The notes below the pieces were generated by a model. It saw nothing but the letters and a program-made list of their open reading frames with translations. It had not been told where the DNA came from and did not search any database. From Spirogloea muscicola (lineage: Eukaryota), in the NCBI GenBank assembly GCA_009602725.1, contig WELB01000005.1:246783-310782 (forward strand): a DNA stretch of 64,000 nt, given 5' to 3'. Of this stretch, positions 1 through 64,000 are shown in pieces (the first letter of the stretch is position 1; each line of letters begins with the position of its first letter). The translations under genes were made by a program, and so were the position numbers.

Positions 1-11
1 CCCCCCCCCCG

Positions 12-66
<55 letters not shown>

Positions 67-67
<1 letters not shown>

Positions 68-3000
68 CGGCCATGACTTTCGCTCCCACCGCGCGCTCGC
101 CGCCACCGCCGCAGCCGCCCTGCCCCCCGCCGTCGGCGCCATTGACGCCGCTACCGCCATCGCCACCTCCACCCTCGCCGAGCGCGCCAGCTCCACCACC
201 TTCGCCCCCAACCCGCTCGCCCGAGCCGCTGCTGTGCCAGCACTGCCAGAAGCCCTGCAACTCGCGTTCCGCCCTGGCCAACCACGAGCGAGCCTGGGCG
301 CGCTACAACAAGCGTGCGGAACAGGCGCGGAGCGCAGCGGCTGCTGGCGGCCGCCGGTGCGGACCAGGCAGGCCAGTCCCTCCCGTGCCTTCGCAGCCCA
401 TGCCTCATCACTGGCGATGGCTGGCTGGCCTCGACCTGGCCGCGGTCCACCGCCAGGCGGCCCTCAGGCTCCTCCGCCACGTCCTGCGCTGGGTGCGTCC
501 GCACCTTCGCCGCGCGCTCCGCCCGGTGACGCAGCGGATCGTCACGGACCACCAGGACGAGGCGGCGTGGAAGCTGTTCATCCTCTTCCCCCGGCTGCTG
601 CTCGGGCGAGCCTCTCCCGAAACCGTAAGCAGGGCCAGCGGCCCTTCCTGGAGCGTGTCCGGTTGTTCGAGAGCGGGCACTGGGCGAAGCTTCTGGCGCA
701 ACATGACGTAGCCGTGGCGGCGTCTGCGGCCAACCGCGGCGACAAAGGGGCAGCGCCCAACAGGGCCGCCACCGTCCGCCGGGCTCTTCGCTTCCGCCAG
801 GCCGGTGAGCTCTCTCGGGCTGCGCAGGCCCTCGATGATTCGGTGCTGGCGCCTACCAACGCGGCGACACGGGCGGCCTTGCACTCCCTGCACGCCCCTA
901 CGCGCTCCCCCCTGCCCCCGTGGCTGGCCACCTCCGCACCGCCAGAGGAGGTGGTCTTGGACGCCGACGCCCTCCGGAAGGCTCTGCAGGGCAGCCGTCG
1001 CGCAGCCGCCGGCGACCCCTCCCGCATGCTCACCGAGCACCTGCCGGAGATCTTCTTGGAGGAGGACGCGGCGGACTTCCAAGCGCTGCTGCAGATGTGC
1101 CAGCTTCTGGCCCCGGAACACTGCCCCGGCCTGCATCCGTGGCGTCCTCTGCTCCAGCACGCTGCTCGCCCTCGACAAGCAGAGCGGGGGAGTCAGGCCC
1201 ATTGCCATTGGGGAGGTTCTCTACCGCCTGAGCCGCGTTCTCTGGCAGCAGCATGCGGGGTAGGCTCAGACGCACCTGGCGCCCCACCAATACGGCGCGG
1301 AACTGCGGAGTGGCGACGAGGCCGTGGTCCACATGGGGTCCACGCGACCTTGGACCAGCACCCGGGGTGGATGGTACTGGCCGTAGACGTGCGCAACGCC
1401 TTCAACTGCGTGGGACGCGACAGCATCACGGAGGAGCTGCGGGCCGCCTTCCCCTCCCTGCTACCCTTTTTCCGCCTCGGGTATGGCCAGCCCAGCGACC
1501 TTCTGTGGAGGACAGGGAGCGACACAGTGGAGGTCCTGCAGTCCCAGAGGGACACGTGGCAAGGGGATCATTCGCCGGATCTTTCTTTGCGCTCGCCCAC
1601 AACCGGGCCTTGCAGGCCACCGCGGCGGCACACCCAGGGGTCCTGCAGCCCACTTTTGCCGATGACACCACCTTCGTCGGTCCCCCGGCAGACGTGGCGG
1701 CTGCCTTCGTCACCTTCAAGCAGCAGCTGGCCACCCTCGGCCTGTCCACCCGGGCGAGGAGAAGTGCACGGCTTGGTCCCCCTGCGGCCTCCCATCCACC
1801 CTGGTGCTGCGCCCTGGGTGCCTGACTCCAGCAGACGGCTTCACCCTCCTGGGGGTCCCCATGAGCGCGCCGACCTTCGGGGAGGGGTAGCTGCGTGCCC
1901 GCCTCGAGGCGCACCTCCAGCCTGCGGCCCGGCTCCCCGAGCTGCAGGATATGCAGCTGGCTTTGGCCATGCTGACAGAAGCCATTGCTCAGAGGCCCCA
2001 GTACCTGGCGGGGGCCACCCTGCCGTCCCCAGGCGCTGGCGGCATACGCGGGATTCGATGCGGGTGTGGTGGCGAGCCTGGCGGCTCTGGTCCACCACCA
2101 GGGATTCCCCCGGTCGCCTGCCGCTCTTCACCAGGCAGCGCGGTGCCTCTCGGCTACGGCGGTCTTGGCCTTCGCCTGCTCGTCCACTCCTGCAGGGCGG
2201 CGTACCTGGGCAGCTGGGCGCAGACGGCCACCTCCGTGTCCCAGTGCTTCCTTGATCACGGCCGGCGTGCGCTGGTGCAGGCGGTGGTGGAGGTGAATCC
2301 GGGGCTGGTGCCCTTCCAGGTGTCGCTCCGCTCGGCCCACCAGGAGCTGCTGGCGGTGCACCCGGATCTGGCGGGACAGGCAATCTCCTTCGAGCACCTC
2401 GCGCACACCGCCGACCTGCGCGTCCAAGCGCGCTTCACGGCCGCGATGGACAGGGCAGCCTTTGCCACCACCTTGCAGCAGCTCCCGGAGGCCAACCTGC
2501 CTGACTCTACTCGGCCTCTTCCTCTGGGGCAGCGGCGTAGCTCATGGCCCTTCCCCTTGCTGACGCCCTCACCGTTCCTAACGAGGCATTCCGTAGTGCC
2601 GTCCAACCGGCTCCTCGGTCTGCCGCCGCCATGCCTCCAGGGAATGCGTCAGTGTAGATGCGGCGAGCGGGGGGCCGAGCCTGCGCAGCTGCCCGCCCAT
2701 CTTCTGCGCCATGCCCACGGTGAGGAGCGGACAGCGGCGCACAACCTCCTCCGTGATGCCATGCATGGCAACCTCATGGAGGCCGGCTTCTCGGTGGCCG
2801 CCGAGGACTCCTCGATCGTGCCGCTACAACAGAATCCCGACGGTCTCCACGCCAGACGGGTCGACCTCCTGGCCGCTTCACTGGCTGGCGGGCCGCGCCT
2901 CATCCTGGACTGTGGTGACCACCGACTCCTTCGACCGAACCCACGCCACGATTTCTGCCTCCAAGGCTGGGCACGCGGTGGCCTGCGCCGCCCAGGCCAA

Positions 3001-3470
3001 GGAGGTGATGTATGCGCACCACCCGCAGGAGGACGAGTTCTTTCCCGCTCGCCATTGACACTCACGAGGCGTTTGACGCTCGGTGGCTTGAGCTGCTACA
3101 CCAGCTATCGCGCAGTGCTATCTCCCGCCGGTACCATGGGGAGCAGGCGGAAATCAGCGCAGCAGGCTCGCTCGAAGGTGTATCACATGCGCCTGTCGGT
3201 CTCGCTGCACAGGTCTCATGGCACACGCGCTGCATTTGCGTGCCGCTCATGCATTGGCTGCAGCCTCTGGCCCTGGCCAGGGGACCCGCCACCTGGAGAT
3301 AAATTTCTCTGACCTGCGGCTGCTCAACCGGGGTCACTGAGTGTTTCGTTGCTACTTGATTTCCTGTATGCTTTGACGCTTTCCCTTGCCCCTTCGAATT
3401 TTGTTCATTCTTTTCTCTGGGCTGGCCTGTCGCAGCCACCGCCCTCTCTTGGAAGCGTCCTTCTTGTTGA
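67..3470 (+). mobile_element. Near full-length CRE-like (RLE-endonuclease) non-LTR retrotransposon, frameshifted and inactive
   Basis: Domains occur in order across shifting frames: N-terminal C2H2-like finger (CQHCQKPCNSRSALANH), RT motifs (GGVRPIAIGE, HQYG, AVDVRNAFN, QGD, FADD, TLLGVP), GYGGLGL, CRCG...HLLRxAHG...HN knuckle, RLE-type RRVD...LILD and DEFFPLAIDTH. A 3' UTR ends near 3470. Many frameshifts and at least one in-frame stop. Confidence 0.85.
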
Positions 3471-3509
3471 GCATGGACCATTCCAGAGAGAGAGAGAGAG
3501 GGGGGGGGC

Positions 3510-3705
3510 AGTGGGCGCATGAGCTGCATGCCGCACACCTGCGCCCCGGTCTGTGGGAAGCTGCGCGCGCCTCCTCAAGCATCGTACAGGCATCGATTGC
3601 CAACCTCTACGTACTGACCCGTGCTTATTGAGCGGGTCAATCTGCAGTGGAAAATGCACGATATCAGATGTGCTTGCCGTTGTACTTAGGCTATTTTGGC
3701 CTTCC
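3510..3705 (+). mobile_element. CRE-like C-terminal/3' UTR fragment
   Basis: Translates to ...ASIANLYVLTRAY*, followed by GAGCGGGTCAA...ATGTGCTTGCC. This 3' UTR is shared with 13620-13700, 56780-56875 (-) and 60585-60670. Confidence 0.7.
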
Positions 3706-4159
3706 AATCGTTCAATACAAGCAAGGGCTCGAGCTGACCACCGCCGTGGTCTGGGACAGTCAACCAGTGGCTGACTGGGTGTTGTGGTTGCGCTAGGTGG
3801 GGCCAAATCTGTCAGGACGACATGTCCGCCACTCCCGCTTGCACCACTGTCTAAGTCCTTGTGCTGCGCGCCGCCGTCTTGTATAGGGCGATCCCCTTGA
3901 GCTTCTTGCCACCATTGTGCAATTACACCGGTCCTGAAACACTTTCATAGTGCCGCATTCTGCACATTACATCACTGCAAGGCTTAGCCTCCTGCCCAAG
4001 GTGTGTTTGGCCTAATGGAGCCATGGACAATTAAGAGTGGCTGCTGCGGCTGGCGACTGCTTCCATGTTGAAGCGCCAACAAATCAAGAAGCCAAGGATA
4101 GTGGTGGGCCTGTCGAGGCCCTGTGGGCCTCATTGTCCAATGTAGCTGTTGACGTATAG

Positions 4160-4740
4160 CAAGAAAGCACAGCTCTTCCAAATTGACTGGTCGCTGTGAG
4201 AGGCCAGCCCAAAAAGAAGAAATGGTGCTCGCCCATAGAGAAGGGGGGCTGGCAAAGCCAGCCCTAACGAATGGACGATGTCCATAGCCAAAGAAAGAGG
4301 AGCCGGAAAAAGGGCTGCGCTACAAAACACTGCAAAACATGGAGACGATGCAGAGGGAAGCTCAGTACCCACGAGTGAGCAACATCAGGTCTGAGTAGCT
4401 CGCTGCAGGGAAAGAGGCTTTCCCGCCGAGACCCAGAGGCGGCGAGAAACGCAAGCGCGGCCAGATAACTGGTGGCTGGGAGAGGCCAGCCCAAAGGAAT
4501 GGACAAGGAGCAAGAAGAGGAAGAAGTGCGCGCCCATAGAGAACAAAGCCAGCCCACAAAAGAATGGACAATGTCCAAAGCCAAAGAAAGAGGAGCCGGA
4601 AAAAGGACTACACTACAGAATCACTGCAGAACAGTCACTGCAGAACACATAGACGATGCAGAGGGAAGCTCAGTACCCACGAGTGAGCAATATCAGGTCT
4701 GAGTAGCTCGCTGCAGGGAAAGAGGCACTCCGCCGAGACC
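4160..4740 (-). mobile_element. Stack of CRE-like 3'-end fragments upstream of RPC3
   Basis: FPAASYSDLMLLTRGY* C-terminus plus 3' UTR occurs twice (4215-4440, 4530-4740), interleaved with GGGCTGGC..CAGCC terminal motifs. Confidence 0.75.
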
Positions 4741-5108
4741 TGGCAAGAGCAAGCGGGGATGCCGCGGCCCGCTGGCGCCGCGGGTCTGTCGATAAGATCC
4801 AGCTAACATCTAGCTAAGACTGCTTGCACCCCGCGCTCCGCTGAGGTTGCACAGGCCTGGCTAGCTCGCCGTCACTATCGGATGGGAGTTGACCGCTAGG
4901 TTCTTGCTAAGTCGCCCGCTCGAGCGCCGGTAAGCCAACGCCGCAGAGCGCGCCTCTCAGCTGGCGGCGGCGGCGGCGGCGGCATCAGCGGCGACGGCGA
5001 CGGCGGCGCAGCGAGCGACTGCGGCCGGCGGCGTCGGCAACGAGAGCGGCGGCGGCGGTGCAACGGCGTACGGCGAAGGCGGTCGCCAAAGCTCCAGCGC
5101 GAGGCATC

Positions 5109-8100
5109 ATGCCGAGCACGCGCCACGGCCTGAAGCTCGCCTGCGAGGCCGTGCAGGACAGCTTCGGCGCCCTCGTCGAGGTGCGCGCAGCCGCCGCCGC
5201 CGCCGCCGCCGCCACCGCCGCCGGGTTGCTGCACAGCTGTGCAGCCGATCAGCTGCTCAGGCTGTCAGTTGCACGGTAGAGGCCGCAGAGCGTGGCATGG
5301 CCGCAGCTGGCCGAATGCCTGACGGCGCTCCGTGCGGTCGACGTCCGCCATTTCTCGTTCTCCGAGAACAACCGTGCATAGCTACAGGCTCCTGCAAGGA
5401 GCTGCTCCTGCAGCTGACCGTCATTGCTGCGCAGAAGGTGTGCTCGACTCTCGTCCACAAGGGGCAGCTGACCCTAGCGGAGATCTCGCGCGAGACTGGC
5501 CTTCCTCCTGCGGACCTTCGCAGCTACTTGCTGGTCCTCGTCCAGCATCACTGCGTGCAAGCCTACAGAGTGGAGGCGGACGGTCAGTCACATCTCTCTG
5601 CGATGCTCTTGGCCTTCACTTATATTATATTAAAACCGCGGCCAATGGTCCTCTGATCTGCAGCTAGAGTAAGTCAGGTTCCTCAAATTGTCTAGTCTAA
5701 TCACTTCTGCACTCTTTGTGAAGAGTTGACTCATTGTTCTAATGCCTGCTCTGATGGCTACATGTAAATTCCCCTCTGTGCAGCCAACTCGGCTGCAGCT
5801 AGGTTGCAGACCTACTATACTGCCCTCACAGACAACATCAGGCAGCGGTTGAGATACCCACGCTTCCTCCTCCACATACGCCATAAGCTTGGAAATGAGG
5901 TACGGCTGCGACAAAATGGTCTGCTTATCACACCTTTCCATCAGATGAAAGAAGGTCATTGTCTCCAGTCACCAGCTTAGACAGCTTGATAGTGTTGCAG
6001 GCAGAGGCGGTGGTGGAAGGCCTTCTGGAGCATGGGCGACTGTCCTTTCATCAGATTGTTCAGCGAGCTGCCGCGCGAGGCAGCCAAGGTATTGTTCTGA
6101 TCCTGTAGTAGTTTAGGTGCTGTGTCTGATTCATCGCAGAGCTTGCTGGTACTTCTCTACTCTGCTCATCACCTGATCATTTTGCCTTAGTGACGAGCAG
6201 TCAGCACATAGTCTTTTCTGTAACACTTTGGTCGTCAGCTACAGGTGAGAAGGAGGCCCGAAAGTCCGTGCAAGCAGCATTCGTAGCTCTTGTTTCAGAA
6301 TGCTACATTGAGCGATGCCCCAAGCCAGAGCCTGCATTGCCAAGCCTTGACAGCGTGGATGCTTACAGGAAAGGCCAGAGGGGACAAGTAAGTGTCGAGC
6401 AGAAATTATGTGCAAGGGAGGAGAGTGTTGATCAAGGTGTTCGTCCGATGAAACCTGCACTAAGAGTTGTCCTAGAGCCTGGCTGCACTATTGAGGATTG
6501 GCTCACAGAGAGATATGAGAATATTGAGCGAGCCACTGTCAAGGGCAAGCCATCTCCAATCCTTTACTTGGATGCCCTCCATTGATGTCCGTCTCTAACG
6601 CACTTGTATTGTGCTCTGCCCTGGCGTGAACCAGCGGGGCAGAGCTATCATTGAAGCAGGCGTTGGCGCCACAGAAGAGTTGCGGATTGTTAATGCTGCC
6701 ATGCCAGAAGGAACAGACAGATTCCGCCTGCCCTCCTCCCTTGCATTTGCTCAGGCTCACACCAACGAGGACGGTCTTGATCAGAGCGGCCATACACCTG
6801 CCACAAAGGTGAGAAGCTTGCAGCTGCTTTGCCTTCTTGTGGCTTCGGACTGTTGCGGTTGAGCAGTTTTCAAGTGCAAGCTGTTGGAGACGCCATGCTG
6901 ATAGCCAGCAGCCTGCACGGCAAAGTTATCAGTGAGCTTCACAGAGTAATGCAAGTGTTCTGTCACGGTCAGCGTAGGAGGGTCATCATGGATTGCGACG
7001 CAGACCAAGCAGAGGAGCATGCGAATATGCCAGCTGATGAACTTAAAGACAAAGATCGTCTGCATGCTGAGGAAGCGGATGTGTTGTGGAAAGTGAACTT
7101 CTCCGAAATCCTCCGACGATTTCGACACCAGGTTCGGCAGTCAATATGCTGCTTGAGCTGCCCCCTTATTTGGCATAGCTGCGCATCTGTTGGGAGCAAC
7201 CAACCAGGAATGGGTGTGGGTTTGAGAGGGTTACTGGAGTTCATCATTCAGGAGCACCTCACAACAAATGTCGAAGCTAACGCAGGCCTGCGTGGAGCAA
7301 GTGCGCAAGCGTATTGACCCCATGGCGGGGACAGTGCTGGAAGCAATCTTGGACTCTGGACGCACCAGCGAAAGTTCCCTCCAGCAAGCGTACACAGGTC
7401 CACCAGCACGTTGCTTCTTCACCGAGCAAGATTGAGAGATGTAACAGTTATGGTTCACCGTATGTATCAGCACATGCAGTATAGAGAAATTAATGTTGTC
7501 CTCCAAAGTTGCGCCCAAATGGCACATGCTCTTAGCACAATCTGCACACAACTATATCCAATCACATAGTAGCACAAGCCTCAGAAAGCAAGAAGCTTTA
7601 TGCATGATTGATTCACCAGCAATGTCTCACTCTCAGCAACTTGCGTGCAGCTCCCATCACCGTTGAAGCAGCTCTGCAGGCAGCTCAACGGATGCCAAAG
7701 GGAACGTCTCTTACGCTCGATCGTGTCCGCACTGCATTGCAACTCATGGCGTCAGATGCCGAAGGCCTGGCTTCTCGAGTTGGCGAAGGAAGTGGCGGTG
7801 GCCAGTTTGTTATAAGTATCCAATCCACCCAGACATTGCTGACAGAAAAACTCAAAATACGTCCGTAAACCTACCACCTTCGGCATGTCTAATGTGTAGC
7901 CTTCTTGTAGGGGTCACAATGGAACGAGTCGTCATCTTTGTGGGAATGTGATTGAGCAGTTCTGGCCATATCCTCTGTACAACGCAGCACTGCGTATGTA
8001 CATCAGAATAATGTAGGGGTATGTAATGTCCTACATGATCAGCCATGGTTGTCATTTACGCAGACATTTGGTTTGACAGAAATTGCACACACACGTTTTT

Positions 8101-9866
8101 TGTCTCTGCCTCTTTGTGACTGCTAGTTCCATGAAGCATGGTCTTCTCGCAGCCTGATCAGGGCTGAGAGAATGTCGTACACTCTATTGCTGGATGTGTT
8201 GGAGGAGCTTATACTCCCTGAGAGGAAGATGAGAGACAAAGCCTGGTGGCCCTCACCTTGACTCTATCTCTGATCAGACCTCGGCAAAATCGTTGACTTG
8301 ATTCGCAGGCAGGAGGTGGGATCCTTATCAAGCTCTCTTGATGTGACAAGTTTTCAGTCGACTGCTATTCAGAGAACAGCTTGCTGGCAAAGCATGTGCA
8401 GAAGAGGATATGAGTGCAACCCAAGCCTCTCAACAGATGCCCGGTAGACTCTACCTTGGCTTCGGTACTCAGTGGCTCCGCACATGCATCATATCATTAT
8501 GCCTTGTTCTGGCAGATTCGAGCTGTGGTGTCTCAAAGGTACGGCCTCCACAGCTGCCGCATCCTTGGGCTGCTTCTTAGCAAAAAGCAGCTCGAGCACA
8601 AACAGGTACTCCTCACAGAATGTGGAGATTGTTTTTTGACTGGCACTCATCTCACTGGAGAAAGTTAGCCATCTTACGGGCATATTTTGGGCATCTGCTG
8701 ACGTCCTTGCGCAGGGACCACTATGTCAGGACCTTTCTTGAGATTATTGTTTCACGGCAAGATTTATTGATACAGAGCCCAAGCATAGCAGCTGCCTCAC
8801 TCTTACAATGACCTTGATGTCGTACCTACCATGCAGATTGCAGAGATGGCCATGATTCCCATAAAGAATGCCCGTGAGCTGCTTTACAAAATGTTGCAGG
8901 AGGAATTTGTCCAGCTCCAGGTACATACAGAAATATAAGCAGCATGATGTCAACTGCGGTCTGGCCGGCTTCATGCTTGACCTTCCAAGCTGTACTCTGG
9001 CTGCTGCCTCCCTCTCAGGCCACTGTATGCTACCTCAACCTTTGCTCCATCTGACATGCTGCTTCCCTTCTTTTGAAACATATCAACATGAGACTGAATA
9101 GGAAGGGGGCCAAACTGTGGGGCTTGCTAATGTCAGAAGATGCTGCTGGGCTGATCCACAGGAGATTGCGAAAACGTCAGACCATGCTCCATCCAGGACC
9201 TTCTACCTCTGGCATGTCAACATTGGGCGGGTCAGTGAAATAGTCCTGGACAGCATGTTCAAGGCAGCATCGAACCTTCGGCAGCGGCTGACATGCGAGG
9301 TGGAGCAGGAGCAGGAGGTCAGGAGCTTGACACATTGAAGCAGCCTTGGTGGTGCAAGTAGCCTCATGCAGCTGACTTGCTGACATAGCCTTGCTTTCAT
9401 TGCTTCTCATTGTGGGCTAAGATGAGGTCCATCAGGTTCGCTTGCATGAGCAGTGTCTTTGAGAGCCAGCAGAACCTGCCATGACATGAAACCTCATCAG
9501 ATTTTCTCAGCCTGCAAACTTCACGCAGTTTCAAAAGGTCCACCGAGGGCAGCATCCTAGTGTCACTAGCTCGCCCATGACTAGTGACGATGTTCTCATC
9601 TACCAGTTGCTTTGCCTGTATCATGGCAAACGAGCGATCCGAGTAAGTGGCTTTGGTTAAGCTATTTACGCATTCCTGTGCAGGTCCTTGCGCTGCTAGA
9701 GCAGATGCAGAGGTCGGCATCCTCGGGCAGCATGCCGACTGTGCAGCCGGTGACTCTGACACCTGTCCAGCGGCAGCAGCTGGAGAGGGTCCGCCAGGTG
9801 GCCGCTGTGCTGGAGTCCTCCTTGCTCCGACTCGACGAGGCAATTATTGCTTTCAGCGACTTCTGA
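5109..9866 (+). CDS. RPC3: DNA-directed RNA polymerase III subunit RPC3 (C82/RPC62), spliced, ~14 exons
   Basis: Exon chain with GT-AG boundaries: MPSTRHGLKLACEAVQDSFG.., KVCSTLVHKGQLTL..LLVLVQHHCVQ, RLRYPRF, WKVNFSE, RYGLHSCRILGLLL..QLEHKQ, IAEMAMIP, QEIAKTSDHAPSRTFYLW, LESSLLRLDEAIIAFSDF*. All are typical of plant RPC3. Confidence 0.9.
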
Positions 9867-10139
9867 CAGCCTTCACTCACCAGCGTTCTTCCTTGCACTT
9901 GCACCTTGAGCGACTTCTGGCGCCAACTCCTGCATTCAACTTTCGTATTCAACTCGAGTGCTGGCTGCCTAGCTGCCTAACATGCAATGTCAGCAAGTAT
10001 CTGTGACTCATTGGAATAAGCAGCAGATATAGGTATACAAATGCCCTTCAGTCGAAATTGTTGTGTCCTTGCAATCAGGTGCAGATCCTAGAGCTGCATG
10101 AAAGCGGACCACAGTGGCATCGAACAGTAGCAATAAGAT

Positions 10140-10195
10140 GAAAGACGCTTCCAGTAGAGGGCGATGGCTGTGAGTGGCCAGCCCAGAAATGCAAG
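10140..10195 (-). mobile_element. Short CRE-like 3'-terminal fragment
   Basis: AAAGACGCTTCC..GGCTGTGAGTGGCCAGCCCAG matches the element terminus at 3415-3465 in reverse. Confidence 0.55.
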
Positions 10196-10499
10196 AGGAC
10201 ATGCCAGAGGGAAACCTCTTTCAAATGTTACTAGCCTCTTGCAGCAAAAGCAGCAGGCTGCTCAGACCAAAATTCAGACAGGCCATCTCTATTGAGACAG
10301 ACTGCCCAAAGAAATAAGAAGGTCCCTTTTAAATCAAAGATGATAAATAAGATGGAGACCAAAAAATATCCAATATCAAACGACTTCGTGCATCAAAAGT
10401 AGCTGCATTCATAGACAGAGAGGTCAAGCCCGTGACTAGATATTGCACATTTGCCAGGGAGGCACACCTGCTTTGCGTGTCTAGAAGCAATGGACGCAA

Positions 10500-13400
10500 A
10501 ATTGGGCAATGCACCTGTCTGTGACAAATGGCTGTCTAATCTTTTGTCCTTGCAAGAGAATGAACTCATTTGAGGATGACAAGGACATCCAGATTGTTGA
10601 GAAGTTGCAAGGCCCAGAAACAGCCTGGATTGCAACATGTCGGCGATCCAATTTACAATCCACCTGCAAAAGGGGCAGCAAGTAGCATTCAGATATGACA
10701 GGTGAAAGACATGTTGCTGCGGCAGCAAGACCGACTCTACTATGGTGAAAGACTGCAACGCGCATCTGAGAGTCATGCTCGGACAAAGCGCGCTAAATGA
10801 AAGGCTATACCACCTAATAAAAGGTTATAATACCAATCAAGGAACAAGGCAAGGCAGGTGGCAGCAGCGTAACAAGCAGAGCTCACACTTAGGATGATGG
10901 CTGCAGCGGCAGAGGCCACTACTGATGACCACAGAGAGGTCATTGGAGCACACCCCAAACAGCCACTGACGGGCATTGCATGATGTCCACTGTCAAACCC
11001 TGGGCCTGCTTCAGTTGGAACAGTAGGCTACAGGCCTATACGACAGCAGAGACTGTCCTACAAGAGCAAGCGTTCGGCTGACACAAGGTCCAGGGGCATT
11101 CATGTCAACCTTGTTGCCATTAATGACGCAGTTGCTACCAACAGCAACAACTGCGCCGCCGTCTGTGAGGCAGACTGGTCGACCCGGGATGTAGATTGGG
11201 GGATATGGAAAGGTGGCTGTCACAAAGAAATGTCAGGAACAAGAAACGCAATGTCAAAGTCAAGCTGGGGCCTTGGTGGCAGTGAAGGCTATACTAATGG
11301 CTGTGGATGTGCACCCAGGCCTTGAGCGAGCCAGTCAGTGTGCATCTCACAATGACTATGCAATAATATCCTGCATGGACAATAAGCTTGCGGAATACAG
11401 GTGCTCCTGCAGCGGCAGCAACTCACTCCTCTGGCAGATGCACATCCCCTTCTTGTGAGGATTTAGCTGGTAATAGCCACACGCCTGCAGCTTCCCTAAC
11501 TTGGTGTGCTGTGCCAGCATTGTGGGTGAGAGCCAACAGATTAAGTAGGTTCCTGGACAGTGCTCGTTCTCAGAATCTTGCTGTCCAACAAGTCAAGAAG
11601 GGGAGCCAGCACGCAACTTGCAGAAAAATGGGATGAAATCATGGGCAACACCCAAAGCTCTGATGCAATCACAACTACCTGCATAAATGACTTGGCCTGC
11701 CAAGGCAAAACACTCCATCACTGGAGGCGAGGCAGACCTCGGGTTTGAGCATACAGTTGCTTTTCACAACTACGGTGCGCTGCTTGAACGTGCACGTCAG
11801 GTTTGCAGGGCCTGGCAGCAACTTCTTTGCTGCTGCAGACGCAGGACAGGATGTCGGCTTACAACCCTTGGGCCAAGTCCATGGCAGAACGTGTCTACAG
11901 AACACATGTTGGGGTACGGACTTCAAGTACGCCAGTCATGTAGTGGAGTGGCTTCTGACCCAATGGCAATACCAATGGCAACAGTGGGACGAGTTCGTCC
12001 CACTGGCCGTCGATCTGCACGAGGCTTTTGGGTCTCAGTTGCTAGAACCGTTGGCCCGGCTTGCGCAACGCGCTGTATCCCGCACGCGGGGCGAGCAGGC
12101 CAACTTCAACGCGCCGCTGGCTCTCGCTAGTGCAGGTTGTTTCGCATGCGCCTGTCCGTCTCCCTCCAGCGGTCCATGGCCCACGCCTTGCATTCTGCGT
12201 GCTGGCCGTGCTCTAGCTGCAGCTTCTGGCTCTCGTAAATAGAGAAAGCGCGTCCAAATTGAGTGGTGGCTGTGAGAGGCCTGCCCAAAGGAATGGACAA
12301 GCAGAGAGCAATGTACTAACTGCTAAGACGCCAGCATGTGGGCGCTCAGTAACCTCTAGTCAGTAGATTGAAATCGGAATAGCTAGCAGGCGGATAGACG
12401 TCGTAAAAGCGATTGCATTCCGGCGGCTACTCTTTCTGACCTTGCGCTCCTACTTAGAGGGCTACTAAGTGATTATTCTACAGGAAAAGCTTTGGGTCAG
12501 CGCTTTTTGGCCCCTTTGGACCTTCTCACAGCCATTGCTGTGTATGTGGAAGAGAGAAGGCGCGCGGTGTGCATGACATTGAAAGGGAGGCCAAATCTGC
12601 CTTGCAAATGTCCTGTTAACGGGGTAATGAGCTGGCTAAGGGGGACAATAATATTCCCGAGTGAGCACAAGCATGTCTGACAAGCTAAGCTGAGGAGCCA
12701 AAACACCCAGCCATTAGCCTGGGCTAATGCACGCCCAGCACGCTGGTGTATCGCGAGTGCCTGGAGCGCTGTAGACACAATGATAGCCGCTTTCTATAGT
12801 GGATGTATATGGAAGAGAAGTTCTTCTCTCAATTCTTTTCGGGCTGGCCGTTTATAGCCCTCCCCCCTTTTAGGAGAGCTACTTTCTTTACTTCTATTGG
12901 CAATAGACGTCCACGGGGCATCTGGGTCTCGGTAGCTTGACCTCCTGCACCAGCTCGCGCGATGAGCGGTGTGCCCAATGGCAGCAAGGGACGCAGACAG
13001 GCTTCCATGATGCGGGCTCTCTGGCCCTCGTGTAAAGCATGCGTTTATCCTACTCGCTGCAGCGCGCACCTGGCTTATTCTATGCATCTGTGTGCTGGCT
13101 GTGCTTAGGCTGCCGCCTCGGGCTATAGGCGGGCGACTCCTTTCCAAGAACACCTGTTAGCATCTGGCTTGCTTTTACAGCCGCTCTTTTGATTTCAGCA
13201 GCCGCATTCTTTCTCTTCTTTTCTCTTTCTATTTCCAGCGGGCTGGCTGTTTACAGCCCTCGCCCGCTTTGGGAGAGCCCACTTCTTCTTTCCAGCTGCT
13301 AGCAGCACCAACTTGCGGCTGTTGACTAGGAGGTAGTAAGCAGCCATCCGTATAAGCGGCTAGCTTTCTTATGCGTCATACGCTTTCCGGTACCTTTTGA

Positions 13401-15600
13401 CCTTCTACCTTTGGACCTTCTACATTTCCTTTCGATGGGCCTTTTGAAGGGCACTGCGCCCTCCTCGGAAGAGCCTATCGCTGAGCTCAGCTGACAAATG
13501 CCGACCTGCTGACAAATGAGGGCTTGTATAGGTCTACGTAGGCCCTGCCAGTCCTGTTGCTTCCTTGCAAGCGTTTGGGCATCAGTTAGCGATCTTTATG
13601 AAAAGAATATGCTAACTCATGGTTATTGAGCGGGTCAGCTTAGCAGCAGGTGATGTAAAGCTGTCCATGTGCTTGCCTTTGTACTTGGCCACTCAGACCC
13701 TCCATCACCGAATGCACACTCCATTCTTGCAAGCAGATCCAATAGCTACAAACAGTGGCTAAGCAATGTAGGATGAAGAGAAGACTGTTAGAGGAATGAC
13801 TTTCGAGCGCTGCGCATCTTAATACAAAGAATTTTTCAGAGTCAGGGCTGGGGGCTCATTGGCCGTACAGGTTGTGAGGGCTACATACGCGCAACCAGCC
13901 TATGGGCGTGCACCAGTCTGTGTGCAGCTAAGCAACACTTGAATTGACTACATCCACTTCAGAGGAAAGCTCGGCAAGTTTGGTTCCTGAGCGGCAGCAA
14001 CTCGTTGAGCTTCTGGCAGTGGCAGACGCGTGTCCCCTTTCTGTTGAGTTCAACTGATAATTCCTATGTGAGAACAGCTGAAAAGGTAGTAGTATGCATT
14101 GATTTTGCCAGGCAGTACGGGTCAGACCCATGAGGTCAGAGAAGTACTGGACGACACTCGCTCTCAGGAAATGTCACAGTCTATTACGAGCCAAGGAGGC
14201 ATGCATGACAATTGCAATTAGATGGCTGCGGTAGTGAGACAACAATCAAGACACTGATGCAATTACCTCCACCTTTATGTGCAACCTGCGCCGCGAAGGC
14301 GACAACCTCCTTAGCTAGAGGCGCGGCAGACCTGGCGGCTGAGCAAGCAGTTGCTGTGTATAATAATAGTGAGAATATTGTGTGTGCACTATCAGGGCCT
14401 GCAGCCTGGCAGCGACTCTGTCGCAGGCAGCGCTCCAGAAGCCAGACAGTACTGACGTGCCTACAAATCTCCGGTCAAGTCTCAGAAATGGGGCACGTCG
14501 CTCAAACTTCAGCACAATGTGCCGCAATGGCAGCAGCCGGGCTCTTGGGGTCCTCAAGTACACACCAAAGATCTGCACAATACGTCCATGGAAGAAGAGT
14601 GCGGGACCACCGTTATGGCTTCGTCACACCAAGCTTGATTCTTCAGAACAATTGAATTCAAAGGCACATCCGATGAGTTGCTATTTTGCGTCAAGTGACT
14701 CACAGTCGTAGTCCCAGCTCCAGGGCTTGCTTACTCTGACCACCGACTGCGCTGCCGGCGCCGGTCACGGGTTGCACAGGGAACTCAAAGTCCCTATGCG
14801 CTGGTCTTTGGAGAGGGTCACGACGAAGGGGTCACAAACGAAGGGGCAACAAATTGGCGCCACGCGGGGGGACTTCAACACGACTCTGACGGCGATGAAG
14901 ATGCCGAAGATCGCACCAGCAGTGGTGAGCATGCCGCAGCGAGCTCAGCGCCGTCCTGGTCAGTTGCGGTGCTACAGCTGCCATCTGGGGGTTGAAGAGG
15001 GCGAGTACTCACCCTTGCGGCAGACGTAAATGCCGCCAAGCTCAATAACTTAAACGTAGAAGGATTCAGAGTAGAGGACTTAAGGTCCCCCACTTTGCCA
15101 GTGGGTGTGCGGGTGGCGTTAAATGCGGCAATAAGAGTTTTTTCGCAGGAATCTCCAATGGCAGCCGAATACGAAGGCGCCAAGCTAGCCGCAATGCGCC
15201 AGCCACGGCCTGGAGGCCGCAGCAGCACGGCAGCGGCGACTGCAGGCGGAAGGGAACGGGAGCAGTGGCAGCACTTATGGGGGCGGCGGCGGTGACGGCG
15301 ACGTTGGACTGCGACGTCATAGGCACGGTCAAGTTCGAGACACTTGCCCGACGGGCACGACGCGCTGGCTCACGAGGCACCTATGACATGGCCCGGAGTG
15401 TCATTCCTGGCGCTCGTGATGCACCAGATAGAGGTCCTCCCAGGTCAGCACCATGTCGGCGTCCACGGTACGTTCCAGCATGGGCGGCCAGCAACCCAGA
15501 GCTCGCTCGTGTTGCCGAGCGAGCGCGGCATCGGGGCCGGCGACGAGCAGCAGCAGCAATAGCAGCATCAGGGGCAACGGTAGCGCCGCCAAGGCACTTA
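10500..15600 (-). pseudogene. Cys-rich repeat secreted/membrane protein, copy A (decayed, split by retroelement debris at ~11940-14300)
   Basis: Signal-peptide-like LPLPLMLLLLLLLVAGPDAALA (~15590-15520). Modules CLVSQRVVPVG, GGPALFFHGRIVQIFGVY, GPANLTCTFKQRTVVVKSNCML and PGRPVCLTDGGAVVAVGSNCVIN, then a hydrophobic C-terminal region. Colinear with copy B; stops and frameshifts present. Confidence 0.55.
11985..13700. mobile_element. Cluster of CRE-like fragments in both orientations
   Basis: DEFVPLAVDLH...LRAGRALAAASG (+), QRAGRALAQANG (-), and several GGGCTGGC-loop-CAGCCC termini followed by GGAGAGC(C/T)ACTT. Confidence 0.7.
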
Positions 15601-16004
15601 CAGAACCTCCTCAGGCGGCGGCGGGCGGCGGCGGGGCCGGGGGCTCCGGCCCTCTTGGAGAAGACTTGGGCGGGGAATCTGGGTAGAGGCGCACTAAGGA
15701 ATCTCAAGCTCGGCGCGTACGTTGACCGCCGGGGCCGCCTGCATGACGGAGCAATCAATTTTGTTCCACGGGTTGACTTTTGAGCGATTGTTTCAACTGC
15801 CTTACATTGGAAGAGCTGTTATTATTGATTCTTAACCTGAAGGATTATGCGCTTTCCTATGGGGGGCCAGTCGTCGGGCAATCTCGTGGCTCCCTTTCTC
15901 TACCTGCCAAGGATGCTGATGTGGCTAAATACGTGATTGTACAAGGGGTTGTCATTGTCCTTGTTAAAGGGGTTGTTATGGTCCTTAGTGAGGTGAAATA
16001 GCTC

Positions 16005-16085
16005 TTCTAATGTAAGGGAATGGCAGTGAGAGGCTAGCCCACAAGCAATGAACGAGGGCCGAAGGGGCCGGAATGCGCTAAAGTA
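16005..16085 (-). mobile_element. Short CRE-like 3'-terminal fragment
   Basis: GGCAGTGAGAGGCTAGCCCA..GAAGGGGCCGG resembles the shared terminus. Confidence 0.45.
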
Positions 16086-18019
16086 AACACGACATACAGT
16101 TGAAGACAATCGCCGATGCTGCACCTCCACTCCCCAGCGCCGCACTGGCCTTTGGCCCCATCAGCTTCGTGCTACCCGCGCCGCACGAAGAGAAGCCCAC
16201 CAAGTGGACCGACATACGACCCAACGAGGCATTCCGTTGTGGTAGAGGGAAAGTTTGATGGCCCCTCCATCTTGGCCACATTCAGGCTTCGCTTTGTGTA
16301 TGCCCATCCTATCATAGCGCGGCCTAAGGGAAGTGAGTCAGGACAATGTCATTCAACCAAACGACTAATCGTCAGCAGTCGGGACAGCCATCCACGTGCA
16401 GCTGGGCGTTCGGACGTAGTTGGCGCTCGTATGTGAGCTCCTAGATGTGCCGCTGTCGGCACACCTCTCTAAATCAAGCCGACAGCTTTGCAAAGTATGG
16501 CAAAGGCACCGTCCAAACGAAAGAGAGGCTTTTCAAAATGGGGCAAGGGCTGGGAAAAGCCAGCCCAGCAGGTGCTCACAAAGGAGTGCGGACTATTTCC
16601 ACACGCTCAGCTACGTGGGTGGCTGTCATAACGACTGGCGGTCATAGGTTGGGGTTACTTGCATTGTCCTCACCACTCCCAGCTCGCCCACTACAAGATG
16701 CAGCTCCGAAAACGTGCATGGCAAGCTCGTCTTCTGCGTGACAGCGGTCAATTTCAGCCCTATGGCCATATGGTGTGTGGTTATGCACCACCTTCCTGTG
16801 TGAATGCTTCCTGTGGCATTTCGTGTCTGCATATGTTACATCGTTGTGGACATTACTTCTGTTGGGCTTTGTCCCTCTCTTCCGAGTCCTTTGTCACTGT
16901 TACTACTTTGTTACTCATGCACTGTTGCTCTTTCAGTGTTACACTGCTACCGTCATACACGACCCTTTGTAAGGAAGTCCGTAATACGTTCCTGAGGAAA
17001 AGGAAATGTAAGACTTGTAAGACTGTTTTAGTGTCAAGCCCACCCATAAGAAATTCTCAAAACGCCATCATATCAGTAAGGTCACGCATGTATAGCTTGT
17101 TCAGTACTTATAGAGCTATTCCCTAGGTTTAAGCATACATGCTGACACGAATAGATGTGATTCATTCGCCTGCGATGTGGACGAGGACTTCTTAGTTACT
17201 TACCTGCTGATCTAGCCTATCGGCGTCGCATGATAGTAGACGGATGGCATGAAACCATGACATCGCTGTCTACATTCTCGGGTCTGGCCTTTCACAGCAA
17301 CCAAGTTCCATTGAAATCTCTATCTTTGATAGCGTCTACTACCAGCTTGTTCACCTTGCACCTTGCATTGGCACCTCGAGCAACCTCTGGCGCCTATCTC
17401 GCACTTACTCGCACCCGTGCCAGCTGGCCCAACTGCCTACAGTGCCACCTCAGCAAGTACATCTGATTCTTTCAAAATGTCACCAGCAACATTTCTTTCA
17501 GCCACTGTCCCATGACCACGATTGTGAACAATTCTGTTGAATGTCCTGGCTTTAACAGTAGTAAATGGTACGGACGTAGGGCATGGTCTTTACTATTCAA
17601 CTGGTCTCAATGCCCTCACAATGACTAGGTCTACATCTACCCTGCCATTCAACTCAGTGCTTCTTGCAAGCAGGTGCACATCCATTCGCAATCCGAAGCT
17701 GGGCCAGCAATAGCACTTCACATGAGTAGGGACTTGGCCACTTAGAGTGGCACTTGAAGCGTGCAAGTAATTTGTGGAAGAAACAAGTATGAGGATTATC
17801 TTGATAAGAATTTGTGCCATTGCTAGGACAAGCTGATATATTAAGTAGAAGCTGATATATGGCACAGCGGAATGCGTGGTACAGCTGCAGCAGGCTTTGC
17901 TGCGCAAGAAAAATAAATAAATGAATATCTACACACGATGATGCAAAAGTCCATGCCCAGTGGCTGCGTTGACTTATTTGTCCTTGCAAGTGGTATTTGC
18001 TACTGGTACTCATCATACA

Positions 18020-20151
18020 ACGATATGGAAGATATGAAGGTGAATAAAAGTTGCGGCAGTCCATCTATTACCAGTGTGATTTTCACCACCCTAATGGGCA
18101 AGGTAATAAGGAATCAATCACATTCCGCCTGCAAAACGGGCAGCAAGTTGCAATCAGAAACGCGATGACAAGACAAGGTAAATGACAAGTAGCTGCGGCA
18201 GCAAGATTGGCTCCTCTATTCTTGCAACAGACTGCAACTGCAACTCAGCAAGGACGTGGCCCAACTTACAACATGCCACAATTTGAACCAAGGAACAAAG
18301 CATAGAAGGTGGTTGAAATATAGAATGCAAAGCTCACGCTTCGGACGGTGGCCGCAGAGGCAGTAGCCAGGCTTGGCGGGGTTGCTGAACCACACCCCGA
18401 ACAGCCCCTGAGGATGTGCATGATGTGCACTGTCAGACCCTGGGCATGCTCACGTGTGAACAGTAGGATGACGGCCTTCAAGTATTCATGAAGACAAGGA
18501 ATTGACGGCAATAACCAAGTGAATGGCAATGTAGGAGAGCATTGACAATGCGCGCGCTGGCAGAAGTTATGACCTTGCTGGCGTTGACAATGCAATTGCT
18601 GGCAATGGGGACAACTGCGCCGCCATCTGTGCGACAGGTTGGATTGCCGGGGCTGTTGTTGCTCACGGGAGCTGAGATTGGCGCTGCCAAAAAGAAGGGG
18701 AAAGTCAGGCACGGGCCTCCACGGGCTGTGAAGGATGTCCTGTAAGGGCTGTAAAGTTGCAATGAAGCTCTGAGTGGGAGCTGTGTGCAGCTTCAAATTG
18801 AGTGGTCAACTCTGATTGGAGACAATGCTTGAGGAGCACAGGTGCTTATAATGGCAGCAACTCACTGGGCTTCTGGCAGATGCACGTCCCCTTGCGCAAG
18901 GGGTTCAGCTTGTAATAACCATATGACTGCGGGAAATAGAGGCAAGTGTCAGGCTGTGCACTGAGTAACCCGCATTGTCTTGTTGGTCAGAGCAATGAGG
19001 TTGGACGGGTGCTTGGTAGCAGTTTTGTTCTCCAAGTATGTTGCAGTCCAATCAGCCACTTAGTGTATCTGCGACTTGCGCCTATGTGCTTGCGGACACG
19101 CAGGCATCATCCATGACTCTAATGCAGTCACAATAAGCTCCAACTTACTACATGCGGGGCCATAGCAAGAACCCTCTTGGGCGAAGGAGCAGGATAGACC
19201 TGGGGGCCAAGAGCACAGTTGCTGTACACAATGACAGTGAGGCCGTTGTATGTGCACGTGGGATTGCCAGGGCCTGCCCGCGGCTTCGTGGCAGGGGGGG
19301 CTGCAGACACACAACAGGATGCCGCGCTTACAACTCCCAGGCGAAGTCCACGACAGAAGGTGTCCCTACACCACATGTTGCACAGAGGTGACATAGAGAT
19401 GGGGTGTGTCGCTCACGCTTGGGAGCGACCTTGACACAGAGGCAGTGGCCGGGACTCTTGGGATTCACGACGTACACGCCAAAGGTCTGCACAGGACGTC
19501 CAGCCGAGAAAATTGTGGGGTTGCCACGACAACCTCATCACAACAAGCCAATCACCGTTAGGAGCAGACGACTGCAGATAGCATCCTAAGGGCTGCTGTT
19601 GTTGTCAAGGCAGTGCAAGATTCAGATGTCAGCGCCAGTGCTTGGCTGCTCTGAGCACCATGCGCTGCCGACCCTGTTCCAGAACTGCCGAGAGCCTCAC
19701 CGACGCAGTGAGCTGGCAGTTGGAGGCGGGCGCAACGACAGCGCCGCGGGGCGTCACGCAGGTGGGGTTCCCGGGGGCCTTGGACGCCTTCGCTGGCGGC
19801 GGCGGCGATGCTGGGAGACGCCACCACAGGTAACGTCAGTGGGCTCGCAGCGGCCAGCCGAGTGCCACAAGCGACGCCGCCGGCAACGTCAGTGGTTTCG
19901 CGACGGCTAGCCGAATGCCACAAGCGACACCGCAGCTGCTGCTGGGGGGGCGAGCTCTCACGCTTGCGGCAGACGCAATTGCCGCCAGCCCCAACGATAT
20001 AGATGCCATAGTTCTGCACACCGGCGGCGTCAGCTGAGGCGTCAGAGCTCAAGGGGCGCTGGCGGCGGTAGAGCTCCAGGCTCCGAGCTGTAGCCGCCAT
20101 GAACGCCGCCAGCCATGGCCTAGAGGCAGGCAGCGGCACGGCGGCGGCGGG

Positions 20152-20182
<31 letters not shown>

Positions 20183-20287
20183 TTAGACCTGGTTGAAGGG
20201 GGAGGAGGCGGTGGCGGCGGTGACGGCGCAGTTGCTGCCAACGGGCACGGCGTGCCCGCCCACGAGGCACGTCGGGTTGCCGGCGGC
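18020..20287 (-). pseudogene. Cys-rich repeat secreted/membrane protein, copy B (5' end runs into a gap; probably decayed)
   Basis: Four modules: AGNPTCLVGGHAVPVGSNCAV, GNPTIFSAGRPVQTFGVYVVN, GPGNPTCTYNGLTVIVYSNCAL and PGNPTCRTDGGAVVPIASNCIVN. GNCVCRK and GTCICQK motifs each end at a GTGAG donor, as in copy A. Hydrophobic tail. Confidence 0.55.
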
Positions 20288-20554
20288 NNNNNNNNNNNNN
20301 NNNNNNNNNNNNNNNNNNNNNNNNNNNNNNNNNNNNNNNNNNNNNNNNNNNNNNNNNNNNNNNNNNNNNNNNNNNNNNNNNNNNNNNNNNNNNNNNNNNN
20401 NNNNNNNNNNNNNNNNNNNNNNNNNNNNNNNGGGCGCCGCCCGACGGGCGCGTCGGGCGCAACGGGCCGGGGCGCGGGGACCGCATCACATCGCCACGTG
20501 GCGCCGGCGCCAAAGCGCGCGCCTTGACGGCTGCGGCCCCCCGCCCTGCGCTCG

Positions 20555-23000
20555 CTAGAAAGTGGCTCTCCCAATGTGGGCTACGGCTGTGAGCAGCCAG
20601 CCCGACAAGAGTCGACAAGGTTATACTAGACACAAGACGGTGCAACGGGAAACTCAGTAACCTGCCGCTGCTAAGCAGGCGTAGGTTGGAGAAACTAGAG
20701 GGTTGGCATCTTCGTGGAGGCCGCTTACACTGTGGCGCTCGGGAATGCCAGCACCATGCCTCCGACCGTTGGGGCGGATGGCCGCCTCCACACCCGGCGC
20801 GCGCCGATCTCGTCGCCAGCGCGCTCGGCGGGGGGCCTCCGCTCATTGCCGACGTTGTCACGACTGACTGTGTTGATTCCAGGAGCGCCAAACGCTCGTC
20901 GGCAGAGGCGTCGGCGGGCTACGCAGTCCGCCTCGCGGCGGACGCGAAGGAACGGAAGAGCAAGCGCGGCCAGATTAACTGGTGGCTGGGAGAGGCCAGC
21001 CCAAAGGTCTGAAGGACAAGGTCTGAAGGAGTCGGAGTGCTAAGGACACGGAACGGAAATACTCGGACCCACCCGTGGGGAGACGAGTTTGTCCCGCTCG
21101 CCGTCGACGTACACGGCCGCCTTTTGGCACGAAATGGCTTGACCTGCTTCACCGCCTTGCGCGGCGTGCAGCGGCCCGCCGCCACGGGCAGCAGGGCGCG
21201 CAGCCTGGCTTCAATGTCGCCGGGTCTCTCGCTCAAGTCTTCTGGATGCGCTCGGCCATCTCTTTGCAGCCGTCCTTACTCGCGCGAGCAGGCCGTGCTA
21301 TGGCCGCCGCCTCTGGGTCTCGGCGGAGTGCCTCTTTCCCTGCAGCGAGCTACTCAGACCTGATGTTGCTCACTCGTGGGTACTGAGCTTCCCTCTGCAT
21401 CGTCTATGTGTTTTGCAGTGTTTTGTAGTGTACTTCTTTTTCCGGCTCCTCTTTCTTTAGCTTTAGACATAGTCTATTCTTTTTTGGGCTGGCAAAGCCA
21501 GCCCCTCTTCTCCATGGGCGAGCACTTTCTTCTTTGCAGCGGTCCCTTGCCTTCGCGGTTCACTTGCGCGCAGGCCGCGCTTTGGCGGCGGCCTCCGGCT
21601 TCCGTCAGGGCGACGTCTTTCCGCCAGCTAGCTATTCAGACTTGCATCTTCTGACTAGATTTCACTGAGAGTCCCCTTTGCTGATGCCTTAGTCCTTCGC
21701 ACTCCGGCTCCTTCAGACCTTGTCCATTCCTTTTGAGCTGGCTTCTCCCAGCCACCAGTCAATCTGGCCGCGCTTGCTACTGAATGATCAATCCACATGG
21801 TGACGTGTCAAACGAGAAAGACTCTTCCAGTAAGGGGCGATGAGCCGTCTCTTCCAGACCTTGGAAGAAAGACGCTTCCAGGAACGGGCAGTGGCTGTGA
21901 GAACAAGTGGCTCTCCCAATGGGGGCAAAGAAAGAAAGTGCTCGCCCGCAGTGCTAGAGAGAGAGAAGAAGTGGCACTCCCAATGGGGGCAAGGGCTGTG
22001 AAAGGCCAGCCCGAAAAGAATTGACAAAGGTTCGAAGGGGCCGAATGATGGAGGGGCCAAAAAGCGCTAAGCAGCTACGAAGGGGCCTGAAGATGCTGTG
22101 TCAGAACGGGGGAGCAGGGACCACTCAGTAGTTACGAGTGAGGAGCCTCAAATCCGGCAGACTAGCTGCCGGAAAATTATTCCCCTGCCTAAAGCCGGAG
22201 GCCGCAGCGAGAGCACGGCCAGCACGCAGATGCAAGGCGTGGGCCATGGACCGCTGAAGGGAGACTGACAATCGCATGCGGTATACCTGGGCCCACGAGC
22301 CAGCGGCGTTGAAGTCAGCCGGCTCACCGCGCCTGCGGGACACAGCGCGCCGCGCAAGCCTGGCCAGCAGGTCGAGCCACTGGGACCGAGAGCCCCGTGC
22401 TTAGCCAGGGGGACGAACTCATCTGCAGCCGGGTGGTCGGCGTGTTTGGCCGCCTTGCTGCGAGCGGCGCCTTCGCCGCGGCGTGGCCAGCCCGCGAGGC
22501 AGTGCTAGGCCATGGTGGCTGAGAGGCCAGCCCAGTTGGAAGCGTCTTTCTTCTTGTTCAACAAGAGAAAGAACAGCGCTTCCAAATTGACTGGTGGCTG
22601 TGAGAGGCCAGCCCAAAGAAATAGACAAGGTCTTTAGGGGCCGGATGGCGTAAAAAGGCAAGACACTATGAGATAGAGCTGCTTCTTAAGAAGTAAGCTG
22701 TCAGCTTCCAATGGGGCGAGGGCTGTGAACACAGCTCATCCAAAGGGGGCTGTGAAAAGCCAGCCCTTTGGACCTTGAGATTCAAAAGGCTGCTTCTATG
22801 GAAGAGTTATTCTGTATATTTGCGCCCTCTAGTAAGAAAGAGCGAAGATACTTGGCCGGTCTTTCATAGCCGCCCTTGCTTAGAGCCTTTTATATAAAAG
22901 GCATGACGAGGTCTAAGGAAATAGTACGTGTATTTAAAACGAACGAAGGCCAAATGGCCAAAATCTAAGGGGGATCTCTGCATATGGAGGGGAGCAACTT
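20555..23000. mobile_element. Dense cluster of CRE-like RLE-domain and 3'-end fragments
   Basis: RADLVASALGGGPPLIADVV..AGYAVRLAADAKERK, DEFVPLAVDVHG, and several ASYSDLxxLTRxY* ends (21386 +; 22125 -), with many terminal motifs. Confidence 0.8.
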
Positions 23001-23965
23001 AGTAAGACAGAGTGCTGCCGAGGATTGTCACTCCCTTAACTCCTAGTGCACAGCGGCAAGCCGGAAAGTGACGGCGCTCCTAAGGAGGCCGTGGCTGTGA
23101 CGAGTCAGCACCAGGACTTGGTATGTATGAGAATCATCCATGGACGAGCACACCAGAGCTATGTGAGTAGCCAGTGCAGTCCACAAGGAGAAAGCAAGAG
23201 GAGGGCGCAGGCCTACTGTAGCGGCCTGGCCGCATCTGTACACAGCAGTTTCAGCTCGCTTGTGGTAGGTGGGCAGTGTATACAGCCACCTAACCAGCTA
23301 CGACGATGTGGTGGAAGCAAGGCCTGTCTCGGCCATCATGCCACAATACCAACACCCCAACCGCCTAGTGTGGCCATCACAAGCTGTTGCTGCAATGGCT
23401 CGGAGCCTCTCACCATCTTCACTTGTCCGAAAAGACATGATACTGTCGTTAGGTGCTTAACCGACACTTTCCTGTTGGCTTGTGGAGACATGTGATATGC
23501 AGACATACATGGGTGGCTCATGACTCCGTCCGAAGGGGCTACTTCATTTAAAGCTCTGAAGTAGCCCCCTCTCCCCCCCCCCCGAAGAACGCCTACTACA
23601 GGTGAAAGCTTGATCTCAAACACACAGGTACCTGGCTAGCATCTAAGGAGTTTAGATCCCACCAGGCTCACTATCTCAGCAGAAGTGATCTAGTCATGGC
23701 GACTGGAGCTTATTAGTTCTTCACTCTCCAGCGTAGAACAGTTTTACTTGCAGTGCATCAGCATACTGCGCTCATCTCAGTGCAATTTTTGGGTTCCACA
23801 CATGGTGCTGACCCTTACTGCATGCTTCTCAATCCATAAGCCGGCCAGCCAAGACACTAACAAAGATCGAAGCACTTACTATAACCAGGGACTGCCTGAG
23901 GCATTGTTTGTGAATTCTAGAGGCTTATTCAAAGAATTTGCAGGGGTGATCAGAAAGTCGGGCAA

Positions 23966-26900
23966 TTACGCTGTGACAGCTGTGGTTTTCTCATTGTGGT
24001 TCACGTCTCCATCGAGGCTCTGCTGCTGATGCCACAGCTGCGCATATCGTCCATCTTGGTGCATCAGCTCATCGTGAGACCCCCTCTCCACAACCTGCCC
24101 GTGCTCGAGCACCACAATCTGGGGCAGAGTGCAAGAAGAGATGCAAGCTCAGTAGCTTTCGGTGCCAAAGTCAGCAGGCTAAAGCATGGCCTATTCGAGA
24201 AGTAATCTCCCGCACTTCCATTGGGTGTCACAAGCAGTAGAGACAATCAGCAGGTCCTGACAGAAGCTGTGTCTGTGCCACACTAGTCATCGCTATACAA
24301 GAACCCTCAGTCTGCACCCTTGCCAACCTCGTCGCATTGCATGGCGGTAGTGAGCCGGTGCGCAACAAATATGGACGTGCGGTTCTGAGCCAGTGCCCGA
24401 AGAGCAGCCAGGATGTCAGCCTCAGTCGTGCTGTCCAGGGCGCTGGTGGCCTCGTCACACAGCAGGATGGCAGGGGACTTGAGGAAGGCACGGGCGAGCG
24501 CGACGCGCTGCTTCTCGCCACCGCTCAACTTGAGGCCCCTTTCGCCCACTTGTGTCCCATAACCCTCGGGGAAGCGCAGGATCGCTTCATGTATGGCCGC
24601 CTGCTTGGCTGCGTCGTGCACCTGCCACAACTCATGGCTACATGAGTCTACATGAGGCTACATGGGGTTTTCTGTACTCATGAGAGGTCCAAGGGGCAGG
24701 CTTTCTATCTGCCTGTTGCAAGGAGGTCATCAGCAGATGGAGCATGCAAGCAGCATCGCTGGCGCCGTCATGCTCACCTCCTCCTCGGTTGCAGAAGGCC
24801 GACCATACTGAATGTTGTAAAAGATGGTGTCGTTGAAGAGCACCGTGTCCTGCGGTACAACCCCAATGGACGACCTGAGACTCTCCAAAGTCACGTCCCT
24901 CGCATCTTGCCCGTCAACGATAACCTGCAAAGTTGGAGGCTGCTGTGAAAATCTCAACCTCAGCTACCACATTCCTTGACAAGCAACAACAAATTGTGCA
25001 CCAGAACCTGAGCAGGCACTGCCCACAGCAGTAAATTGTCAATTCAGTAATGCTCAAAAACAAAACTCAGGGCAGGATTTCCTTGCTTGATCCCGACTCA
25101 CAGCGCCTGCTTCAGGGTCGAAGAAGCGGTAGAGCAGGCGCAGAATTGTGGATTTGCCGCTGCCGCTGGAGCCAACTATGGCCACGCTCTTGCCACCGGG
25201 GACGGTGAGGTTGACTCCGTCCAGGATCGGCCTCTTGTGTAAGTAGCCGTACTTCACGTCCTTAAGTTCAATGGTGCCGCTCTGCAGCTGCAGCGGCTTT
25301 GCACCAGGCTTGTTGTAGACGCCTGGCTCTACCTGCAATGACGTGACCGCAGGCAAGTAACTATGTCAGGAACACGAGATGTTGAAGGAGTGAGGTCTCA
25401 AGTGATTCTCACTCTTGGCTTCTCGGCTAAATATTGGATTGCAGGTAAAGGCCTTAGTAGTGATCCTGATAACAGCCACAAACACAAGTGCCACATTACA
25501 TAAGCCTCTCGGGTTTTTGTATGAAGAACTTGATAAGTAGTATAGTAAGTAAGTAGTAGTAGTATCCTGCCTCCAAAAGAGAGAACATGGCCTGCATGTC
25601 GATCAAGCTCTGCCGCGTCTCGCGGTACACGGAGCCGAGGAAGTTGAGGGGCAGCGAGAGCTGAAAGAGAAGCCCGTTGACCATGACCTGCAGCCGTGCC
25701 AGCGGCACTGATGAGACCAATCTTAATCAGTAAGCTCTGCTCAATAAATCTATTCTGAACAAGTCTATGCCTGCTCTGAAGAGCACGGCAAACATAGAGC
25801 CTGGCGACATTTGCAGCTGTGCCAAGTTGCTTGCCTAGCCAACTCAGCCTCGTGCTCTGGGTGGCTTGCTTGTTTTGACTGGGGTTTGGCAGCAGTAGCA
25901 GGCAAGCACGAGCAAGCTTGTTCAGCCATCTGATAGAAGCCCTTACAACAGGTACTCATCTCTTTCCTTCTGCCCAGTGGTAATGGCCTACCAGATCTCC
26001 AATGGACATGGTGCCGGCCACGATGCCGTTGGAGCACATGATCATTGCAGCGACGAGCGCGGAGCTGAAGATGGCATTTTGGCCAAAGTTGAGCAGCGAG
26101 AGGCTGGTCTGCGTCTTTAGGGATGCATCCTCATAATCTGCACAGTGGGCCAGACGTCAATCTGCATCCCCAGATCCACTCTATAGCACATGCTCAAGTG
26201 ATGCTCTGCCACTTCCTGCGGCCATGTCACGACCTATCTTCATAGCGTGGGGTCTAGTAATAATCAGATCAAAGGTACAGACCTCTCAAGTACTTGTCAT
26301 AGCGTTCAGCCTCGAGCGCCTCGTTGTTGAAGTACTTAACGGTCTCGTAGTTGATCAGCGAGTCGACGGCGCGGGAGCTCGCTGCATTGTCGGCCTGGTT
26401 CATCTGCTGCCGAAATTTGGTCCTCCACTGCATTGATGGTGCCAGGTAGTCCATATTGCAAGGTTTGATACAGACTTCTTGGCTACTAGCGTAGCAGTCA
26501 CATACATGCAAGTTGCATCATACTTTTATCAAAAGAAAGATTTTGGTAATCTTCTGAGTCCGCAGGGACAAGCAAGCAGCAACCTCTCAATAAAAGTCGT
26601 CTTAAGTCTAGGCCCTAATGTTTGACCTTATATTCACCTGCGTAACCACGAGCGTAAAGGCAGTGTACGCAGCAACAGTGGCGGACGTGATGAGAGCAAA
26701 CGGCGAGCCAAACTTCCAGGCGAGGATGCCGGCGACCAGAGTGATCTCCAGCACCGTCGGAACGACGTTGAAGACCATGGAAGAGAGGATGAAATTGATG
26801 CCACGCGTACCGCGGTCAATTGTGCGGCTGAGCGCGCCAGTCTGCCTGCTCAGGTGGTAGCTGAGGTCCAGGTTGTGGAGGTGGAGGAAAACCTGCACAT

Positions 26901-28747
26901 GCTCAGGCAGTGCCCGACTTAGAGATACCTAGTCATGACTAGGTACCTCTTCTAAGCACTAACTTAGACTTACTAGGCTTAAGGCCTGGGAAATAGGCTG
27001 CCCAAACCCCAAGACCTAGGCTGGAGACGAACCAATTGCAATCCTGTATGCTGAGCCAACTTCTGTTGAGCCTCCCTGCGCGTGCCAGCTGCGGTTGGCG
27101 AGCTTCTTGGCAACCATGGGAATTTGAGAGACCTGCAATGCTTCTGCAGGTTCCAAGCGCACGTCCAAGACCACCTTGCAGCTGCTGGATCGAGCTTCTA
27201 CTCCCCGCTACGAGCTACCCATATTGGCAGTTCGACCAGACTAAGAGATCTGCGGGCGCCCAGGATGGCCATGAGCCGTCTGGACTGGGATTACATGGAA
27301 CTGGATGTAGCTAGATAATCTGCACCAAGCACTTTAAGGCCGGAGGTTTATCACAATTCTTTATCGGGCCCGGCCCACGACATGTTCACCTTCTTGGCGA
27401 CCTGGCGGATGGTGCCCTGCGCGACCTTGGCGAAGATGGCATTGCGGAGCTCGTTGCAGGCAGCAGAGCCGGCGCGCGCGGCGCCATAGCCGAGGAGCAG
27501 CGCCGGCGGGCTGGACGCCGCCAGCCACAGGAGCGGGTGGCTGCTGGCAGCGGCGGCTGTCGCGCCCGCGGCGCCGACCGACGCCGATAGCGTGTCCACA
27601 ACGTACTTGAAGAAAAAAGGCACCTGGATGTTGAGCACCTGGGGAGCGGCAACGACGACCAAGTATTTAATGGATATATACCTACAGATTATAACCATGT
27701 AGTATAGAGTACGACCAAATATTCACAGGAAACATACCTACAGATGATAGCCATGTTGTGTACAGTTCAGCAGACCCTGTAGTGACTACTACTTGTGTAA
27801 TACTATCTACAAATTTATCTATAATTGCCCTTCACGAAGTAGCTTGAGGTGCAAGCCCTTTTATGAGGTGTTCTGGCTGCAACAGTGGAAGCCCACTTTC
27901 AAGTCCCACATCTTGTAAAGGAATCAGAGCCTTGTGGGATTGGCCGTTAGGCAAAGCCATAACCCACCTTGGACCCCACGAGCAGGCCGAGCGATCCAGC
28001 GACGCGGCGCTGGAGCTCGGGATTGTCGCGCGGCCACAGGTAGGCCGACAGCGTGCGGAGGATGCGGATGTCCGCGCCAGGCTCGCCGTCCTCGCCGGCT
28101 GCCGCAGCCGGCCTCGCTGCCTTCTGCGGGGCCTGGCCGGCCTGTGTGGTCAGGCTAATAGAAAAAGTCAATGGACCTCATCTAAGCCTGCTACTAAGAG
28201 AATCAAACTGATAATAGAAAACAATCAAGGCTAAGTCGGTCACAGTACAGGCGGGTCAGCTGGGCACCCATCAAATTGGTGCAAATCATCAACGAGGACC
28301 AAGCAGGGCCTGCTAAAGACCTTCACCTCTAAAATCCCTAAACCCCCAATCTCAAGATCCCGGTTCAAATCCTAGGCCCTTCACCGTCGCTCGCGGAAAT
28401 ACGGCCGCGCAGGCGGCCGAGACCTCGGCGGTGTCCTCACCGCGGGCTCAGGACGGCGCTGAGCAGCGGCAGCTGCTGCCGCTGGCGGCGGCTGCCCCGT
28501 CGACAGCTGCCGCCAGAAATTTGCCGGCGGCACCGCCGCCGCCGCCGCCGCCGTCGCCGCCGCCGCCGGCGAAGCATGCAACGGACGAAGGCGGCACCGG
28601 CCGCGCACGTCCTCCTCGGCGGCACTTGCTGGGCGGGGCAGCGGCCCCTCCCCACGCTGCCGATGCCAAGACCANGCCGCCGCCGCCGCGGCGGCGCACG
28701 GGGAGGGCGCGCAGGAAGCGCAGCGCGCGCGCAGATGGCGCAGCCAT
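23966..28747 (-). CDS. ATM3: Mitochondrial ABC half-transporter, ATM1/ATM3 (ABCB25-like), spliced
   Basis: Arg/Ala-rich presequence ([17 protein letters not shown]), [60 protein letters not shown], Walker [10 protein letters not shown], signature LSGGEKQRV, Walker [17 protein letters not shown], stop TAA at 23966-23968. Confidence 0.93.
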
Positions 28748-28849
28748 GGCCGGGCGGCGAAGCTCTGGAGACTGCAGGCGATGGGAAGGCCCGGAAAGGC
28801 TTGCCTAGAACGTGGGTCCGGCTGAAGCCTCCAAGAGGTCTACCTCTTC

Positions 28850-30620
28850 CAGTGTAAGGCAGTGGCTGTGACATAGGTCGCTCGTCAGCCCAGTGGAGAG
28901 AACAGCTCTTCCATAAAGGTCGCTACTCGATGCCTGAACAATGACAGCAGTGGCCGTGAGAGTCCAGCCCAAAGGAAGGGGCGCGCAATTTCTTCCTTTC
29001 TTTCTTTTCAATAAGAAAGCGCGGCCCAATTGACTGGTGGCTGTGAGAAGAAGTGGCTGTGAGAGGCCATCTCTTATCGCTGTCGACGTACACAGAGCCC
29101 TTGGCGCAACATGGCCTGACCTGCTTCACCTCCTTGCGCGGCGAGCAGCGGCCCGCCGCCACGGACAGCAGGGCGAGCAGCCTGGCTTCAATGTCGCCGG
29201 GTCTTTAGCCCAAGTCTTCCGGATGCGCTTGGCCATCTCTTTGCAGCGGTCCCTTGCCTTTGCGGTCCACTTGCACGCAGGCCGCGCTTTGGCGGCGGCC
29301 TCCGGCTTCCGTCAGGGCGACGTCTTTCCGCCTGATAGCTATTCAGACTTGCATCTACTGACTAGAGCTTACTGAGGGTCCGCTTGCTGCTGTCTCAGTC
29401 CTTAGCACTCCGGCTCCTTCAGACCTTGCCCATTCCAGAGCAGGCGCGGCCAGATTAACTGGTGGCTGGGAGAGGCCAGCCCAAAGGAATGGACAAGGTC
29501 TGAAGGAGCCGGAGTGCTAAGGACTGACACAGCAGCAAGGGACTCTCAGTAACCTCTAGTCAGTAGATGCAAGTCTGAATAGCTAGCAGGCGGAAAGGCC
29601 TCGCCCTGCGAGGGCTGTGCACTAACTTATTTCTATGAACAGCCAGCCCGGAATGCTTCAACAAGGTCAGAAGGGGCCCAGCAAGCTTATCCAAAGGGGG
29701 GGAGGGCTGTGAAAAGCCAGCCCAAAAATAATGGACAAGGTCAGAAGGGGCTAAGGAGCGCTGGAACACACAAGCAAGCAAGTACACGAATAACATACTG
29801 TCAGCTATAGCGTCAACCTGACCCGACTGGAATCTAGTCTGGAGTCCTGTCTTGTCATGTGTGGTGGCTCGGCCTTGGTAGCGACATTTTCGACAACTCG
29901 CCTGTCTTTGACTTGGACCATGCCAAATCAGAAAGTACTCCCCAAGAGGGGGCGATGGCTCTTGCTGCTCTTTCTTTGGCTTTGGACGTTGTCCATTCTT
30001 TTTGGACTGGCTTTGCCAGCCCCCCTAAAGCCCCTTTATGGGCACTCTGTTGGCTGTGAAAGGCCAGCCCAAAAAGAATGCACAACTCAGAAGGGCCGGG
30101 AAAGCGCTGGACCATGCTGCTACGCAATTGGCTATCATAGATGGGTGCTCAATAACCCCTAGTCAGCAGCCGCAAGTCGAATAAGCTTGCAGCAGAAAAG
30201 TGTCAGGACGGGGAGACCCAAAAGCAGCAGCCACAACAGCAGCCCGCCCGCAAGTGCACAGCAAAAGCTTGGTTATTTTGGCACAGGGCATACGAGCGCA
30301 TGCGGAGTACCTGAGCCAGCGACCCAGCGGCGTTGAAGCCGGGCTGCTCACCTTGCTGACCTTGGCATCGGGTGATCTTACGTGAATTAAGCAGTAGAAG
30401 GTCTAGCCATGGACTCACAACCCACCCCCTGAACGTCAATGGCCAGCCTGACATCCATCACCAGAGGATGCAAAAGACGCCAAAGGACGCTTTCACCCCA
30501 AGGTCGCCAATGCAAGGCCAGGTCGTCGAGATCATTGAGACGACATAATGAGTGGCTCATCGTTGACTCTGGGCTATGTGAGCCCCTTTCACCACAACAT
30601 CCTGAAGTCATGGCTGGCTG
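28850..30620. mobile_element. Cluster of CRE-like 3'-end fragments upstream of ATM3
   Basis: IAVDVHRALGATWPDLLHLLARR...HLHAGRALAAASG...SYSDLHLLTRAY* (+), an inverted copy at 29440-29608, and further fragments on both strands to 30620. Confidence 0.8.
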
Positions 30621-31449
30621 AGCTGGTCCTTGTACTAAGTTGAGCTATTTCTGTGTTGAGTGTGACGAGCTTCTACACCCCAGGGGCTAACCAACCCTCC
30701 CAGCTTCTGTCAAGTGAGTCAATCCCTTCATGCGGCGGCATCAGCCACCATGTCACCACTTGCAGCGCCACCAAGGGCCGCATGGTGCACCTGCAATTGC
30801 AAGCTTAATGTCGGCACTGGGATTTGAAGTGTAACAAGCTGCCATGGCCAGAGGGCTTGGGCATGCTGGCGAGCCCACACACAAGAGCTTCTGGAACAGC
30901 CACTGCACTAGCTTGCTTTGCTGGAAGGCCTGCAGAATGGCGAGAGGCCTGGAACAGGAGCCCGTTGCTAAGCAACTGGTGACCAAGCTGGTGGCTGCAG
31001 CAAATGCGGCCAAGAAACTTTTGCAGCGAGCCCTCAACAACAATTAGCGGAGATTTGCAAAGCGATGTCCTATCCTGCAAATCCTGCCAGACTAGACAAA
31101 AGCCATGCTAGCGACACGCTGCTCGGTCACGGCTAGCGCCAAAGGCTCAGATGTGTAGTGCACCTATGCCAATCCAAGGAATGTCCTACCGTCTCTCGGC
31201 TGTAGTCGAAGTTCCTGGGGGGCCCCACTTCAGCCACCGCCGGCAGGTTGACCAAACAGGACTTTCTGAGGCCAAGCGAGAGACCTGCACCTGCCACGTT
31301 GTCACTGCCAGGGGAGGCATCACCAGAGGGGTCGGCTACGGCTTCCTTGAGTACCTACTACTACTTATCGATCCTAATGTTCAGCACCGCGGCCATCAAT
31401 GACGTCCCAGAATGGGCCCTGCTAGGCTGTCAGCATGCAGTGACATTCG

Positions 31450-34400
31450 TCAGGCATCCACCATCTCGTCTTGTATCTCTGCGGGTGCGATGAGGCCAGG
31501 AATGGCCAGCATGCGCTGCCTCTCAGCCTCTCGCTGGGCTGCTGCCTCCTCGGCATACAGGTCCTTGTTGTCCTGCACACAAAGAGTGCGCAGCCAAGGA
31601 CGACTAAGCATAACTTGGACGCACTCTGGGACCAAGCAATGAAGCAAGGACTGCACGAGCATGTTGACTCTTGTGCCCCAACTCTTGCCAGCATGTCTTG
31701 GTGAAAGTACAGTAGTAATCGAACCTGCACCCAAGAAGCAGCTGCATGCAAGGACTCATTGATAGACAAGCTCAACCCCTGCACGGTACCTTGTCCGAGA
31801 ACTCTTTTGATTGCACGAGGAAGTCGCGCAGGTGATTCTTAAAGGCAGCGAGGTCATGCTTGACCTCAAAGCTGCCCTTGACAAATGCAGCCACCTCAAT
31901 GGGAGTCATGTTGGGAAAGGACTCGCTCAGCAACTTGATTGTGTAGTCAAGTACAAAGGCAGCATTGTTTGCAAAGGCCGTCGGCCCCAACTTAGCAACA
32001 TCCCATAGTGGCTGCGTGAGAACATCAGAATCCACCTGCCAAACAGGAGTTGTCCCAGGTAAAAATTGGCAAAGGCAAGTGGAATACCAGCGACTGGAAC
32101 CTGCAAGCCTCTGCATGTTACTGGACTCCATAGACAAACAAGCCAGCTCTTAACAATCTCCTGGGTTATTTCCATAACAAAGTCTACAAAGTCTGGACAC
32201 ACCAGGCAGAAGAGGTGCTGCAAGATTAAGGTATGAAGCTTGAAGCCAGGCTTGTGAAAAGAGTCCGTCAGCACAGCAAAAATTTCCTGCTCAATGGTAA
32301 GGAAGTACGTCTGGTGGAACTGGTTGCAAAACTCCGACGTCTGCAAGCAGGGGTAAAACGAAAATCCTTGACATGAGCGAGGTACAAAGAGCTTATCTGA
32401 GCTGCTCTATGTCCATCAAAGTCGGGCTTTCTGATAGAAGCTTCTCTGGATGACCTCCAGTAGCCTACTCAGATCTAAGAGGAAAAGGAGGTCCCGATCT
32501 GCTCACTGACACTTGGCTGTCCAGATAGACATATAGACAGACCGACAGACCTACCTGGAAGTTGGTGAGTATATCCAGCAGCAAGTCCGCTGGGGCATAC
32601 TGCAAGGTCATTATGTACGGACCACGTACAAGGACCTCAGCAGACAGCTGATAGAAGCCTCTACAACTTCTAAGTACACCTCCAGGTGCATGCCCAAGGT
32701 GATCATGGCGTGCACCCATTAGAGTGAGGTGTTATGGAAGCTGGTGGAAGGTTGACTGAGGAATCGGGGTCTGAGCTATATCTCGAGATTGAGGAATTTA
32801 CTTGTTACTGACCTGGAATTGGGTAAGGATCTCTAATAGGAGGTTGAGGCCTGTCTCTGCAACATTCCTTTCTGTGTGGCGGAATGCCCAGAAGATGCTG
32901 TCCATCACAAGCTTCAATTGCTGCGAGGCCAAAACAGACAACGACCCGCTCAATGTTGAGAAGCAAGTCAATGAGCAGCTATGCGCAGCAAGGAGTACAA
33001 AATGATAATAATGATCATGTCATAGCGGCATGCCTGCATGCCTTCAAACTTAAGAGACGCACACACACCTGGCTGGAAAGAGTGAAAAGTGCACGGAAGC
33101 AATGTGAGGCAATGGCTTTCAAGAGTGAGAAGAACTTGAGCCTGTGCTCAGGGTAATCCTCAAAGTTCGTTGTGATCATCTGGTGTAATGACATCAACAG
33201 TGTTAGCCATGTCAGAAGCACTTGAAGATGGGACACCCGCCAAGTACTAGACAGCAACAGCCAGGTGCTTTTAAGCTGGGTAAGACGAAGTTTCATGCAT
33301 GTCACGGGCTGTGCAACTGCAACCTCCTCAAGAAGATCCTGACCCCTGCTTTGAGCACTAGATGGATGCCTAGAAGCGATAGTTGCTCTACCTTGAGCGT
33401 GCACTCAAAACAGGCCTCGAAAATGCGGGGGACCTCATCAAGCATTGCAACTTTCAACCTGCAAGTAACAGCCCTTCCAGTGAGCCAAGCCTGCCAAATC
33501 TCCACACGTCATCTCGCACAGCACCAAAAACCAAAACATCAACAATGGGACTTGGAGGACGTCGTAAACAAGACCCTCATATTGACAAAGTAGCCCAACA
33601 CTTGTATATACTGCATGCAAAACAAGCGGTAAGACTGCCCTCACTTGTTGATGATGGTGGCAAACAGAGAGAGGACTTCGGATTCCCTTGCATCAGGCAC
33701 ATTGCGCGCGTAGTCTCCAAGGATGGGGTCCATCATAGCCGGCACAAATTGTTTTGCAATGAGCTCGGGGTCCTCGGACTTGTCCACAAACGTCTCAATC
33801 AACTTCAAAGTCTCCCGCTTGACAGACCTGCAACAACGCCACGATAGCCAAAAATGATGACAATCTGCACTGATGACTTGCAAAATAAATTTATCATCGC
33901 ATGCTGCTGCACCATCTTCGGCAAGCAGGACTTGCTTGAGGCAGGATAATGTGCAGGCTGATGAGGCTATCAGTGCTGGCATTTTTGTTAGCCACCAAAG
34001 GTACCTTGTGCTTCCAAGAGCCCAAAATGATAGCAGCAACAGTAGCATCGACAATATTTGGCACAAGCCAGCTGATGTCCATTACCTGAGAAGCTTGACA
34101 AATGACGTTTTTGAAGCGTAAGGCCCTCCTTCAGCAACACTACTTGAGATGAGCTCGCTGTACATCCTGCACAAAATTGAGCAGCAAAACGACTTATAAG
34201 ACTTAATTAGAAACAAGCTCCACCACAGGCATAAAGCTTCCAATGACCTGAATATTACACAACTATGTAGGAAAGTAACAGTCAAGAATGACAGGAACCT
34301 GGTAGATCATTCCAGACTATACGATCATGAAATGACAGCAATAGGGTGGACTATCAAATGACCAAATTGTATGCTGGCATATGCTGTGCCAGCCTACCGG

Positions 34401-37400
34401 TATATATTGAGCATGTCAAGATAGATGAGTGTGATCTGCGTAAGGAAAGGCTGTCCAAGTGCACTAGCCACGCTTGTGTTGGTCTGCATCCGCCGAGCAT
34501 GCACATAGACACGTGTCAGAAATCTGCCTTAGTCATTGAGCTGCAATAGTTGCATCGACATGATTAACTGCTGACAGTTGAAGGAAAGAGTTGTCCTTGA
34601 TATGCACCTGCAGAATGTTCAGAATTGCTCTGATGGAGTCGGGCAACTTCAGAAACTCGACATTTTGCTTAGCCTGTTCAATAATCTGCGCCCATCTCTG
34701 CAGATCACACACCAAGGACAGAGGCAGGATGTGACTGATGCAGTTTGTGCAGTGGCAGACAATGCCAACTGGGCGGTTACTGGAGACTCATACTTACAGA
34801 CAGGACATGGGCTTGCTAGTAATAAGCTTGGCATCAAGAGACTGCTACAGCAAGCTTCTTGGAAAAGCAAGATAGTCTCATGCAGTGCAAAATTTGAGAC
34901 TGACCACGTTGGGCGGCTGCATCAACTTCTGAAGATACTCGTCACGCTTCAGCTGATCAGTTTCTGCTTGGATCATATACCCAACCTGATAGCAGCAAGT
35001 AGACTTGATGAGAAACTTGACTGGCCTGCTTGATAGACTAAGAGGCCAAAAATCCTCTCACCCCACTTGATTAAACTGCACAAATTTGAAGTGGCCATTC
35101 CAAGGACGTACACGTATAGTGCACAAATGGCAAGCTGCACTTACAGACTCGTAGAAGGTGTGGATCTGATGTGCCTGCAGGTCAAGAATGGTTGTTGACA
35201 GCCCTCGTAGAAGCTCTAGTATGAAAGGCTCTGTCTCACCCACCTGCACAAAGAAGCACATGATTAGAAGCACGCTAGCAAATCTGGTGTTGCACAATGC
35301 GATGGCGAATTCGACTTCCATACATATGCTGGTTGAGTATATCAAGCACAGAAAATGGTTTTGCACATCTGACAAGTGAAACCGTGGCATACCTGTAGTA
35401 TCACAAATTTGCGGCGGCACTTCTGTACAATCTTCAAGAAGGTGTCACACGCCATGTCCTTTTATTTGCAAGAAGCAGGAGGCCTGTCAGTATAGCTGCC
35501 AGCCTAGCGCACAGCACAGGCACGCGTACATTGCGAGGCGAATCGAAAAAGAGGCAAATCTAGCTATTTGGAAACAATTGCTCACACATTGAAAGTTAAG
35601 GCACGGTCAACATAAGCTCTCAATCAATAAAGTAAAATGGCTCTCATTTACAAAAAGCTGCCCTCAGAGGCCACGGTGAAGAGATAATGCACACACCTGC
35701 ACCCCAGGGTGAGTCTCGTGCATAAATTCAAACAGCTTGTTCACAACCGTCTTCAAGAATTTCCAATGAGCTCGCAAGAATCTCGGATACTGTCCAACGA
35801 CATACCTGCAAAAGCAGACCACAACAATGAGCATGGCACTATGTGGCAGCAGACTTTACATCTTCACAGTGTTCTTTGCTGCAGCAAATGTTCCTGTTTG
35901 CCACTTAGGGCAGTAAATTTAGCATAAATTAGACAGAGCAATTTTGACATGTACGACAGCAGATGAAAGCTCTCCGGCTTCAATTTGCGCCTTTTCAAGG
36001 TCCAATGGCCTAGCCTACATGATGTCACTGGCGACCACCGCCTTATGATCCTTTCCCTTGACTGCCTTTGATAAGGTGAGAAGATCTTGGACCACTTGCA
36101 CCAAGAATCGGCTCTCCTGCATGACAAGTAGCAAGCACTTGGACGTCTCTCAAGAACTAGTCAAGCAGAGGACTCTCTTGTGTGGACAAGACCCGACTCG
36201 ACCCCAGGTCGCCCCACTTTGCTTCGTACATGATGTTGCTGGCAATGACGGCCTTGTTGTCCTTCCCTCTTGTGAATTCACAGAGATTCAACAGGTCGCG
36301 AATCACAGTCACCAAAAAACGGTTCTCCTGCATTGCGCAAGAAGTCCAGCATTCCATGTGACAGCTGCCCAACATCTGCTGACTAACTGGGCAGACACGA
36401 GCTGCACACCGTGTGGTCTCTGTGCCATGGACACACCCGTGCAGCCTTTGACACTTGCATCAGCTTCAGACCCACCCACTGACATCGCAAGCAATACGAC
36501 ATTCACAAACACACTTCCTGGGAGTAGGCTGTCAGAATAATTGTGTTGACTGACCTGATCCTCCACCATAGAACCAGAGATGGAGCCAATCGCCCAGCAC
36601 AGAGTGTTCAGGTTATTCCACGACCATTCATCTCCATTCAGCTGCTTAGTCAGCTTCTTGAGCATCTGCAAAAGTTTAGCAATGTTTGTGCTTGTAAGTA
36701 TCGGCAGGATGCTTCCCAATCTCATCGTCGCCAACTGTAAGGACCTCCCTCTTGATCACGGCCTGAAAGGCATCAAAAGTACATCAATGCTTAACTAGCT
36801 GTCCTTTAGTATGTGGTTGCAAGGCCATTCCATCACATGATTTAACACTATCAGTCATGTGCTGACCTGCTGTTCAGTGTCCTCGTGGTCTAAATGTGAG
36901 AGGTAGATCAGCGTCTCTCTCATTATCTGCAACATTACAACGTGAAGACAATACAACTGAGCACTTACGACTACACCTCTCTGCTCGCACTGCCATCTTA
37001 AAGCCTAGGAGAGCAGAGAAATTGGTTAATACATCAAGCATTTGATCGATGAAGCAACACTCAACAACAACTCTACCTTGTACTGGACAAGAACGTCATT
37101 GTCTTTCATTGTTTCTCGGACTATATTGCCATTTTCGTCCTCAACTATCAAAACCTCCTCTGGCTTGGCCATTCTACTGATCATGAGGAGTCGCAGCTTA
37201 GACATTGGCCCCGAGTACAGCTGCTTTCGTGGTGACATCTGCCCGCCAATCCCGTTCGTCATGGGTGCACCAACTACTAAGCCCACCTGCGAGCCCACAA
37301 GTACAATAATACGTGACTTAGTGTTGTTGCTTCCTACTGCCCTTGCAGTATTTGCAGGTTTGCTCCCTTTGCACAATCTCCATGTCATGACTCAGTAGGA

Positions 37401-40400
37401 GACATGTTTCGCTACTCTCACTGAGGCAAGTCACTGTAGAGCGTACAAGGATGATAGCAGGTGTTCAAATGGACGCTTTGATCTGTGGATACTGCTGTCT
37501 GCAAAACAAACAATGCTTTGCCCGTACTCATGATGGCTGTGTGCATGCTAATAAACTGTGGCGTTTCAAAATTGGAGCAAGTAAAGACTTGCCTGCAACC
37601 CAAGAGGTGTTGGTTGCAATGTTGCTTCCATACTGCACTCTGACTGGAACAGCTCGCAGACAAGCACATTCCAGTAGTCTAAACACACCTGCACACAGCT
37701 ATCAACACTCTCCTTGTAAGATGCCAAAGAAAATATGCCAAGACTTGTTGCTGTCCAAACACACTTGACAAATGGAGTAGAGGAGCATGTGTACCACCCA
37801 TTTGCACAAAATAGAGGTGACTGCATCAAATAAAGCTATGGTGCCAGCAAGGTGGGCAATGAGCTCGCTGCAATTCTGACAAAATGATGCTTATACTGAC
37901 GGAGTATAACCACTGAAAATCAAGAGCACCAACAGCATGCCAATCAAAAGCATAGCTAAGTAGCAAACATCAGAGGGGGTGTGATGAAGACCAAGCAGCA
38001 ACTTGGTAATACAGCTTGGCAGATTCAAGCTAGAGTGCAAGATGTACCTTGAAGACCTCAGTGTCCTCCACGTACGAGATATATATGAGGTAGTCAAGGC
38101 CGAATAGGAGGGGCTCTGGTGCTGCTTCCAAGACCTGGATGTGAGCCTGCGGACACAATGCAACACACCTTAGAACCAGCTACTGGAAGCAGGGAGCTCC
38201 ATGCATTGAGGTGACACTGCAGTGGACTCATGGAGACGTATATGTACAGGTGGTCGTCCAAAACGTCGGATGCTGACGATTGGAGCAACTTGCGTAACCC
38301 AGAGAAATCTATCATCACGTGCTGCCTTCATTAACACAAAAGCACAACGATGCAAGAGAATACATCCAGAGTTCACAACATGCATATCAATCTCACCTTG
38401 AAAAAGGACGTGAAGAAGAGTGCAAGGTTCTGAATGAAAGCCTGTGTACATGTACAGCCAGGCACGGCACCAAGCATCAGATGGGAAATGGCAAAGTAGC
38501 AAAGGTAAAGCTAATGGGAGCACTACTGTCAGACTTGTGATTAGCTGGATGCTAAATTACTGCGAGATAGGGAGGTAGATCCTTGACATGCCAATGTCAC
38601 TGCTTGATAGCCCAATATTACCTGATCCTCATCACTGCCTACGTTATAGGCTTCAGGAATATTTGTAGTGAGCGGCAAGATGGCCTGCAATGGCAGCCAA
38701 GAATATGCATCAGCTTTAGGTATGCCATATATCTACAGCTTCTCCACCCGTAAAAGACCAGGGTCTAATGTCTGCAGCAATTGGATGCATAATAGCTCTC
38801 TTGCCTGAAGCTGCTCCATGAAGAACGTGTATAGCTTGGCAAAGTGTGGATTGTAATAGTCGCCGAAGCTGAGAGCAGCCACCTGCAGCAACCACCCAAA
38901 GGCGAGGCACCTGTTGGCAAGTGATCCTGGGTAGGCATGACGAGAGAATAGGCAGTACATACCCCATAGCAAGTGCAACTTCAACACTGCTGTGCATTAC
39001 CCACAGGCCCTACAATCCTTTTGGTGATTGGACGCAGGTATCTTGATGTGGCACTCCATTGCAAAGCATAAGCAAGCCATGTTGTGTATAACATAGTCAC
39101 AAGCTCAGACTCAGAGGAGGACATGCTTTACTCCAAAGTGATTCCCTCTGCGCCCCACGAAGCGACATGCTTGACACGATCTCAAGCCATTGCTAATACT
39201 GAAAGAGCTCACGATAAAATATTCACCTCTGTGAGGCACTGCAATGCAAGATTTCTGTACGCCGGTACGGGGAAGAGTTTTAACAAACTCTCCAACTGCA
39301 GTGGACACAAGGCACATACAGCAGCAAATCAATATTTGTAACCTGCCATCTTGCTCCATAATCTTCCGCAAGAATGAGAAGTTCCTGTCTACTTAACCCA
39401 GGACAAGAAAACAGCAACACTGTGCATCTCACAATATACAATCCTGACAGCTTCTGCAAATTTGATATCTACATGAGCTCCAAGAAAGGCGGTCTGACCA
39501 GAGTGGACTCAAAAATGTAGCCCAATGGTATCCAAGATAGGAATGCATGCAGTGTGGAGAGCGTCGCCCTGGTCAGTGAGGGCCGCTGCGAGGCAGCGAG
39601 AACATACTGGCAGAGTTCGTGGACCAGCTGGAACTCGCTGCACCAGCAGTGCACACACAAAAGCAACATGGCTGTCACTGCCACAAAAAATCTGGAACCT
39701 GGAGCAGAGGCGCATTCACCAGAGAGAACAGCGGCACATGAGTGCACATGAGTGGCAGCCAGCTTACCTGTTGAGTGATTGTTTCAAGTCTTTGATCTTC
39801 TGCTGAGTCATCTCTCCCCGCGAGAAGTCAAACACCTCCTCACTCAGGAGCTGTAAGTGGATAAGAGATGGTTGTGAGCTCAATCTCAAGCTATGCAGCA
39901 AATGGAAGGCATCAATGATTGACTAGACACATGATCACATTGCATGGATGTCAGCTTCTCATGCATATGCAGCCAACTTCTCGAAGTAGAAGTACCTTAA
40001 GAATGACCATGCAATTTTCACACAGGGTTTCACTGCTCCTTGCAGCTGTTACAAGGTCTGGTATGAAGTTTGGCCAACGTTGAGGCCACTCATGCTTGAG
40101 GACCTGCTCAACATGAATATATGAAGTCATCAGACACAGCAAGCTAAGAGGGCCAGACCCAAATCGACGTCCGACAATGTCAAGAAACTGACGTCACAGA
40201 GGGGGCTGCATGACCCCCATTGCCCAGGACATACTAACTGGAATTACGAATCCTTCGAGCCGCATTCTAAGCAGTACTATCCAGGTTGATGCAGGACACA
40301 AAAACAACAGGTAGGATGGTGGGGCCATCCTTTCATGCCTGGACTAAAATGATGTTGAGTTTGTTGAGGTACAGTCGCTCAGAGCGGAATGTCGTCTCAT

Positions 40401-41525
40401 CTCGTGATATCTGCAGGAAAATCGAAATGATGGAAAGCTCGTTGGCGCGGAGAAGTTGTTATCAACGACAGACAACCCTGCATGCATGCTGACCATGGCA
40501 CGACATGCCATAGTAGTGAAGCTACCTGGTCAAGGCTTCTTTTGATAGAGGACTTTACTGCTATTGGCTGCTAAAGCAAAGCCCTACCTGAACAATCAAA
40601 TCAGAGATGTAGTTCTTGATCCCGTCCCTCTGCTCCACAGGAAGGGCGTTCCACCGGTACTTGATGACACCCTCTAAGACCTGCAAAGTGCCAAACAAGG
40701 AAGAGCATGCTTAGAATCAGCTCAATGGCCAAGATTTTACCAATATCATGAGCCTCGGGATGTTGTCGTTCACTATGTCGGCAGCCTGGGTCTCGCTTCT
40801 TGTGACGACCATGTGCAAGTGGGCTGTGCTACTTGTCCAAGACAAGAAAAGCAGCTGAGTTCCAGGAAAATGACTTTAATGCATGTCCCCTTGCCTAGCC
40901 AAGCGCCTGCACAAAACCTTCGCTAAGAATACTACGGCGGTTGAGCAGACTGACCACTGCTGCACATGCTTAGCCTTCGTGACCTAGAGGACGCCGCACC
41001 ACAGGAGCTCACCTGTAGGGCGAAAAATTTGGAGTTCTGGTTGCGGCTGGTCTGGAGGACCGACACGACGCGCGTCCAGGTCTCGGGATGCTCTTGGAGG
41101 GCTCTCAGGACGCGCTCCGCGGCGGCCCGCTGCAGGAACCGAGGAGCCCGCAGATGGCATTGAATATACACTATCTCAAGCGGTACCAAGCAGGTTGAGT
41201 GCCGGCCGCACGACGACCGCGAGACGGACGCACGCACAGTGCAGCGCCACAAGCTGCTAAGGTCTTTGAGCTTCGGGCCAGAAGCTCCAACTCGTCATAT
41301 TCCGTGTCAAGGCCTACCATGAACGAGCAGGCTTGGCAGAGAGAGCCTCCAAGCCCCATTTGAGCTTACTAAGGAGCTTCTGGAATGGGAGCGAGTTGTT
41401 GGCAGCAGACGACATCATTAAGGCTTAACCTCGTCTTTGGATCCGGTGCCGTAGAAGGCGTCGATGGTGGAGTCGAGGAGGGCAACGTCGAGCGGCTGCG
41501 AGAAGTCGAGCAGCTGCTCTGCCAT
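31450..41525 (-). CDS. XPO1: Exportin-1 (CRM1/XPO1), spliced, ~30 exons
   Basis: [165 protein letters not shown]. Confidence 0.96.
36019..36116 (-). CDS. XPO1: XPO1 NES-groove exon, duplicated alternative variant (Cys->Ser); candidate mutually exclusive exon
   Basis: 98 nt, cag|GAGAGC...ATCAT|gtaggc; open frame encoding [32 protein letters not shown](M). Same length and phases as 36230-36327. Confidence 0.8.
36230..36327 (-). CDS. XPO1: XPO1 NES-groove exon, canonical variant (contains the leptomycin-B target Cys)
   Basis: 98 nt, cag|GAGAAC...ATCAT|gtacga; encodes [32 protein letters not shown](M). Confidence 0.95.
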
Positions 41526-41607
41526 CCCGCCGCCCCGCGGGCTGCGGCCACCGCACGAGCCGCCGCCGCGGTCCTAGCCGCCGCCGTTGCCGCCGCCGCC
41601 GCTNCTC

Positions 41608-41730
41608 AGAGAAGTGTCACTCCCAGTGGGGGCAAGGGCTGTGAAAAGCCAGACCGAAAGGAATTGACGAAGGTTCGAAGGGGCCAAATGACGGAAGTGC
41701 CTTATAAGCGCTAAGCGGCTACGAAGGGAT
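41608..41730 (-). mobile_element. CRE-like 3'-terminal fragment in the XPO1/RLK intergenic region
   Basis: AAGTGTCACTCCCAGTGGGGGCAAGGGCTGTGAAAAGCCAG..AAGGTTCGAAGGGGCCAAA nearly matches 21965-22085 and 56577-56657. Confidence 0.75.
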
Positions 41731-42102
41731 CTCTTGGCTGGGCTGACATCAATTTACCTGTAATAAGCTAACCTAAGTGATTAAAGCACTATTAGCGCTA
41801 AAGACGCCGGGGCAGTACATGTCACCGCAGGAGTCGGCAACTCCGACCATCTCGATTCTCATCCGCGTCGCGCGATGACAGCTATTCCGTTTTTTGATAT
41901 CACAATACACGACTTCCATATAAGATTCATACCTGGCGGTTAAAGTCCAAGATTCGACCGCTCGAAGACCGGCGGGAGCGGGGATACCTGGCCGGGGATA
42001 GCAGCCCCGCCCGCAGCCATTTCATTGGCCGCACAGATCGACCAGCCTTGGCCAGCGCCGCCTCTGTCGCCGCCGCCGCCGCCGCCGCCATAGCTGCCGC
42101 CG

Positions 42103-42133
<31 letters not shown>

Positions 42134-42229
42134 CGGTCCCTGCACGGGCAAGCAGGGTAGCAGGCGCTCCGGTCAGCCGCTGCATCAGCCGCCGGCCGCG
42201 AGTCATCGGCGCGGCGATCCCAGCGAGCC

Positions 42230-45200
42230 ATGGCGTCGTGGAAGCTCCGGCGCCGCAGCCTCGCTGTGTTCCTCGTGCTCATAGCCAGCGCTGTGGAGGT
42301 CGCTGCTGAGGCCAGCCGCAAGGAGGGTGAGTCGACAGAATGGTGTCCTGTCAAGAATACCCCAAGCCTCTCCTTGTGTTCCCAAGATGCCTTTGTTGAG
42401 TAGCACCCTGCTTTATGAGGAAAAGGAAGACCTGCCGTTGGTGGGCCCGGTGATCTCTGTGCCTCGCCTACAAGCTCATGTGACCACTTTACGAGCCTAC
42501 ATTCCTGGCACGGTGCAGTGTCTAAGTTGTGGGCCAGGTTCACGACAGAACGTACAGTAGCTTCCTATTCACATAGGCACTTACGATGCTGTGATAGCAC
42601 GTCTCACCCTTCCTCTTTTCGTCGAGCAGTGGAAGCTCTGAAGCAGATATATGCTTCCTTTGGGAAACCCATCGCCTTGTTGGATTGGACTGGACAAAGC
42701 CCCTGCCGTGATAGCTGGTCAGGGGTTGTGTGCGACAACAGCCACCCTCAATATGTCGTTGGCTTGTGAGTGACATGATCATCTGACATGCATATACCCT
42801 GCAATTAGGCATTCTCGAAGACCACTGCTACTTGTCTGCAGTAGCAAACTAGGCCATTCTTTTCCTGGTTAATGGGTGCTGCGCGCCAGTTAGCAGGGAG
42901 CTAGACCTTGCTGCAATGACATTCAGTGGGAGCTGAGGGTCTTAAGGAAGTCTCTGCAAGTTCCTCTGCATCCTGGTGGTCCTTTGTACGTCAAGCCATC
43001 TTCTAAGGATTACTTTGCATTGCTTCTATCTTCTTGCTAATCTTCATACCATGTGCTTGTAGATTGCTGGGCAGCATGCGCCTGTATGGAGACATTCCAG
43101 CAGCCATCTTCAAGCTGAAGCAATTGCGGACTTTGTGAGCAATACGCCACTTCAATAGGACTGTATAGTGCAGACGGGGCACATGGCTAGTCTGTAAATA
43201 GGATAAGTTGTTGCCAATGCCAGAAGGCGGCTCAGGATCAATTGAGGTGATAGTAATTATGCTGCATGGTCTCAAGAGACTTAGGAGGTGCTTTTGCATG
43301 CACACATGAAAGTGCTTCTTACTGTCAAAGCTTTATGGTTGCGATTACAAAGGGGTTAGTCTCAATGTGTCCACCACTCACAGTCCTTCCCTTGTCACAT
43401 CATGTGGCATGTTGTGGCTCCAGGCTTGAGATGCTCCAGCAATGAGAGAAGCGCACAGCTTGTGCGCCAGGAATATGTATGTCGCAATGCATGTCCATGT
43501 CACTACAACTACATCAAGGCACCTTCTCATTGTCGCCAAGCAACCTGCTGTGTACTGCAGCGTTCAGCAGAAGGTGGTCAGAGACATCACTGCAGGCTCA
43601 CTGAATATGAGGAGCTGATACTTGCATCTATTGGATTGCACAGGGACCTCAGCACAAATGGCATCTCTGGAGGCATCCCGGAGTGGCTTGGGCACCTAAG
43701 TAATCTACAAACTCTGTAAGTTCCACAGACGTGGCTACTGTGGCTTATGCTTGCAGTGGCTTATACTGGCAGTCGAATAAATAAAAGCTTCAGCCTCCAG
43801 TTGCATTATACAGTCACGATGACGTTGGTGATAGCATCTACAGCCTCTGCTTGAGTTGGACAGTCCTGTCTGACCTCGCTCATTAGCAGGGTTAAGGTCA
43901 TTTTCTATTACAAAATGTATGATGCTAAGGCAATATGGCCGAATCATGACTATTTTCGTCTTCTCGCTGGCAGTGAGCTGGAGCACAATCACCTCACAGG
44001 AGCAATTCCTAAATCTCTTGCACATCTGACAAAGCTCACGTGAGTGCTCACAGAGCTCAACCTAGGACTGACCCCTCCTTGTAAGTATGTGCTAGTAGCT
44101 GCAGATTTTGCAATATCTTACTAAGTCCTCCATGCTGCAACAGGTACGACACCGGTAGTCTGTGTGAGGCAACCACCCCAGGTTGCGTTGCAAATGCATC
44201 ACCCAGCACCTATCCAACTCCACAAGCCTCCAAGCCACCAGCACCGCACCCAAGCACACCAGATAAACCCAAACCCCCGGCTCGTCGCAGCCCCTCTCCA
44301 GTGACACTCGTCACAACTTCCCATCCACCAAAGTTTGTGTCACCACCAGTAGCAGCAGTGCACAGTGCTCCACCTCCTAGATCATGTGTCATGGAGGATC
44401 CTTGGCCATGCATCTGCTCGGGCGGTTACCAAGGCCTTGAGACCTGCAAATCTACAGTCTCCAGCACTTTGTGCAGTTGCAATACATGTAAGTCTTGTGT
44501 CCACATCCACTTTATAGCCCAGAGGAATGTCCTTGCGATCTATTGCAACTGATGTTGTCTAGATTCAAGCACTTCATATTATTATTTCTACTTCACTCAA
44601 GCTTACTTGACACATCAAGCAGTGTGTTTTCTTGTTAAGGTTTTGTTCAAGCAAGTAGTGCCATAATCTGATAGCAACAATCAACAAGCAATAGGGGCTT
44701 GTTGCATTGTAATTGCCTCTGACCTTCATGCAATTGCAAATCTGTGCCAGCATGCCCAGCCTGTCCGGCAGCTCAATTGCTGTTACAGCAACAAGAGTCC
44801 AGCTGTCAATGCTCGGCACCTATGATGGTCAAGGTCCGGCTGTTGGCAGCAAATTTCAGTACCTTTGCACCCTCAGACCAGCGAAGCTTCCTCTCACAAT
44901 TTTCACAACTGCTGCATGCCAGCCAAACACAGGTATTCTCCGATACCCGAACAATGTCGTGAATGGGTAACTATATAGCACTGTCATATGAATTGCACCT
45001 TAATGCAATCCTGTAATGACACTAAACGTGTTGTAGTCTGCCAGACAACTTCATATGTCAATATATTATGCTGATGCTGGCATGCAGTGTTTGCCCGCAC
45101 GTCCAGGGGCGTCTGACTTTAGTACTCAACTCGGCTTGCTGGCTGCAGATGACGGTGTTGTCAAGGCAAGCTGGCAGCGTGATCCTTGATCTGGCGCTTT

Positions 45201-47606
45201 TGCCAGTAGCAGGACCATCCCTTTCCTCAGAGGACGTCTCCGCGCTGCGCAAGCAGCTACTGGCGCTAAATGGCACACTGGTGCATCCACAATTGGGTCC
45301 ATATATTATCTTGAGTGTCACCGACCCTTGGCAAACTGGTGAGTGAGTAGCTGTCCATGCAGGCTTTGCACGTCTCCTCAATTGACGACAAAGTTATGAC
45401 AGAAGGATCCAAGAATAAGTTATCCTGCACATTGTGCACATCTAGGACTGAACTTGTTAGAAACAATCTGGGCCAAAGCTCTTTAGCATGTGCACATCGC
45501 TGTATTGATGCCTTTCAGAATGTGTTGGAGGTACTGTCGCAAGACTTTTTGCTTGCTTGTACCTTGCTGCTGGCTGCTTCTTGGTTATGCTTTTAATGCA
45601 GCCCTTGCAATTGTAACAGGAGTCACATCCAAACGGCGCTCTGTCCCACTCATTTACATTATCCCAATAGTAATAACTGCCGCAGCTCTCATTGCTCTGG
45701 CAATTGCACTTATAGTGTACAGAGAGATGCGTATAGGTGGCATCAAGAAGTCCACAACCATCATGGGACCTTATGACGACAGTCATCCTTTTCAGCAGTT
45801 GCCCAGCCGACCGAATTCTTTTGATGGCAACGAGGCACCTGCTCCACGTAAAGACGATAACCGCAAAAGTGGTATGAAGACTCTACAACTTACCCAAATT
45901 CTGACTGCTTGCTATGTTCCTCTGTACTCTGAAGCAAGCCATGTTTTATGGATCCACCTGCTGACCATTTCGTGTCTACTTCTTTGTGCTACTTTGATCC
46001 AGATCCACCTCTGCCAGTCGAGACTGAGCCAGAAGAGACAGTTCTCAGAGTCAAGGTGTTGCAAATACCGTATGAGGAGCTGTACATGAGCAGCGGTGGC
46101 TTCAACGAAGGGCATCGGATCAGCTCCGGAGAGGGCAGTGCTGTATACAGGGGCACTCTTGCAAACGGGCAAGACGTTGCCATCAAGCATTTGCGCGGGA
46201 GAAGCGGTCAGGGCCTCACCAGCAAGTTCCGTGCTGAGGTATGCGAGCATGCGATAACCTCATTTGCAGCTTTTGCAGGACTGCAAGTGAAAATGGTAAT
46301 ACCTTCCTACATTCTCTTGGTAGGCTAAGACATTGTATATTAGCAATTGATAAACCCTCGTCATTTCCTCGAGCAGGTGGAAGTCCTGTCAAAGGCACAG
46401 CACCTCAATCTTGTGAACTTCATAGGTTACTGTACTGAAAGGAATGAGCAGCTCATTGTGACACAATTTGCACCAAACGGGACGCTCAGAGAGCACCTCG
46501 ACTTCAGTGCGGGCAAGAAGGGCCTGAGTTGGGAAGCAAGGATATGTGTGGCTCTTGGTGCTGCCAGAGGCATGGAGTACCTCCATGATTCGGCACCTGT
46601 ACCTATTATGCACGGCGACTTGAAGTCTAGGAACATCCTGCTGGATGAGAAATGGCGAGCAAAAGTGAGGTTTCCTCCCTCAAACTTTTACTTGCTTGCT
46701 AGCTGAGGGATATGGACGAACATGCTGCCAAGACATTGCTCATTGATCATCATGACTGGTGAGGTCTTAGTCATATACGATCTGCGTCCTCCAGGTTTCC
46801 AGCTTTGGTGTAGCCAGACCGGCAACATCCGCGACAGGGGCGCATTCATCATCCTTTGCTGGGGTTCTAGGCAGCTCTGGCTATCAGGCCCCCGAGCAGG
46901 CAAATATGGGCTTGACTACAATCAAGAGCGATGTGTTCAGGTACTGTTGCATTCACATTACATGCACTTAAAGCATGTCTGGGTCTGAGCATCTGAAAGC
47001 ATCTCAAGAGGCCCCGAGTGGGAGACCCACAGTGATTGGCCTTGTCAGTGGTTCATAGATGCCCATCGTTGCTGCATCTTGTCACTGTCCAATAGCCGTG
47101 TGTCAAGGGGAAGAGAATGACGTCCAAATGAGTGTTGAGCCCAAGGAATTCCACTCCTTGTGCAGCTTTGGGGTGGTCCTTTTGGAGCTGCTGACAGGCC
47201 GGAAACCCATCGACCACGCTCGGCCAGAGGGCCAGGAGAGCCTCGTTCTTTGGGTGAGTCTTGTGTCTGACATTGAGGTGTGCAATTCTCGAGCCTGCAG
47301 AGCTGGTCTGCATATGACTGCAGTCTGACAGAACCTCATGACGTGCTGACATACTGCTGATTGCCATTTGTTCTGAATACTGCACAGGCTGTTCCACTGC
47401 TGCAAAAGGCAGCCAGCGTGGCGGACAAGCTCGTCGACCCGGCCTTGAGGGGCCGCTACCCTGTACACGGCATGGAGCAGCTCGCCCGGCTCGCCTGGGC
47501 ATGCCTGCAGGCGCAGCCGGCAAGCCGGCCGGACATGCCGGCGGTTGTGGACGTGCTGGTCCAGCTGATGCCAGAGCACCGCAAGCTGCAGGAGCAGTCA
47601 ACGTGA
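42230..47606 (+). CDS. LRR receptor-like kinase (signal peptide, LRR N-cap, few LRRs, Pro-rich/Cys-rich region, TM, kinase with degenerate catalytic motifs)
   Basis: [150 protein letters not shown]. Confidence 0.88.
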
Positions 47607-48610
47607 GCAGAGCTGCCGTCTTGCAGCTACTGTGATTGACAGTTACCAAACAGCGCCCTTGACCTCCCATAAGCTCCTATGACCTATCCCTTATACATCC
47701 CACCATTACGAGGTTTATGTACTCTTCTCGTGGTAGTAGCGTGCAGGAGCCGCGGTCTTATAGGTCGACATCCCATGAACTTTCTGGGGTTTGGGCACCT
47801 TAGATCGATGCACTTGGGTTTCGCCTGGCAGCAGCTTTGCTGGGCAGCAGCCATGGGAAGATTTCCAGGACTTATCATTCATAAGAGAGTTGTACGTTTG
47901 GCCCACTAACGAGATTGATGTAGTGACCAGCACAACTGATGTCGGCAGTCCGAAACTATTTTGTATGACCGTCATGCACATTGCTCAATAAGACATTGTG
48001 CAGTTTCTTCATGAATCTGCAGTGAGTATCGCAGCAACGACGCTCTGCTGCAAAGCCCTCCAGAGCAAAAACTGCTGGCAGTATTGGCGCTCTTCTCCTT
48101 CATATCCTTCTCGTCGAAGTGCTGACCTTTCCGCAGCTCAAGAGCAGGCGGCTAAGCAGTCACTTTGAGACACATGCGGCATGCAACACCATCGCCACCT
48201 CCCTGTGGCTCCGCTTACATGTTCATGAACGCCCTCTGTATGCACCTGGCTGGCTCTAACGGCCTCTTTATTGCCATCAGCTTTATCTCTGCAGCCAGAA
48301 TGAAACCTGCTCATTTGTCTCTAGCCGCTTTCGGCACCTGGGGGTTGTGTCCAACCACCCGGCCACACAGCGGCGGGGCTGACTAACTCAACTGACTGAG
48401 CGCCAGAATGTGCCCTGCTTGGCACAGGCTTACCTGCAGTTGGCGCTTGTTATGTGCGAGAAAATTCGTCAAGCAATCCAATCATTGGTAGTTGACTGAA
48501 AAGCAAACGGGCATTGCCGCCGCTGCCAGACCGCTGAAAGGCCACCCGGCTATGCTATCTGTGCTTGGCTGTCGACGCCGCGCTTGCTCGCAGCCCATGG
48601 CGGCGCGCCG

Positions 48611-50110
48611 TCACCTGTCCCCGCGATACTCGCCGATTCCCAGGAGGTCCTTTGCCCAAGCGACCCAAAACCCCACAGCAACTCGACATGCTCAGCAACG
48701 GGGAGTGCGGCAGCAACTACTCACACAGACGGCAGCGCATCACTGTGGCAGAGAAGCCGCTGAGCCGGCTGGGAACCTGGCAAGCGCGCGTCTTGGCGCG
48801 GGTCTCCGCCGTGCACGGCACGTCGTTGTTGGGCTTGGCGAACCGCTTCTCGGCGCGGTCGCACGAGCCCCACGCCTCGGCGAAGCGGCCGGACCTGCCG
48901 CCGCGCCCTCTGCCCATCAGGCTCACAGACGGGCAGCAGCGGCGGCGGCGGCGGCGGCGGTGGGCTGCGCAGGGCTCGTACGGCATGCTGGCGCGCGCGA
49001 CACACTCGCAGCGGACGACGTCCGGCAACCCGGGCTCGCGCTCGATCCGCAGGTCCCGCAGCTCGAACGACACGCCAAAGAAGAAGGCGATCTTGCGCCA
49101 GCCTGCACCATGGCCACCACCGTGGCCACCGGCGGCCACCGGCAGCTGTCATCGTCGGCTGCAAAGGTCGGCTCTATGGTGGTGCCCCATTGGCGTCGGT
49201 GGCAGTGGCACCGGTGGCGGCAAAGGGGCCAGGGTCACACCGCTCTTCTTGATGAAGGGCTTGCCCTGCAGGTGCACGTAGTCGGTCGGCTCCAGGATCT
49301 GCACCAGCCACCGATGCAGCCACGACCGTTGCCAGTGATGCAGACAGTGTGAGTGCGCTTGCGCGGGTAGCCGATGTGACGTGCCAATGGCAGGTGCGCA
49401 CAAGCGGGTAGGTGCTGCATAGAAGGGAGATAAGGGAGATTGGGGGCGGGGGGGGNNNNNNNNNNNNNNNNNNNNNNNNNNNNNNNNNNNNNNNNNNNNN
49501 NNNNNNNNNNNNNNNNNNNNNNNNNNNNNNNNNNNNNNNNNNNNNNNNNNNNNNNNNNNNNNNNNNNNNNNNNNNNNNNNNNNNNNNNNNNNNNNNNNNN
49601 NNNNNNNNNNNNNNNNNNNNNNNNNNNNNNNNNNNNNNNNNNNNNNNNNNNNNNNNNNNNNNNNNNNNNNNNNNNNNNNNNNNNNNNNNNNNNNNNNNNN
49701 NNNNNNNNNNNNNNNNNNNNNNNNNNNNNNNNNNNNNNNNNNNNNNNNNNNNNNNNNNNNNNNNNNNNNNNNNNNNNNNNNNNNNNNNNNNNNNNNNNNN
49801 NNNNNNNNNNNNNNNNNNNNNNNNNNNNNNNNNNNNNNNNNNNNNNNNNNNNNNNNNNNNNNNNNNNNNNNNNNNNNNNNNNNNNNNNNNNNNNNNNNNN
49901 NNNNNNNNNNNNNNNNNNNNNNNNNNNNNNNNNNNNNNNNNNNNNNNNNNNNNNNNNNNNNNNNNNNNNNNNNNNNNNNNNNNNNNNNNNNNNNNNNNNN
50001 NNNNNNNNNNNNNNNNNNNNNNNNNNNNNNNNNNNNNNNNNNNNNNNNNNNNNNNNNNNNNNNNNNNNNNNNNNNNNNNNNNNNNNNNNNNNNNNNNNNN
50101 NCCACCCCAT
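48611..50110 (-). CDS. Conserved hypothetical protein with KKSGWRK...TAETRAKTRA..DLLG signature (possible Rad52-like annealing-protein fold); 5' part in assembly gap
   Basis: Four visible GT-AG exons (49298-49241, 49102-48982, 48894-48777, 48649-48611) join in frame: ILEPTDYVHLQGKPFIKKSGWRKIAFFFGVSFELRD...SGRFAEAWGSCDRAEKRFAKPNNDVPCTAETRAKTRACQDLLGIGEYRGDR*. The start at 50110 (GCGGCCATGG) is tentative because of the gap. Confidence 0.7.
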
Positions 50111-50392
50111 GGCCGCCGCGGCCGCCGCCTCCGCCGCCGCTGCCGCCGGGGCCGCCGCGAAGTGCGGCGTGGCCTTTCGAAACACCCCGCGCCGGCTAGC
50201 GTGCGGCAGGGCGACTGGCGGGCCGGTCGCAGCGCTAATCGAGGCCGTCCGTTATTTCCCTGCGATTCCCTGCCTCAGCTGCAGCGTTGACACATGGCAA
50301 TCGAGCGAAGTTTTTGAATCCTGCTTCACCGCTCGACACGTGGCAATATGGTTATGACTGCAGACTGCGCCGAAATGTGGTATTTCTTTGTT

Positions 50393-50476
50393 GCTAGCTT
50401 GCCCGAGTGGTCCAAGGGGGGAGACTTAAGATCTCCTGTGCGTTAGCACGCGCGGGTTCGAACCCCGTAGCTAGCA
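50393..50476 (+). tRNA. trnL-UAA: tRNA-Leu (anticodon UAA)
   Basis: Acceptor stem GCTAGCT/AGCTAGC+A, D-loop AGTGGTCCAA, anticodon arm GGAGA-CTTAAGA-TCTCC, long variable arm, T-arm GCGGG-TTCGAAC-CCCGT. Confidence 0.93.
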
Positions 50477-50789
50477 CGGAAGACAAGCCGTGGCACCTCC
50501 TGCGCTTTTCGAGCCCCATCACATGCACCCCGCCTGCGGTCGTGCCGACTGCTGCGGGGCCGCCAGACACAAACCCACGTTGCTCCCTGCCATGCAAAAC
50601 CACGTCGGTGGCCCCTACTCAATGGTGGCGTGGTAGTACACCTGGACATCAGAGGTGCACTCACAGCTGGAATCGTGTGAAGTAGAGTGCGATATTGTCA
50701 CAACAGTGAAATGGTTTCAAACTATGTGTGAGATGAGCGACTAGTCTACTTGCGACTCCGCTCAGGAGAGTTGCTCATCCGATTCCTAC

Positions 50790-51090
50790 GACCATTTGGC
50801 CGCTTCGAACCTTTGTTAGGCCTTTTTAGGCTGGTTTTTTACAGCCCTTGCCCCCATTGGGAGTGCCACTTCTTCTTTGATTCCTACGAACGCAAACACC
50901 CCACGCATTGTGCCTCCAAGGCGGGGTATGCAGTAGCCTGCGCCGCTCGAGCCAAGGAATTAAAATACTCTGACCACCCGCGGGACGACGAGTTCTTCCC
51001 GCTGGCTATCGACATGCATGGGGCGTTGGGCGCTCGGTGGCTCGAGCTGCTCAACCGACTCTCACAACACGCCATCGCCTGCCGCTTCCA
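50790..51090 (+). mobile_element. CRE-like fragments (3' end, then RLE segment interrupted by the Copia LTR)
   Basis: Terminal motif ..CAGCCCTTGCCCCCATTGGGAGTGCCACTTCTTCTTT, then SKAGYAVACAARAKELKY..DDEFFPLAIDMHGALGARWLELL. Confidence 0.75.
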
Positions 51091-51510
51091 TGTTGGAATT
51101 CCTGGGCTGACTGCTCCTGTATCCGCTCCTGTACCTGTTCCTGTCTGTTGTAGTCCGTGTTCCTAGATTGTTCCTTCCGCCAGTTGCAGTCCTCCATCGG
51201 ACGTTTGCCCTTGTCTACGGGCCCAGCAGACCGCCCTTGACGCGGCGGCACAGATGCAGATGCGCTCATGGCGCCAGACAGATTCAGATCTCAGACAGTC
51301 AGTCAGCCTGACAGCACAGGCTCCGCCCTCACCCAAGGTGGGTGGCAGCCATAGGGCGCACGGGCGCACCGCGTGGCCTCAGATGTGGGGAGTAAACCCG
51401 ATGGGTGGCCGAGGCCTCCCTTATCCAGGGGAGACTCTCACGGCCCAATGAGACCGTCGGTAAGGTCACCCATCCCGACCCGCCGATTCACCATATTACA
51501 ATATTCAACA
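51091..51510 (-). repeat. Copia 3' LTR (420 bp, TGTTG...CAACA)
   Basis: Terminal inverted TGTTG/CAACA, adjacent PPT, and direct repeat of 56215-56575. Confidence 0.9.
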
Positions 51511-54230
51511 CTCCCACTAAATATGTGAATCAGCCGAACCTAGCAAACTTCTACATCTATCATACTTGGGCTTAGGCAAGCCCTTGGTCAGAAAATCTGC
51601 AGTCATATCTGCTGTACTACAGTACTGCATCTTGATGACTCCTTCGTCTACCTTCTCTCGGATGAAATGATGTTGTATCTCTATATGCTTAGTACGAGCA
51701 TGATAGACAGGATTCTTAATCAAAGCCATGCTACCTTGATTATCACTGAACAAATTGCTTGCACTCGATGAAGAAAGAAATCCACATTCTTGTAGTAGTC
51801 TCCTCAGCCAGGTTGCTTCTTTTGCTGCTGCAGTCGTTGCCATGTACTCCGCTTCTACAGTTGAAGTCGCCACAGTCTGCTGTTTCCTACTACTCCAACT
51901 GACTGCTCCTGCTCCCAACTCGAAGGCATAACCTGTTACTGACCTTCTATCATCCAGACTGCCTGCCCAGTCGGCATCACAGAATCCTACCAGTTCATCA
52001 GATGTATCTCCTGTATGTCTAAATGTCAAGCACAGGTTCTTGCTTCCCTGCAGATATCGCATGATCCTCTTGACAGCTTGCCAATGTTCACAACCAAAAT
52101 CTTGAACAAACCGAGCAACCACTCCCACTGCTGCTGCTATGTCTGGACGTGCTGCCACAGCTATGTACATTAAACATCCCAATGCCTCCCTGTAAGGCAC
52201 CTGTGCCATCTTTTATCTGTCTTGATTTGTCTTGGGTCCCTGATTTTTGCTCAAAGTCTGTTTTGTATCCTGTGGAGTAGAGATAGGATTGCAGTCTTGC
52301 ATACCAAATCTGTCCAAGACTTTAGTTATGTACTTTGACGAACTCAAGGTCAATATCTTCCTGCTTCTATCTCTCTTGACCTGGATACCCAAAAAGTATT
52401 CCAAGGGCCCAGATCCTTCATCTTGAATCTACTACTCTTGCTCTTGCTCTTGCTTTACTCTTTTCACTTCAGTAGCTGAGTCTCCCAGAAAAATCAGATC
52501 ATCAACATACAGTGCCAGAACCACTTCGGCAGGTTTCTTCCTCACATACACACTGTGATCAGCCTCAGATCTCTTGAAACCTTGGTTCACTAGAAAAGTA
52601 TCAATCTGTGCATACCAGGCCTGGGCGCCTGTTCAAGTCCATACAGTGCTTTCCTCAGCCTGCACACTTTACTCTCCTTGCCTTTGACTTCAAAAACTGC
52701 AGGCTGTTGCATGTAGATCTCTTCCTGGAGATCGCCATTCAAGGACGCTGTGGTGACGTCCATCTGTTCTCCTTCTAAATTACGAATAGCTGCCATAGCC
52801 AGCAAACTTCTGACAGCACTAAAACTGGAGCAAATGTCTCGTTGTAATCAATCCCTTCCTTCTGAGCACAACCTTTGGCCACAAGGCGTGCTTTATATCG
52901 ATCTACAGACCCATCGCCCTTCAGTTTGATCTTGAATACCCATTTGCTGGGTATCGCTTTCCTGCCAACAGGTAACTCTACCAAATCCCAAGTTTCTTTA
53001 ACCAATCTAGCTCTGCCTCTGCTGCTGCTTTCCACTTGAGTGCTGCATCGCTACTCATAGCCTCTTGCATTGTGAGAGGCTCATGTAACACTACAGCAGC
53101 AAAAGCACGAACATCTGTCCTAGATACTCCCAACGTAGCAGTAGTTTCTTCCAGATCATCACCTCCTGTCCTTGCTTCCACTCCATTGCCAGATTCCCTG
53201 CCTCCACAGTAGCCACAATGTCAGGCTCTTGAGATACAGGCCACCATTGCACTCCTCCCACTTTCTCAGATGGCCATAACAGGAAAGCAGAATAGTCTGG
53301 GCTTCTCTGTTCATCAAACACTACATCTCTGCTGAACACCATCCTCCTGTTCTCAAGATCAAACAACTTCCACGCTATCACGTGTTCACCATATCCTACC
53401 ATGACACACTGACGAGCCTTTGATTGCAACTTGTGTCTCATCTCAGTAGGAACATGCACCCACGCAGAACAACCAAATACCCTACGGTGGGCAACTGTAG
53501 GTCTCTTTCCAGTCCAGAACTCCTGTGGCGTCGTGTCTTTTACTGCACTAGTAGGCATTCTACTCTTCAGATAAACAGCCGTTGCGACTGCTTCAGCCCA
53601 AAATCTTGATGGTGTATAAGAATGAAATATTAAGCACCTTGCAATCTCCATAACGGATCTATTGCAACTTTCCGCCACACCGTCCTGTTGAGGACGACGA
53701 TAGGTTGCTGTCAATTGCCTGTGTATACCCTGTTGTTGACAGAACTGTTCAAACTCTCTAGAAGTATATTCTCCACCATTATCAGATCTAAGAGCCTTGA
53801 GCTTCTTCCCTGTCTGCAACTCCACTGCAGCTTTGAAACGCATGAACTTCTCCAGCACCTCAATCTTGTTTTTCAGAAAATATACCTTGCTCCATTGGCT
53901 GGCATCATCAATGAAGGACAAAATATATCTGCTGCCCCCTAAAGAAGGTATCTGCATAGGACCACAGACATCATAATGCACCAGCTCCAGAAGTGAAGAA
54001 GCTCTATAGTGCTCACCAGCAAGCGGTTGTTGAAGATGGAGATTTCCCTGAACACAGCTCCGAAAAAAATCAGACTCAACATCTTGTGCAAGAGTATCTA
54101 CTCCGTGCACCATACTCTACAGCTTCTTCATCCGCTGAACATTGGGATGTCCCAGTCGAGCATGCCGTTGCTCAAACGTGTTTTTGTCAGACTCAGAAAC
54201 CATTACCCTGCCCTGAACCTGCATCTGTTT

Positions 54231-55402
54231 CTGAATGAAGATCAGTTTGCAGGATGGAACAGGAATCCTCTGTACCCTAGAACTTGCTTCTACTGCCGTG
54301 AACCTGGTCATGTGATCAACGACTGTCCCAAGAAGAAGGCTCTGGGATCTGGTGGCAATAGTAGAAGAGGCAGAGGCAGCTATGCTGAGGGAGAAGCACA
54401 CTTGTCCAGACAATCTGACAGGTCGAATTGTGATAGCTGGCTGATCGATAGTGGCGCGTCTCACCATCTCACTTACAGGCGGGATTGGCTCCAGAATAAC
54501 CAATCTGTTCCGGCTTTCAAGATTCAACTGGGTAATTATTGTGTGCAGCCTGCTGAAGGAAAAGGACAAGTGCAGCTGCAAGTGCCTAACCTCCATGGCA
54601 CTGAGACACAACATCTGACGAATGTATATCATGCTCCTGGGTTGGCGTCCAATCTCCCAGCTCTTAGACCAGGGCTATCAAGTTGTTTTGGACAGAGATA
54701 TCTGTATTATCACGCGATCTGGTGTTCCCACTCTGACAGGGCGCAGGTCAGGAGATCTGTTTACCTTGCCCTGAACCTGCATCTGTTTCTGCACCTGCAT
54801 CTGTTTCTGCACCTGATTCTGTATTCCCACAGCCTGTACTTGCACCTGTCCGTTCAGAGTAAAAGATCTCCTGACCTGCGCCCTGTTAAAGTGGGAACAC
54901 CAGATCGCGGGATAATACAGAAATCTCTGTCGGAAACAACTTGATAGCCCTGGTCTAAGAGCTGGGAAACAGATAGAAGATTGGACGCCAAAGCAGGGGC
55001 ATGATATACATTCGTCAGATGTTGTGTCTCAGTGCCATGGAGGGTAGGCACTTGCAGCTGCACTTCTCCTTTTCCCACAGCAGGCTGCACACTATCATCA
55101 CCCAGATGAATCTTGAAATCCGGAACAGATTGATTATTATGGAGCCAATCCGGCCTGTAAGTGAGATGGTGAGACGCGCCACTATCGTTCAGCCAGCTAT
55201 CATAATTCGACCTGTCAGATTGTCTGGACAAGTGTGCTTCTCCCTCGGCATAGCTGCCTCTGCCTCTTCTACTATTGCCACCAGATCCCAGAGCCTTCTT
55301 CTTGGGACGGTAGTTGATCATATGACCAGGTTCACGGCAGTAGAAGCAAGTTCTAGGGTACAGAGGATTCCTGTTACATCCTGCAAACTGATCTTTACTC
55401 AG
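54231..55402. repeat. Inverted duplication of the Copia zinc-knuckle/protease region (arms ~54231-54764 and ~54858-55402)
   Basis: The same peptide (CFYCREPGH..KKKALGSGGNSRRGRGSYAEGEAH..DSGASHHLTY..HLTNVYHAP) reads on + at 54284-54650 and on - at 55350-54985. Confidence 0.92.
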
Positions 55403-56214
55403 ACGACTACTACCACCAGTCCCGCTCCGAGGACTGCGAGCAACAGTCTGCTTTGAAGCCTCGTTTGATTCAAGTCGTGTCGAAGGTCTTGCTCAGATTG
55501 GCGTCTAGCCAGCAGCGCTGCCTGTGCACCTGTGAGAGAGCCTATCAGAAAACCTGTCAGCGAACCTGTGTTCAGAGAGCCTGTTGGAGGTCCTATCGGA
55601 TATCCTGTCAGAGACCCTGTCAGAAGTCGGTGTTGCTCCTCCAATGCTCGCTCCTTATGAAGGAGGCGAGCCAGCACATATTCTACAGTCAGTTCGTCGG
55701 CGCTGACAATGTATCTCTGACAGTATCATATGCAGGCGGGAGCCCATAAGTATGGCAAGAACTAGGAATCGGACTGGAACCTCCTCTCCAATGTCGTGCA
55801 ACTGAAGGGCCAATGAGTTCTACTCTGCTTACAAATGCTTGGATGGGCTCATCCTCCTCCTTTCTGCACTCGCGCAAGCGCATGCTGAGGTAGTAAGCCC
55901 TGTCAGTTCCGCGGTTCTCAAACTTGTTCTTGAGATACTCCCAGATGCCACTGGCCAGAGACAGGTTGACAACGCCTATCACCTCTTCATCAGCCAGATC
56001 TGCTGCAAAAATTGCTGGGGCTACAACATTCTCAAGAGAGAAGGGCCGACAAAGCCCTCGATCAGCTGGAAGCTCTACAGCATCCCAGACATTTTGAAAC
56101 TGAAGCAGCTTCTTCATTTTATGCTTCCAGACTAACCAGTTGGTATCTCTGGCTAGCTTGGAAGTCAGAACAGGGAGCGAACCTAGGGAACCCCCAAGGG
56201 GTGGGCCCAGGTCC

Positions 56215-56575
56215 TGTTGGAATACCTGGGCTGACTGCTCCTGTATCTGCTCCTGTACCTGTTCCTGTCTGTTGTAGTCAGTGTTCCTAGATTGTTCCTT
56301 CCGCCAGTTGAAGTCCTCCATCGGACGTTGCCCTTGTCTACGGGCCCAGCAAATCGCCCTCAACGCGGCGGCACAGATGCAGATGCGCTCATGGCGCCAG
56401 ACAGATTCAGATCTCAGACAGTCAGTCAGACTGACAGCACAGGCTCCGCCCTCACCCAAGGTGGGTGGCAGCCATGGCTAGGGCGCACGGGCGCACCGCG
56501 TGGCCTCAGATGTGAGGAGTAAACCCGATGGGTGGCCGAGGCCTCCCTTATCCAGGGCAGTCTCTCACGGCCCAA
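56215..56575 (-). repeat. Copia 5' LTR, truncated
   Basis: Matches 51091-51449 with scattered substitutions, then switches abruptly to a CRE-like terminus at ~56576. Confidence 0.88.
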
Positions 56576-58340
56576 AGAAGAAGTGGCTCTCCCAATGGGG
56601 GCAAGGGCTGTGAGAAGCCAGCCCGAAAAGAATTGACAAGGTTCGAAGGGGCCAAACTACGAGCTAAGTAGCAACTGTGGGAGAGAGAGAGAGAGAGGTC
56701 CATAGCCAGCGCGCTGCACCTCCGTGCCGGACGAGCCCTCGCTGCTGCTTCTGGCCCTAGCCAGGAAATATCGTGTATTTGAAACAAACGAAGGCCAAAT
56801 GGCCAAGTACAAAGGCAAGCACATCTTAAGACCTACATAACCCACAGTAGATTGACCCGCTCAGAAACCACGGGTCAAAACATAAGGTCGCTAACCGATG
56901 CCTGGATACTAGATGGCAGATACGAAGCCCTTCTGCCACCAACTAGAGCTCGCCCAGCTTTCTGGTGCAAAGCACTAGCCTGAGCACGCTGCAAACAGGC
57001 CGAAACTCGTCGTCGCAACAACGACAGATAGGCAGCTGGCAAGCCCATCTCAGCCGGGAACACATCTGCATGTCGTGTGTAGCCTAGATTGGCTATGTTT
57101 TGAAGGAGAGTAAGGAAACGAGGACCTAAGCAGCCAAAGATGTCGATTGCCGCTGGCAAGAGCTGATCACATCGGGGGTAATCGGAGTAGTGCTGCAACT
57201 TTCTTTGTTCAGCACTGCCCACTGCGTGGCCAGCAATGTGTGTCGATGCTGGACCTTTATAGGCCTCCGTAATCACAATATCGACCAAAGCCCTTGGTCC
57301 TCCACCAGGTTGCACGCCCACAATGTCAAGTGTGCGGCGATGATGACGTCCCTGGGCATCCGTGGTGATAGGCATGATGTTGTTCACTTCCACGACCGCA
57401 CGGTACCTGGCGTCGCGCATCAAACCCGCCAGAGCATCACGGAGGAGGTTGTGGATGCCCACCACTTCTGGTCCAGTGGGGCATCGCAGCATGTGAGTGG
57501 CGAGCTCAGCACTCTCTGCACGGAAGCCGCACTCACACTGGCGCACCCCAATCAGGCAGTTAGGTGGGAGGCCGAGGAAGATTTGATGCAACGTTTGAAA
57601 GGCCTCGGAGCTGATGCTGAAGGCGCTGGCCGCGGCGTGTGAGGTGATCCAGAGCCAGGGGACCCACTTCCAGGAGCCAAGTTTCTCTGACTTGAGGCTG
57701 CTTAGCAGGGATTCCTTCTGCATCGTCTCGTGTCTAGCTGTGTAATCTTCCTCTTCGGCACCTTCGGCTCATTTGGCTCTTTGGTTCTTGTCCACTCTTT
57801 TTGGGCTGGCCTTTGCCAGCCCCTCTTCTCTATGGGCTAGCAATTTCTTCTGCTCATCTGCCGCCAAGCCTTGCCCTAGCGTTCACTCGTGGATACTGAG
57901 CATCCATCTGCATCATTTCGTGTCCTGGTGTGTAGATTTCCTTTTCGGCACCGTGTGGCCTTTGGATATTGTCCATTCTTTTCTGGCTGGCTTTGCTAGC
58001 CCCTCTTTTTTCAATGGGCCGCAAATGTTCCTGGCATTGGCGCACAGCCCCTACCTGCAAAATGGGCCAGACAGCTCGCTCCAAGGAACAACGTCAGCCT
58101 TTGCCTGACCGCGCATAAGGATGCGGAGGGCCAAGACCATCGCTCTCCACTAATGGCTAATGGCTTCCGTGGTGGTTGTTTGGCGCCTCAGTATAGCTTG
58201 TCAGATATGCATGTGCTCACTCGGGGATATTCAGTGTCCCCCTTAGCCAGCATTACCAGTTAACAGGACATTTGTAAGGCTAGAATTGGCCTCCCTTTCA
58301 ATTTCATGCGCACCGTGCGCCTTCTCTCCACTGGAAGAGT
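56576..58340. mobile_element. CRE-like fragments, including an uninterrupted 282-aa zinc-knuckle/RLE ORF (56875-57723, -)
   Basis: CECG..HMLRCPTG..HNLLRD..RRTLDIV..LVDIVI..AEQRKLQHY..IDIFGCLG..LQRAQASAL; additional 3'-end fragments on + (57760-58340, e.g. SLSDMHVLTRGY). Confidence 0.85.
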
Positions 58341-58689
58341 CTTTCTCTCGCCAGGACCTAGCAAGTCCAGTCTCTCGCTCTGACTTGTTGCCGACCTTGT
58401 GCCGCTGCTTCCGCCGCTGCCACCGCTGCCGCCGCTGCTACATCAGCAGGCTTCTCGGACCGTGCCAAGAGGGCGCGGGCGGGGGCCACCTAGCGGGCCA
58501 GTCGCTTGAGAGCCTTACCCCGATAAGACTCTGTTCAACAGCACATAAAGTGGCTTACTTCCAAGACAAGCGTTCTTTCTTAAAAGAACTATCGAACATT
58601 TAAGGCCTGTAGAGCCTACATTTGTGTCACTTGCGTGACTGTAGATGTCTTGGTGCATTGTGTGACTGTATCAAGTGCATCTTGGAGTA

Positions 58690-58845
58690 CACTTGTTACT
58701 GCTATTCCATTCTTGCTACCGACACTAGGTTACTGCTACTCTCTTCTTGCTACCGACACTTGTTACTGCTGCTCTGCTCTTGCTATGGACACTTCTTACT
58801 GCTACTCTGTTGTTGCTACCGACACTTGGTCACTGCTACTCTGAT
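58690..58845. repeat. Degenerate ~33-bp tandem repeat
   Basis: GCTACCGACACTTGTTACTGCTACTCT-like unit repeated about five times. Confidence 0.7.
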
Positions 58846-58854
58846 CCTGTGACC

Positions 58855-60010
58855 CATGATAAGCCAAGCTAAGATTTTGTCCCACCTTTCCATGCCTCTG
58901 TGGAGACTTTACTTGGTCAGACCACGTTTGATGGTCTGTACCACACGTTCTGCATAATTATCGGCCTTTGGATGGTCGCGTGAAGTGAGTCGAGGGTCAA
59001 TGGAGGCCTGATCAAGCAAACGCTAAAAATCACCCTGAAATTCAGTTCCTTGATCAGTGGTTACTTTGGCGCAAGCTCCATGTCGAGACAACGCCTGTTC
59101 CAAAGAAGAGCCTGAAAATCAGTTCCTTGATCAGTCGGTACTTCGGCGCAAGCTCCAAATCGAGACAACACCTGTTCCAAAGAAGAGCCTGAAAGTCAGT
59201 TCCTTGAATAGTGGGTACTTCGATGCAAGCTCCAAATCGAGACAACACCTGTTCCAAAGAAGCTCCGCAACGTATGCACTAGGCTTTCCAGGGATAATCG
59301 ATACATATGCACTAGGCTTTACAGAATGTCAAAGCGAATATATTCGTCTGGTTTCTGTCCCCATTTTCTACTTTATGGACGTCATCCACTCATTCCCATT
59401 AGTCTCCATTCTGTGAAAGCGGAAGTGAAAGCGGTTGCAGACCTTGATGATCCCAACATGTGGCTGAGCATTTGTGTTGAGGGTGGTATTTTGTTCATAT
59501 ATGCCTATTACAGTGGACAACTTGCTCATTGCTCAACATCGTGATACACAACAATGTGCCACCATACGAAGTGGTGGGTACAAGCCGAAACCTTCGACAA
59601 CTGATGTAGGTGACTACGTCTGCCGTGAGGTCACCCCCTCAAGATTGCTTGGATGCTTCTGCACGTCCGTTCACATACAAGATTGTTGGTAATAGCTCTT
59701 CAGGTGTGATTCGTCCTCAAGGTCCTGTGACGGGAAATTCTTGACAATGTTCAGAATGGTTTCCCGTGGCATCTTAGTAACATCGACTGTACATAATAAT
59801 GGGTATCCATGCATATGTCGTGCAAAATCTGCCGTCAAGGTGTTTAACCTGGGTTAAGCTCTTGTGTTATAAATGCAATAGAGGGTGGCGTATTTTCTGC
59901 CTAACACCACCGCTCACCAGTGTACCTACAGATGACTGGTTTTGCAGAATCTAGCCGGGTGCAGATCCAACTCCTCAGCCAATGACAGGACTCGCGATTG
60001 GGGGGGGAGC
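58855..60010. mobile_element. Ty3/Gypsy integrase remnant with C-terminal PHD finger, internally inverted
   Basis: Minus strand 59260-58855: SRFGACIEVPT.., TDQGTEFQGDF*..TSRDHPKADNYAERVVQTIKRGL. Plus strand 59320-59950: SGFCPHFLLYGRHP, NLLIAQHRD..RSGGYKPK..VGDYV, LLCYKCNRGWRIFCLTPPLTSVPTDDWFC. A G-run at ~60000 resembles a PPT. Confidence 0.75.
59040..59260. repeat. Three tandem ~78-bp copies of an integrase segment
   Basis: TCAGTTCCTTGA..GTACTTCGGCGCAAGCTCCAAATCGAGACAACACCTGTTCCAAAGAAG repeated three times. Confidence 0.8.
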
Positions 60011-60044
60011 AAAACATTTTGTTCGGTACAAGTTATTGCGGCCG

Positions 60045-60675
60045 CTGACTCGGGGTCACTAAGCTCCCATCCGCTGTATTCTCTTGCATAGCGATGTGGT
60101 ATTGGCGCCGCTCGGCCCGTTGGACCTTGTACATTCTCTGGGCTGGCCTCACACAGCCATTGCCTTACTTTACAAGAGCTGTTTCTTTCCTTTTAGTTAC
60201 GCACCATGTCATCTATTCCTACTTTCTACTCTATTGTGCCAATGCTTTGCTTGATTGATACCTACGCAAGCTAATATCTCAATTTTTCGCTAACTTCCTT
60301 CTTTGTTTTGCTCTGCTTGCTAGGTAGAACCGCTGACGCGTCAATCAAGTCGCTACAACCTGCCCATGACGTAGTATTGCAAATGAAAGACGCCCTGTGG
60401 CATGACACATCCTTGCATATCTGTCGTTCTTGCGAGGACAAGTTTCGGCCTATTTGCAGCGTGCTCAGGCTAATGCTTTGCACCAGAAAGCTGAGCGAGC
60501 TCTAGTTGGTGGCAGAAGGGCTTCGTACCTGCCATCTAGTATTTAGGCATCGATTAGCGACCTTTATGTTTTGACCCTTGGTTACTGAGCGGGTCAATTT
60601 ACTGTTGGTTATGTAGGTCTTCAGATGTGCTTGCCTTTGTACTTGGCCATTTGGCCTTCGTTTGTTTCAAACACG
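60045..60675 (+). mobile_element. CRE-like 3'-end fragments upstream of the glycosyltransferase
   Basis: 60410-60675 (LQRAQANALHQKAERALVGGRRASYLPSS + 3' UTR) is an inverted close relative of 56780-57040; 60045-60165 carries the terminal motif. Confidence 0.75.
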
Positions 60676-60995
60676 AATTTTCTTGTAGGTAAAGCTTTTT
60701 ATCTGTAAAGTATCGTCATTCATTACCCTGTTAAGCTGGGCTCTCGTCAGTTATCGCCGTTCTGATTATGGACGCCGCACCATGGCAGATTGACGGCTTC
60801 TAGCCGTAACGGTACCACGGCCATGGCCGTCGCCGCCGCGCGCACGCCGCCGCCGCCGCCGCCGCCGCCGGCGGCAGGGCTCTCTTGCGGGCGGCGACTC
60901 GACGCCTCCCCTCCTCCCTGGTGGAGCACACCGGTGCCTCCGGCTCGTCGCCCTCCCGCACGCTTGGCGCCCGCCCGCTGCTCCCCGCCGCCACC

Positions 60996-63513
60996 ATGGA
61001 GTCCGGCTCCAGCCGGGCTGCCAGGCGCTCCNGCCTCGCCGCGGGACCCGCCTCCGAGGCCGCGGCGGCGGCGGCGGCGGCGGAGAGCCCCAGGCACAGC
61101 GGCGGCGGCGTGGCGCCGTTCGTCGACCAGCGGCCGGTGTCAATCGTCATCCCGGTGTACAACGAGGTCGCCGGCATCCCCATCCTGGTGGAGCGCGTCG
61201 GCGCCGCCATGCGCGCCCGCGGCGGCCCGTACGAGATCGTCTGCGTGGACGACGGCTCCTCTGACGGTGAGCAGCTGGTCCACTGGCCTTCTTCTCCTTC
61301 GAGCAGCTTTCGCTCCTAGCTCCTACTCTCATTCTACTACTGAAAGCACCAGCTTAAGTGGCAAGATCATTGCAACGTGCACGTCGATAGCGACAGCAGA
61401 AGTGAATATCGCTGCATTGCATGTGTTGTGGACTTGTACCCTAGGGTTCTGTTTCGCTTGGTAGGGGCAGTTCTTGGCACAGTGCCACAGGGCCTTCAAG
61501 TGGAACCTCAAAGACAAATTGCCGAGTCATAATGGCAAGCCATACTGAAAGCCCGAGAGATACCCATCAAACTCCATAGTTTTGATAGTCAGTAGCACTT
61601 TGAGGTCATGGTTTCTTGCCATGGTCTCCTTGGGACCTTGTATCTACCTGTCGAATGTAGGTCATGCACTTCAGGGTTCGGGGTGAAGACTTTGAAAATT
61701 GATAAATACTGGCCTTCGGTATAGTATAGGCATGTACCATCCATTGAAGCAGCTTCTGCCAAGTGATGCCAGGCACCACGCAGTTGCTGCAGGCAATGGC
61801 AGCTGAGCGGCAGGACCTCAGGGCCGTGATTTTCCGTCGGAACTTTGGGCAGACGGCAGCCATGGCTGCCGGGTTCGACTTTGCGGCTGGCGAGCTCCTG
61901 GTCACTATGGACGGGGACTTGCAGAATGATGCGGATGATATTCCCAGAATTCTGGACAAGCTGCTGTATGGGGAACCAGGCCAAGGTGGGAACCCGGGTA
62001 ATGGTGCTTGGGGCAGCGGGCCTCGTGACGATGGCGGTTACGACATGGTAGTTGGCTGGCGGCGGCACCGGAAGGACGATATGCTGACGAGAAACGTCCC
62101 CTCAGCTGCTGCCAACTGGCTGATTGGCCGAGTCACTGGGGTATGATTACTCTCACTTTGTGAGTAGCCTGCTTCCTGATCTGCTCCTGCTTGTCTAGGG
62201 GCTTAGAGACTGTACTTGATGACTCAGAAGTTAAGAGAGCCCTATCTTGATGACTCAGAGGTTTTAGAGGGGCCTAGATTATAGGCGGAAAAAGGGTCCA
62301 GAATACCTTGGCATTCAGCCACTTGTGACTGCCTGGCTTTCTTTTTTAGGTCAAGGAAGTCAAGCTAGTTGACACACTTATCTGCTCGTGTTACAGCACA
62401 ATAACTACATCATGACCCTTGTCTTCTTCGTACGTAAGTATGCCAAGCAGCTTGGCCTGATTCTCTTTATTGTACCATCTTATTGCTTGTCGCTGGAGCA
62501 GGTGAAGCTGCATGACTACGGCTGCAGTCTCAAGGCCTATCGTGCTTCAGTTGTAAGCAGCCTGAGGTTGTATGGCGAGATGCACCGCTTCATCCCTGCC
62601 CTTGCTGCCATGGAGGGCGCTTCAATTTCAGAACTAGAGGTGGGGAATGCTCTTGACCACTCCTCCAGCCGCCTCTGCAACATCAACAGCTTATTGCTGG
62701 TCGCATCCAAGCATTCCATCTAGTGCCTAGCACTAGGCATGTAAACCCCATGATCTTGCAGCTTACTACTCATGCCATGGTTAGTGTGCTAAACATTTGG
62801 TGGCGCAGCAGCGTGAAACAGGGCAAGGAGCTTGCAACCTTAATCCATGCCCCTGCATGCTCTCTCTTGTGACAGGTGCAACATGCCCCTCGAATATACG
62901 GTGCATCCAAGTATGGGCTGGGTAGAATACCCAGGGTTCTGCTGGACCTGGCCACCATATGGTTCCTCAGCAGGTACCGGGACCGACCGATGCAGCTCGT
63001 GGGCCTCCTTGGCACCTTGTGCCTCCTCAGCTCATTGGCATTTGGAGTTGCAGCCTGCTGGTCCTTCGCCATTTCAGCAAGATCATATGGCGTCGCAATG
63101 GCCCTCTCCAGTTCCATGGCTCATGCAGTTGCAGCTCTTGAGTTACTTGTTATGGGCTCGCAGGTGAAATGTCTCAATAGCATGTACTTAATATTATCAG
63201 GCCAGCTTTACATCCTCTTCATGTTGTGTGGTAATTTGTTCCTGCCTGATGCTAATGTGTGCAAGTTGGGAGCCTTCAGGCTGGTACCCTAACCTGTTGG
63301 AGACAGATGCAGACTAGACTACTGGCAGAGCCTTCCATGTCTCTGGCTGCACCAAGAAGCTCTTCTCTGCCTCTGCTGATTTGCAACTCGTTTCTTGCTC
63401 TTTGTCAGCTGATGTGCCTTGGCTTTCTGAGTGAGATCTGCATCCGCACATACTTTGAGTCTCAACCTCGCCCTGTATATCGAGTCCGGGAGGTTGCCAC
63501 ATCTACAGCCTGA
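60996..63513 (+). CDS. GT2 polyprenyl-phosphate glycosyltransferase (ArnC/GtrB/DPM1-like, bacterial type), 5 exons
   Basis: VSIVIPVYNE, VDDGSSDG, RRNFGQTAAMAAGFD, TMDGDLQND, LHDYGCSLKAYR, LYGEMHRFIPALA, GASKYG, two C-terminal TM helices, RTYFESQPRPVYRVRE. Exons 60996-61267, 61773-62140, 62502-62639, 62876-63163, 63409-63513. The start is uncertain (N at 61032; upstream ATG at 60822). Confidence 0.88.
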
Positions 63514-64000
63514 AAATTGAAAGCCCCGGCTGAATATCATGGAGATATCTCTTCGACAAGCCCTCCTCGTGTTGTGAAAACCTCTTGTCTCAGCTTGATT
63601 TAGAGAATAACATCCTCAAATGGCAGCGCGGCTTTGGTGCTACCTGTCTTCCGTAAGGACGATAGTCCTGGCTAAAGCCTATCCTGCTGGCAACTAGGTG
63701 AATAAGCGATTAGCTCAGATTTTACACCTATGAAAAGTGTGTCGACAGCCATGTTTTCATATTTGCTTCTCTCCTTAGGTTTCCTTGTTGCTTCTCTCCT
63801 TAAGTTGTCCTTGTCATTAAGAGCCCAACTTTGCCTCCCTGACATTGTTACATGAGTAAATGGAGTGAGTCACCGAGCGCCACTAGTAAGAAATTTTCAT
63901 TGCTAGTCAGCCCTCAAGCTGACAAATTGTCAAGCACACATTCTTGTCAGTCATTGACTTATGCATGTAGATAGTTGAAAATTTCTCTGGGTGAATATTG

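What the first reader, a model, noticed from the sequence alone, without database searches (positions are those of the whole stretch)
36019..36327. Exportin-1 has tandem alternative exons for the NES-binding groove: Cys (leptomycin-sensitive) versus Ser version
Seen: two exons 113 nt apart, each exactly 98 nt with cag| and |gt ends and identical phases. A encodes [34 protein letters not shown] encodes [33 protein letters not shown]. They share 20/33 residues, and 11 of the 19 complete identical-residue codons differ synonymously, with no indel or stop in B. That pattern suggests an old duplication kept under purifying selection. Including both, or skipping both, shifts the frame. Known: this segment is CRM1 HEAT repeat 11, lining the NES groove, and its Cys (human C528) is the covalent target of leptomycin B and SINE drugs; Cys->Ser/Thr confers resistance. 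Inference: mutually exclusive splicing yields a second exportin with an altered cargo groove (also I->V, R->Q, E->K, N->H, N->D) that resists Streptomyces-type export toxins or redox modification. I am not aware of this having been described, but I cannot check the literature.
Basis: partly seen in the sequence, partly recalled or inferred. Interest (0 to 1): 0.92.

Follow-up and report, generated by a model that had tools for sequence, protein, structure and literature searches.

The report
Swappable cargo-groove exon in algal exportin
A green alga from the sister group of land plants carries two side-by-side copies of the exon that builds the cargo-binding groove of its main nuclear export protein, and a distantly related alga has kept most of the same second copy, which lacks the cysteine that export-blocking toxins attack, so splicing likely makes a second, predicted toxin-insensitive exporter, although only the ordinary form has been seen in RNA.

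Summary
XPO1 of Spirogloea muscicola (Zygnematophyceae; named) has two 98-nt, same-phase exons for human residues 513-545, Cys528 in A and Ser in B. A and B are saturated at silent sites (pS 0.95) but not at replacement sites (pN 0.26). B is identical in protein in all three gene copies. A Mesotaenium gene model holds a B orthologue: 20 of 23 residues equal, sharing all seven B-specific changes in that span, while the rest of the protein is 83% identical, as far apart as Spirogloea and mosses. So B is old and selected. One run's contigs splice A alone and skip B; no B transcript was seen. Using both exons or neither gives a premature stop. Best reading: a rarely used mutually exclusive exon giving an exportin with a retuned groove rim and no reactive cysteine. 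An unnamed chlorophyte-like metagenome protein shows a separate tandem copy with Val at 528, hinting at convergence. Toxin or oxidant resistance as the purpose is untested. No description was found in ten literature searches.

The parts
31450..41525 (-). XPO1/CRM1 gene, ATG to stop, about 31 exons; same span (10,076 nt) and diagnostic residues as EukProt model SM000005S17119 (P0003), listed as Spirogloea muscicola
   Evidence: spliced joints
36555..36665 (-). Upstream constitutive exon (111 nt, ends in phase 0)
   Evidence: joined to exon A in X1 contigs
36230..36327 (-). Exon A, 98 nt, helix H11A-loop-H11B start (human 513-545), canonical Cys form; the form seen spliced
36280..36282 (-). Cys codon of exon A, equivalent of human Cys528
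36117..36229 (-). 113-nt intron between A and B; splicing across it shifts the frame
36019..36116 (-). Exon B, 98 nt, duplicate of A with 13 residue changes; conserved in a Mesotaenium model; not seen in RNA
   Evidence: skipped
36069..36071 (-). Ser codon of exon B at the Cys528 position
35697..35805 (-). Downstream constitutive exon (109 nt, begins in phase 2; rest of H11B and H12A)

Best explanation
XPO1 of this alga carries two homologous, same-length, same-phase exons for the H11 wall of the export-signal groove, the usual exon A is spliced alone, and the long-conserved exon B is likely swapped in under a condition not yet sampled, which would give a second exportin with no Cys528 and a changed groove rim. 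Shown: anatomy, selection on B's protein sequence, B in two distant Zygnematophyceae, A-only splicing, premature stops if both or neither are used. Inferred: B is translated; exclusivity is enforced mainly by frame and nonsense-mediated decay; the groove stays working because L525, A541 and I544 are kept, I521V is mild and all of H12 is shared; the B form cannot be covalently blocked at position 528 and likely prefers a different set of export signals because R522Q and E529K move charge along the rim. I commit to B as a stress or life-stage back-up groove; whether loss of the cysteine or the cargo shift is what selection keeps is open (about even).
For: pS 0.95 against pN 0.26, 0 of 20,000 neutral simulations as conserved. 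Mesen1 model P0006 holds A followed by a B copy: B-B 20 of 23, A-A 22 of 23, every A-B cross pair 13 of 23; seven shared B-specific residues V521, Q522, S528, K529, V531, K532, H536. The two species are 417 of 505 identical in the constitutive C-terminal part, the same distance as to bryophytes (83-84%). B is 33 of 33 identical in three Spirogloea copies while the A-B intron has an indel in one (P0004 linker). X1 contigs join upstream exon to A and A to the downstream exon over 424 nt with GT-AG ends. Frame test. Seven of B's residues occur in 0 of 152 single-copy segments. Literature: Cys528 to Ser or Ala blocks covalent engagement and gives resistance in human cells (PMC13503689, passages); I521, L525 line the groove and I521A is among the mildest mutants, A541K is disruptive (PMC7503480, passages). 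Separate tandem copy with Val528 in P0150/P0164.
Against: No transcript with B: the one run found shows only the A-to-downstream joint. The Mesotaenium evidence is a poor gene model without DNA: B's last 8 codons, its splice sites and the start of the next exon are missing from it. No B orthologue in any other lineage: 6 of 184 held proteins with the segment have two copies, all from Spirogloea, Mesotaenium or P0150/P0164; 7 Closterium models show A only; 0 of 80 metagenome loci have a second copy. The three Spirogloea copies are 99% alike, so identity of B among them is weak support. A regulated stop-introducing splice event is reported for Chlamydomonas XPO1, at another place in the gene (PMC7534427, passages), so unproductive splicing of algal XPO1 has a precedent.
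Confidence: 0.68

Rival explanations
1. B is a poison exon: it is included after A to shift the frame and send the transcript to nonsense-mediated decay, tuning XPO1 levels; it is conserved as RNA, not as protein.
For: A+B gives a stop 50 nt into the next exon. A diurnal exon-skipping event that introduces a premature stop is reported for Chlamydomonas XPO1 (PMC7534427). No B-only transcript seen. No Mesotaenium DNA was available to tell RNA-level from protein-level conservation.
Against: A against B shows saturation at silent sites with residues kept, a protein-level signature; a poison exon needs no groove-compatible residues, yet B keeps the buried and groove residues F516, L517, L524, L525, L527, A541, I544.
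Confidence: 0.1
2. B is a once-functional alternative exon that is now a dead relic in this lineage.
For: No B in the one run; the three copies are recent, so decay may not have had time to show; a second partial exon duplicate lies in the same gene (32599-32555), so relics can persist here.
Against: Intact splice sites and frame; 20 of 23 identity with Mesotaenium B, no lower than the 83% of the constitutive protein; no residue change in three copies, whereas the 15-codon second duplicate has two.
Confidence: 0.07
3. B is a real alternative exon but makes a groove-weak or groove-dead exportin that dampens export or serves signal-independent jobs.
For: B changes four positions that are near-invariant (I521, R/K522, C528, E529: B residue in 0 of 152).
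Against: Changes are mild at the pocket (I521V; I521A is among the mildest mutants); the key residues L525, A541, I544 are kept and K568, F572 lie in the shared exon; yeast-derived and Chaetomium-type chains with Ser or Thr at 528 exist as solved exportins.
Confidence: 0.1
4. A and B are both included in frame through an alternative donor, as the four public gene models draw it, giving a doubled H11 segment.
For: All three Spirogloea models and the Mesotaenium model contain A plus B.
Against: The linkers differ between models (three different read-through lengths), as expected of prediction artefacts; X1 contigs splice A straight to the downstream exon; no such form in 178 other held proteins with the segment.
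Confidence: 0.05

Closest known systems
Tandem-duplicated homologous exons under mutually exclusive splicing (tandem exon substitution events; PMC9741552, PMC8373072, PMC3228551, seen as search listings with abstract starts)
   Same: Equal length, equal phases, sequence homology, old age, isoforms identical but for one homologous segment.
   Different: The listed cases are from animals; here a streptophyte alga, and the swapped segment is the cargo and inhibitor site of the main nuclear export receptor. Use of B is not yet shown.
Cys528-substituted CRM1/XPO1 (human C528S cells, PMC13503689 passages; PDB 4hb3_C with Ser and 4fgv_A with Thr at this place; Auxenochlorella XPO1 with Thr)
   Same: Hydroxyl residue in place of the reactive cysteine; 4hb3_C is B's best PDB match and also shares V540 and D543.
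   Different: Those are engineered or fixed alleles; here Cys and Ser versions sit in one gene, and B also changes 521, 522 and 529.
Alternative splicing of Chlamydomonas XPO1 (Cre03.g146487; PMC7534427, passages)
   Same: Alternative splicing of a green-algal XPO1.
   Different: An exon-skipping event that adds a premature stop and disrupts the N-terminal domain; not a homologous exon swap in the groove.

Membership tests
XPO1/CRM1 exportin | Full CRM1 domain set and match to solved CRM1 | tested here: met
   Precomputed Pfam PF03810, PF08389, PF18777, PF18784, PF18787, PF08767 on P0003; A and B match only exportin-1 chains in the PDB, 35 of 35 hits each.
Tandem-duplicated mutually exclusive exons | Same length and same splice phases | tested here: met
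   98 nt each, AG/GT ends, phase 0/2.
Tandem-duplicated mutually exclusive exons | Sequence homology with open frame in either exon | tested here: met
   19 of 32 residues; both single-exon forms open.
Tandem-duplicated mutually exclusive exons | Conservation of the second exon across species | tested here: met
   20 of 23 residues with the Mesotaenium model's B; protein only, 3' end not visible.
Tandem-duplicated mutually exclusive exons | Each exon is spliced in alone | tested here: inconclusive
   A alone seen; B not seen in one run kept as contigs, which drop rare forms.
Tandem-duplicated mutually exclusive exons | The two exons are not used together in stable transcripts | not testable with these tools
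   Needs raw or long reads; frame predicts decay of A+B.
Tandem-duplicated mutually exclusive exons | Enforcing mechanism (steric branch point or competing RNA structure) | tested here: inconclusive
   Branch-like motifs 69 and 80 nt from A's donor; five short inverted repeats of 11-14 nt; folding z 0.46. Nothing stands out.
Covalent-inhibitor-resistant CRM1 | No cysteine at position 528 | tested here: met
   Ser in B of both species.
Covalent-inhibitor-resistant CRM1 | Export continues in the presence of leptomycin B or similar compounds | not testable with these tools
   Bench assay needed.

The most novel reading that the evidence does not exclude
Green algae have at least twice evolved a duplicate, cysteine-free exon for the XPO1 groove (Ser in Zygnematophyceae, kept for over 400 million years; Val in a chlorophyte-like lineage), a splice switch that keeps nuclear export running when microbial toxins or stress-made electrophiles block Cys528.
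Probability: 0.3. Interest if true: 0.9.

Novelty: new variant of a known kind. Interest (0 to 1): 0.72.

Why it matters
The XPO1 groove is almost invariant (Cys in 147 of 152 held segments) and selects hundreds of cargoes; a spliced alternative wall would be a way to re-programme nuclear export from one gene, in the algae closest to land plants. It gives a natural pair of grooves for asking why Cys528 is kept although it is the target of natural toxins, and what residues 521, 522 and 529 do for signal choice. It also means four public gene models of this gene are wrong.

Tried and rejected
No whole genome is held for this window, so the DNA of the other two copies could not be read. RNA: one run listed, X1, RNA by guess, contigs only; its joints have GT-AG ends, so it holds spliced RNA; the lack of cover on B is not evidence of silence. 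Search for more B orthologues: one search gave 3 of 239 candidates and missed P0006, so it is insensitive; one search gave 306 pattern hits, none confirmed; one search gave 4 candidates, none scored; one search gave 14 hits, of which I viewed 10 (four long multi-stretch hits not viewed), none B-like; cluster members of 30 proteins held no B-only isoform. One search kept 80 of 232 confirmed loci, most without introns in this part; 0 of 80 hold a second copy; their taxa were not determined and they say little about Zygnematophyceae. RNA structure and steric exclusion: nothing above chance. A neutrality test from the three copies was considered: 30 coding differences from X1 contigs (of 40 shown; 10 in the 3' end left out) are silent (29; the one at 35760 was read in the wrong frame there and is a third position of a Lys codon by hand), but without B DNA of the copies and with bubble-biased contigs I give it little weight. 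ESM Atlas on P0150 only returned CRM1 fragments. No structure or complex was predicted: it could not tell these grooves apart. Three papers on LMB and groove structure were not held. Earlier scan findings: nothing on this gene.

Full report
Observation. The minus strand holds a complete XPO1 gene from 41525 to 31450. After the exon ending at 36555 come two 98-nt exons, A (36327-36230) and B (36116-36019), each with an AG acceptor and GT donor, phase 0 in and phase 2 out, 113 nt apart. A aligns without gaps to human XPO1 513-544 (3gb8_A), which puts Cys528 at position 16; B has Ser there. A and B share 58 of 98 nt and 19 of 32 full-codon residues, 11 of these by different codons; mismatches by codon position are 10, 8 and 22; pS is 0.95 and pN 0.26; 0 of 20,000 random placements of the same 40 changes kept 19 residues. 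Either exon alone keeps the frame; both give a stop 50 nt into the next exon and neither a stop 75 nt into it.

Organism and copies. B read in frame finds three EukProt models, listed as Spirogloea muscicola. P0003 has the span (10,076 nt) and residues of this window; P0004 and P0005 are 99% identical further copies, in line with the genome triplication mentioned in PMC7994812 (passages). All three models force A and B together with differing read-through linkers; B is 33 of 33 identical in the three.

Conservation. A search with the A+B region (best 120 of 3,334 hits listed) found one more model covering both: jgi/Mesen1 ME000107S10808 (P0006; that Mesen1 stands for Mesotaenium endlicherianum is recalled). 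Over residues 515-537 B-B identity is 20 of 23, A-A 22 of 23, and every A-B pair 13 of 23; the two B copies share V521, Q522, S528, K529, V531, K532 and H536. Seven shared derived residues make two separate duplications unlikely. The two proteins are 417 of 505 identical in the constitutive C-terminal part, as far apart as Spirogloea and bryophytes, and a tree of 21 rows groups Mesen1 with Closterium (89/91) apart from Spirogloea. In Supplementary Table 1f of PMC11096116 (two parts read) nodes carry numbers only; by my reading the three deepest zygnematophyte nodes are 520, 460 and 411 million years, and this split must be one of them (inference). No B was found elsewhere, but these searches see gene models, fragments or other algae and do not show absence.

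RNA. One run, X1, was listed. Its contigs skip introns with GT-AG ends along the gene. Two contigs join the upstream exon to A and one joins A to the downstream exon across 424 nt, skipping B. So the A-only form exists and the public A+B models are wrong for it. No contig lies on B; contigs drop rare forms.

What B would change. The groove is formed by HEAT repeats 11 and 12, with Leu525, Ile544, Phe561, Lys568 and Phe572 lining it (PMC13503689, section 8); I521, L525, F561, F572 contact the signal, I521A and L525A are the mildest single mutants and A541K is disruptive (PMC7503480, passages); Lys568 is the selectivity filter (PMC5358978, first part of Results). B keeps L525, A541, I544 and shares all of H12; it changes I521 to V. 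Of its 13 changes, seven (514, 519, 521, 522, 526, 528, 529) occur in 0 of 152 single-copy segments held, which include one mis-spliced model and three fungus-like fragments; the others occur naturally, and V540 and D543 are in yeast-derived PDB chains. That 522 and 529 sit on the groove rim follows from helix period next to 521/525/528 and from recall, not from a call. Leptomycin B from Streptomyces and the other known inhibitors, including plant compounds, bind Cys528 covalently (PMC5661660 and PMC7221118, passages), and C528S or C528A gives resistance in human cells (PMC13503689, passages). So the B form is predicted to escape covalent block; that this is why it is kept is inference.

A possible second origin. 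P0150 and P0164, from unnamed ENA contigs, hold two tandem copies of a longer segment ending at the same Met; the first has Val at 528 and differs at only 2 of 33 groove positions, the second has Cys; the two proteins differ only in the short linker, as an intron would. The second copy resembles chlorophyte-type loci. Without DNA this is a lead. Auxenochlorella has Thr fixed at 528. Together these suggest repeated loss of the cysteine in green algae.

Mechanism of exclusivity. Frame plus decay is enough on paper. The 113-nt intron is only a little shorter than spliced introns of 120 and 124 nt in this gene; branch-like motifs lie 69 and 80 nt from A's donor; no notable RNA structure was found.

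Novelty. Ten searches of the held library, of which addressed prior description, showed no report of alternative groove exons in XPO1. Two hits were read by passages: PMC7534427 reports a stop-introducing exon skip in the N-terminal part of Chlamydomonas XPO1 and PMC7563716 intron retention in human tumours. One search listed 40 of 1,261 papers. Subscription journals, exon catalogues and most supplements were not seen and could hold this event. It is a new variant of a known kind, tandem homologous exon substitution, placed on the cargo and toxin site of the main export receptor.

Verdict. Observation confirmed; B is old and selected (strong); B is a translated alternative exon (about 0.8); the full reading of a working back-up groove without the cysteine 0.68; toxin or electrophile escape as the driver, with convergence, 0.3. 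Interest 0.72.

Noticed in passing
window 32599-32555, minus strand: A 45-nt, in-frame AG/GT-flanked piece that repeats the 3' end of exon 32920-32813 (8 of the last 11 residues equal, 22 of 33 nt, mostly silent differences). All three Spirogloea models include it, with two residue changes among them; the Mesotaenium and Closterium models lack it; X1 contigs skip it. A second, partial exon duplicate, cassette or relic.
   Followed up: partly
proteins P0150, P0164 (unnamed ENA contigs): Separate tandem duplication of the XPO1 groove segment in a chlorophyte-like sequence, first copy with Val at the Cys528 position. DNA not available.
   Followed up: partly
proteins P0116, P0222, P0223: Auxenochlorella XPO1 has Thr fixed at the Cys528 position, so it is predicted to be insensitive to covalent export inhibitors.
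   Followed up: no
window 38803-38682 and near 40340, minus strand: The intron ending at 38682 has a GC donor, seen spliced in X1; the exon ending near 40340 also appears to be followed by a GC donor, which the public models mis-splice.
   Followed up: no
loci L011-L080: Many marine metagenome XPO1 loci carry Ala at 520 and His at 536 in an otherwise canonical groove segment.
   Followed up: no
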